From: Centroscyllium fabricii
Lineage: Eukaryota
Length of the DNA: 64,000 bases
Direction of reading: 5' to 3'
NCBI GenBank assembly: GCA_051313645.2
Contig: JBNRSN020000005.1
Location: 192,882,001 to 192,946,000 of the forward strand
Position 1 is the stretch's first letter. Every line of letters begins with the position of its first letter. Position numbers and translations under genes: made by a program. A model generated the notes under the pieces. It was not told where the DNA came from. It was given only the letters and a program-made list of their open reading frames with translations, and did no database searches. Of this stretch, positions 1 to 64,000 are shown piece after piece.

Positions 1-312
1 TGTTGGAGAGGGCGATGGCCACAGGGATTCCCTGCACTACCTGCCTGTGTCTGTTTCTAGGCTTGTTGGTCACCCTTCTCCATTCTGCCTGTGCGTCACT
101 TCCCTGCAGTGTGACCAACTCCCTGTATGTGCTATTCACAATGTCCTCCGCATTGCGAATGCTCAGGTATGTCTCCAAACGCCGCTCTAACACCTCCATG
201 CGGACAGTTAGCAGCTGCAGCTTGACATATCTCCTACACATCTGTTTGCCAGGGGCACAGGGAGTGCCCCAGGTCTCCCACATTTTGCAGGAGGAGCACT
301 CTACAGCGCAAA
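1..312 (-). mobile_element. CR1-type LINE ORF1 N-terminal fragment
   Basis: Minus-strand translation ECSSCKMWE...CRRYVKLQLLTVRMEVLERRLETYLSIRNAEDIVNSTYRELVT resembles the Zn-finger/leucine-zipper start of vertebrate CR1 ORF1. A similar CSSCxMWE start occurs at ~41255. Confidence 0.65.
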
Positions 313-317
313 GCAAA

Positions 318-3300
318 GATGTCCCATCCACTGGTTAATTCAGTCCCTGACCCAACAGACACCCGTCCCATCCACTGATTCATTCAGTCCTGACCGAACA
401 CTCACACGTACCATCCACAGATTAATTCTGTCCCTGACCCAGCATGCACAATCCACATTCACTGGGTCATTCAGTCCCTGCCCCAGCATTCACACGCCCC
501 ATACACTGGTTCAGTCAATCCCTGACCAACACTCGCACGTCTCACACACTGGCTCATTAATTACTGATACAAAACCCACACGTTCCATCCACTGGTCGAT
601 TCAGTCCAGACCCAAAACCAACACGTCCCATTCATTGGTTCATTCAGCCTTTTCCAAGCACCCACACGTCCCATCCACTTGTTCATTCGGTCACTGACCC
701 AAAACCCACTCACGTCCCATACCCGGGTTCTTTCAGTCCCTGAACTAGCACCCACACGTCACAAACACAGGCTCATTCTGTCCTGGCCCTATAACCACAC
801 TTCCCATTAATATTTAATTCAGTCCCGACCCAACACCCCCACTTACCATCCAATGGTTTATTCAGTCTTTACCCAACACACACGCATACCATCCACTGAT
901 TCATACAGTCACTGACCCAACACCCACACGCCTCATCCACTGGTTCATTAATCCTGACCCAACACCCACACGTCCCATCCACATGCTCATTCAGTCCGGA
1001 AACAAAACCCACAAGTCCCATGCAGTTGTTCATACTGACCTGACCCAACACCCACACGCCCCATCCACTAATTCAGTTCCTGACACATCACCCATACGTC
1101 CCATGCAATGGTTCATTCAGCCCCAGACCCGTCACTCACACGTCCCACCCACTGTTTCATTCAATCCCTGTCCCAACACCCACACATCCAATCAATAGGT
1201 CATTCACTCCTGATGCAACAATCAAACGTTCCATTCACTAGTTCGTTCATTACCTAAGACAGAACCGACACTTCCCATTCACTGGATCATTCAGTCGAGA
1301 GGCAAATCCCACAGGTCCTATCCACTGATTCATTCAGTCCCTGAACCAACACCCACATGAACCATCCACTTTATAATTCAGTCCTGACCCAACACCCACA
1401 CGTCCCATCCACTGGCTCATTCAGGTCGTTAAAGCACCCACACGTCACATCCATTGGTTCATTCAGTCCTGATGCAACACAGGCACGTCCCATCCACTGG
1501 TTCATTCGTTACGTAGCACAACACACACATGTCCCATCTAGTGGTTCATTTGTTACGTAGCACAACACACACATGTCCCATCCAGTGGTTCATTCAGTCC
1601 TGATCCAACACAGGCACGTCCCATCCACTGGTTCATTTGTTACGTAGCACAACACACACATGTCCCATCCAGTGGTTCATTAAATCCTGAGCCAACAGCC
1701 ACACGTCCCATCACTGGTTCACTCAGCCCATGTGCCAAGACCCACACCTCCCATTCATTGGCTCATTCAGTCCTGAGCCAACACCCACCTGTCCCTTCCA
1801 CTTGTACATTAAGTACTGACCCAAAACGCACATGTCGCATCCACTCATTCATTCAGTCCCTGGCCCAATACCCACATGTCCCATCCACTCATCAATTCAG
1901 TCCCTGACCCAACGCATACACGTCCCATCCACTGATTCATTCAGTCCTGACGCAACACTCACACGTCCCGTCCACATATTAATTCTGTCCCTGACCCAAA
2001 AACGCACAAGCCCCAACCACTGGTTGATTCATTCTCTGACCCAGCACTCACATGCCCGATACACTGGCTCATTCAATCCCTAACCAACACCCACAGGTCT
2101 CATTCACTGGCTCATTCATTCCTGATCTAATACCCACCCGTCCCATCGACTTGTCGATTCAGTCCTGACCCTGAACCAACACGTCTCATCCATTGGTTCA
2201 TTCAGTCTTTCCCCAACACCCACATGTCCCATCCAATTGTTTATACAGTGGCTGACACAAATCCCTCACAAGTCCCATAAACGGGTTCTTTCTGTCCCTG
2301 AACCAACAGCCACACGTCTCAAACACTGGCTCATTCTGCCCTGACCCAATACCCACACGTCCCATAATAGTTAATTCAGTCCCGACCCAACACCCACACT
2401 TAGCATCCACTGGTGCATTCAGCCTTAACACAACACACACGAGTCCCATCTACTGGTTCATTCAATCCTGACCCATCAATCACATGTACAATCCAATGGT
2501 TCATTCTGTCCTGACCCAACACCCACACGTCCCATCCAGTGGACCATTCAGTTCTGAACCAAAATCTACACGTCCTATTCACTAGTCATTCAGTCCTTAC
2601 CCAACACCCACAGGTCCCATGATTGCTTTATTCAGCTCCTGACCCAGTTCCCACATTTCCCATCCACTGGTTCCTTCAATTCTGACCCAAACACGCCACA
2701 TCCATTGATTCAGTCAGTTTTGAGCCAACACAAACACGTCCCATCCATTGGCTCATTCAGTCCTGACCCAACACCCACACGTCCCATCCATTGATTAATT
2801 CTGTCCCTGACCCAGCACGAACAAGCCCCATCGACTGGTTGATTCAATCCCTGACCCAGCACTCACACGCCCCATACACTGGTTCATTCAATCACTAATC
2901 AACAACACCTCTTATACACTGGTTCATTCAATCCCTAATCAACAACAACACGCCTCATACACTGGCTCATTCAATCCTAATCTAATACCCACCCGTCCCA
3001 TCGACTGGTCGATTAAGTCCTGACCCTAATCCAACACGTCCCATCCATTGGTTCATTCAGGCTTTTCCCAACACCCACATGTCCCATTCACTTGTTCATT
3101 CAGTCACTGACCCAAAACACACACATGTCCCATAAACGGGTTCTTTCAGTCCCTGTACCACCACCAACACGTCTCAAACTCTGGCTCATTCTGTTCTGAC
3201 CCAATATCCACACGTCCCATTAATACTTATCTTGGCCTGACCCAACACCCACACGTACCATCTACTGGTGCATTCAGTCTTTACCCAACACGCACACGCG

Positions 3301-5590
3301 TCCCATCCACTGGTTCATTCAATCGTGGCCTATCAGTCACACGTCCCATCCACTGGCTCCTTCTGTCCTGACCCAACAAACCGACGTCCCGTCCGCTGGT
3401 TCATTCAGCCCTGACCCAATACGCAAACGTCCCATCCAGTGGATCATTCAGCCCTGACCCAATACGCAAACGTCCCATCCAGTGGATCATTCAGTCCTGA
3501 ACCAATACACACACGTCTCATCAACTGGCTCACTCAGACCTGACCCAACACCCAATCATCCCATCCGCTGGTTCATTCAGTCCTGACCCAACACCCACAC
3601 GTCCCATCCATTGATTAATTCTGTCCCTGACCCAGCACACACAAGCCCCATCCACGGGTTGATTCAATCCCTGACCCAGCACTCACACGCCCGATACACT
3701 GGTGCATTCAATCCCTAACCAACACCAACACCTCTTATACACTGGCTCATTCATTCCTAATCTAATACCCACCCGTCCCATCGACTGGTCGATTCAGTCC
3801 TGACCCTAATCCAACACGTCCCATCCATTGGTTCATTCAGTCTTTTCCCAACACCCACATGTCCCATCCACTTGTTCGATCAGTCACTGAACCAAAACCC
3901 ACACACGTCCCCTACATGGGTTCTTTCAGTCCCTGAACCACCACCAACACGTCTCAAACACTGGCTCATTCTGTCCTGACCCAATACCCACACATCTCAT
4001 TAATACTTAATTCAGTCCCAACCCAACACCCACATGTACCATCCACTGGTACACCAAGTCTTTACCCAACACACACACACGCATCCCATCCACTGATTCA
4101 TTCAGTCCCTTACCCAACACCCACACATACCATCGACTGGTTCATTCAATCCTGGCCTATCAGTCACACGTCCCATCCAATGGTTCTTTCTCTCCTGACC
4201 CAACAGTCATACATCCCACTCACTGGTACGTTCAGTCCCGGACCCAAAACACACACGTTCCATCCACTGGTTCATTCAAACCTGACCCAACCCCCACAGG
4301 TCCCATCCACTGGCTCCTTCTGTGCTGACCCAACAAACCGACGTCCCGTCCGCTGGTTCATTCAGCCCTGACCCAATACCCACACGTCCCATCCAGTGGA
4401 TCATTCAGCCCTGAACCAATACGCACACGTCCCATCAACTGGCTCACTCAGACCTGATCCAACACCCAGTGATCCCATCCGCTGGTTCTTTCTGTCCCTG
4501 AACCAACACCCACACATCCCATCCATTGGTTCATTCAGTCCTGACCCAACACCCACAATCCCATCCAGTGGTTCATTCCGCCCTGACCCAACACACAAAC
4601 GTCCCATCCACTGGCCTATTCAGTCCTGAACCAACACACACACGTCCCATTCACTGGCCGATGCAGTCCAGATTCAATACCCACACGTACCATCCGCTGG
4701 TTCATTCTATCCTGACCCGACCCAACACCAACACGTTCCATCGACTGGTTCATTCAGACCTGACCCAAATCCAAACGTCCCATCCAGTGGTTAATTCACC
4801 CCTGACCCAACACCCACCCGTACCATCCACTTTTTCATTCAGTCCTGACCCAACATCCACACGTCCCACCCACTTGTTCTTTCAGTCCTGGCCCGAATCC
4901 CACCCGTCCAATCCATTAGTTCATTCAGTCCTGACCCAACACCAATACGTCCCATCCAATGTTTCATTCAGTCCTGAACCAAAACCCACATGTCCATCCA
5001 CTGGTTCATTCAGCCCTGATCCAACACGCAGACGTCCATTCCACTGGTTCTTGCAGCCCCTGACCAAAAACTCACACGACCCAACAACTGGTTCATTCAG
5101 TCCCTGACCAAACACCCACACATCCCAACGACTGGCTCATTCAGTACCTGTCCTAAGAGCCACGAGTCCCAGACACTGGTTCATTCAGTCCTGACATAAA
5201 TCCCACAGGTCTAATCCACTGGTTCATTCAGTCGCTGACCCAACACCCACACATCCAATCAATAGGTCATTCACTCCTGATGCAACAATCAAACGTTCCA
5301 TCCACTAGTTCATTCATGACCTGAGACAGAACCCACACTTCCCATCCACTGAATCATTCAGCCCTGACAAAAAACCCACACGTCACATCCACTGCTACAA
5401 TCAGTCCTGATCCAGCACCCACACGTCCCATCCACTGATTCATTCAGTCCCTGAACCAAAAGCAACATGACCCATACACTGTTTCATTGAGGCCTGACCC
5501 AACAGACATACTTCACATCCATAGCTTCATTCAGTCCCTGCCCCAATGCCCACAAGTCCCATCCACTGGTTCATTCGGCCCTGAATAAAA
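318..5590 (+). repeat. 43/44-bp satellite, block A
   Basis: Tandem diverged copies of GTCCCATCCACTGGTTCATTCAGTCC(C)TGACCCAACACCCACAC. Confidence 0.97.
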
Positions 5591-5935
5591 CGGAATCAAG
5601 ATGGCGGCCGTTATCCGGGGCCTGTGACCAGAAGAAGCCCCGAAGCTGCAAACGCGGCGCCTTCAGGTTATTATTCGGGGTCTACGGCCTGCACCAGATG
5701 TTTATGAAGTCTAACCGCCGGTAGATTACTCTGCTCCGTCCGGCCGCTTCTCATTAGTTTTTCAGGACCTGTTCGGTACACTGTCTCCCACAACAAACGA
5801 CTTCAGAATTGAGACGCACCGCGCATGCTCCAAACACAGGCGGGTCCCGCGCCTGCGCACTGGGCTCCTGTTGTCTGGGTGCGGCACATTCTCCCCCGTG
5901 GGGAATGCTGGGGAAAAGCCCCGCCATTGAAAGGT
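5591..5935. promoter_or_regulatory. CpG-rich promoter-like island with YY1 and NRF1-like motifs
   Basis: CAAGATGGCGGC at 5597-5608, GCGCATGCTC at 5821 and GCGCCTGCGCA at 5849-5859. CpG density is high relative to the flanks. Confidence 0.5.
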
Positions 5936-6119
5936 CACAATCGTGATTAGAACTGGATTTACTGGGATTGTACTGAACACTGAACCTTATTCATTCTAGC
6001 AGTTAGAGTGTGTTTCTGCTGATCGTAATCACCCCTATACCTGGGCTGGAGATTAATATTCTTTATAAATATTGAATATCTCAACTTTGTTTCAAACAAG
6101 GTGTATTCAATGACGGCAG

Positions 6120-6630
6120 AGGGTGCTGGAAATGCTCAGCAGGTCGGCCAGCATCCGTGGAGAGAGAAACAGAGTTAATGTTTCGGGTCTGTGAACCTTC
6201 ATCGGAACTGGATAGGTTGGAGATGTAACAGATTTTGGGCAGGTTCAGAGGCAGGGGAAGGCGAAGGGTGGTGGAGAATGGGGGGGCGGTCTTTGATGGG
6301 GTGGAGGGCAGGTGTGGTTGAACGTTGCGGGTGGGGATGGCAGAGTCGTCACCTGCTGCCTGGAAGGGTAGGGGCAGAGGTTGTAGTCTGAAACTGTTGA
6401 ACTCGATGTTGAACCACTGCTCTCGCCGCATCCTGAGATCCATGCACAACGCCATGCATTGCCACATGAACACACTCGACCTCTCTCTTCAGCAGCACTG
6501 ACTCACTATCTCAGAGCTGTCCTGGTCCACAGTTCCATTTCATCCTTTGCCTCATCTTGTGCTTCAATAAAAACCTTTTTTTCTTCCTTTCAGCTGTCAA
6601 GGATCGCAAGCTTCAACAACTCTTGGACAC
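6120..6630. mobile_element. Penelope-like element fragment (pLTR with degenerate hammerhead)
   Basis: GCTGGAAATGCTCAGCAGGTC...GAGTTAATGTTTCGGG terminus. The minus strand has an NIEFNSFR ORF end and the hammerhead-like core CCGATGAAGG..CCCGAAAC. Confidence 0.6.
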
Positions 6631-7510
6631 CAATTCAATTCAATTCAATTCAAGTTTTATTGTCATTGCAGAGTACTAGTACAATACAAGGAGACAAAGA
6701 CTCGACGCTCCCGAGAGTAGTGCAAATAAATTACATGCAAATTGCATACAGTAAAGTACATTTTCAGGTGTGCAGGTACCGGAGTTTATTTTTAGAGTTC
6801 AAGAGGCTGACAGCCCTGGGAAAGAAGCTGTTCTTAAATCTAGTCGTGCGGGTGCAAATTGATCTGTAGCGTCTCCCGGTGGGCAGGGGGGAGAACAGAC
6901 TGTGGCTGGGGTGTGTGGGGTTTTTAATAATGTTCAGAGACCTCCGTAGGCAGCGTTTGAGGTAGATGCTTTCAATTGACGGTAGCTGGGTGCTGGTGAT
7001 TCGTTGGACAGTTTTGACTACCCGCTGCAGGGTCTTCCGGTCCGAGATGGTGCAATTTCCATACCAGACTGTGATGCAGCTTGTCAGTATGCTTTTGATT
7101 GTGCAGCGGTAGAAGTTGGAGAGGATGCCGGATGACAGCCTGGCTTTCTTCAGCTTCCTTAGGAAGTACAGGCGCTGTTGGGCCTTCTTAACCAGAGAGG
7201 AGGTGTTTAGTGACCAGGAGAGGTCTTCCGAGATGTGGACCCCGAGGAACTTGAAGCTGTATACCCTTTCCACCTCAGCCCCTTGGATGAAGATGGGGGT
7301 GTGTCTTCTGCTTTCAGTCCTCTGGAAGTCCACTATGATCTCCTTAGTTTTCTTGGTGTTCAGTGCCAGGTCGTTGTCGGCACACCAACCCACAAGGCGC
7401 TGGATCTCATCCCTGTAGGCTGACTCATTGTTGTTTTTGATCTGGCCAACCACCGTGGTGTCATCCGCAAACTTGATGATCGTGTTGGAGCCATGGACAG
7501 CCGCGAGTGA
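6631..7510 (-). mobile_element. Rex1/Babar-like LINE, 5'-truncated
   Basis: ORF 6764-7600 encodes IIKFADDTTVVG..WCADNDLALNTKKTKEIIVDF..KAQQRLYFLRKLK. It has an AATAAA and a (TTGAA)n 3' tail. Confidence 0.9.
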
Positions 7511-7519
7511 AGAGGGAGT

Positions 7520-7671
7520 GAGATGTCGGTGTGGGATCGAGGGATATAGGGAGAAGGCACGGACAGGGTACTGGGTTTGGATGGTCAGCCATGATCTCAT
7601 TGAATGGCGGAGCAGGCTCGAAGGGCCGAATGGCCTACTCCTGCGCCTATCTTCTATGTTTCTATGTTTCT
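7520..7671 (+). mobile_element. HE1-like SINE 3' part (CR1-derived tail)
   Basis: GAATGGCGGAGCAGGCTCGAAGGGCCGAATGGCCTACTCCT..(CTATGTTT)n matches the 3' half of the full copy at 55026. Confidence 0.85.
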
Positions 7672-9543
7672 AACACCCACTCGTCCCATCCATTGGTTCA
7701 TTCAGTGCTGAATAATAACCCACACGTCAACATCCACTGGTTCATTAAATCCTGACCAAACACCCACACGTCCCATCCAATGGGTCATTCAAACACTGAG
7801 CATGCAAACACTCCTGCCATCCATTGGTTTATTCAGTCCCTGACCCAACACCCACTCGTCCCATCCACTGGTTCATTCATTCACTGACCCAAAACACACA
7901 CGCCCCATCCACTGGTACATTCAGCCCCTGACCCAAAACACACACGCCCCATCCACTGGTACATTCAGCCCCTGAACCAACACCCACTCACCCCATCCAC
8001 TGGTACATTCATTCGCTGACCCAAAACACACACACCCCATCCACTGGTACATTCAGCCCCTGACCCAACACCCACACGCCCCATCCACTGGTACATTCAG
8101 CCCCTGACCTAAAATACACACGCCCCATCCACTGGTACATTCAGCCCCTGACCCAACACAATCTCCTCCCATCCACTAGTTTATTCGGTCACTAAATCAA
8201 CACCCACAGGTCACAAACTCTGGCTCATTCAGTCTGACCCAAAATCCACACGTCCCTTTCACTGGTTTATTCAGCACTGACCCAAAACCTACAGGGTTCA
8301 TCCACTGCTTCATTCAGTCCTGACCCAAAACCCACACGTCCCATACACTGATTAATTCAGTCCTGACCCAACACCCACACGTCCCATCCTTTGGTTCATT
8401 CAGTCCCTCACTGAACACCTGCACCTGTCATTCACTGTTTCATTCAGTCCTGAACCAACAACCACAAGTACAATTCACTGGTTCATTCTTTCCTGATTAA
8501 ACATCCACATGTCCCATCCAGTGGCTCATTCAGTCCTGACCCAACACCCACACATCCCATCCACTGGTTCAGTAAATCCTGACTAAATACCCACATGTCC
8601 CATCCACTGGTTCATTCAGTCACTGACCCAACACCCACTCCTCACATCCATTGGTTCATTCAGTCCCAGACCCAACAACCACTCGTCCCATCGCTGGTTC
8701 ATTCACTCCTGACGCAACACCCGCACGTTCCTGTCAATGGTTCATTCAGTTCCTGACCAAGCACCCACACGTCCCCTCCAGTGGCTCATTCAGTCCTGAT
8801 CCAACACCAACATGTCCTGTCTACTGGTCCATTCAGTCCTTACCCAACACCCACCAAGTCCTGACAAAAAACCTACAGGGTTCATCCACTGCTTCATTCA
8901 GTCCTGACCCAACACCCACACGTCCCATCCATTGGTTCATTCACTCACTGAACGAACACCCACACGTCCCATCCACTGGTTCATTCATTAGCTGAGCCAG
9001 AACCCACATGTCCCATCCACTGTTTCATTCAGTCTTGACACAAAACCCACACGGCCCATCCACTGCTTCATTCAGTCCTGTCCCAACACCCACACGGCCC
9101 ATCCACTGCTTCATTCAGTCCTGATCCAACACCCACAGGTCCCATCCACTGGATCATTCAGTCTAGACGCAATAGCCACACGTCTCATCCACGGATTCAT
9201 TCAGTCTGGACCCAACAACAAGAAGTCCCATCCACTTTTACATTCATACCTGACCCAACACCCACAAGTCCCATCCAATTGTTCATTCAGTCCTGAGCCA
9301 AAACCCACACGTCCCATCCACTGGTTAATTCAGTCCTGACAACATCCACACGTCCCATCCATTGGTACATTCAGTCATGATGCAACACACACATGTCCCA
9401 TCCACTGGTTCATTCAAACCTTACCCAACACCCACACATCCCATCCACTGGTCCGTTCAGTCCTGACCAAACACCCTGGCGCCCCATCCACTGGCTCTTT
9501 CACTCCGGACTCAAAACCCACAAGTCCCATCCAGTGGTTCATT

Positions 9544-9891
9544 CAGTGGTTAGCCCTGCTGCCTCGAAATAAGCAACTCCTGTTTACGAATCCTGCTTGG
9601 CCAGGGACCTTTCTGCATGTAGTTTACATGTTCTCCCGTGTTCATGTGGGTTTACTCCGGGTACTCTGGTTTCCTCACACCACCCAAAGGTTAGGTGAAT
9701 TGGAGATACTAAAAATTGCCCATGAGTATGTGTGTGATATATAGTTCTTAGAGTTAGGTGTGTTAGGGATATGGGGAGAGGGTAGGATGGGATTGCTGGG
9801 TTTGGAAGATCAGCCATGATCTCATCTAAAAGTGTGAGCAGTCTCGAAGGGCCGAGTGGCCTGCTCCTGCTCCAAAATCTATGTTTCCGTG
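9544..9891 (+). mobile_element. HE1-like tRNA-derived SINE (diverged)
   Basis: Head CAGTGGTTAGC, core TTCTCCCGTG..GTGGGTTT..CCGGGT..GGTTTCCTC, and CR1-type tail GAAGGGCCGAGTGGCCT. Confidence 0.8.
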
Positions 9892-10047
9892 TATTCAGTC
9901 CTGAACAACAAGCAAACGGCCCATCCACTGGTTCATTCAGTCCTGACCGAACACCAATAGGTCACATCCAATGTTTTTTTCAGTCAAAAACCAAAACCAA
10001 CTTGTCCCATCCACTGATTCCTTCAGTTCCGACCCAACAAGCACACG

Positions 10048-10064
10048 ATCCCAAGTCGACCTCG

Positions 10065-10097
<33 letters not shown>

Positions 10098-10239
10098 GGA
10101 TGGGAGACCATCGGGGAAGACCAGGTGCAATAGCAGGCAGTGACCACGGAGGAGGCGCTAACGCGCGGTCAAAAAGCAGACCGTTAACCGGTCTGTTAAA
10201 AACTCCATCCACCACTTCGAAAGAAGATACGACAAGAAG
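10048..10239 (+). mobile_element. 5S rRNA-derived SINE-like retroposon with 9-bp TSD
   Basis: CTCGGAAGCTAAGCAGAGTCAGGCCTGGTCAGTACTTGGATGGGAGACC matches the 5S rRNA internal control region (box A, IE, box C). It is followed by a ~105-nt non-5S body and an AAG-rich tail. AAGCACACG is duplicated at 10039-10047 and 10240-10248. Confidence 0.8.
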
Positions 10240-10393
10240 AAGCACACGTCCCTTCGACTGGTTCATTCTGTCCCTGACCAAACACTCACACGACCCATCC
10301 ACTGGTTCATTCAGTCCCGGACCAAACACCCACAAATCCCATGCACTGGTTTATTCAGTCCTGAAAAAAAAACACACGTCCCATCCACTGGTT

Positions 10394-11371
10394 CGTTTGT
10401 AGTCTATGTTAATGATTTAGATATTAATGTAAAAGGCATGATCAGTAAGTTTGCAGATGACACAAAGGTTGTGGGGTTGGTACATAGCGAGGAGGAAATC
10501 CGCAACATGCAGGACGAAATAGATGAGTTGGTCAGATGGGCGGAACAGTGGCAAATGGAATTTAATCCTAAAAAGTGTGAGGTGATGCATTTCGGTAGGT
10601 CTAACATGGCAAGGCAATACACCATGAATGGTAGGACGCTAGGGAAGACAGAGGATCAGAGGAACCTTGGTGTGCAGGTACATCGGTCCCTGAAGGCAGC
10701 AGGAGAGGTGGATAAGGTGGTTAAAATGGCATATGGGATACTTGCCTTCATTAGGCGAGGCATGGAATATAAGAGCAGGGAGGTTATGATCTAGCTGTAC
10801 AAAATGCTGGTAAGGCCACAGCTGGAGTACTGTGTGCAGTTCTGGTCGCCACACTACAGGAAGGATGTAATAGCTTTGGAGAGGGTGCAGAGGAGATTCA
10901 CCAGGATGTTGTCTGGGCTGGGGAGCTTCAGCTATGAAGAGAGACTGGAGAGGCTGTGGTTGTTTTCCTTGGAGCAGAGGAGGCTGAGCGGGGACCTGAT
11001 TAAGGTGTACAAAATTATGAGGGGAATAGATAGGGTGGATGGAGTGGAACTTTTTCCCTTGGTTGAGGGGTCAATAACTAGGGGGCATAATTTCAGGCTG
11101 AGGGGCAGGAGGTATCGTGGGGATGTGAGGAAGAACATTTTCACCCAGAGGGTGGTTGGAGTCTGGAACTCACTGCCTGAGAGGGTGGTAGATGTGGGAA
11201 CACTCACAACATTCAAGAAGCATTTGGATGAGCACTTTAAGTGCCACAGCATACAAGGCTATGGACCAAATGCGGGAAAATGCGAGTAGTATAGAGTGGG
11301 ATTGATGGGCAGCACGGAAGCGCTGGGCCGAAGGGCCTCTTTCTGTGCTGTATTACTATATGACTCTATGA
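10394..11371 (+). mobile_element. CR1 (HER1-like) LINE 3' fragment
   Basis: ORFs encode ISKFADDTKV..WQMEFNPKKCEVMHFG and LVRPQLEYCVQFWSPH..FTQRVVGVWNSLP. There is an in-frame stop at ~10792 and a (CTATGA)n tail. Confidence 0.95.
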
Positions 11372-12146
11372 CAATGGTTCATTCGGTCCTGAACAAATAT
11401 CTACTCGTCCCATCCACTGGTTCATTGTGACCTGACCCAATAACCCAACGTCACATTTACTGGTTCATTCAGTCCCTGAACCAAACCCCACATGTCCGAT
11501 CCACATGTTTATTAATTCCCTGACCCAACACCTGCATGTCCCATCCAAAGCTACATTTAGTCACTGACCCAACACCCACACATCACATTCACGTGTTCTT
11601 TCTGTCCCTGACCCAAAACCCACATGTCCCATCCATGGGTTCCTTCCGACACAGACCAAACACCCACTCGTCTCATCCATTGGTTCATTAAGTCCCTGAC
11701 CGAACACCCACACGTCCCATCCACTGGTTCCTTCAGTCACTGACATAAAACCCACTCATTCCCTCGTCTGCTTCATTCGATCCCGACCCAACACCCACAC
11801 GTCCCATCCACTGGTTCATTCAGGCATGACCCAACACCCAGACGTACCAACCACTGGTTCATTCATTCCTGTCCCAACACCCACTTGTCCCATCCATTGA
11901 TTCATTCAGTCCTGACCCAACACCCACTCGTCCCATCCATTGATTCATTCATTCCTGTCCCAACACCCACTTGTCCCATCCATTGATTCATTCAGTCCTG
12001 ACCCAACACCCACTCGTCCCATCACTGGTTCATTTATTCCTGTCTCAAAACCCACTCATCAACATCCACTGGTTCATTAAATCCTGACCAAACACCCACA
12101 CGTCTCAGCGACTGGTTCATTCCATCCCTGACCCACCACACACACC

Positions 12147-12333
12147 TACATAGAAACATAGAAACATAGAAACATAGAAGTTAGGAGCAGGAGTAGGCCA
12201 TTCCGCCTTTCGTGCCTGCTCCGCCATTCAATGAGATCATGGCTGATCATCGAAACCCAGCACCCCGACCTGCCCTCTCCCCATATCCCTCGATCCCTAT
12301 CGAGCCTGCACCGACACATATCCCACCCTATCT
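12147..12333 (-). mobile_element. HE1-like SINE 3' part
   Basis: (CATAGAAA)n followed by GGAGCAGGAGTAGGCCATT, the reverse complement of the SINE tail. Confidence 0.85.
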
Positions 12334-13816
12334 CACATCCACTGTTGTTTTATGTCCCTAAATCAACACCCACGCATCTCAAACACTGGCACATTCAGTT
12401 CTGACACAAAACCCACACGTCCCATTCACTGGTTAATTCAGTCCTGTCCTAAAACCCACGTGTTCATTCACTGAATGAGCCAGTGGATGGGACGTGTTGG
12501 TGTTGGGTCAGTGACTGAATGAGACAGTGCATGGGGCATGTGGGTGTTTGTACAGGGAATGAATGAACCAGTGATGGGACCTGTGGGTGTTGGGTCAGGG
12601 ACTGAATAATCCCATGGATGGGACATGTTGGTGTTGGGTAAGGGACTGAATGAAGCAGTGGATGGGACGTGTGGTTCTTGGGTCAGGATTGAATAAACCA
12701 GTGATGGGACGAGTGTGTGTTGGTCAGGACTGAATTAACCATTGTATAGGACGTGTGGGTGTTGGGTCACGATTACATGAACCTGTGAATGGGACGTGTG
12801 AGTGTTAGATAAGTACAGAATGAACCAGTGGATGATACTAGTGGGTGTTTGGTCAGGAATGAATGAACCGGTGGTTGGGACATGTGGGTGTTGCGTTAGG
12901 ACTGAATAAACCAATGGATGGGACGTGTGGGTGTTGTTTCTGGACTGAATGACCCAGTGGATGTGACCTGTGGGATTTGGGTCAGGAATGAAAGTACAAC
13001 TGGATGGGACGTGCGGGTGTTGGGTCAGGGGCTCAATCAACCAATGGATGAGACGTGTTGTTGTTGGGTCAGGAACTGAATGAACCAGTGGAAGAGACGT
13101 GTGGTTCTTGGGTCAGGGACTGAATGCACCAGTGGATGGGACGAATGGGTGCTTCGTCAGGACTGAATGAAGCAGTGGATGGGATGTGTGGATGTTGGGT
13201 AACAATTGAATGAACCAGTGGATGGGACGTGTTGGTGTTGTGTCAGGACTGAATAAACCAGTCGATGGGAGGTGTGGGATTTGGGTCAGGAATGAATGTA
13301 CCAGTAGATAGGATGTGTGGTTCTTGAGTCAGTCTTTAATGATCCAGCGGATGGGATGTATGGTTTTTGGGTCAGGACTGAATGAACCAGTGGACGATAT
13401 GAACGGCTGTTTGGTCAGGACTGAATAAACCAGTGGATGGCACTTGTGGGATTTGGGTCAGGAATTAATGTATCAGTGGATGGGATGTGTGCGTGTTGTG
13501 TCAGTGACAGAATGAACCAGTGGATGGGGCATGCGGGTTTTGTGTCGGGAGTGAATGAACCAGTGAATGGGATGTGTGGGTGTTGCGGCAGGACTGAATG
13601 TACCATTGGATGGGACATGAGGGTGTTGGGTCAGGACTGAACGAATCAGTGGATGGGACGTTTTGGTGTTAGGTCAGGGACTTAATGAACCAGTGGATGG
13701 GACGTGAGGGTGTTGGGTCAGTACTGAGTGCTCCATTGGATGGAACGTGTGGGTGTTGTTGTCAGGACTGAATGATGCAGTGAATGGGAAGTATGCGTTT
13801 TGTGTCAACACTTAAT

Positions 13817-14134
13817 TATAGAAGCATAGAATCCCTACAGTGCAGATAGAGGCCATTTCGGCCCATCGAGCCTGCACCGATACATATCGCACTCTATCCC
13901 CATAACCCCACATATTTAATCCCCCTAACACTAACAGTCAATTTATCCTGGCCAATAAACCTAACCCGCACAGCTTTGGACTGTGGGAGCAAGCCGGAGC
14001 ACCCGGAGGAAACCCATGCAGACACGGGGAGAATGTGCAAACTCCACGCGGATAGTCACCCGAGGCCGGATTTGAACCCGGGCCCCTAGCGCTGTAAGGC
14101 AACAGTGCTAACCCCTATGCCACTGTGCCGCCCC
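13817..14134 (-). mobile_element. HE1-like SINE, full length
   Basis: The minus strand starts GGGGCGGCACAGTGGCATAGGGGTTAGC (box A) and has GGTTCAAATCC (box B), the core and the CR1 tail. Confidence 0.9.
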
Positions 14135-17100
14135 AAATGAACAAGAGTATGGGACCTGCGCATGTTGGGTCAGCGGCTGAATGAGCCAGTGGATGGGACG
14201 TGTGGGTTTTAGGTCAGGTCTGAATGAAACAGTGGATGGGACGTGTGTGTGTTGCGTCATGACTGAATGACACTGTAGATGGGACATGTGGGTTTTGGGT
14301 CAGGGACTGAATGAACCAGTGGATGGGACGTGTGTGTGTTGGGTCAGGTCTGAATGAACCAGTGGTGGGTTCTTTTGGGTGTTGGGTCAGGAACTGAATT
14401 TACCCTTGGATGGGACGTGTGGGTGTTGATTCAGGTCAGAATGAACCACTGGATGGGACGTGCAGGAATTTGGTGAGGACTGAGTGAGCCAGTGGACGGG
14501 ATGTGTATATGTTGGGTCAGGACTGAATGAGCCAGTGTTTGAGACGTGTGGGTGTTGGCAGGGACTAAATGAACCAATGTATGGGACGTGTCGGTGTTGG
14601 GTCAGGGACTGAATGAACCAATGGATGGGACGTGCGGGTTTTGAGTCAGGAGTAAATGGCACAGTGATAGAACGAATGGGTGTTGGGTAAGGGACTGAAT
14701 GAACCAATGAATGGGAGGAATGTGTGTTAGTTCAGTGGCTAAATAATCCAGTGGATGGGACGTATAGGTTTTGGGTCAGTACTTAATGAACCAGTGGATG
14801 AATGAGTCAGTGTTTGGTAGGGACAGAATGAACCAGTTGATGGAAAGTGTGGGTGTTGGGTCAGTACTGAATGAACCAGTGGATGGGACGTGTGGGTGTT
14901 TGTTCAAGACTGAATTAAACAGTGGATGGGACTTGTGGGTGTAGTGTCAGCAGAGAATGATGCAGTAGATGGGGCGTTTGGGTATTTGGACAGGGACTGA
15001 ATAAACCAGTAATGGAACGTGTGGGTTCTGTCTCAGTTAATGAAATAAACAGTGGATGGGACGTTTGGGTGATGGTTCTGTGACTGAAAGAACCAGTGCA
15101 TGTGACGTCTGCGTATTGGGTCTGTACTGAAGCAACCAGTGGATGGGGCCTGTGTGTGTGTTGGGTCACGACTGAGTGGACCAGTGGATGGGACCTGTTG
15201 ATTTTATGTCAATTCTGAATGAACCAGGGGATGGGACGTGTGGGATTAGGTCCGGTCTGAATGAACAAGTGGATGGGATGTGTGGGAGTTGGGTCTGGAC
15301 GGAAAGGACCAGTGGAGCGGCCATGTGGGTGTTGGGTCAGGACTGAATGACCAAGTGACTGGGCGAGTGGGTGTTGGGTCAGGACAGAATGATCCACTGG
15401 ATGGGACATGTGGGTGTTGGTTCAGGAATGAATGAACGAGTTGATGGGACGTGTGGGTGTTGTGTCAGGTACTGAATGATCCAGAGGATGGGACGAGTGG
15501 GAGTTTGGTCAGGATTGAATGAACCAGTGGCTGCGATGTGTGGGTGTTGAGCCAGTGACTGAATGATCCAGTGGATGTGATGTGCGGGTGCTGTGTCAGG
15601 AGTGAAGGACCCAGTGATGGGATTTGTGGGTGTGGGGCCAGGGACTGAATGTTCCAGTAGATTGGACGTGTGGGTGTTGAGGCATAACTGAATGAACCAG
15701 TGGATGGGAGGTGTGGGTGTTGCTTCAGGACTGAATGAACCAGTGGATGGGATGTGTGGGTGTTTTGGTCAGGGCCTAAATGAACAAGTGTCTGTGACTT
15801 GTGGGTGTTCTGTCAGGACTGAATGAATCAGTGGATGGGGCATGTGGGTGTTGGGTAAGGACTGAATGAATCAGTGGTTGGGACGTGTGGGTGTTGTGCC
15901 TCGAATGATCCAGTGGATGGGACCTGTGGGTGCTGCCTCAGGGACTGAATGAAACAATGGATCAGAAGTGTGGTTGTTGGGTGAGGGACTGAATGAACCA
16001 GTGGATGGAACTTGTGGGTTTTGGTTAGGGACAGAATGAACCACTGGATGGGACTAGTGGGTTTTTGGTCCGGACTGAATGAAGCAGTGGATGGGATGTG
16101 TGAGTGTTCTGTCATGATTGCATGAACCAGAGAATGGGATGTGTGGATGTGGGGTCACGATTGAATGAGCCAGTGGATGGGACGTGTGGGTGTTGGTTCA
16201 GGGCTGAATGAACCATTGGATGTGGCGTGTGGGTTTTGTGTCAGTGACTGAATGAACTAGTCGATTGGATGTGCGGGTGTTGCATCAGGACTGAATGTAC
16301 CAGTGGATGAGTCGTGTGGGTATTGGGTCAGGACTGAATGAACCAGTGGATGGGACGTGTGGGGGCTGGTCAGGGACTGAATTAATCAGTGGATGGGCCG
16401 AATGGTTGTTTGGTCAACACTGAATGTACCAGTTGGTGGGTCGTGTGGGCATTGTCTCAGGTCAGAATATACCAATGGATGGGACGTATGGATGTTGATT
16501 CAGCTCTGAATGAACCAGTGGATGGGACCTATGGGACTTGGGTCACGAACTAATGTACCACTGAATGGGTCGTGTGGTTTTTGGGGCATGATTTAATGAT
16601 CCTGTGGATGGGAGGTATGGGTTTTGAGTCAGGACTGAATGAACCAGTGGCTGGGACTAGTGGGTGGTGGTCAAGACTGTATGAACCAGTGGGTGGGAGG
16701 TATGGTTGTTGGGTCAGTGACTGAATGTAACAGTGGATGAGATGTGCGGGTTTTGCGTCAGCAGTGAATGACCCAGTGATGGGACTTGTGGGTGTTGCAT
16801 CAGGACTGAATATACCAGTGGATATCACATGTGGGTGTTGGGTCAGGATTGAATGAACCAGTGGATGGGAAGTTTGGTTGTTTGGTCAGGGACTGAATGA
16901 ACTAGTGGATGGTACGTGTGTGTGTTGGGTCAGGGACTGAACGAACAAGTGGATGTGACTTATCTGTGTTGGGTCAGGACTGAATGAAACAGTGCATGAG
17001 CCATGTTGGTGTTGGTTCAGGACTGAATGAATCTGTAGCTGGGACGTGCGGGTGCTGTGTCTCGACTAAATGATACAATTGACGGGACCTGTGGGTGTTG

Positions 17101-18757
17101 GGTCAGGACTGTACGAATCAGTGGATGGGACGTGTGGGTGTTGGGTCAGGACAGAATGAAGCAGTGGATGGGACGTGTGGGTTTTGTGTCAAGACTGAAT
17201 GAATCATTGGGTGGTACGTGTGGGTTCTGGCTCAGGTAATGAATGAACCAGTGGTTGGAACGTTTTGATGTTGCGTCAGTGACTGAATGAACTCGTGGAT
17301 GGTATGTGTGTGTGTTGGGTCAGAAATGAATGAAGCAGTGGATGGGACGTGTGGGTGTTGGGTCAGGACAGAATGAAGCAGTGGATGGGACGTGTGTGTG
17401 TTGGGTCAGAAATGAATGAAGCAGTGGATGGGACGTGTGGGTTTTGTGTCAGGACCAAAAGCACCAGTGTATCGATCGTGTGGGTGTTGGTTCAGCTCTA
17501 AATGTACAAGTGGATGGGACGTGTGCTTTTTAGTTCAGGTCTGAATGAACCAGTTGGTGGGACGAGTGGGTGTTGAGTCTTGACTGAAAGGACTGGTGAA
17601 TGGGACGAGTAGGTGTTAGGTCAGGACTGAATGACCAAGTGAATGGGACGAGTAGGTGTTGGGTCAGTAATGAATAATCCACTGGATGGGACGTTTGGGT
17701 GTTGGGTCAGGACTGAATGTACCAATGGATGGGACGTGCGGTTGTTGGGTCAGGGACTGGATGAAACAGTGGATGGGATGCATGGTTGTTGACTCAGCAC
17801 TAAATGAACCAGTGGGCGGGACATGTGGGTGTTGCATCTTGACTTAATGAACCAGTGGATGGGACATGCGGGAGTTGGGCCATGACTGAGGAGCCAGTGT
17901 TTGATACGCGTCGGTGATGGTTTTGGGACTGAATCAACCAGTGTATTGGACGTGTGGCTGTTGTGTCAGGGACTGAATGAACAAGTGGATGGAGCGTGTA
18001 GGTGTTGGGTAAAGACTAAATGAATCAGTGGATTGGACGTGCATGTGTTGTGTCAGGAGTGAGTGACACAGTGATGGAACAAGTGGGTGTTGGGTCAGGG
18101 AGTGACTGAACCAATGGATGGGAGGAATGGGTGCTGGATCAGTGACTGATTGAGCCAGTGGATGGGACGAGTGGGTGTTTCACCAGGACTGAAAGAACCA
18201 TTGGATGGAAAGTGTGCGTGTTGGGTTAGGAATGATTGAATCAGTGGCTGGGACGTGTGTGTTTTGGGTCAGCGACTGAATGATTCCGTGATTGTGACTT
18301 GTGGGTGTTACGTCAATGACTCAGTGCACCAGTGAATGGGACGTGCGGTGTTGGGTCAGGGACTGAATAAACCAGTGGATGGGATGTGTGGGTTTTGGGT
18401 CAGAACTGAACGAACCAGAGGATGGGACATATGGGTTTAGGGCAGGTACTGAATGTAGCAATGTATGGGACTTGTGGGTGTTGGTTCATGTCTGAATGAA
18501 CCACTTGTTGGGACGTGTGGGTGTGGAATCTGGGCTGAATGAACCAGTGGATGGGATGTCTGTGTGTTGGGTCAGGACTTAATAACCAGGTGAATGAGAT
18601 GATTTGGTTTTGGGTCAGGACTGAATAATCCACTGGATGGCACGTGTGGGTGTTCAGTCAGGACTGAATGAACCAATGGATGGCACGTATGGCTATTGGG
18701 TCAACGACCGCTTGAACTAATGGATGGGATGCATGGGATTTGGGTCAGGACTGAATG

Positions 18758-18981
18758 AAACATAGAAGCATAGAAACGTAGAAAATATCTGCAGGAGTAG
18801 AACATTCGGCCCTTCGAGCCTGCACCGCCATTCAACACGTTCATGGCTGAACATGATACATCAGTGCCCCATTCATGCTTTCTCGCCATATCCCTTGATC
18901 CCCCTAGTTGTAAGTATTACGTCTAACTCACTTCTGAATATATTTAGTGAATTGGCCTCAACAGCTTTGTGTGGTATAGAA
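18758..18981 (-). mobile_element. CR1 LINE 3'-end fragment
   Basis: Tail CATAGAAGCATAG..GCAGGAGTAG..CATTCGGCCCTTCGAGCC plus a short upstream piece of the ORF2 3' end. Confidence 0.8.
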
Positions 18982-18998
18982 TTCAGGGACTGAATGAC

Positions 18999-21900
18999 CC
19001 ACACGTCCACCCTCAGACATCCCATCCAGTGGTTCATTCAGTCCTTTCCCAACACCCACGCTTCCCATCGACTGGTTCATTCAGTCCTGACACAACACCC
19101 ACACATCCCATTCACTTGGTCATTAACTCCTGACCCAACACCCACGCATCCCATCCACTGGTCCTTTCAGTCCAGTCTCAACACCCACACGTCCCATCCA
19201 CTGGTTATTCAGACCTGTCTGAAAACACACACGTCCCATCCACTAGTTCATTCAGACATGACACAAAATCCATACGTCCCATCCACTGGTTCATACAGTC
19301 CTGTCCCAACACCCACACGTCCCATCCACTGATTCATTCAGTCCTGCCCCAACAATCACAGGTCCCATTTACTGGATCATTCACTCGAGATGCAACACCT
19401 ACACGTCCCATCCACTGATTCATTCAGTCCTGACCAATCCCCAACAGGTCAGTTACACTGTTTCATTCAGTCCTGACCCAACACCCACAAGTCAAATCAA
19501 ATTGTTCATTCAGTACCTGACCCAAAACCCACACATCCCATCATCTGACTCAGTCAGTCCCTGACGCAACACCCAAGCATCCCATCCACCGGTACATTCA
19601 GTCCTGATGCAACGCCAACACATCCCATTCACTGCGTCATTCAGTCCTGACCCAACACCCACAAACCCCATTCAATGGTACATTAAGTCATTGACCCCAC
19701 ACTAACATGTCCCATCACTGGGTCATTCACTCCTGACGCAAAAGCCACACATCCCATCCAATGGTTCATTATTTCGTGAACCAACACACACACGTACCAT
19801 CCACTCGTTCATTCAGTCCTGACCAAATAACCACTTGTTCCATCCACTGCATCATTAAATCGTGACTCCAAAACCCCACACGTCCCATCCACTGGTAAAT
19901 TAATTCCAGACCCAAATCCCACATGTCCCAACCACTGGTTCGTTCACTCCTGAACCAACACACACTTGTCCCATCCACAGGATTATTCAGTCCTGACACA
20001 ACACCCACACTTCCCATCTGCTGGTTCCTTGAATCATTACCCAACACGCACACTTTCCATCCACTGGTTCATTCAATCTATACCCAACACCGACACGTCC
20101 CATCCGCTGTTTCATTCAGTCCTGACCAACACACACCCATCCCATCCATTGTTTCATTCCGTCCCTGACCAACATTCACACGTCCCATCCACTTGTGCAT
20201 TCAGCCCTGACCTAAGAACCACACGTCCCATCCACTGGTGCATTCAGTCGCTGAACCAACATCAACACGTCTCCTTCACGGGTTTATTCAGTCAGTGACC
20301 CAACATTCCATCCACTGGTTTATTCAGACCCTGAACCAAGAACCACACACCCATCCATTTGTTAATTCTACCCTGACCCAGGAACGACATGTCCCATCCA
20401 CTGGTTTATTAAGTCCCTGATGCAAAACTCGCACGTCCCATCCACTGGTGCATTCATTCCTTACCCAAATTCCACAGGTCCCATCCACTGGTTCATTCTC
20501 TCCTGAAACTACACCCACACGTACCATCCATTGGTTTATTCAGTCCTAAAACAACAGCCACAAGTCCCATCCACTCCTACATTCAGTCCTGACCCAAGAC
20601 ACACACGTCCCATCCAATGGTACATTCAGTACCTGACCCAACACCCACACGTCCCATCCACTGCTACATTCACTCCTGACTCAAAACCCACAAGTCCCAT
20701 CCAATGGTACATTCAGTCCTGACCCAAAACCCACATGTCCCATCCAATGGTACATACATGACCTTACCACACACCCACACATCCCATCACTGGGTCATTC
20801 ACTCCTGGCACATCACCCGAACATCCCATCCACTGGGTAATTCAGTCCTGACCAAGCACCCACTCGACCCATCCAATGGATCAATCAGTCCCGACCCAAA
20901 ACCCATACGATCCATCCAATAGATCATTAAATCCTGAGCCAAGAACCATATATCCCATCCACTTTACATTCATTCCTGACCCACATGGTATAGGTCCAAT
21001 CCACTGGTTCATTCAGTCCTTGACCTACATCCACACGTCCCATCCAATGATTTATTCAGTCCTGGACTATCACCCACACATACCATCCAGTGGTTCATTC
21101 AATTGTTACCCAAAACCCATACGAACCATCCACGGGATCTTAAGTCCTGACCCAAAGCACACATTTCCCATCCATTGGTTTATTCAGTCCCTGACCCAAC
21201 ACCCAGACGTCCTAGCACTGGTTCATTCAGTCCCGATCGAACAACCACACATCTCATCCACTGGTTTATTCAGTCCCTCACCCAAAATGCGTATGTACCA
21301 TCCAGTGGATCATTCAGTACATGGCCAACACCCGCACGTCCCATCCCCAGGTACATTTATTCCAGACCCAAATCCCACAGGTCCCATCCACTGGTTCATT
21401 CAGTCGGGAAACAACACCCACATGTCCCATTCCCTGATTCGTTCAATCGTGACCCAACTCCCACACCTCCCATCCAATGGCTTACTCATTTCTGACCAAA
21501 CACTCACTCGTCCCACCCACTGTTTCATTCAACCTTGACAGAAGAGCGAGGCATCCCATGCACTGATTTCTTCAGTCCTTTAACCAGCATCAACACGCCC
21601 CATCCACTGGTTCCTTCAGTACCTGTCCCAACACCCACTCATCCCACCACTGGTTCCTTCAGTCCCTGTCCCAACACACAAACGCCCCATCCACTGCTCC
21701 ATTCAGTCCCTGTCCCAACACCCACTCATCCCACCACTGGTTCCTTCAGTCCCTGTCCCAACACACAAACGCCCCATCCACTGCTCCATTCAGTCCCTGA
21801 CCAAACACCGACATGTCCCATCCACTAGCTCATTCATAACCTGAACCAAAACCCACAAGTCCCGTAAACAGCTTCATTCAGTCCTTGCACAATCCCATAG

Positions 21901-23391
21901 GTCCAATTCACATGTTCATTCAGTCCTGACACAACACCCACACATGCCATCCACTGTTTCATTCCGTCCTGATCCAACATACACAAGTCACATCCACTGG
22001 TTCATCCAAATCTGACCCAAGTACCACAGGTCCCATCCATTGTTTCATTCAGTAACTGAACCAACACCAACGTGTGCCATCCACGGGTTCATTCAATCCC
22101 TGACTCAACATCCACATGTCCTCTCACTGGTTCATTCAGTTCAGACCCAACACCCACACGTCCCCTCCACTGGATCATTCAGCCCTAATCCAAGAACAAC
22201 AGGTCCCATCCACTGGTTAATTCTTTCATGACCCACCTCCCACACGTCCCATCACTGGTTCATTCAATCCTGAACCAACACTCACAATCCCATCCGCGGG
22301 TACATTCAATACCTGACCCAACACCCACACGTCTCATCCACTGGTTCATTCAGTCCCTGACCCAAAACCAACACATCCCATAGCGGGTTCATTCAGTCCT
22401 GACACAACACCCACAGGTCCCATCCACTGGTTCATTCAATCCCGAGCCGACACCCACACGCCCCATCACTGGTTCATTCGATCTTGACCCAACACTCAAA
22501 TGTCCCATCGCTGGATCATTCAGACCTGACCAAAAATCCATACGTCCCATCCGCTGGTCCAATCAATCCCTGAAACAACACTCACACACCCAATCCAGTG
22601 GTTCTTTCTGTCCATGACCCAACCCACACATGTCCCATCAGGGGTCATATCCCATCCACTGCTACATTCAGTAATGATCAATCACCTACACGTCCCATCC
22701 ACAGATTCATTCAGAACTGACCCAAAACCCACAGATCCCACACACTGATTCAATCAGTCCTGACCCAACACACACAAATCCCGCCCACTGATTAATTGCC
22801 CAAAACCCACAGTTCGAATTCACTGGTTCATTCAGTCCTGACCCAATACCCACACACCCCATCCACCAGTTCATTCAGCCATGGTCAATCACCTACAAAT
22901 CCCACCGACTGATTCATTCAGTCCTGACCCAACACACACACATCCCATCCACTGGTCCATTCAGTCCTGACCCAACACTCACATGTCCCATCCACTAGTC
23001 CATTCAGACCTGACTCAAAACCCACAGTTCTAATCCACTGGTTCATTCAGGCCTGACCCAACACACACACATCCCGTCCAGTGGTCCATTCAGGCCTGAC
23101 CCAACACTCACATGTCCCATCCACTCATCCATTCAGGCCTGACCCAACACTCACATGTCCCACCCACTCGTTCATTCATTCCTGACCCAACACCCACACG
23201 TCCCACCCACTGGTTCATTCAGTCCTGACCCAACACCCACACGTCCCACCCACTGGTTCATTCAGTCCTGACCCAACACGCACACGTCCCATCCACTAGT
23301 CCATTCAGTCCTGACCCAACACCCACACGTCCCATCCACTGGTCCATTCAGTCCTGACCCAACACCCACACGTCCCATCCACTGGTTCATT
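18999..23391 (+). repeat. 43/44-bp satellite, block D
   Basis: Forward monomers. The last ~11 units (22920-23390) are nearly consensus-perfect. Confidence 0.96.
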
Positions 23392-23684
23392 GCAATGCCT
23401 CTTTTCCAAACTGGCAATGAGACGCTCCTGCCAATCTGCCGCTGACTCCGTCCTCTAATAGCACACTCGCACATACTTCTTTACGTTTTCCAATTCAATA
23501 TTCAATCATCCAAACTCTATCCTGCGTCCTCTAATATATATACTGCCTACTCCTGTTTTACAGTTTAAGGGCTTTGTTGCATTGCAATAGTGCCACACTT
23601 GAAAGCTATTGCATTAGCTGTGATTCGAGCGAGCCAACTTGAATTTTTAATCTGTAGTTGAAGTCTGACAAATTTTAGGAAGTA

Positions 23685-25100
23685 AAGGGGAATGTCTATG
23701 GATGTAGTTTATATGGACTTCAAAGGGTATTCAATATGGTTTCACAAAAGAGATTGTTAGCTCAAATTAAATTTAAAGGAATTGATGTTTAACTGTTGAC
23801 AGGAATAGTGGATTAAGTCGACGATAGCAGACAGGTTGTAAGCATAATTGTTTTGCACTCCAAATGGAAGTAATTGACCAGTGCTTTCCACAATCATCTG
23901 TGTTGCGGCCTTGTCTATTAATTCAATTTTTTAATGACTTAGAATACACAATAGACAGGCATATATCCAATATTGCCGACTACACAGCGTTTAGTTTTAC
24001 AGTTTTAGTTTTAGTGTGGACAGGAGCACAGAATTACAAAGAGACGTTGACAGATTACCTGAGTCAAATATTAGATAGCAGTATTATTTGAATTGTGCAG
24101 TATGAGGAATAGAGGGGACCGTACCTGCATTATCTATTCGACCTGCATGAAATCCCGATGCAGGGCCCACGTGAGCTGCCAGCGCGCAGTGCTGCTGAAG
24201 CAGAATGCTGGAGTAAGGGCGAAGCATCCCGCGGGATCATGTGATATGCGGTGAGCCAATCGGAGCAAAAAATGCTCCATTCATAAGTTTGACAGGAAGA
24301 CCTGTCAAACATATGAATACGACAACCCCAACACCACACTAAATCTTAAAATATATATTTTTAAACATCACATTTTTTTAAATTACTATCAATTACATAA
24401 ATTAGCTTTTTTAAACAAAAAATAAAAATTTTGAAAAAAATAATTAAAGTATTTAACGGGGCAACAAATTAACTTCCCTTTCTTTAAATTATTTGAAATT
24501 GAAAAACCCGAGGCAAAAAATGTTTAAATTGATTTAAATAAAGACTTACCTGCTGAAATCCACCCTTTACGGATGAAAAAAACAGCCGTAACTTTTTCCT
24601 TACTTACGCTAATAAAAACCTGTGAAAAAAATCGCAAGTGCATTGCGCACCCGCTGCCGTGCACGTGAATGTGTTCCGACCCCTGACCCCTTCTTTCAGG
24701 GCATTGGAATTGCCGGTTTCACGCGCATGCACAGTGCACGCCAGTACCCCGTCCGTACTGACACTTAGGGCCCCGAATTATTGGCCTGTTATGTTTGCAC
24801 TTGAGGACGAGACCAGCACTGGGCGGCATAAAGATAAGGCTGTCTCTGATAAAGCTATCAGAGAATTCGGGAGGAAATGATTTAGCATCAAGTTGTTAGA
24901 TTGTGGAACAGACTGCCACAGGGGATATTTCAGGCCTTTAGTCGTTTAGGGGAAGCTAGGTTAGCACATGATGGAGAAAGGAATAGACGGATATGCTGAT
25001 GCGATTCGGTGAAGTAAAGTGGGAGGAGGCTCATGTGGAGCACAAACAACGGCCTGTAGCTGCTGGTCCGATTGGACAGTTTCTGTTCAGTAAATTCTTA
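23685..25100 (+). mobile_element. Old degraded CR1 LINE fragments, interrupted at ~24115-24772
   Basis: Remnants of DVVYMDF, ISNIAD and VVRLWNRLP plus a CR1-like tail, with many disruptions. Confidence 0.6.
24115..24773 (-). mobile_element. Probable truncated non-autonomous DNA transposon related to the 28244 and 30790 elements
   Basis: GC-rich ends around an AT-rich core. The right end reads GGGGCCC.. on the minus strand and carries the GAAGGGGTCAG motif shared with the 28244/30790 elements. No matching left TIR was seen. Confidence 0.4.
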
Positions 25101-25119
25101 GTAAACAGGGTAGATGCTT

Positions 25120-25495
25120 CAATAAAAACAGAAAATGCTGGAAATACTCAGCAAATCAGGCAACACCTGTACAGAGTGAAACAGTGTTAACGTTTATGGT
25201 CGAAGACCCTTCGTCAGAACTGGAAAAAGTTGGACATGAAACAGGATTTTAAGCAAGTCTAGGGGCAGGGAGAGCGGAGAGGGAGCAAGCGAACAAAAGG
25301 GAAGGTCTGTGATAGGATGGATGGCTGGAGAGATTAACAGACAAAAGGGATGATGGTGCAATGCCAAAGGAGATGGTAATGGGACAAGTTAAGAAACAAA
25401 TGATGACTCTAGATGAAGTATAAATGGCAGTGGCAGGATCATCAACAGCTGCCATATGAGCGAGATAAAAAAGTGATGGGGCAGAAGTTATGGAT
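25120..25495. mobile_element. Penelope-derived short element with degenerate hammerhead
   Basis: Terminus AAAACAGAAAATGCTGGAAATACTCAGC. The minus strand has AGTT-CTGACGA-AGGGTCTTCGACCA-TAAA-CGTT-AAC. Confidence 0.65.
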
Positions 25496-25930
25496 TGAAA
25501 AATACTTTCTTGATTTCGAGGAACGGGTTATGAAATTGCACCCAGGTCACCATTTCAAAAAGTGAACCATTCTTCGGCCGAGCCCAGAAGAAACATTGTC
25601 CACACATGCGAAGTTTACAGCATAGTAACAGGAGAGTAAACTGGATTAGAAACCCTGGGTTATTTTCGCTCCTAACACAAGTTCATTGAGCTCATTGTAG
25701 GTTCCAACTGCCAGCCCCATATAGACGGGGAATTGGAGCTGGTTTCCTGCTACACCAGGGCAGTGATTTACTGTAAACCCTCTCTCCAGCAGAAGGTACT
25801 ATCACTGGTAAAGTCATTAGATTCTGCCCCTGGATTCAATAATAACGCTGCACATTTCACACAGAATCTTATCATTGTCGCTGTTGCTCTCAGTCTGAAG
25901 AAAAGTTTCCTGTTGTTTGCTTTCTTGCAG

Positions 25931-26832
25931 TGAACTTACTGACGATTGTAATCCTGTCTCGGGGAATGTGCGGTCTCTCCAAGTGTGTCACCCGTTACCT
26001 GGTGTCCATGGCAGCGGCGGATCTACTGGTTGTTGTCACTGATCTCATATCCAGGCAGATTCCTATTAGTTATCGGTACCAGTTTAGGTTCATGTGGAAG
26101 ATTGAAGTCTGTAATATCCACGCCATCCTCCTTCATGCAGCCACAGACTGTTCTGTGTGGTTCACAGTCACTTTCACCTTTGATCGATTTGTGGCCATTT
26201 GTTGCCAGAAGCTGAAATTAAAATATTGCACCGAGAAAACAGCGGCTGCGGTTCTAGGAACAGTGAGTGTGCTGTTCAGTGTAAAGAACATTTTCTGGTA
26301 CTTTATGTATGGAGGTTCATACCATTTTTCCAATATTCCCTGGTTTTGTGTTGTAAGATGGGAAGTTGCTGAATCTCCAGTATGGGCTGTAATTGAAACA
26401 CTTCATTATATTTTAACTCCATTTATTCCATTTGTTCTGATTCTGCTGCTCAATGCTCTCACCATCAGGCACGTTTTAGTGTCGAGCAGAGCCCGCAGGA
26501 GACTCCGGGGTTCCAGCAGCGGGGAGAGTCCCAGAGACCCAGAGATGGAGAAGCGAAGGAAATCCATCATTTTACTGTTTGTTATATCCGGTAATTTTAT
26601 CCTGCTTTGGGCAGTGTTTCTGTTTTATTCTGTGTGTAACCGATTTAATCTGTTGAGATATATTTATGTATATCTACCTCAATATTTACAGGAACTGGGA
26701 TTTATGCTTCAGCTCCTGAGTTGCTGCACCAACACATGTATTTATGCCGTGACTCAGACTAAATTCAGAGAGGAGTTGCAGAATATGCTGAAATATCCCT
26801 TTACTCTAATTATTAAACTCATTAAATTATGA
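25931..26832 (+). CDS. Class A GPCR, GPR139/GPR142-like: main coding exon (end of TM1 to stop)
   Basis: Uninterrupted 300-codon frame with NLLTIVIL (TM1), MAAADLL (TM2), TFDRFVAIC (DRY-like motif), PFVLILLLN (TM5) and CTNTCIY (TM7). It is preceded by a pyrimidine-rich acceptor TTTTCTTGCAG, phase 1. Confidence 0.92.
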
Positions 26833-28243
26833 GAAGACATTTAACCATCATAACGTGCTGGTCTACTGTTCTGTCCAATCTCCTCATCTCTATAGACACA
26901 CACAGTGAAGCCGGTTTTCATGTTTCACCACTAACGACTAACAGGAACGGTAGAGTTGCGGAATGCGCGGGGGTCAGTCCCGCTGGATTCCTGCTGGTTT
27001 TAGCCACGCGAATTCCTCAGGCGCGGCCTGGGACGGGCTTCTGAAGCTGCCGATCGCCAGGCTCGAGTTTCATGTGTTTACCCAAAGGGGCCGGCGTGGG
27101 GAAGTTCGCTCTGTCAGTTTACAGTCCACGGGCGGACAGGACGATCTGTCCCCACTACCCGCAGACTAACATCAGGGGAAATAACACTGTGCCAACCTGC
27201 AGCCGGGAAGGGAGGCTTTTAAAGTCTCTAAGGCCATTAGTTTCAGCCTTTATAAATCCTCCGTGGCCTTTCCCACTGGGCGTATATGCTAAGCAGCAGC
27301 AAGGCCGGAGATTGTCCTTCTTTCAGATTATCCACCGTTGGGAATAAAGATTTTCCTGTAGACGGGGTATGTCACAGCGAAATTCCCTTTAAAGTCGCGT
27401 TTGAGGAGGCGGAACCATGGCCTCTGCCTAGATCAGCCTGGACACATGCAGTTTATGTTGTCAGGAGCAGTGTCAAGTTTCCATAGTCATTTAACATATC
27501 TTAATGTTATACTATCTGAACAATGCGGTGATGTCCAGGGTATAGTGAACCCCGCACACACACCACACACATTGAACCCAGCTCCTCTTCACTGTCTGGG
27601 AAGTCCGAGACCTAAACACAACCCATAATAAGCAATGTTCAAGGAGGTTGATAACGAGATTGGTAATTAAGTATTGCAGTATCTGTGATGTCATAGAGTG
27701 GTGACACTCCCATTTCGCTGTGCTTGAATTTTGTGTCATCAGAGACCACGACCTGCTCTGCGGTGGACCCAGAATCATCATTTCAAACAGCCCGTCTCCT
27801 TCACACATCAAATTGCACAGAGGTACATTTAGTCTGCAGCTAAAAAACAGGCTGTTCAGACCTCTGCGGTTGCATGTTGGTCCGAGACGGTTTCTCCGAG
27901 AGTTCCCTGAGTGCTGGGCATCAACGGTCTCTCCGCCCCAGACTACAAACTGACAGAACCACCATTCACACCTGGGTCCCCTTCGGCCAACAGGTCATGA
28001 CAGCGTTAACTCTATCAGCATACCCGACTCTTCCTTTCCCCTCATGTTCTTATCCAGCTTCCCCTTAAGTGCATTTATACTATTCGCTTCAACTAGGGAA
28101 CTATATATCAGTCAGCTTAACATAAAAATATACTGGATTCCCTACTGAAGGGAGGAAGCAGAAAAACATCTAGGAGCCAAAAATAAAATAACGAATAGTG
28201 AGCATGGATTTCAAAAGGAACATGTTGATTGAACAAACTCATT

Positions 28244-29340
28244 GGGCCCTGTCTTCCTGTGCTCCAGAAGAGCTGCCCCCCCACGAAGAGGGGTCAGAAA
28301 TGCTTCCTGGGGGGGCAGCTCAGGTGATTACCAGAAACGTGAACTTCCTGTGCTGATGGGCAAGGGGCTTCAGCTTCCTCCCCAGGAAGCACTTTGAGCT
28401 GCAGACTTCCTGTAGTCAGCTGCACAATATACAGGTGTACAACGTGGGGAAGCCTCCATTTTTCTGCCCATGTATAAAGCAGTCTTAACAGGGTGCAGGC
28501 AGGTTTGAAAAGTGAAAAAAACAGGTTTAAAGTTTTTTTTAAAATTATTCCTTTGGAGATATTTGTTTCTGGTCTTACAGCTTGTAAATGTGAAGGTTTA
28601 TATATATTTTGGTGATAGTTTAAAAAATCGGGAATTTCAACGCAATGTCAGCGTTGAAATCCCTGGTTTGTTTCACTATCAGCAAAAAATATATAAAGCT
28701 TCACATTTACAACTTGTAAATGTTAAGCTTTATATTTTTTTTGCTGATAGTTCAAAAAATCGATGATTTCAACGAGATCTCAGCCACTCAGCTCTCAGCT
28801 GCTGGCATCGCGTTGAAATGGCCGATTTTTTGAACTATCAGCAAAAAATATATAAAGCTTAACATTTACAAGTTGTAAGACCATGTTTGTGGTCTTACAG
28901 CTTGTAAATGTGAAGGTTTATATATATTTTAGTGATAGTTAAAAAAATCGGGAATTTGAACGCTCAAATTCCCGATTTTTTTAACTATCACCAAAAAATA
29001 TATAAACCATCAGATTTACAAGCTGTAAGACCAGCTTCCTACAAACTTAAAAAAAACAAAGAAAAAGTTCTTCCTTACCTGATCTTTTCTTTAGTTGAAC
29101 ACTTGATTCTTTCTTTGATCTGTGCGTTCTGTGGGGGCGTGGTCTCAAAAAGCCGACCTCCGGGGGCGTGTCCAGCACCCGACCAACGCACAAAGCACAA
29201 CGCAGGAAAAAAAACAGACCCCTCCCCATGAAAAAAAATCGACATTTCACACAGGAAGTCCAGCAGATAAAAAAAAAAATCTCGTACGGGTGCAAATCTG
29301 CACGCACCCGCAGCAATCGGGCCACAGGAAGACAGGGCCC
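28244..29340. mobile_element. Non-autonomous TIR transposon (PIF/Harbinger-like) with internal foldback
   Basis: Perfect 18-bp TIRs GGGCCCTGTCTTCCTGTG / CACAGGAAGACAGGGCCC and a 3-bp TSD ATT (28241-28243, 29341-29343). Confidence 0.88.
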
Positions 29341-29532
29341 ATTGCATTTTTTGAAGAGGTAACAGGGAGAGTAGCGAAGGTTAATGCAGTATATGCAATT
29401 TATCTAGATTCCCAAATGTCCTTCTATATGTTGTCAGATAGTAGGTTTATTAATAGTTTCAGAGCATGTGGAGTTAGGGGACATGGAACAGAATGGATTG
29501 CTGCCTGGCTTCAAGAAGTAAATCAGAGAATC

Positions 29533-29655
29533 TGGAAAAAAGGCAGATATTCAGAAAATAGGGAAAAAAGGCAGCTATTCAGAAAATAGGGAAAAAGGCA
29601 GCTATTCAGAAAATAGTGGAAAAAGGCAGATATTCAGAAAATAGGGAAAAAAGTG
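29533..29655 (+). repeat. ~28-bp minisatellite within CR1
   Basis: About 4 copies of GGAAAAAAGGCAG(A/C)TATTCAGAAAATAG. Confidence 0.85.
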
Positions 29656-30694
29656 TGGCAGAAGGTGAAAAGTGAGGTCCCTCAAGAAGCAGTGCTGTGA
29701 CCACTGCTGTCCACAATTCAAACTAACGATTTAGGATTTTTAATAAAGACATCTAAATTTGCGGCTGACACCAAACAGAGTGGACGAAGGATGGCTGAGG
29801 GGACAGTCAATAATGAGGAGGACTGCAGAAAATTAAAATAAGACATTAATAATCTTGAACAAAATATACAGAATTGGCAAATTCATTTTAACACAGAGTA
29901 GTGCGAGTTATTACACATTGGTAAGAAAATAAGAAGGTTATATATTACATGGAGATAATAATCTAAATAAGAGCGTAACCAAGGGATCTCGAAGTACAAA
30001 TACCCATTCAATAAAAGTAGCAAAGCAGGTTAATATGGCCATGGAAAAGAAAAGCAAGCACTAGGGTTTATTTCCAGAGAGACAGAATTGGAAATTAATG
30101 AAGTTATGCTAAACTTGTATGGTACCTTGGTTAGACCACACTTGGAGTACTGTGTACAGTTCTGCACGCCATATTATTGAACGGTTATAGCGGTACTGGA
30201 GGTGCTGCAGAGAAGACTTACAGGGATGGTACCAGAATTGCAGGTGTGTACCTTTCAGGAAAGGATGATTAGGCTGTGTCTCTGTTTTGTGAAAACAGAA
30301 GGCTGATGGATGACCTGATTTAATCTATGAGTGGTTTTGATAGAGTAGATACAGAGAGAGTGTTTCCACTTATGCGAAAGAGACAAACTAGAGGCCATTA
30401 ACTCAAGATAGCTGGCAACTAATCCAAAAAGGAAATCAGAAGAGACGTGTTTACACAGAGACTGGTGAGAATGTGGAACTCGCTATCACAGGGACTGGAA
30501 AGCGAATGGTATCGATGCCTTTAAGGGGAGGCTAGACAAGCAAATGAGGGAGAAGAGAATGAAGGGTTACGCTGATAGACTTAGAAGAGGAAAGATGCAA
30601 GGACGCTCGAGTGGAGCATGAATGCCGGCTTGCATTGGTTAGGAACAAAGGCCTGTTTCTGTGCTGTATATTATATGCAAATCCATGTAACTAT

Positions 30695-32630
30695 TCATTG
30701 TTGTAGCAAGTTCCACATTATTACCTCTCTTTGGGTAAAGATGTTTCTTTTAAATTGTCTATTGGATTTTTGGGTGACTTTCTGATATTGGGCCCTGTTT
30801 TCCTGTGCTCCAGAGGAGCTGCACACTCACGAATGGGGGTCAGAAATGCCCCGTGGGTGTGCAGCAAGGCGGATGCCCACAAACGGGAATTTCCTGTGCT
30901 GATGGGCAAGGCCCGTCAGCTCCCAACGCAGAAAGACCTTGCACTGACGATTTCCTGTCAGAATGGTGATTTTTAGAGAGTGATTCCATGTGCAACTGGC
31001 TCACAAGCTGCCCACGAAAAAAACAGTAGTAAGAGGGAGAAGATTTAGTTATTGAAGCAGGTAAGTTAATTTTTTAACTTTAATTTTAATTTTTTACAGT
31101 TTTTGGGAGTAGTGTGGCCAGATCGGTAGCGTTAAATTTTTAAGTTAAAGTTTTTAAAAAAAATTACAAATCCGATTTTAAGTTAATTTACCTGTTTCAA
31201 ATCGCTAATTTTTAAAGTTAAATTTCTGAAATTTTTAACTCTCTAGCTAAAAAAAATCTAAGAGGAAAAAATGGCAGACTTACCTTCCGTTTCTTCCACT
31301 GAGAAGCTGCTGTGCCCCCGCGCTGCTCCCCGCCAATCTGTGAGTGCAGCTCCGCACTTCCCTGCTCTCACAAAGGTCCGACTCGGGATCTGTTTATTTA
31401 AATTAGGGATCTGGGGGGCGTTTTTTATTTAAATTTGGGATCTGTGGGCGGGGCTTACAATGCGCACCTAGCGTGGCTGGACTGCCACGCAGCGCAGGAA
31501 CGGGGAGGAACGGGGAGGAAATTGACGTTCACACTTCTGTGCAATGTTGGTGCGTGCGATTAGGAGTCCCCAGGGTCCTAGCGCACGCACATAACCGGCA
31601 CACAGGAAAACAGGGTAGCCCCTAGAATTGGTCCTCCCCACACGTGTAAACAAAGGATCTCTGTTTAGCCTATCAAACCGTTTCATAATTTTCATCATCA
31701 ACCTTCACTTTTCTAGCGAAAACAGCCCCACCCTGTGTAGCCTTTCCTAATAGGTATAAACTCTCACTTCGTGTACCATCCTTGTGAATCTTGTTTTGAC
31801 AACTTTTCCAGTGTTTCTCTCTTTTCTATAATGTGGATAGCATAACTGTATCCAATACTTCAACTGTAGTCTAGCCAAGCTTCTACAAAAGGTTCTCATA
31901 ATTACCTGATTTTCAATTCTATCCCTGTGTAAATTAACCCCAATGCTGTGTTTGCTTTTTCTCTCCTTATTATGGCCTTTGAATGATTTGTAAATATTTA
32001 CCGCGATACACTTTTGCTCATCCAGCCCATTTCGTCTAATTGTCCAAGCATCATGCGGCCTTCTTATTCTGCCTACCAAATTGTAACACTTATCATTGTA
32101 AACATACATTTATCTATATTGGAATGAATTTGCTAATTAAACGCCCATTCATTAATAACAAACTGTATTTTGTTGCAGTGTTCCTCAGAATCAACTGTAT
32201 CTGCCCACACCCGCCCCAATTTGGTGTCTTCTGAAAATTTTGAAAATGTACTTCCGATTCCTGAGTTCAAATGGTTTCTATAATTTGTGAACACCAGTGG
32301 TCCCAGCGCCGATATCTGTCGATCACCACTTCTCAGCTATTGCCAGTCTGAGTCAATACCACGAACCCTGCTATCCTTTTCGGTTCTGTAGCCAACTTGC
32401 TATCAATGCGGCTACATGCTCCCTGAATCCACATGCTCCGATTGTCTTCATGACTCTACTATGGCCCGTTGAAAAGCCAAGTACAGTACATGCACTAGAT
32501 TACCCTTGCCTCCTCCTCTTTCTGTTCATTCTTCAAAGACGATCTTTCGTTTGAACAACGTCTCAAGAACGCTGTCAAGATCTCTAAAGATACAGAATCT
32601 TTCCAATGAAACATTTGGTGCCATATTAGG
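30695..32630 (-). mobile_element. Old CR1 LINE remnant, split by a DNA transposon
   Basis: Degenerate minus-strand motifs RLQLKYWIQLCYPHYRK, RFTRMV and FTQR. Confidence 0.65.
30790..31615. mobile_element. Second member of the GGGCCCTG-TIR transposon family
   Basis: Left end ATT|GGGCCCTGTTTTCCTGTG, right end CACAGGAAAACAGGG (last bases missing). The first ~170 bp are homologous to the 28244 element. Confidence 0.8.
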
Positions 32631-32949
32631 GGAGGGTGCGAACATTAAATGTCGCAGAGACAGACACATCTCACAGTAGGAAACCGTTCTTGTTGTCTCG
32701 TTAAGCTCCCCCTTCCACAGCTCTCCGGGAAGACAGCTGCTGGCGAAGAAATAGGCTGAAAGCATCTCAGACCGGCTGCTCACACACAATTGATCTGACA
32801 CTCTACAACACTTTGTCCACAGACAAGCTCAAACTTGGGGTCAAGCTATGGGAATTAATGTTCTCATTTCACATTCCCGGTCTCCGACCCGTTGTCTTTC
32901 ACCTGTCTACATGCAGCAGTTTGTGGGCTTAATAAATCAAATCAACATC

Positions 32950-35030
32950 AGCTCAGCGCTGTCCACGCCCGACACCTGTGGACCATAATCACAATGGACA
33001 CCAGCCCAGCGCTTTGCACACCCGACACCGATGGATAGTAAATCCAATGGGAAATCATCCCAGCGCTGTCCACACCCGGCACCTTTGGATCATAATCCCA
33101 CTGGGACAACAGCCCAGCGCTGTTACATCCGGCCTCTATGGACCATAATCCCACTGGGACAACAGCCCAGCGCTGTTACATCCGGCACCCATGGCCATAA
33201 ACCTAATTGAACACCAGGCAAGTGCTGTCCACAGCCGGTACCTATGGACCATAAACACAATGGGACACCAGCCCAGCGCTGATACATCCGACAACTATGA
33301 ACCATAAACCCAATAGGATATCAGCCTAGCGCTGTTACACACGGCACCTATGGAACATAAATCCAATAGGATATCAGCCTAGCGCTGTTACACACGACAC
33401 CTATGGACCATAAATCCAATGGGATATCAGCCTAGCGATGTTACACCTGGCACCTATGGACCATAAACCCAATGGAACACCAGCCCAGTGCTGTTACACC
33501 CGGCACCTATGGGCTATAAACCCAATGGGGCATTAGCCTAGCCATGTTACACCCGTCACCTATGGACCATAAATCCAAGGGGACATCAGCCTAGCGATAT
33601 TACACCCGGCATCTGTGGACTATAAACCCAATGGGACATTAGCCTAGCGATGTTACACCCGGCACCTATGGACCATAAACCCAATGGGACATTAGCCTAG
33701 CGATGTTACACCCGGCACCTATGGACCATAAATCCAATGGGACATCAGCCTAGCGATGTTACACTAGCCACCTACGGACCATAAACCCAATGGGACACTA
33801 GCCCAGCGCTGTTACTCCCGGCACTTATGGACCATAAAGCTATGGGATATCAGCATAGTGCTGTTACACCCGACACCTATGGACCATAAATCCAAAGGGA
33901 CATCAGCATAGCGCTGTTACACCCGAAAACTATGGACCATAAACCCAATGGGACGTTAGCCTAGCGATGTTACACACGGTACCTATGGACCATAAACCAA
34001 TGGGACACCAGCCCAGCGCTGTTACACCCGGTACCTGTAGACCATAAACCCAAAGGGACATCAGCCTTGCGCTGTTACACCCGACACCTATGGACCATAA
34101 ATCCAAAGGGACATCAGCATAGCGCTGTTACACCCGAAAACTATGGACCATAAACCCAATGGGACGTTAGCCTAGCGATGTTACACACGGTACCTATGGA
34201 CCATAAACCAATGGGACACCAGCCCAGCGCTGTTACACCCGGTACCTGTAGACCATAAACCCAATGGGACATCAGCCTTGCGCTGTTACACCCGACACCT
34301 ATGGACTATAAACCTAATGGGACAATAGCCTAGAGCTGTCCAGACCCGGCAGCTATGTACAATAAACCCAATGGGACATTAGCCCAGCGCTGTTACACCC
34401 AGCAGCTATGGGCAATATACCCAACAGGACATCAGCCCAGCGCTGTCCACACACAGTACCTATGGGCAATATACCCAATGGGACATCAGCCGAGCGCTGT
34501 TACACCCGACACCTATGGACCATCAACACAATGAGACACAAGACCAGCGCTGTCCACACCCAGCATGTGTGGACCATAAACCCAATCGGACATCAGCCTA
34601 GCGCTGTCCAGACACAGCAACTATGGACCATAAACCCAGTGGGACACCTTCCCAGCGCACTCTACACCCGGCACCTACGGACTATAAACCCAATGTGAAA
34701 CCACCCAACGCTGTTACACCCGACACCTATAGACCATAAACCCAATGGGACACAACCCAACGCTTTTACACCCGGCACCTATAGACCATAAACCTAATGG
34801 GATCCCAGCCCAGTGCTGTCCAATCCAGGCACCTAGGGACAATATATCCAATGGGACACTAGCCCAGCGCTGTCCACATCCGACACCTATGAACCGTGAA
34901 AACATACCTGGCACCTATCGTCAATAATACCAATGGGACCTCAGCCCAGTGCCGTTACACTCGGCACCTATGGACCATAAACCCCATGGGACATCTGTCC
35001 AGCGCGGTGCACAACCGGCACCTGTGGACT
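32950..35030 (+). repeat. 53-bp minisatellite (~39 copies)
   Basis: Consensus CCTATGGACCATAAACCCAATGGGACATCAGCCTAGCGCTGTTACACCCGGCA. Period 53 measured at 33665/33718, with a 211-bp four-unit duplication at 33871/34082. Confidence 0.95.
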
Positions 35031-36956
35031 GTGGGATTAAGCTGAGGCAGAGACACATAGCTGTGTATATTTCGGTTGTTATGTTTTCAGTGGGTAGCTT
35101 TTGCAGTCAGGAGTCGGGCTTGCTTCCACGGTGAGCGGCATGTTATGGAGGGAGACCCCATCTCTGAAAATCTGCAGTATTCCAGGGACATCGGGGCGAA
35201 GATGAATTTATGTCTTTCTCCTCCCGCTATAGCAGAGCTGGGCATTCCCGAGTGGGTGAGCGGTTCCTGTAGCTACGCACTTACATTGTGACGTCAGAAA
35301 AGGTTTGACTGGTGGGATGACGTCACCCATCTGAATTCACGCTGGTTCTGCCCCGGTTCATTGTAAACCTGCAAGAATCCGGTGGACCGGTTTTAAGAAG
35401 GTGGAACTGTGACCCACCAGACTGTGAATGGCCGGTTTCCGTACAGCAGCTGACCACTGTGGAGAAAGTGGCCCCACTGGATGAGAGGCCATATCAGTCC
35501 AGAAACACATTGCTGGAGCCCACCCTGCAGGATCTGCACGGCAACAACTGGACAATCCAGAGTCCGCCTCTCCCACTCCAGCTACGCGGCTCCCGTCCCA
35601 CAGACCCCTCTCTTTCCCCAGCCATACTGCTGCCATCCTGTTGACCCCATCTTCCTCCTCAGCCACCCAGCCTCTGCTCTGGACACCCATCTCCCACCGC
35701 AGCTATTCCGCTGCCATTCCAGTGTCCCCATATTCCACCTCAGCCTCCCGGCTGCCATCCTGGGGACACCTCTTCAACCACAGTTACTCCACTCCAATCC
35801 AGGCGTCCCACTCTCCCTCCCCTGTCCGTAATCCTGTTATCTCCTGGGCTCCAGCTCCCACCCCAGCAACCTGTTATCGTCCCGGATAGCATTCCCCTCC
35901 CCACTTACCCAGTTCGTGTTTCCGGGTCCCTTCTCCAACCCAACTACCTGGATCCAGTCCCGGGGACGCATCCCAGCTAATCCGTTGCCGTCCAGGGTCA
36001 GTTAAGTTGTTGTACTGTATGGACAATTTCATGTAGGATTGACCATCAACATATGTCAAACTTGCTCAACACTCTTCCCAGTACAGAATTCCAAAGAGTG
36101 CTAGAGACAATCAGAGTCTTTATATACAGTGTTGGTGCTCTAGACCTCCCTGCCTTGTCCAGAGTCTTTAAGATGGTTTCTGCTGTGGGCAGCATATGTC
36201 CCTCTCCCAGCAAAGCACCAGGTTCGATCTTCTCTCATCAAATGTTAATCGGACACTTTCACCAATAGCAGCACAAAATACCCAAACTTACAAAAACTGA
36301 AAAGAAACCGCTCAAGGAGATTAAACCCGCAGCCCAGCCACTGCCCTCCAGGAGGATGGGAGTACCCCCAAAACATGTTGCCTCTGACTTTTGATTCTCA
36401 ACTTCAAAACCCATCAAAGTTCCACTGGGACTATCCCGACAGACAGCGGTTGGCGGATCACATCAATTAGACTGCCTCATTTCCTGTTCCTGACTTATGG
36501 GCAGAGACAATGTTTTAATAAAGTGTCTGTCAACTATTTTACAAGATTTAACTACACCTATTTCTAAACTCATGCATCTTCCGGACACAAACTTGCTCTT
36601 TTGAATGAGTTACTAATTCTCCAGGTACTATATGAGCAGACAGTGTTTGACTGCGGAGTGTATGGACATCCTCGAACTGTGGTTATTGAATGGACAGAGG
36701 GGAATCGCCACACATTTAATGTACAGTGAATGACCCCGTGTACCAGCACTGCCTGTACAAAGCTTAACTTCAGCCTTCTCACCTCCTCTCCAGCACAAAG
36801 CCTTTTCACAAGCGCCAGATGACCTTCGGCTTCTCACTCTGATGATCTGTGCTTATCTGTGCTTTTCTACACACTGTAGAACCTGGGGGCGGCAGGGGGA
36901 GGAATCACCTCAGTAGAATTCTTTCTTCAACCTAAACGCATACATGCCACGCCTAA

Positions 36957-37675
36957 TGCCCTAGTTTCACTGGAGGCTAAGAATGCCAAGTATCCCAAGA
37001 ATCGTCAAGAATCGAAAATCTTGGCGATTCTTGGGGATTCTGCAAGAAATGCGAAAAATCTTGGTGGATTCTTGGCGATTCTTGGTGAATTCTTGGCGAT
37101 TCTGGACAAGGTTACGAATCTATCACGAATTATTTTACGAATGAGGTACGAATCACTCACGAATCCACCACGAATTGCAAGAAATAATTAAGAATCCACT
37201 ACGAACTCCACGAATTAGTTACGAATTCTACGAATTAGCTACGAATTATCTACGAATTGCATTCGTAGTGCATTCGTGGACATTCGTGGACAATCGTGGT
37301 GCATTCGTGGTGCATTCGTGGTGCATTCCTGATTTTGAAAAAATGAAGAATGCCCAAGAATAGTCAAGAATGCACCACGAATCCACTACGAATCAGTTAC
37401 GAACGGTAAGAAAGGGTCACGAACGGTAAGAATGGGTCACGAATTGTTTATGAATCTATCACGAATTGGAAAATCGGGAACCCTCCTACGAAATTTTTTG
37501 ACAAACAAAAACTTTCTTTAAAACTAAAAGAACTCCCGCGAACTACCGCGAACTCTACGATTCCGCTACGAATCCACTACGAATCCACTACGAATTGCAA
37601 GAATGACCCACGAATCGGCCAAATTTCACAATCGGCACGATTCGGGAATTCGTAGCCTCCAGTGAAACTAGGGCA
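36957..37675. mobile_element. PIF/Harbinger (Tourist-like) MITE
   Basis: Perfect 23-bp TIR TGCCCTAGTTTCACTGGAGGCTA, TSD TAA on both sides, interior made of ACGAAT/AAGAAT repeats. Confidence 0.92.
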
Positions 37676-38190
37676 TAACAGCACACGAGAGTGTTAACAA
37701 GATCCAGAACCTGAATGATTTGACGCAGCAGGAATGACGTTCGGTCTAATGGTAGCGCCACCTTCTGCCCACTGACATGACCGCAGAAAGAGACACGCTC
37801 TGCACAACAGTAACATTTACGACTGCCCGCTGACCATCAGATCCTTCCCTAATGCACGTACCATTGTGTCTATTCATTGTGAATAACTCCCTTCACACAA
37901 TCTAGTCGGCAGATTCAAAATTTAGCACAACGGGTACAATTTCAAAACGCACGTTGTTATAGAATACATATACAGATTCAATTATTTCCAGCCCATTAAC
38001 ATTTGTTTTGTTTTGCTCGATCCCCCTAGATCTGATGCACGATTAATTTTAGCGCTCCCTACTGGCCACAGTGTGTTACTGCAGGACGAGAGAAGCTCTT
38101 TAAATTGTAACGTACCCAATTTTCCCGAGATGCGGGAGAACTGCCTGAGGATTGGAAAGTTGCAAATGCGACACCATTTTTCAAGAAAGG

Positions 38191-41100
38191 CTGAACCGGT
38201 TTGTGTTCGTGTACATGGACGACATTTTAATCTTTTCTAAGTCTCGTGAGGAGCATGTTCACCATGTCCAGACTGTCCTGCAACGGCTTCTCGAGAACTC
38301 ATTATTTGTGAAGGCGGAGAAGTGTGAGTTTCACGTCACTACCGTTTTTTTCTTGGGGTACATCATTGCGCAGGGGAGCGTGCAGATGGATCCAGAGAAG
38401 GTGTCAGCTGTCACGTCATGGCCTATTCCAGAGACACGTAAACAGCTACAGCGGTTTCTGGGATTCGCTAATTTCTATCGACGGTTCATTTGCAGCTACA
38501 GCACGGTAACGGCCCCATTATCGGCTCTTACCTCCTCTAAGGTGCCATTCCTGTGGTCTTCTGCAGCGGAGGAGGCTTTTCGAGGTCTCAGGTCCCAGTT
38601 CACCTCTGCTCCCATTCTCCAGGTGCCTGATCCGGATCAGCAGTTCGTGGTAGAGGTGGACACATCAGATGTTGGAGTAGGGGCTATTCTGTCCCAACAT
38701 TCGGCTTCCGACCAAAAGCTACATCCCTGTGCCTATTTTTCCAAATGCCTGTCCTCGGCTGAGATGAACTATGACATCAGGAACCGGGAGTTACTGGTGA
38801 TCAAAATGGCATTGGAGGAGTGGCGCCATTGGCTAGAGGGGACCAAGCTGCCGTTCCTAGTCTGGACAGACCACAAAAACCTTGAATACATTCGCACGGC
38901 CAAGAGGCTGAATTCACGGCAGGCTAGGTGGTCCCTCTTCTTTACCCATTTCAACTTCACCCTCTCCTACCGGCCTGGTTCTCGCAATGTCAAGCCTGAT
39001 GCTCTGTCCTGCCAGTTCCAGAAGGAGGAGGGTTCCGCTCCTGGATCTGACCTCATCCTTCCAGCTCCTTGTCTTATTGCTGCTGTTACATGGGAGATCG
39101 AGGAGAGGGTGAGACCAGCCGTGGAGGATCAGGCTGGACCCAGCGGTTGTCCTCCCGACCATCTATTCGTTCCCACGAACCTTCGACCTGAGGTTCTCCT
39201 GTGGGCCCATGCTTCCAAGCTTTCCTGCCATCCGGGGGCTCAAAGGACCAAAGAGGTTATACTGCGGAGGTTCTGGTGGGATACGCTGGAAGAAGACACC
39301 CGGGAGTTTGTCAATGCCTGCTCGGTCTGCAACCAACACAAGCCGTCTCATCGGGCTCCCGCTGGCCTTCTGCAACCTCTGCCGATACCACATCGTCCTT
39401 GGTCCCACATATCCTTGGACTTTGTTACCGGTCTGCCTCCATCCAAGGGACTAACCACGATCCTGACAGTGGTGGACCGATTCAGCAAGATGGCCCACTT
39501 CATACCTCTGCCTAAGCTGCCCTCGGCGAAGGAGACAGCTGAACTTATGCTGCAACATGTTTTCCGGCTTCATGGGCTTCCTGTAGACGTAGTCTCTGAT
39601 CGGGGTCCTCAGTTTACGTCAGTATTCTGGAGGGAGTTCTGCAGTCTGATCGGGGCCACAGTCAGTCTGTCATCGGGTTTTCATCCGCAGTCCAACGGGC
39701 AGTCTGAACGTATGAATCAGGAGATGGAGAAGGCTCTCCGATGTATGGTCTCCCAGAATCCCTCTTCCTGGTCCCAGCTATTCCTGTGGGTAGAGTAGGC
39801 TCACAACACTCTGACCAGTTCTGCCACCGGACTCTCCCCGTTCCAGTGCGCCTATGGATTCCAGCCCCCATTGTTTCCGGACCTGGAGAGGGAGGTTTCC
39901 TGTCCGTCCATCCAGGCATTTATTCATCGTTGTCGCCGGACATGGGACCAGGCTCGGACTTCGTTGCTTCGCTCGGCGGATCGCTACTCGGCTGCTGCCA
40001 ACCGTCGTCGCTCGGAGGCTCCTAAATATCAGGCTGAGCAGAAGGTATGGCTCTCCACTAAGGACCTGCCTCTCCAGGTGGAGTCAAATAAGCTTGCTCC
40101 CCGTTTTATCGGGCCCTTCGAGATCCAGAAGATCATCAACTCAGCGGCTGTGAGACTCAAGCTTCCTCGATCCATGCGGGTTCATCCCACGTTTCATGTG
40201 TCACGAATCAAACCAGCACGTGAGAGTGCTTTGGTGCCTGTTGCCATGCCCCCTCTGCCTCCTCGTATGCTCGATGGTGGGTTGGTCTACACTGTTCGTC
40301 GCCTACTTCGCTCCCGTCATTGAGGGAGAGGACTTCAGTACCTGGTGGACTGGGAGGGGTATGGTCCAGAAGAGAGGTCCTGGGTTCCTGCTCGCCACAT
40401 AGTGGATCCTCAGCTTATGGCCGACTTCCACAAGAAGCATCCCGACCAGCTGAGTAGGAGGACTGCGCCCCCTGGGGAGTCTGGGCAAGGGTCCGGTTCC
40501 GTGCATTCTCTGGAAACCCTGAACGAGGATGTACAATCTTCTGATGATGAGAATTCCTTTCATTTTTGTGATGAGATGGACATGGATGAGGGCCCCGAGG
40601 AATGTTAGTCCCTCCTCCTCACCCCTCCGCCCAGCCGATTCCGGCATATGGGGTTTGGGACGTCAGGAGTCGTCCCTTGAGGGGGGGGTTCTTTCATAGG
40701 TTAGATTCCCCTTTAACTCCTAGGTGGGCTCTTCTCCTTTACACTGGTCAGCACCTCGTTAACTACTGCATGCACCTGATTGGACAACCCAGATTAACCA
40801 GTAGTATCTAGAGCTGTATATACGCTCCCACTTTTCACCATGAGGTTGCCAGATCGTTAATTCTTCTGACTGTGATACCTGTGTTTAGTTCCTAGCTCTC
40901 TGATCCTGTCTGTTCGTGATACTGACCTGCTTACCGGAAATTTGGATTCTCTTCTGCTTGAACTCTGTTTTTGGATTAGTCGCTCCCGTGGACGGACTAC
41001 CCGGAATATTACTGTTTCTGAATTTGGATTCTCTCCTGCCTGAACTCTGTTTTGGACTTGTTGCCTCCGTGAACTTTCTGCCGTTATTGACCTACTGTTT

Positions 41101-41192
41101 CCCATATCTTTTGACTGCTCAGAAAATAAAGGAGTTTACTTCTACGCATGTTTTTGGTGTATTGCATTTGGGTCCAACCTACAACCATTACA
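38191..41192 (+). mobile_element. Ty3/gypsy chromovirus (Sushi-like), 5'-truncated: pol 3' part plus 3' LTR
   Basis: RT YMDD, RNase [14 protein letters not shown], integrase HHCC and DDE ([23 protein letters not shown]), GPF motif and chromodomain ([17 protein letters not shown]). Stops at ~39798 and ~40323. G-rich PPT at ~40679-40688; LTR ~40692-41192. Confidence 0.93.
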
Positions 41193-41227
41193 GGTGGATT
41201 GAATTAGTGCAAATTAATACAATGGTA

Positions 41228-43482
41228 AGTCATGTCAGGTGAAATCAAACCCGTGATCTGCTCCTCCTGCTGCATGTGGGAAGTCAGGGACCAGAAATAA
41301 AGCTTCTAAATTGTCGCAAGGCAGGAGCTGGCCCAAGTGGACTGGGACCAGCTACTCGAAGGAAAGTCCACATCAGAACAGTGGGAGGCGTTCAAAAAGG
41401 AAATTGAGAAAGTACAAGGGAAACATGTTCCCCTTAAGGTCAAGGGTGGGACCAATAAGCCCAGGGAACCTTGGATGTCAAGGGATATAAGTGAATTGAT
41501 TCTGAAAAAGGGGTGCTTTCGGCAGACATAAAGAACTGAAGACAGAGGAGGCTCTAGAGGAGTATAGAAGGTGCAGAGGGGTACTTAAAAAGAAATTAGG
41601 AGAGCGAGGAGGGGCCATGAGATAACCCTGGTGGGCAAAATAAAAGAAAATCCTAAGATATTTTATAAGTATATAAAGGGCAAGAGGATAACGAGGGAAA
41701 GGGTTGGGCCCATTAAGGACCAAAGTGGGAATCTGTGTGTCAAGCCAGAGGATGCAGCTGGGGTTTTGAATGAATTTTTTGCACCTGTCTTCACTATGGA
41801 GAAGGGCAATATGGACATAGAAATAAGACAGGAGGAATGCGATACCCTTCATCATATTACTATTGACAGGGAGGAGGTACTAGCGGTTTTAGCAGGCTTA
41901 AAAGTGGATAAGCATTCAGGCCCTGACGAGATGTATCCCAGGCTGCTGGGTGAGGCTAAGGAAGAGATTGCAGGGGCTCTGACACAAATTTTCAGAACCT
42001 CTCTGGCCACAGGGGATGTCCCAGAGGACTGGAGAATTGCCAATGTAGTGCCATTATTCAAGAAAGGAAGTAGGGATAAACCAGGGAATTACAGGCAGTG
42101 ATCCTGACATCAGTGTTAGGGAAATTAATGGAAAAAATCCTGAGGGACAGAATTAGTCTCCACTTGGAGAGGCAAGGATTAATTAAGAATAGTCGGCATT
42201 GCTTTGTCAAGGGAAGATCATGTCTGACTAAATTGATTGAATTTTTGAAGGGATGACTAGGTGTGTGGATGGGGGTAGTGCAGTGGATGTGGTACACATG
42301 GATGTTAGTAAGGCTTTTGATAAGCTCCCGCATAGGAGACTGGTCAAGAAGGTAAGAGCCCATGGGATCCAGGGCACCTTGGCACAGTGGATCCAAAACT
42401 GCCTTAGTGACAGGAGGCATAGTGTGATGGTCGAAGGATGCTTTTGTGACTGGAAGCCTGTGTCCAGTGGGGTACCGCAGGGATCGATGTTGGGTCCCTT
42501 GCTGTTTGTAGTCTTTATTAATGATTTAGATATTAATGTAAAAGGCATGATCAGTAAGTTTGCAGATGACACAAAAGTTGAGGGGTTGGTAAATAGCAAG
42601 GAGGAAATCCACAACATGAAGGATGACATAGATAAGTTGGTCAGATGGGCGGAACAGTGGCAAATGAAATTTAATCATGAAAAGTGTGAGGTGATGCATT
42701 TCGGTAGGTCTAACATGGCAAGGGAATACACCATGAATGGTAGGATGCTAGGGAAGACACAGGATCAGAGGGACCTTGGTGTGCAGGTACATAGGTCCCT
42801 GAAGACAGCAGGACAGGTGGATAAGGTGGTTAAAAGGGCATAAGGGATACTTGCCTTCATTAGCCGAGGCATAGAATATAAGAGCAGGGATGTTATGACG
42901 GAGCTGTACAAAGCGCTGGTAAGGCCACAGCTGGAGTACTGTGTGCAGTCTGGTCGCCACACTACAGGAAGGATGTGATTGCTTTGCAGAGGGTGCAGAG
43001 GAGATTCACAAGGATTCTATCTGGGCTGGGGAGCTTCAGCTATGAAGAGAGACTGGATAGGCTGGGGTTGTTTTCCTTGGAGCAGAGGAGGCTGAGGGGG
43101 ACCTGATTGAGGTGTACAAAATTATAAGGGGAATAGATAGGGTGGATAAGGGGATCTTTTTCCTTTGGTAGAGGGGTCAATAACTAGGGAGCATAATTTC
43201 AGGTTGAGGGGCAGGAGGTATCGTGGGGATGTGAGGAAGAACGTTTTCACCCAGACGGTGGTTGGAGTCTGGAACTCACTGCCTGAAAGGGTGGTGGAGG
43301 CAGGAACCCTCGCAACATTCAAGAAGCATTTGGATGAGCACTTGAAATGCCACAGCATACAAGGCTATGGACCAAATGCGGGAAAATGGGAGTAGTATAG
43401 ACTGGGATTGATGGGCGGCACGGACGCGATGGGTCGAAGGGCCTTTTCTGTGCTGTATTACTCTATGACTCTATGACTCTAT
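41228..43482 (+). mobile_element. CR1 (HER1-like) LINE with internal deletion
   Basis: An ORF1 start (MSGEIKPVICSSCCMWE) is joined directly to mid-ORF2. RT motifs PGNYR, SGVPQGSMLGP and KFADDTK are present, with stops/frameshifts and a (CTCTATGA)n tail. Confidence 0.92.
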
Positions 43483-44172
43483 ATGTTAATGTGCATAGGT
43501 CCTGAAGGTAGTAGGACATTTTGCAAAGCATATGGGATCTTGGACTTCATAAATAAAGGTACAAAATTAGAGACGCTATACAGAACCTTTATAAAGCACT
43601 GGTGAGTCCATAACTGGAGTATTGCGTCCAGTTCTGGTCACCATAGTTTCGGTTTGATGTGCGTATCCTTGAGAGGGTGCAATGAAGATTTAACAGAATG
43701 GCCCTGTGGAAGGGGGATCTTAGCTACAAGGACAAGCTGGATAAGCTGGATTAGTTTTCATTAGAGAAAAGGAAGTTGAGCACTGATTTGATAGAGGAGA
43801 ACAAGATTATGAGGGTATGGACAGTCTAGAAGGAATAATGCGCTTCCCACTAGTTCGGGCACCAGTACTTTGGTGCACAGATTATAGATTTTTGGGCCAG
43901 AGATGCAGGGGGACGTGATGAAAAACTTTTTTATGCAGCGAGTGGTGATGACCTGGAATTCGCTGCCGACGGAAGAGGTGGGAGCGGAGACACTCAATGT
44001 TTTCAAGGGGAGACTGGTTAGGCACATGAGGGAAATAAACGTGCAGGGCTACGGGGATACAGCGGGGGAATGGGACTGAAAGGATTTCTCTACAGAGAGT
44101 CGGCAAGCACTCGATGGGCCGAATGGGCTCTTTCTGTGGCGTAAAACTCTATGACTATAACTCTATGACTAC
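43483..44172 (+). mobile_element. CR1 LINE 3' fragment (older subfamily)
   Basis: Motifs LEYCVQFWSP and FMQRVVMTWNSLP, and a CTCTATGACT tail. Confidence 0.85.
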
Positions 44173-44189
44173 TGTCTTCTGACTCATGT

Positions 44190-44890
44190 GCTGCAGAACT
44201 AGGGTCACTCTGCCTAATTGCAGAGCTTTCTTCGCCCAGGCCATTTAACAGCAGGACGAGAGATGTGCCTTATATTTGCAGCGCCTCCTATTCCCCTTTG
44301 ACTCTTGTACTGCAGTATGAAGACTGCTCCATCTAACGCTAGTGCACCGCCCTGCTCTCTGATTTAGCACAGGACGGCGAACACTCCGTCTAATGGCAGC
44401 GCTCCCTATTCTTCTCTGACTGATTTCTTAAAGGACAATTGACGCGTTGGATGAATGTGGATCTCCCTACTGTTTTCTGACTGATCACAGGCCAATCGAC
44501 GCTCTGTCTGTACCGCGCCCTGTACTGACCACCAACTAAGTTGGACGCTCTGTCTAAGATGAGCACACCCCACTGCCCTCTCACTGGTTAACAAAGAACG
44601 AGGGGCGTCATGCCTAACAGTAACGTTCATTATTAGCCTCTGACTGATTTACCACAGGGCGAGCGATATTCTGTGTAACCGTAGCGCCCCCTCCTGCGCT
44701 GTGAATGATTTACCTCAGTCGAGAGACGAAGATTTCAAGTGAAGAGCCCCGTACTCCTCTCTGACTGATTAATCGCAGGATGAGGAACTCTCTGTCATAA
44801 TCTAACGCCCCCTGCATCCTCTGACTAATTGAGTACAAGACGGGCGCCGCTCTTGTGCAAGTGCTGCGCTCCTGCTGCACTATGTTTGAT
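44190..44890 (+). repeat. Degenerate ~61-bp tandem repeat, left part
   Basis: Recurrent CTGACTGATTTACCACAGGACGAG..CTCTGTCTAA..AGCGCCCCCTACTGCCCT units. Confidence 0.8.
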
Positions 44891-44896
44891 ACTTCA

Positions 44897-45222
44897 CAAG
44901 AAGAAGAAAGACTTGAATTTATATAGCGCCTTTCACAACTAACGCATGACCCAATATGCTTTACAGCCAATGAAGTACTTTTTGAAGTGTAGTCACTGTT
45001 GCAATGTAGGAATCACGCAGCCAATATGCGCACAGCAAGCTTCCGCAAACAGCAATCTGATAATAACCAGATAATACTTTGTTTAGTGATGTTGATTAAT
45101 GGATAATTTTATCCGGGCCACCGGTGATAACTCGGCTGGTCTTCTGAGAAAAGGCCATAGGATCTTTACAGCGCACTTGAGCAGGCAAACGGCGCCTCGG
45201 TTGAACTTAACATCAAAAAGAC
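44897..45222 (-). mobile_element. SacSINE1/Deu-like SINE, 3' part (5' part at 48222-48357)
   Basis: L2-type tail GACTTGAATTTATATAGCGCCTTTCAC and TTTGAAGTGTAGTCACTGTTG. It continues after the LINE and ends ..CAACCGAGCCACAGCTGAC. Confidence 0.7.
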
Positions 45223-46703
45223 GTTTTTTAAAATTTATTATTCATTAATGGGATGTGGGCGTCGCTGGCTGGCTAGGCCTGCATTTAGTGCCCATCCCTA
45301 ATTGCCGTTGAGAAGATGGTGGTAAACCGCCTTCTTGAACTGCTGCAGTCCATATGGTGTAAGTACACCCAGAATGTTGTTAGGAAGGGAGTTCCAGGAT
45401 TTTGGCCCAGCGACGGTGAAGGAGCGGCGATACAGGTCCAGGTCAGGATGGTGTGTGGCTTGGAGGGGAACTTGTAGGTGGTGCTGTTCCCATGCGTCTG
45501 CTGCCCTTGTCCTTCTAAGTGGTAGAGGTCGCGGGATTGGAAGGTGCTGTTGAAGGAGCTTTGGCGAGTTGCTGCAGTGCATCTTGTAGATGGTACACAC
45601 TGCAGCCACAGTGCGCCGGTGGTGGAGGGAGTGAATGTTGAAGGTGGTGGATGGAGTGCCAATCAAGCGGCCTGCTTTATCCTGAATGGTGTGGAGCTTC
45701 TTGAGTGTTGTTGGAGCTGCCCTCATCCAGGCAAGTGGAGATTATTCCATCACACTCCTGACTTGTGCCTTGTAAATTGTGGAAAGGCTTTGGGGAGTCA
45801 GTAGGTGAGACACTCGCCGCAGAATTCCCAGCCTCTGGCCTGCTCTTGTAGCCACAGTATTTATATAGCTGGTCCAGTTCAGTTTCCGATCAATGGTAAC
45901 CCCCAGGATGTTGATAGTGGGGGATTCAGCGATGATAATGCCATTGAATGTCAAGGGGAGATGGTTAGAGTCTCGCTTGTTGGAGATGGTCATTGCCTGG
46001 CACTTGTGTGGTGTGAATGTTACTTGCCACTTGTCAGCCCAAGTCTGAATGTTGTACAGGTCTTGCTGCATATGGGCACGGACTGTGTCAGTATCTGACG
46101 AGTTTCGAATGGTGCTGAACAGTGTGCAATCATCAGCAAACATCCCCACTTCTGATCTTATGATGGAGGGAAGGTCATTGATGGAACAGCTGAAGATGGT
46201 TGGGCCTAGGACACTGCCCTGAGGAACTCCTGCAGTGATGTCCTGTGGTTGAGATGAATGACCTCCAACAACCACAGCCAACTTCCTTTGTGCTAGGTAT
46301 GATTCCAACCAATGGAGAGTTTTCCCCTTAATTCCCATTGACTTAAGCTTTGCCAGGGTTCCTTGATGCCACACTTGATCAAATGCTGCCTTGATGTCAA
46401 GGGCAGTGACTCTCACCTCACCTCTTGAGTGACTGCCCTCTTTTGTCCATGTTTGGACCAAGGCTGTAATGAGGTCAGGAGCCAAGTGGCCCTGGTGGAA
46501 CCCAAACTGGGTGTCAGTTAGCAGGTTATTGCTGAGTAAGTGCCGCTTGATAGCACTGTCGACGACACCTTCCATCACTTTGCTGATGATTGAGAATAGA
46601 CTGATGGGACGGTAATTGGCCGGGTTGGATTTGTCCTGCTTTTTGTAGATAGGACATACTTGGGCAATTTTCCACATTGCTGGGTAGATGCCAGTGTTGT
46701 AGC

Positions 46704-46942
46704 GAAATGCAAGAAGTCACACAACACCAGATTATAGTCCAACAGTTTTATTTTAAATCACAAGCTTTCGGAGATTTTTGCCCCTTCGTCAGGTGAAAGA
46801 AGCTTTTGTCCCTTCGTCACCTCGCGAAAGGGCAAAAGCTCCGAAAGCCTGTGATTTAAAATAAAACTGTTGGACTATAATCTGGTGTTGTGTGACTTCT
46901 TGCATTTGTCCACCCCAGTCCAACACCGGCACCTCCACATCA
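46704..46942. mobile_element. Penelope-derived palindromic mini-element with hammerhead core
   Basis: ~90-bp inverted arms and a 3' extension GTCCACCCCAGTCCAACACCGGCACCTCCACATCA. Flanked by a 12-bp duplication CAGTG(T/G)TGTAGC. Confidence 0.8.
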
Positions 46943-47500
46943 GTGGTGTAGCTGTACTGGAACAGCTTGGCTAGGGGCACAGCTAGTTCTGGAGCACAAG
47001 TCTTCAGTACTATTGCCAGAATGTTGTCAGGGCCCATAGCCGTTGCAGTATCCAGTGTCTTCAGCCGTTTCTTGACATCACGTGGAGTGAATTGAATGGG
47101 CTGAAGACTAGCATCTGTGATGCTGGGGAACTCAGGAGGAGGCCGAGAAGGATCATCCACTCAGCATTTCTGGCTGTAGATAGTTGCAAATGCGTCAGCC
47201 TTGTCTTTTGCACTCATGTGCTGGGCTTCACCATCATTGAGGATGGGGATATTTTTGGAGCTTCCTCCTCCTGTTAACTGTTTAATTGTCCACCACAACT
47301 CACGACTGGATGTGGCAGGACTGCAAGCTTGGACTTGAGCCGATGGTTGTGAGATCGCTTAGCTCTGTCTATCGCATGTTGCTTCTGTTGTTTGGCAAGC
47401 AAGTAGTCCTGTGTTGTAGCCTCACCAGGTTGACACCTCATTTTTCGGTATGCCTGGTGCTGTTCCCGGCAAGCTCTCCTGCACTCTTCGTTAAACCAGG

Positions 47501-47884
47501 ACGAATTACCGGTACACAGCTACCGTCAATGGAAAGCATCTACCTCAAACGCTGCTTACGGAGGTCTATGAACATTATTAAAGACCCCACACACCCCAGC
47601 CACAGTCTGTTCGCCCCTCTGCCCTCTGGGAGACGCTACAGAGCAATTCGCACCCGCACGACTAGATTTCAGAACAGCTTCTTCCCCAGGGTTGTCAGCC
47701 TCCTGAACTCTAAAAAGAAACTCCGGTACCTGCACGCCTGACAATGAACTTTACTGTATGCAATTTGCATGTAATTTATTTATTTTGTTTGCACTACTCT
47801 CGGGAGAGTCGAGTCTTCGTCTCGTTGTATTGTACTAGTACTCTGCAATGACAATAAAACTTGAATTGAATTGAATTGAATTGA
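47501..47884 (+). mobile_element. Rex1/Babar-like LINE 3' fragment
   Basis: RITGTQLPSMESIYLKRCLRR..SFFPRVVSLLN followed by a (TTGAA)n tail. Closely similar to the 6631 copy. Confidence 0.88.
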
Positions 47885-48221
47885 TTGATCTCCTGGCTTG
47901 ATGGTAATGGTAGAGTGAGGGATATGCCGGGCCATGAGGTTACAGATTGTGGTTGAATACAATTCTGCTGCTGCTAATGGCCCACAGCGCCTCATGGATG
48001 CCCAGTTTTGAGTTGCCAGATCTGTTTGAAATCTGTCCCATTTAGCACGGTAGTAGTGCCACACAACATGGCGGAGGGTATCCTCAACATGAAGACGGGA
48101 CTTCGTTTCCACAAGGACTGTACGGTGGTCACTTCTACCAATGCTGCCATGGACAGATGCATCTGCAACAGGTAGATTGGTGAGGACGAGACCAAGTAGG
48201 TTTTTCCCTCTTGTTGGTCCG

Positions 48222-48357
48222 AATGTGCTGCACTCTCTCAGTACTGTGCTAGCAGGTCAGTGAAGATTTTTTTTTGTGCTGACGTCTCTGGAGTAGGAAT
48301 TAAATCTTACAACTTTCTGACACACGCTGAAGGTGCTATCAACCGAGCCACAGCTGA
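48222..48357 (-). mobile_element. SacSINE1/Deu-like SINE, 5' part
   Basis: GCTGCACTCTCTCAGTACTG..GGAGTAGGAATT..GAGCCACAGCTGAC, which is a tRNA-like head on the minus strand. Confidence 0.6.
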
Positions 48358-48359
48358 CA

Positions 48360-49862
48360 GGATGTGTGCTCGGTCGTGTGGAGCACCTCTTACCGTCCTC
48401 TGCCTGATTTACCACGGGACGAGGCATGTTCTATCTAAGTGGAGCGCACCCTATTGCCCTCTGTCTGAATGACCAGACTATGAGTGTGTTTCTGTCTAAT
48501 TGCAGCTCTCCCACCACCCAAAGCCCTCTGTCTGATTCTCCGCAGGTCGAGGGATACTCTGTATAATTAGAACGCCCCATCCTGCCCTCTGACTTAACAT
48601 TTGGCAAGAGAGATGCTCTGTCTAACATTGGCTTCCCCTACTACTCTGTGAATGATTTAACCACAGGACGAGGAATGTACTGTCTAAGTGGAGCGCCCCA
48701 ATGCCCACTGGCTGATTTACCAGAGGACGAGTGACCTTCTCTCTAAGTGGAACCAGCCTACTGCCCTCTGAATGAATTTGCTCCAGCCGATGGATGCTCT
48801 GTTAATGAAGTGCCTCTCACATATCACTGGACCAGGGATCCTCTGTCCAAATGTGGTGCACCATGCTGCCCACTAATTAATTCATCCCAGTACGAGGGAC
48901 GCTCGGTCAAAGTGGAGCACACTTTATCCAAATGATTTATCACAAGATGAGTCATACTTAAATTTTAGCGCCCCCTACTGCTGACTGATCTACCACAGGA
49001 GGAGAGATACGAGGCCTGTGGATCATCCCCTACTGCTCTCTGTCTGATTTACCACAGGACGAGGGAAGCTGTCTAACAGCAGTCCCTCCGGCTGATATGC
49101 CATAAGAGAAGCGATGCTCTGCCAAGTATAGCGCCCACTGCTACCCTCAGATTGATTTAAAGAGGGCGATGGATACACTATCTAAGTGCAGCGCCCCCTG
49201 CTCCCCTGTAATGTCCTAATGGGGTGGGGAGTCTGCGTAAGACTAGTGCACCGAACGCCTTCGGAAGATTTACCAAAGCACAAGGGGCGCGATGTTTACA
49301 TGGAGCGCTCCCTAATGCCTTCCGATAGATTTGTTACATCATGATGGACGCTCTGTCTAAGTGGAGTGTCCCCTACTGACCTCCGACTGATGGAGCACAA
49401 GATGAGGCACGCTCTGTTTAAGTGAAGCGTATTCTGCTGTTCTCCAATTGATTTACCACAGAACAAGGGACGCTCTCTCTAAGTGGAATGCCCTAGTTAC
49501 ATGTAACTGATTTATCACATGTAAGAAGTCTCACAACACCAGGTTATAGTCCAACAGTTTTATTTGAAATCACAAGCTTTCGGAGCGCTGTTGGACTCTA
49601 ACCTGGTGTTGTGTGACTTCTTACACTTGTCCACGCCAGTCCAACACCGGCACCTCCACATCATAATTTATCACAGACTGAGCAGAGCTCGAAATGTTGC
49701 TGTTACGACTGCCCTCTGACTAATTTACCAAAGCTCTATACTGCGTTCTTACAAAATTCCTGACTGCCGTATGACGGATTCGCCACAGGAATGGCAATGC
49801 TATGCCTCAGTGTAGCGCCCCCTACTGCTGACTGATTTACCACTGGTAGAGAGATGCTCTGC
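48360..49862 (+). repeat. Degenerate ~61-bp tandem repeat, right part
   Basis: Same unit as 44190-44890. TAGCGCCCCCTACTGC occurs at 48966 and 49813. Confidence 0.85.
49520..49665. mobile_element. Penelope-derived palindromic mini-element (shortest copy)
   Basis: Same termini as the 46704 element, with short inverted arms. ATTTATCACA is duplicated on both sides. Confidence 0.8.
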
Positions 49863-49879
49863 AGACAGCAATGTGATCA

Positions 49880-50480
49880 TGACTAGATATTGGCCAGGTA
49901 GTCCGGCTTTGAATGCGTAGTTCAATTTATTGTCAATAAGGCTCCTAGGTCTCTTTCACTTTCCATGGAGAATAATTTATTTTCAATTAAGTGATTGTCC
50001 ATTCCAGGATTTTGTCTACATGTGAAGCACGTTGTCTTTCTCTACATTGAATGATATCTGTCGCCTGTCCGCCCAATTCCCCAGTATTTAAATCTTCCTG
50101 TAGTTTATCCTTTGCGGTCTTCCACCTTCACCAGCTTTGTTTCATCTGAAACGTTGTGACTACGAGATCCAGATGATTTATAAAGATATTAAGCAAAATC
50201 GATTCAAACAGATGTCTGTGCTAACCCACTGACCTGGGCCGATGGCAATCCCTGTATGACACGCTCTGGCTCAATCGTTGTACTAATTACACATCACTGG
50301 TAAAATATTCCCACTGATTCTCACGATCTTTATTTTCAGTCCCAGCCTCCCAGAAGGATGTGTATTAAAGAACTGTCTGAAGCCAGTGACACGTCATCCA
50401 ATGCCTCACCCCTGTCAAGCTCTTGTGTCACACCCTGAAAGAGAACTAGTGAACTAGATCAGCAAGCCTCAACTTCATGA
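49880..50480 (-). mobile_element. Ancient CR1/L2-type LINE remnant
   Basis: Faint minus-strand motifs DETKLV and WADRRQISFN. Confidence 0.4.
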
Positions 50481-51865
50481 ACAGATACTGGTTATATTTT
50501 AAGATGACATTTCCATCCAGATATGCCGTTTGTGATCTTGATTGAGTGATAAATATTGGTTAGGACACGGTGACTAGATCCCCTGCTCTTTTCCGAAATA
50601 GCGGGTCCCCACTCGCTGTCAAAAAAGTTCCCACCCGATCCGCCACCAAATGCGATCACTGACTCCCCGAAATGATCCCCCAAAAGGCTGGGTTACTGCA
50701 TCAATAGACTTGGCGGTGCAGAAATTCAGAAGGTGAAGCATAAATCCAAATAGTTGCTCAGAGTGAGGTATAAATTCTAAAATGTACATTCGTTTATACA
50801 CATAACTAATGCCTATATCTGCATTAGAAAAAAACATAACAAACAGTAAAATGACAAAATCATGCCTGACATTTATTGAAGAATCAAAACAAAATGGAAT
50901 AAATTATGTTAAAATATAATGAAGGAGTTTAATTACAATCCACACATGTGAATAAACAATATTTCGTATTATATAACAAAACCAGGAAATATTTTAAATC
51001 CAATGTTCCCTTGTGTACATAAACTCCCAGAAGGTGTTATTTACACAGAACAGCACAATGTTCCGAGAACGGCAGCCGCTGTTTCTTCCGGGCAATGCTT
51101 CATGTTCAGCTTCCAGCAACAAATCGAGAGGGACTGAAGTCGGTCCTTGAACCCCTCGGGTCTGTTACACATTCAGTGAGATCATGACCCAACTATATTT
51201 CAATTCTATTTACCGCCTTCACTTCATCATCCATTGATGTCATCACCCAACCGAAATCTGTCCATCTCAGCTGTGACATTTCCAATTGTCCCCCAGCACC
51301 CCCAAACTTTTGGGGGAGACTGTTCCAGATTTCCACGACACTTTAGGGAAAATGTACTTTCTCATTTGACTGCTGAATGAGCTGACTCTAATTTAACAGC
51401 ACGCCCGTTTGTTATGGCATCCCCCAGCTATATTTCTGTGGGCCTTTGTAAACCATCTACGGGCCTGATGCACTTCAAACGGATTAAATAGTTAACTTAC
51501 TGTAACGCAAGTAACAACTCCGGCTATATTTCGGAATCTGAATCCCTAGGTTCCTAAAGGTTCCGGGCCACTGGAAATAGATTAAGTCTAAATAAACATT
51601 TCAGCGAAGGATCTGAAAACTGTAAATTATGTTATTAACAGCCCTCTGAATGGTAGCAAAATCGAGGTTGTTCAGTTCTCCGTCTGGCGCAGGTTCGAGT
51701 AGGGTCTGTGAGGAAACACCAGCGCATCTTAGGATCCGAGCGGGAGAGAGAACACCCGATTAGACCGGGAAAGGAAATGTAGGATTGTCCTGGGCGTGGG
51801 GAGTGAGTGTACAGGATGGACCATGAACGGAACTGATCCGAAACATGAAAATCATGAATTTGTTT

Positions 51866-52490
51866 TCACAACTTTACCTTTTTAATGTTCAGATTCCGCG
51901 GGTATTTCAAAGCTTTATAGAATTCCTCATTGAATTTACTCTGGGTCCCCGCAGAAATGGAGGTGTTCGTGCAACAGCTCAGGAGCTGTAGCATGTTCCC
52001 ACTTTCCTGTAAACTGAAGCTTGGGACATTGCGGATAGAACCTGTGGAAAAATTGTCGTTTGTAAATCGCAAATATAAGAAATTCACAACAAAGGTTGTC
52101 CATAACAGTATGAGACTGCCCGAGATGGTGAACAGTAAAACCATGGACTTTCTCCTGCTCCCCATCTCTGGGTCACTCTGATTCTCCCCATTGCTCTGGC
52201 CCAGGAGTCACCTGCGTGCTCTGCTGCCCGCTAGAATGGGTCTGACGGTCAGAGCATTGAGCAGTAACATCAGGAGTTACGGGGCACAGGCTTTCAAAAT
52301 ACGGTCAATCCAGTCAAACGCTGTCCATACAAGTTCAGTATAATGTTGCAATACCACGGGACATCGTTAATTGTATACAAAGGCTCATATACAAACGACC
52401 AGAGAAAGTTTTTTTACACCAGGCAGCGAGTGATACTTCTGGTGTGACCCCACCTTCCTCTGGACAGGATCACAATCGTCAGCAAGTTAC
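51866..52490 (-). pseudogene. GPR139-like GPCR pseudogene, exon 2
   Basis: Acceptor TTTGTATCAG, then (G)NLLTIVILSRG..ITRCLV, which jumps straight to KNFLW (TM2-TM4 deleted). Frameshifts follow, then ..RRKSMVLLFTISG..MLQLLSCCTNTSI..QSKF. Homologous to 25931-26832. Confidence 0.9.
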
Positions 52491-52526
52491 CTGATACAAA
52501 CAGAAGCAAGCAACCACTTTAATAAT

Positions 52527-54695
52527 TGTAAGAAGCCACACAACACCTGGTTATAGTCCAACAGTTTTATTTGAAGTCACAAGCTTTCGGAGCGCTGCTC
52601 CTTCATCAGGTGAAGTGAAGAGATGCATATAGGCACAGCATATATAGTCAGAAAACAATGCTAGATGATTACAGGTAATTTTTCTAACCACTTTATCACA
52701 CCTCGGCAGAGAGATTTTCACCACAAGCATAGCTGTAAATGGTTTCCAAACAGGTCAGTCAGCAAAAGATTCCATCAAAGAACAATGAGGTGGAGTCACA
52801 AGAGATCAAATGTTGCACATGCTGTATGAAAATAAAAAAACAAACAAAGCAATTAAAAATAAAATGAAAGAAAAATATTTTGCTGGCAATGTTTTGTTAA
52901 AGAAGCCACTCACTAACGACAAACACTGCGAATACACAGGATCTGCTCAGACGAGGAGGAGCGCGATGGACACCTACAGACACTGAAGGATACCCTCATA
53001 TGAATGGGATATGACATTCAACTCATCGATCGACAGATCCGACGGGCCACAGTGAAAAATCTCATTAGCCTCCTCAGAAAACAAAGACGGGACACAATCA
53101 ACAGAGTACCCTTCGTCATCCAGTACTTCCCCAGAGCAGAGAATCTACGCCATGTTCTTCGCAGCCTTCAACATGTAATCGATGATGACAAACACCTCAC
53201 TAATGCCATTCCCACACTTCCACTATTCATCTTCAAACAGCCGTCTAACCTCAAACAGACCATTGTTCGCAGCAAATTACCCAACTCTCAGGAGAACAGC
53301 AACCACGACACCACACAACCCTGCCACGGCAACCTCTGCAACACATGCCAGATCATCAACACAGATACCATTATCACACGTGAGGACACCACTCACCAGG
53401 TATATGGTGCGTACTCATGTAACTCGGCCAACGTTGTCTACCACATACGCTGCAGGGAAGGATGGCCTGGAGCATGGTGCATCGGTGAGAACATGCAGAC
53501 ACTGCGACAATGGATGAACAGATGGGCCACAGCGAAAATTCTCATTTGCCTCCTCAGAAGACAAAGACGGGACACAATCAACAGAGTACCCTTCGTCGTC
53601 CAGTACTTCCCCGGAGCGGAGAATCTACGCCATGTTCTTCGCAGCCTTCAACATGTAATTGATGATGACAAACACCTCACTAATGCCATCCCCACACCTC
53701 CACTACTCGTCTTCAAACAGCCGCCTAACCTCAAACAGACCATAGTTCGCAGCAAAGTACCCTACTTTCAGGAGAACAGCAACCACGACACCACACAACC
53801 CTGCCACGGCAACCTCTGCAAGACATGCCAGTTCATCAACACAGATACCATTATCACACATGAGGACACCACTAACCAGGTATATGGTGCGTACTCATGT
53901 GACTCGGCCAACGTTGTCTACCACATACGCTGGAAGGAAGGATGGCCTGGAGCATGGTGTATCGGCGAGAACATGCAGACACTGCGACAATGGATGAACA
54001 GACATCGCACAACAATCACCAGGCAAGAGTGTTCCCTCCCAGTCGGGGAACACTTCAGCAGTTAAAGACATTCAGCCTCCGATCTTCGGGTAAGCATTCT
54101 CCAATTTGGCCTTCGAGACACACGACAACAGAAAATCATCGAGCAGAAACTGATAGCCAAGTTCCACACTCATGAGGACGGTCTCAACCGGCATATTAGC
54201 TTCATGTCATGCTACATGTAACACCACCTGAAGTAGAGTCATCCAGACTCGAGTCGTTGTTGGCTTGTTCTCTCCACACAGATGCAGCTGGACCTGCTGC
54301 GATTTCCAGCAAAACATTTTTATTTCATTTTATTGTTTATTGCTTTGTTTGTTTTTTGTTTTTCATACAGCATGTGCAACATTTGACCTCGTGTGACCCC
54401 ACCGCATTGTTCCTTGATGGAAGATTTTGCTAACTGACCTGTTTGGACACCATTTACACCTATGAATCTGGTGATTATCTCTCTGCCGAGGTGTGATAAA
54501 GGGCAGTTAGAAAAATTACCTGTAATCATCTAGAATTTTTTTCTGACTATATATGCTGTGCCTATGTGCATCTCTGAGGAAGGAGCAGCGCTCCGAAAGC
54601 TTGTGATTTCAAATAAAACTTTTGGACTATAACCTGGTGTTGTGTGACTTCTTACATTTGTCCACCCCAGTCCAACACCGGCACCTCCACATCAT
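52527..54695. mobile_element. Penelope-like element with long inverted termini and duplicated GIY-YIG region
   Basis: ~360-bp inverted arms (52527-52890 and 54302-54659). ORF 53004-54065 has a 480-bp tandem duplication of the C-terminal region (NVVYHIRC..WCIGE). Probable TSD TTTAAT(A/C)AT. Confidence 0.85.
52577..52613 (-). ncRNA. Minimal type I hammerhead ribozyme motif
   Basis: UCAC-CUGAUGA-A-GGAGC-AGC-GCUCC-GAAA-G-CUU-GUGA. Stem I is UCAC/GUGA, stem II is 5 bp, and stem III is the palindrome AGCU. Confidence 0.75.
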
Positions 54696-55025
54696 GATTT
54701 TAATCATTCAGCGGGCGGCGCACAAAAGCAGCTTTACAGGATATTTAATCACTGATTTTTGTCCAAAGATGGAACCACTTCCCTTAGATTTAAAGGGACA
54801 CATGAGCCAACAGGATCGGGAGATAATGTTTAACACCTCATCTGGCAATGCTGCTCTCAGTACCACACTGAAGAGTCGGTGTAGATTGGGAACTCATATT
54901 CTGAAGTGGCAGACTGACATTCTTCCCTCTGAGTACACAGATTACGATGCAGGAAACCTACCACGAACATTCACTCTATCTAGAATTAAACAAAATATAC
55001 ATGGAAACACATATTGATACTGATA

Positions 55026-55418
55026 GGGGCAGCACGGTGGCATAGTGGTTAGCACTGTTGTCTCACAGCACTGGAGACCTGGGTTCAAATCCAGCCTCGG
55101 GTACTATCTGTGTGGAGTTTGCACATTCTCCCCGTGTCTGCGTGGGTTTCCTCCGGGTGCTCCGGTTTCCTCCCACAGTCCAAAGATGTGCGGGTTAGGT
55201 TGATTGGCCAGGATAAATTGACCCTTAGTGTTAGGGGGATTGGATATGTGGGGTTACGGGGATAGGGTGGGATATGTGTCGGTGCGGGATTGAGGGATAT
55301 GGGGACAAGGCAGGGACAGGGTACTGGGTTTGGATGATCAGCCATGATCACATTGAATGGCGGAGCAGGCTCGAAGGGCCGAATGGCCTACTCCTGCTCC
55401 TATCTCTATGTTTCTATG
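55026..55418 (+). mobile_element. HE1-like SINE, full length, intronic
   Basis: GGGGCAGCACGGTGGCATAGTGGTTAGC (box A), GGTTCAAATCC (box B), core, CR1 tail and CTATGTTTCTATG. Confidence 0.92.
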
Positions 55419-55700
55419 ATAACATTATGGAAGCACTGGTCTGTATGTGGAATCGCCGGTTCAAATTGCTTGTGAATGATAAGAAATCCATCATACTTTT
55501 TCTGTTCCGAAATAAATTGTTACCGCTTGTGAAAGATCGCATTAAACAAACAGAGGGAAGGCAACAAACAGTGTGCATTCAACCGATAGCATCCACCTGC
55601 TGACCGCAGGTAATGAATGTGCTGTGGCCAATTACAGAGGGAGAACACCGAGGCAGATCACACTGATCTGTACAACGAAGAACCTGTCGTGGTTCCTTAC

Positions 55701-55773
55701 CTGGAACACCAATAATTGCCAGAACAGGACAGTAAATGGCGTAACCTATGCCTGTCACTTGTCCATGCAGCAT
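55701..55773 (-). pseudogene. GPR139-like GPCR pseudogene, exon 1
   Basis: ATG-initiated MLHGQVTGIGYAIYCPVLAIIGVP-G|GTAAG. The phase-1 donor joins in frame to the acceptor at 52490 to give GVPGNLLTIVIL (TM1). Confidence 0.88.
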
Positions 55774-56219
55774 GTATCAGAGGCCCGGGTCCCTCTGCAA
55801 GCTTCAGACAGCCCTATCACACTGTGCAATATGCAAAGTCTCCCTTATTATAATTTTTGGAAACCCCTTGGTGAGACACTTAGGTCTCATCGCCCATGGC
55901 ACAAACGCATTAATTTACATAATCATTAATGTAAAACAGCATATCAAACAAACAGATTGCGTTGCCTGGTTTTACTCTCTTTTTCCACAGTACATATGAA
56001 ACTTAGATCATTTGTTTTAAAAAGAAACATCCAAGACCACAATATTAGTTCAATAGAACGAGTCACAATATAGATGCAAACTGGTGTTTGCATTGTTCTC
56101 AATAAATTGTAATTCTCAGGTTATATTTTATATTCGTTTCTAGGATGTGTGCAGCGCTGATAAGGCCGCATCTGCTGCCCAACCTTCGCTGACTTGAAAG
56201 GTTGCATTCAGTGGTTACT

Positions 56220-57560
56220 CATCACAATCGTGGTCAATGATCTGGATGAACATCGGTGGATCTACCCACAACTCCGCGATGGTGGGATTGTGTGGGTGTT
56301 CGGACTTCAGATGAGAATACTAAACTCCAAGCAGATCTAGATGCGGTGGGGGAATGGGCCCACATCTGGCAGATGTAATTTAACATCGATACATGTAGCG
56401 TGAATCACGTGGGTGTGGCCAACGCCAGTCCCGTGTGCACCAGGCTGGGCTGTGCGCTGCAGGACATGGGCCTGGGTGTTATAGGACCCACGCCAGACTC
56501 GTGTACACCAGGCTGTGTTGCATGGTCAATGGAAAGAACCTGGGTATTGTTGGTGAAAAATGAATTCACTCCAGTCTGTGCTGATGAGTAAATCAAACAA
56601 TTTATTAAAGTTCAGAGCTCTGAAGACAAGCGCCAAGACCCTACCTGGACTGTGACTCCGACTTCTCAATCAGCCTTTGTAATTACAGTCTTTTATACAA
56701 AAATCATCCAATCACATTGTAACAAAAAATCACATGATCATAAGTAGTTCACTTACATCATTTAAACTAAAAATGAATTAGTTACACACAGAAATGAGAA
56801 AAGCTCAAAACACACATTGATAAGGGGCTGGGTAGATAAGCGAATTTAATTAACTAGAGACATTTTAAAGGGTCATTCCACGAGGTCACAGGCCTTATCT
56901 CTGTTAATTGTATCTTTCTGCAAGCTGGCTTGATTAACTGTTGACCTTTGACTTTCCTGTTATGTCTTTACAAAACTAAAAACTACTATATATTATCTGC
57001 AAGCAATGACTAATTTCGTATGTCAAGCAATTACTCGTACTCTGCAAGCAATGCCAATTAGTGAAGCCTTTTTCTATCTTCTCTTTCCCATGGTCGTCCA
57101 TTAAATTGTACAATCTATTTGTTTCAAGCTGTCCTTGGGTTGTTGCCCGCCAGCTCTGCCTTTTTGTGCGCAACCCCACTCCCTTCACCTACAAGAGAAT
57201 TGAAATTCCAATTCAGCAGAAGAGTTTAGCTTTCAACATTAACCCTTTCACTATTATAGGGAATGTACGCAAATCTGGCCAATTTAAATTATTATCGACA
57301 GATGCAATGCCAAGTACGTGGGTAGGACCAATGCCAGTAACGTGTGAACCAAGCAGAATTATGTGCTTAAGGTGACAGCCATGGGTATTATAGGGGCATT
57401 GCCAAACAGCTGTAAATCAGGCAGGGTATGTCCTCAAGGTGGCTCAACTGGAGATGGCCCTGGTGTTATTGGGCCCGTGTCATTCACGTGTACAACAGGC
57501 AGGGTTGCGTGTTCAAGCCTGCTGAAAGGGTGAGCACTATGTATTATCAGCTCAGAGCCA
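56220..57560 (+). mobile_element. Ancient CR1-type LINE remnant hosting a solo LTR
   Basis: Remnants of QADLDAVGEWAHIWQM*FN and ERNLG. Confidence 0.45.
56548..57250 (-). mobile_element. Solo LTR (ERV-like)
   Basis: The minus strand runs TGAAAGGG...CCAACA (703 bp), with TATAAAA at ~56691-56697 and AATAAA at ~56600-56605. Flanks GTAT/CTAT form a near 4-bp TSD. Confidence 0.65.
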
Positions 57561-58614
57561 GTCACATGTACGCCAGGTTGATCCATATTTTAGCCTCCCC
57601 CAGTAGATTTAATATTGCATTGATTAGGTTGGTGGATTGACGTCAACATTTGCAGAAGTTACATCATTACAGCAAATTTGAACGTCGGTGGATCAACTGT
57701 TTTTAGTCCAATGCTTCCTTTCATTCTCTGGCTCACAGGAATCAGAGAATGAAATCTTCACATATTCAATTCAATTCAATTCAATTCAAATTGCTTTATT
57801 GGCATGACAAGATACATCCTATGTTGCCAAAGCACAGAAAAAGAACATATACAGTTGGACATACAAATGCATAACCAGACGTATTGAATAAATAACTATG
57901 CATACACATACACATAAAAACCCGCATATAGATCTAAAAAGAACATATACAATTGGACATACAAATGCATAACCAGACGTATTGAATGAATAGCTATGCA
58001 AACACATACATATATACCCGCATATAGAGCTTGTATGCTCTTCCTAGCTTCAATGGTCACTGGTTGTCCCTCTGCTTATGGCAAGCTGTGACGTAGTTTG
58101 CCGCTAATTTTATACAGTCCCTCTGTTCCCCCAATAGATATGGGAGTTTTTGGTGGTCGTTCAAATTTTTGAATTCAGGGCATGTTGTTGCAAATTTTGG
58201 GAAGAAATTTCCCCTTATTCCCTGATAGTTTTCGCAAGTTGTGAGGAAGTGCAGCTCTGTCTCCGCCACTCCCTGACTGCAGTGGGAGCACAGCCTTTCC
58301 TCTCTGGGCAGCCAAGTCTTTCTGTGTCTGCCTTTTTCGATGGCTAGGCTGTGCTCGCTAAGTCTGTACATTGTCAGGGTTTTTCTCAGTTTGCTATCTT
58401 TCACCATGGACAGGTAATCAGCCATGGTGTACTGTCTGTTTAGGGCCAAATAACAATCTAGTTTGTTTTGGGTTTTTGTCATTTCTGTCCAGTAATTCAA
58501 GTATTTTTCTTTTTGTTTAGTAATAATTGTGTTGGGTCGGATTCTGAGTGCTAGGACGTCACTGTCCTGGGGCTGGTTGTTACCAGTAGTGTTAGTAGTT
58601 ACTCCGCTAAGTTG

Positions 58615-61600
58615 TGTCATGGATTGGACTGTTCCTTTAAGTGTCTAGATGTTTTCTTTCCTGTTTATTGGACTGTTCCTTTAAGTTTCTAGATGTTTCC
58701 TTTCTGTTTATTGGGTTATGGCTTCATATCATGTCCTTCACTGGATTGGCCGGATCCAATTAAACAATTAAGCTGGAGCTGGTTTTAAGCTTCCAGCTGG
58801 CACTTGATCTTTGCCAGTTCATTAGTTTCTGGTACTAGAGAGAGTGAGAGTTCTGTTTTGCTATACCTATTCTCATGTCACTGGTTGAAGTGTTCAGTGT
58901 TGCCGTATCCTGTTACTGGTAGATTATATTGTGTTCTATTCCAGTCGTTTTTGGATTACCAGTTTTCGGTCGATTTGGATTTACTTGCTGTACTCGGAAC
59001 AAAGATTCATCTCCTCTGGACTGTGAATTACTGGGAGTACCTCCGCACCTGGCTTTGGGCCTTGTTACTACAACCTCCTGAACTTGGGTTTGGACTTGTG
59101 AATTGCTGTTTACCGGCACTCGGGATTATTGACTATTTCATTCATTGTTATTGCACTGTGGTTAATGCTTTCTGTATATTGTTATATTCATATGTTTTGA
59201 TACTTAGGAATAAAGGCACTTTATTTCTACTAGACAGACTTCGGTGTTCTGCATTTGGGTCCTACCCGAACCCTCACAGAACGAACTGGCCAATTATGGA
59301 CCCAGCGGAGACACCGAAGCGTCTGGCACGAATCGAGGACACCCTAGCACAACTAGGTCAGGTCTTGGGGGAAATGATTTCCAAAAATTGCACTCAGATG
59401 GAGCAGTTAACCATCGCCTGGAATCAGCGGGTAGCGTCGGATTCGGCAGGGGTCTCGCTACCATCACCCTCGAATCCAGAGGGGCTGGCACCCATGCCTC
59501 AACTAATAGCTCCCGCACTCGAACCCCGTGTCAGGGTACCAGAACGATATGCCGGTGAACCCGAGCAGTGTGAGCCTTTTCTCACAAGCTGCTCCATACT
59601 GTTTTCGTTGCAGCCCCACACCTTTGCCAATGAGAAGACAAGGGTGGCTTTTGTAATAAATCACCTCACAGAAAGAGCCCGGCTTTGGGGAACCGCCGAG
59701 TGGGAGAGAAATACTCAGGCTTGTTCTTCTTTCGAGGCGTTCTCCACCGAATTAAGAAGGGTGTTTGGCAAGGTGAGATTTGACTCTGAAGCAGCTCAGG
59801 GACTCATGAGTCTGAGCCAGGGAAACCAGACAGTGGCTGATTACGCTATTAATTTTCGAATCCAGGCTCGTCGGAGTGATTGGAATCAGGCTGCATTACG
59901 GGAGGTTTTTCTTCATGGTCTGGCTGAATATATCAAGGATGACCTGGTCTCCTACAATCTTCCCCCCACCTTAGAAGAACTCATTTATCTTTCCACCAGG
60001 ATCGATCTTCGGATCCAGGCGCGCCGACGTGAGAGACGACTGGGAACGTCTGGTCGACATCCTCCAAGTCGGAATCCAGAGGTATTCATGACACCCAGGG
60101 AGACTGCGATAGCAAGGTCAGAGCGAGTGGGCCCCGAACCAATGCAATGGGGTCGCACTCAAGGGAGATTCGGGGTGCCCAGAGATACTGTGACAGCAGG
60201 GGTGGAACCAGGGGGTCCAGAGCCTATGCAGGTGGGTCGCACCAGTCTTCGGATGGCAAGGTATAAGGGACCGCACTCACCAATCAATGGAGTCGTAATG
60301 ATGAGCCGAACTCCTGATGGACTCTCTCCCAACCCACGACCCTTGTGTCAAGCAAAATTTCTTCTCCCCAGAGGATCCCAGACTCTCGTCATCTGTATTG
60401 ACTCTGGAGCGGACATTAATATCATTGATGAGGATCTGGTCACGCAACTGGAGATTGACCGGGAGCCACTGCCACAGCCGTTTCCTGTCCACACCTTAGA
60501 TGGCCATCTCTTGGGAACAGTGACACACCAGACCTCACCTGTTCTGATGCTTCTGTCTGGGGATCATCAGGAGAGTATTCAATTCCACATCTTGCGATCA
60601 CCTCAGATTCCGTTAATTCTGGGACACGCTTGGCTTCGCCGCCACAACCCACACATTGATTGGAACACAGGAGATATTTCGGGCTGGAGCCTTTTCTGTC
60701 ACCAGGTCTGTCGGAGACGGTCTCAGACTTCGGTGCTTCGCTCAGCGGACCGAGACCCGCCTGCTGCCAACCATAGTCGTTCTGGGTCTCCTGAGAAGCA
60801 GGTTGGGCAGAAGGGGTATGGTCCAGCGGAGAGGCCCTGTTTTCCTGCTCACGATATAAGGGATATGCAACCCATTAACGACTCTCACGGGAGCCACCCC
60901 GACCAGCCAGATAAGAGGACTATGACTCATGAGGAGCCTGGGCAAGTGATCGGATCCATACAGTTACAGGAGAGCCTGGCCGAGGAGGAGGAACCTGATG
61001 ATGAGTGGGAATCTGCTGATGAAAAGGATTCTTTTCAGTCAGATTATGAGACGGACATAGAGGAGTGCTTCGAGGACTATTGGTCCTCCTCCGCACCCAT
61101 TTACCCGCCCGATCCGGCATTTGAGGCTTTGGGACGTCAGGAGTCGCCCCCTTAAGGGGGGGGTTCTGTCATGGATTGGACTGTTCCTTTAAGTGTCTAG
61201 ATGTTTTCTTTCCTGTTTATTGGACTGTTCCTTTAAGTTTCTAGATGTTTCCTTTCTGTTTATTGGGTTATGGCTTCATATCATGTCCTTCACTGGATTG
61301 GCCGGATCCAATTAAACAATTAAGCTGGAGCTGGTTTTAAGCTTCCAGCTGGCACTTGATCTTTGCCAGTTCGTTAGTTTCTGGTACTAGAGAGAGTGAG
61401 AGTTCTGTTTTGCTATACCTATTCTCATGTCACTGGTTGAAGTGTTCAGTGTTGCTGTATCCTGTTACTGGTAGATTATATTGTGTTCTATTCCAGTCGT
61501 TTTTGGATTACCAGTTTTTGGTCGATTTGGATTTACTTGCTGTACTCGGAACAAAGATTCATCTCCTCTGGACTGTGAATTACTGGGAGTACCTCCGCAC

Positions 61601-61830
61601 CTGGCTTTGGGCCTTGTTACTACAACCTCCTGAACTTGGGTTTGGACTTGTGAATTGCTGTTTACCGGCACTCGGGATTATTGACTATTTCATTCATTGT
61701 TATTGCACTGTGGTTAATGCTTTCTGTATATTGTTATATTCATATGTTTTGATACTTAGGAATAAAGGCACTTTATTTCTACTAGACAGACTTCGGTGTT
61801 CTGCATTTGGGTCCTACCCGAACCCTCACA
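58615..61830 (+). mobile_element. Young non-autonomous Sushi-type LTR retrotransposon (gag-protease only)
   Basis: 664-bp LTRs at 58615-59278 and 61167-61830 (TG..CA, 3 differences seen), 5-bp TSD AGTTG, and PPT AAGGGGGGGG before the 3' LTR. Confidence 0.95.
59296..61155 (+). CDS. Gag-aspartic protease-acidic tail fusion ORF (619 aa)
   Basis: Starts MDPAET; capsid-like PERYAGEP..LSQGNQTVADYAINF..FLHGLAEYIKD; protease IDSGADINII..LILGHAWLRRHNPHIDW. No RT, RNase H or integrase core. Confidence 0.85.
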   Translation: MDPAETPKRLARIEDTLAQLGQVLGEMISKNCTQMEQLTIAWNQRVASDSAGVSLPSPSNPEGLAPMPQLIAPALEPRVRVPERYAGEPEQCEPFLTSCSILFSLQPHTFANEKTRVAFVINHLTERARLWGTAEWERNTQACSSFEAFSTELRRVFGKVRFDSEAAQGLMSLSQGNQTVADYAINFRIQARRSDWNQAALREVFLHGLAEYIKDDLVSYNLPPTLEELIYLSTRIDLRIQARRRERRLGTSGRHPPSRNPEVFMTPRETAIARSERVGPEPMQWGRTQGRFGVPRDTVTAGVEPGGPEPMQVGRTSLRMARYKGPHSPINGVVMMSRTPDGLSPNPRPLCQAKFLLPRGSQTLVICIDSGADINIIDEDLVTQLEIDREPLPQPFPVHTLDGHLLGTVTHQTSPVLMLLSGDHQESIQFHILRSPQIPLILGHAWLRRHNPHIDWNTGDISGWSLFCHQVCRRRSQTSVLRSADRDPPAANHSRSGSPEKQVGQKGYGPAERPCFPAHDIRDMQPINDSHGSHPDQPDKRTMTHEEPGQVIGSIQLQESLAEEEEPDDEWESADEKDSFQSDYETDIEECFEDYWSSSAPIYPPDPAFEALGRQESPP

Positions 61831-64000
61831 AGTTGGTTGTTAACAGTAGTGTTAGTAGTTACTTCGCTAAGTCCCAGGACTAGTTGGCTGAGGGGACTTC
61901 TCTTTATGTTCGCTTCTTGGCATTTCAGGGCTTTGTAGTGATAGCTGTGGGGGTTGCTCAGTTTTAGATGTTTCCAGAATTTGATTGCTCTTTTTTGGAT
62001 ATTAATTAGTAGTGGATATTGGCCTAACTCTGCCCTGCATGCATTGTTTGTGGTTTTCCTCTGAGTCCAGAGGATACTCTTACAGAACTCAGCATGTAGG
62101 GTCTCAATTGGGTGTTTGTCCCATTTTGCAAATTCGTGGTGTGTTAGCAGACCCCACACCTCGCTGCCATAAAGTGCAATTGGTTCAATTACTGAATTAA
62201 AAATTTTGATCCAAATGCCAGGTGGAATTTCTATTTGGATTGACTTCTTAATGGCATAGAATGCCCTTCTAGCTTTCTCTTTCACTTCATTCACAGCCAA
62301 GTGAAAATTTCCCGTGGAACTGATTTTTAAGCCTAAGTATGTGTAGTTTGTAGTTTGTTCAATTTTTGTTGCTCCTAGTGTGAAGTTTGTTTTGTTTCCC
62401 TGATGTCTGGATCTTTGCTGGAACACAAGAACTTTGGGGTTTTTTGGGTTTATTTTCAAGGCCCAATTCTGGCAGAATGACTCTAACCAATCAAGGTTCT
62501 GCCGTAGACCCTCTTCTGTCGGAGACAGCAGAACCAGATCATCTGCATACAGGAGGAATTTAACCTCAGAGTCATGTAGGGCGAGGCCAGGTGCTGTAGA
62601 TTGTTCCAGTGTTTTTGCCAGTTCATTTATATAAATGTTAAAAAGAGTCGGTGAGATAGACGAGCCCTGTGCCACACCACAACCCTGTGGGAAATACTTT
62701 GTTTGTTTTATCTCCGATTTTAACTGCACATTTGTTACCTGTGTACATTGATTTAATTACATCATATGTTTTTCCCCCTATCCCACTTTCAAGGAGTTTT
62801 AGGAATAGACCATCATGCCAAATAGAATCGAATGCCTTTTGGAAATCTATAAAGCAGGCAAAAATTTTGCTTTTGTTTTGGTGGACATGTTTGTCTATTA
62901 GGGTCTGTAGGGTGAAAATATGGTCAGAGGTTCTATAATTTGGTAAGAATCCAATTTGGCTGTTAATCAGGACATTGTGCTCCGTAAGAAAGCTTGTGAG
63001 TCTTTTGTTTATGATACTACAGAATACCTTCCCCAGATTACTGTTCACACAGATGCCTCGGTAATTGTTTGGGTCAAGTTTGTCTCCGCTTTTAAATATG
63101 GGTGTTATGAGTCCTTTGTTCCAGACTTCAGGGAAGTAACCGACACTCAGAACCAAGTTGAAGAGTTTTAGGATAGCCAATTTCATTTTATCATCAGTGT
63201 GTTTTAGCATCTCATTTAGTATGCCATCTGCACCACCTGCTTTTCTTGGTCGCAGGTCCTTAAGTTTTTCAGATAGCTCTCTTTCAGTTATTAAGGAGTC
63301 TAAGGGGTTTTGGTAATCCTTTATGGTCAATTCGAGTTTTTCCAATTTTTTACGTATTTGATCTTGCTCTGGGCTTAGTGTGTGTTTCTGGTACAATTGT
63401 TCAAAATGGTTTTCCCATGTCTCACCATTTTGAATGGGCAATTCGTCTTGTTGCTTTTTGTGTAATGTGTTCCAGTTGTCCCAGAAACTATTTGAATCAA
63501 TAGATTCTTCAATGTCGCTGAGTTTGTTCTTAACATACTGTTCTTTCTTGGTTCTGAGTGTGTTTTTATATTGTGTTAGTGCCTGACAATAGGCAAGGCG
63601 TAATTCCTCATTTTTTGGTTGTCTATGCTTTTGGTTTGATATATTTCTGAGTTTTTTCCTCATGTTATGACAGTCCGAATCAAACCATTTCTCGTGGTTT
63701 CGTGTCTTGGACTTATTCTGGGAAAAGAATTTCAAGTCGGACATTGATGCCAATTTATCAAAAATATTATTAATGTTGTTCACTGCCAGGTTTACGCCTT
63801 CTTTATTGTGGGTGTATGTGTTTTCCAGAAAAGTGCCTAAGAGCGATTGAGTTGATTGACTGCTAATTGCTTTTTGGTATTTTTCAGTGCTGTTTTGGGC
63901 CCATCTGTATGATTTTTTAATTTTGTACAGCTTACTGGGCTGTGTTTCTGTGATGGTTGTTTCCGCTCTTTTGATATACGCAGTAATTTGGCTGTGATCT

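Follow-up and report, generated by a model that had tools for sequence, protein, structure and literature searches.

The window, a stretch of 64,000 nucleotides of the Centroscyllium fabricii assembly, contains a 3216-bp element (<4 kb) with long terminal repeats (LTRs), a primer-binding site (PBS), and a polypurine tract (PPT). The element is likely a young copy of a non-autonomous family of the Tf1/sushi group (Ty3/gypsy chromoviruses), which encodes Gag and protease, depends on a helper, and has been copied in its deleted form. Its Gag and protease belong within the Tf1/sushi group, in a clade with autonomous chromodomain-bearing fish loci (support 100/100), and share 50%–67% identity with teleost elements. 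The Sushi element present in the same window is only 70%–78% identical to it. Features of the element are listed in the table.

Features of the element and its insertion site (window coordinates)
Feature	Position	Strand	Basis or remark
Host LINE reverse transcriptase (RT) ORF, split by the element	61782-62756 + 58057-58644 (span 58057-62756)	-	Pfam RVT_1
Left target-site duplication, 5 bp	58610-58614	+	same letters as 61831-61835; empty-site joints skip 3221 bases
5' LTR, 664 bp	58615-59278	+	begins TGTCA, ends TCACA
TATA-position motif, 5' LTR	~58783-58788	+	aligns with TATATA box of neighbouring Sushi LTR; putative promoter
Putative RNA 5' end (self-primer)	58813-58823	+	one mismatch to PBS in 5' LTR copy
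AATAAA, 5' LTR	59209-59214	+	
Self-priming PBS, Tf1/sushi type	59280-59290	+	11-nt complement to LTR
Gag, residues 1-~250: N-terminal helix plus two-lobed capsid	59296-60045	+	Pfam; AlphaFold2; PEG10 fold match
Tandem duplication of PEPMQ segment, in frame, 84-nt period	60094-60242	+	alignment
Junction D0, net ~71 nt lost (122 vs 51)	60250-60265	+	alignment with relatives
Aspartic protease, DSG catalytic motif intact	60331-60711	+	Pfam; conserved columns; predicted structure
Junction D1 (~60714), removing 2361 nt (spacer, RT, RNase H, integrase core)	60712-60813	+	
Eroded integrase C-terminal helix island, 34 codons, after D1	within 60712-60813	+	
Junction D2, 312 nt lost (GPF/SH3 module, first half of chromodomain)	60811/60812	+	
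Polypeptide end: chromodomain half, acidic tail, stop at PPT	60811-61155	+	alignment; predicted disordered
PPT	61154-61163	+	sequence; conserved in relatives
3' LTR, 664 bp	61167-61830	+	LTR comparison
Right target-site duplication, 5 bp	61831-61835	+	sequence

The near-identical LTRs, target-site duplication, and PPT described in the initial annotation were all recovered. The LTRs differ at 3 of 664 positions (58821, 58904, and 58967; 99.5% identity), and all three differences are transitions in CpG context. The element interrupts a LINE, which we take to be L2-type. Contigs of this LINE without the 3221 bases comprising the element and one target-site duplication were present in all four sequencing runs compared, and the depth of the LINE was very high in each of them. 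The self-priming site, located just 3' of the 5' LTR, was absent from the initial annotation. The 3' LTR copy of the self-primer (61365-61375) is complementary to this site at 11 of 11 nt, positions 58813-58820 pair with the site in both the minimum free energy and centroid folds, and an 11-nt complement was reached in only 2 of 5000 resamplings of the LTR. The leader as a whole showed no unusual structure (z -0.65). Self-priming in place of a tRNA-binding site is a feature of the Tf1/sushi group, according to the accessible part of a published account (PMC6317226).

A single ORF extends from the ATG at 59296 to 61152 (619 codons; stop at 61153-61155), as proposed earlier, and the other two frames over it contain 28 and 31 stops. 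The Pfam domains Retrotrans_gag, Ty3_capsid, and DUF4939 were found in Gag above the cut-off, and the aspartic protease scored slightly below it (best E 8.9e-6). RT, RNase H, integrase, zinc knuckle, and chromodomain had no Pfam match in the ORF at E ≤ 0.1. The product is predicted to have a capsid fold: the AlphaFold2 model has pLDDT mostly >85 across residues 81–250, and its closest capsid fold is that of PEG10, whose capsid C-terminal domain superimposes on the model with an rmsd of 0.6 Å over 77 columns. Two traits had been presented as peculiarities of this protein. Gag and protease do share one frame, but so they do in some autonomous relatives, a -1 frameshift separating them in 8 of the 10 loci nearest to the element. 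The acidic tail is present but inherited, being carried also by the window's Sushi element, by the relatives L003 and L004, and by the contig P0001 discussed below, and was therefore ruled out as an innovation.

Measured against autonomous teleost relatives, the element has lost about 71, 2361, and 312 nt, and the frame stays open through these three deletions and one duplication. Loss D0 takes out the CCHC knuckle, through which RNA is usually packaged, and locks the protease into the gag frame; the A-run and gag stop of the relatives are missing at this junction. Only an eroded half of the chromodomain is left after D2. Alignment upheld the absence of the knuckle, the skipping of RT, RNase H, and the integrase core, and both points at which the ORF had been said to rejoin the window's Sushi pol. 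The duplication of PEPMQ also proved real, as a tandem copy; loose ends at 60174, seen in three runs, are colinear with the second PEPMQ unit. A hidden RNA signal in the integrase island was considered and rejected since synonymous conservation is not raised there, four-fold-site identity lying at the 36th to 89th percentile of pol windows.

Whether these junctions are unique to this copy was evaluated with contigs from the four runs, which come from more than one study and in which depth is not equivalent to copy number. Junction D2 is bridged by a contig of run X4 (60768-60888) with no differences at depth 822 and by a contig of run X7 (60768-61012) with one difference at depth 104, and the LINE-flank and empty-site contigs listed for these runs have depths of mostly 2–40. 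A further in-frame variant with a 54-nt deletion (60788 to 60843) was observed in all four runs, with a short side of 25 letters against a caution line of 30, and several subfamilies are represented among the contigs. Three variant rows suggest that D1 is also common to other copies; no bridging record for D1 was found among the contig records listed, the rows included none informative for D0, and none of the listed contigs shows a second insertion site flanked by sequence of its own. The D2 contigs, together with conserved gag and protease and eroded remnants, support the proposal of a replicating, helper-dependent family with a common junction. It is scarcely credible that one-off deletions after insertion, or an assembly artefact, produced a single such copy. 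The listed contigs include none that covers the element from end to end, and neither D0 nor D1 has a direct bridge, but the near-exact bridging of D2 in runs of two studies already largely refutes this explanation; moreover, the erosion of the remnants far exceeds the divergence of the LTRs, and three random deletions would all stay in frame in about 1 case in 27.

Conserved columns of gag and protease were changed in 5 of 80 cases (3 of 39 in the protease), compared to 11 of 29 in what is left of the integrase and chromodomain (Fisher P = 1.5e-4). In autonomous families, the corresponding values are 108 of 1086 and 32 of 339. Since the remnants are eroded while gag and protease are conserved, and the LTR divergence is far too small to account for this erosion, the deletions long predate the insertion. 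Among the 23 ORF variants relative to sister sequences, drawn from 40 listed of 364 rows, 5 are synonymous and 18 non-synonymous, which fits neutrality (expected synonymous fraction 0.29, P = 0.65). Therefore, no purifying selection is visible in the copy's own recent lineage, and the dN/dS<1 anticipated among sister copies is not seen in the listed variants. The 12 indels listed of 28 include 8 in the LTRs, 1 in the leader, and 3 in the ORF, the last all in one contig and summing to +3. Only about 4% of random changes create a stop, so little can be concluded from a frame that has recently stayed free of stops.

The neutral-like variants and the small weight of the stop-free frame also speak for a passenger family copied in trans through its RNA signals alone. 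In such a family, the ORF would be irrelevant, or would matter only as an open frame avoiding nonsense-mediated decay, and the conservation of gag and protease would reflect selection earlier in its history. The loss of the CCHC knuckle, the direct adjacency of the stop to the PPT, and the long terminal branch of the element (0.34–0.36, versus 0.13–0.27 in most close relatives) agree with this scenario. We nevertheless consider it unlikely because the sparing of gag and protease columns, but not of the remnants, requires selection at the protein level once the remnants had been released. In addition, the catalytic motif remains intact, and the listed ORF indels amount to a multiple of three.

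The helper-dependent Gag-protease family preferred here would have originated from an autonomous ancestor through successive internal deletions, probably by template switching at short microhomologies, and would since have been copied in deleted form. The LTR may drive genomic RNA, and the Gag-protease translated from it would join particles made of helper Gag and Gag-Pol. By analogy with the mouse element IAP 1Δ1, the protein might act in cis, favouring the packaging of the RNA that encodes it. RT and integrase of the helper would complete the cycle, with the 5' end of the RNA itself acting as primer. The frame of the tail has probably stayed open because the tail serves as a passive linker, or because it holds the stop near the 3' end, rather than for chromatin targeting. 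Counting against this reading, besides the neutral-like variants and the lost knuckle, are the failure to find a helper and the metagenome data given below.

Division of labour, which overlaps with the helper-dependent reading, would make the family a mutualist rather than a parasite, with Gag and protease coming from this family and RT and integrase from a partner. Capsid and protease are indeed intact, but Sushi Pol is normally produced as a Gag-Pol fusion, and no pol-only partner was found, the pol fragment in the window being 5'-truncated, interrupted by two stops, and associated with a different LTR. Such an arrangement, although proposed for wheat Fatima subfamilies in the accessible part of one report (10.1101/363192), is therefore improbable here.

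Protein searches revealed no close sister ORF among 52 matches, with identities of at most 67% and high values on short stretches only, and the element's protein itself was absent from the collection searched. The tail-region search yielded one match at near length and one at shorter length, both to protease, and none of the 59 pattern matches in viral contigs was a relative. In metagenome contigs, 79 loci were obtained, of which 69 run from protease to spacer or RT, 6 end too early, and 4 have no protease match; the deleted design was present in 0 of the 69 loci with sequence past the protease. P0062, P0077, P0108, P0129, and P0194, with an apparent jump from protease to integrase tail, as well as P0003, were set aside since they are gene models on long contigs or of unknown source, in which predicted introns can mimic such a jump. 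P0001, a JGI contig of 2266 nt with 46% identity, is similar to the element in its single-frame gag-protease, the same integrase-tail island, a chromodomain part, and an acidic end. It also lacks RT and the integrase core, which could not be hidden in an intron because the contig is too short. Unlike the element, P0001 retains the CCHC knuckle, some of the spacer, and a chromodomain that is largely intact; every breakpoint is different, and neither sequence is derivable from the other. None of 200 bootstrap trees placed the two together, and a single origin was neither shown nor rejected (p-AU 0.365). P0001 is one sequence only, and it could represent a lone copy with deletions or a contig derived from RNA.

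The intermediate toward domestication suggested in the initial annotation is unsupported, since the element is a young LTR-flanked copy that lies within a LINE and whose family has multiple copies. A gene already useful to the host, either in early domestication or as a factor that restricts autonomous Sushi elements in a dominant-negative manner, in parallel to PEG10/RTL, is very improbable. The PEG10/RTL3-like domain set, the PEG10-like fold, and the open ORF are what such a gene would have, but its private variants are neutral-like, it resides between near-identical LTRs in a LINE that is present in high copy and has empty sites at other places, and there are several subfamilies. Domesticated metaviral capsid genes, in the accessible part of a survey, are mostly at least ~100 My old and syntenic (PMC11011659). 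A broader idea, which we regard as speculative and rather unlikely, is that fish Sushi elements repeatedly spawn long-lived satellite families, whose sole product is a PEG10-like capsid-protease entering helper particles in cis without a knuckle, and that these streamlined mobile families, rather than full-length elements decaying after capture, were the raw material for PEG10/RTL. If so, the island kept by both the element and P0001 would be functional, for example, as a helix packing on the protease.

As a helper-dependent Gag-protease family, the element would extend this type of retrotransposon, so far mainly from plants, to the vertebrate Sushi lineage, the source of PEG10/RTL. No vertebrate Sushi precedent was found in the literature searched, outside of which were Repbase, supplements, and most subscription journals, and a prior description may exist. 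The streamlining is recorded stepwise, with the knuckle and frameshift lost together, the enzymes gone, the chromodomain eroding, and a sister further deleted. The family offers a natural test of assembly and self-cleavage by a knuckle-less capsid-protease, and of the reason for which the frame stays open in a defective element.

The element shows no new mechanism, and its design is less unusual than the initial annotation implied, having precedents in wheat, sugar beet, and mouse IAP 1Δ1. With Tf1/sushi chromoviruses of fish (V-clade, Sushi-ichi type), it has in common self-priming, the chromodomain (as a remnant), the acidic tail, and the PPT. However, autonomous members of this group encode RT, RNase H, and integrase, while the element is devoid of RT, RNase H, the integrase core, the GPF module, and the CCHC knuckle, and the -1 frameshift of its relatives is replaced by a fixed gag-pro fusion. 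IAP elements are class II endogenous retroviruses primed by tRNA. In mouse IAP 1Δ1, an internal deletion created one fusion ORF; Gag and Pol are needed in trans, and the fusion protein reportedly helps in cis, according to the accessible parts of two papers (PMC6466679, PMC7411935). Its single deletion of 1.9 kb contrasts with the three deletions of the Ty3/gypsy element, which kept the whole capsid and protease; the two are comparable only in how they may work, since their ancestry differs. The GAG/PROT-only families, namely wheat Fatima subfamilies 1.4 and 1.5 and 28 families of sugar beet, likewise kept gag and protease, lost RT and integrase, and depend on helpers for their spread. They are plant lineages, whereas the element is of the vertebrate Sushi type and has eroded integrase-tail and chromodomain pieces that are read through in frame. 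TR-GAG elements of Coffea and other plants are shorter than 4 kb and have LTRs, PBS, PPT, and a single Gag ORF, but they were selected as having no aspartic protease (PMC4350172); the element matches them in size and terminal features and differs in possessing this enzyme. Finally, the mammalian PEG10 and SIRH/RTL genes have a Sushi-derived capsid with a fold close to that of the element, and PEG10 and RTL3 also have the protease. These host genes are old, fixed, and syntenic, and PEG10 retains the frameshift, whereas the element is a young LTR-flanked copy from a repeat family.

The element is bounded by LTRs of 664 bp that differ at three positions (0.45%), by inspection all transitions in CpG context, and has a 5-bp TSD on both sides. 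It lies antisense within the RT ORF of a host LINE, and LINE contigs without 3221 bases at this site were present in all four public runs examined. The LINE carries a tandem unit at the insertion site, the copy number of which differs between LINE copies (joints skip 3259-3261 or return to 58574). The element contains a single ORF, while the remaining two frames over it have 28 and 31 stops. The LTRs, TSD, PPT and ORF had been described correctly in the initial annotation. Pfam recognized Gag and, slightly below the cut-off, an aspartic protease in this ORF, and no other domain at E<=0.1.

Positions of the element, its deletion junctions and other features in the window
Feature	Position	Details
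LTR element	58615-61830	3216 bp
Gag-protease ORF	59296-61152	619 codons, ends at PPT
Putative self-priming site	59280-59290	11/11 nt complementary to 3' LTR 61365-61375; one mismatch to 5' LTR counterpart at 58813
D0 junction	about 60250-60265	net loss 71 nt vs 6 loci
D1 junction	about 60714	2361 nt lost vs L002, L004, L006
D2 junction	60811/60812	312 nt lost vs 6 of 7 loci and vs the second Sushi element
Segment missing in sister form	60789-60842	in-frame loss of 54 nt with 5-letter microhomology; joint with just 25 letters on shorter side
Host LINE tandem unit	58574-58612, 61834-61872	39 nt (13 codons)
Second Sushi element, pol	38149-41187	truncated 5'; stops at 39796-39798 and 40321-40323; acidic tail; self-primer-like motif in 3' LTR at 40846
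Rhodopsin-family GPCR ORF	25846-26832 (+)	uninterrupted; 7tm_1 E 2e-18
353-aa ORF	53004-54065 (+)	tandemly duplicated unit; presumably resembles end of Penelope-like element

Self-priming is a mark of the Tf1/sushi group, according to the available part of PMC6317226, and the element, judged by its sequence, is derived from this group. The predicted leader fold contained the self-primer pairing in MFE and centroid structures alike, and an 11-nt complement was reached by 2 of 5000 resampled LTRs. With this putative site, which the initial annotation does not mention, the element therefore retains the signals that reverse transcription and integration need in cis.

The anatomy of the element was compared with 79 loci from metagenome contigs. 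In the Gag and protease tree it fell inside a 13-row clade (support 100/100) that includes complete fish elements bearing a chromodomain. The close relatives found for the region 59296-60711 (proteins P0002-P0009, loci L002-L012) all came from teleosts or fish metagenomes; in a cartilaginous host (the initial annotation speaks of sharks), this might reflect horizontal transfer or, equally well, database bias. Versus these relatives, the element has three deletions. D0 both eliminated the CCHC knuckle and placed the protease in the gag frame, two traits noted in the initial annotation. Among 30 loci with adjoining knuckle and protease, a frame change of -1 was found in 19, none in 7 and +1 in 4, and 8 of the 10 closest loci (protease identity at least 57%) had the -1 change. 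D1 accounts for the reported loss of RT, RNase H and the integrase core; versus four further loci, two of them frameshifted, 2275-2388 nt are missing. The GPF module and half of the chromodomain were lost with D2. Alignments with relatives revealed short microhomologies at D1 and D2, which may have originated by template switching. The PEPMQ segment is indeed duplicated, with a period of 84 nt. The acidic tail is also present, with 30 D/E in the 113 residues after the GYG motif, but it is inherited, since it is shared by L003 (16 in 75 residues), L004 (19 in 84) and the second Sushi element (20 in 85); more distant loci of the comparison set lack it. None of the 69 informative metagenome loci, probably mostly collapsed high-copy families, had the deleted design. 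In each of the loci L016 and L024, the 3' portion of a Sushi element precedes the gag of a second one, an order expected from a collapsed assembly or from tandem elements that have an LTR in common.

Part of the internal region was found in 10 public runs (at most 0.55 of its words, or about 98% identity), whose source species may be related to the host species; contigs were compared in four of them. D2 was bridged in two separate studies, by record 11 of run X4 (no differences; depth 822; some 44 letters on one side of the junction and 76 on the other) and record 20 of run X7 (one difference, depth 104). Flank and empty-site contigs listed for these runs mostly had depths of 2-40, with a few joints above; depth is not equal to copy number, and tens of copies is the simplest reading. 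The observation is real and has support beyond what one window alone could give; a one-off deletion in a single copy is hardly credible. Sharing of the junctions by other copies, set as a check in the initial annotation, holds directly for D2. No listed record bridged D1, but three variant rows of run X9 (60713, 60721 and 60744, end distances 60, 52 and 29) all imply that one contig stops at 60773; the row at 60713 has the protease-side letter, and we infer a D1-bridging contig. Neither an informative row for D0 nor a second insertion site was found among the rows listed (40 of 364 variant, 12 of 28 indel, 24 of 1069 loose ends). The listed contigs formed two groups, near-identical (0-5 differences) and about 88-91% identical. 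A sister form with the 54-nt deletion, about 9% divergent in the tail, occurred in all four runs. A loose end at 60812 in X9 runs on into undeleted chromodomain, and this run therefore contains a form that is autonomous or has lost less.

For analysis of conservation, loci with stops or less than 70% cover were removed from a starting set of 18, so that gag was compared over 13 loci and protease over 15; the island (an eroded integrase C-terminal helix remnant between D1 and D2) and chromodomain had 15 and 10 rows, respectively, including the second Sushi element. Of the columns with at least 80% agreement among autonomous families, the element changed 5/80 in gag and protease, versus 108/1086 in these families by leave-one-out (P=0.33). 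In the remnants it changed 11/29 versus 32/339 (P=1.1e-4), and the contrast within the element was likewise pronounced (P=1.5e-4), with one of the 11 columns on a junction, L015 and L024 near-duplicates, and the relatives not independent of each other. Chromodomain erosion is common to records 11 and 20 and therefore predates the spread of these copies; since the LTRs have diverged so little, the deletions are far older than this insertion. On this evidence, gag and protease were apparently under selection during much of the time since the deletions. A passenger family whose protein no longer matters is unlikely, although the expected dN/dS<1 among sister copies was not borne out: the 23 ORF variants listed (best 40 of 364 rows) comprised 5 synonymous, 18 non-synonymous and no stops, fitting neutrality (P=0.65; 4/13 from gag to protease) in a small sample picked by support, with many variants private to this copy's lineage. 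Three ORF indels among 12 listed of 28 were in one contig and summed to +3. Synonymous conservation was not raised in the island.

The element most likely represents a helper-dependent family, with an autonomous relative as the supplier of RT and integrase; its own Gag-protease would be required, or would once have been, and would probably act in cis. The element would then be expressed and its protein would assemble capsids. Division of labour, with the element and a partner each contributing, seems improbable. The second Sushi element was rejected as the helper because it is broken and its short matching stretches have just 70-78% identity.

The best protein match, P0001 (629 aa, 46% identity), comprises gag, knuckle, in-frame protease, a spacer part, the same island, most of the chromodomain and an acidic end, without RT or integrase core. 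Its single JGI contig of 2266 nt leaves no room for either of these inside an intron. Its breakpoints are unlike those of the element, its remnants are little eroded (2/21), and trees did not group the two, one origin being compatible (p-AU 0.365). P0001 could represent a lone deleted copy, or its contig could derive from RNA. P0190 (ENA contigs of 2569-2852 nt) is a 719-aa single-frame gag-protease with the segment before the knuckle duplicated. It has no RT and a partly acidic tail rich in Pro and Ser, and may be a further streamlined or broken form.

AlphaFold2 (30-row alignment; mean pLDDT 70, pTM 0.39) predicted a confident capsid and protease and disordered linker and tail. The Foldseek matches listed for the model included the C-terminal domain of the PEG10 capsid and proteases of retroviral type, but not a chromodomain. 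The element is not a SIRH/RTL-type gene as presented in the accessible part of PMC11011659. Host use of its protein is very improbable but conceivable, since recently active fish elements can provide host-used Gag, for example BHIKHARI (available text of PMC13269885). It lies outside TR-GAG, as characterized in the portion available of PMC4350172, because it has a protease. It fits the GAG/PROT-retaining category, to which 28 of 115 sugar beet families (accessible sections of PMC13570524) and wheat Fatima subfamilies (10.1101/363192, in part) belong. No vertebrate Sushi family of this design was described in the mostly non-subscription literature searched. The GAG/PROT-keeping non-autonomous design is already known and its vertebrate instance appears to be new; the element probably works like IAP 1Δ1, as described in the available parts of PMC6466679 and PMC7411935.
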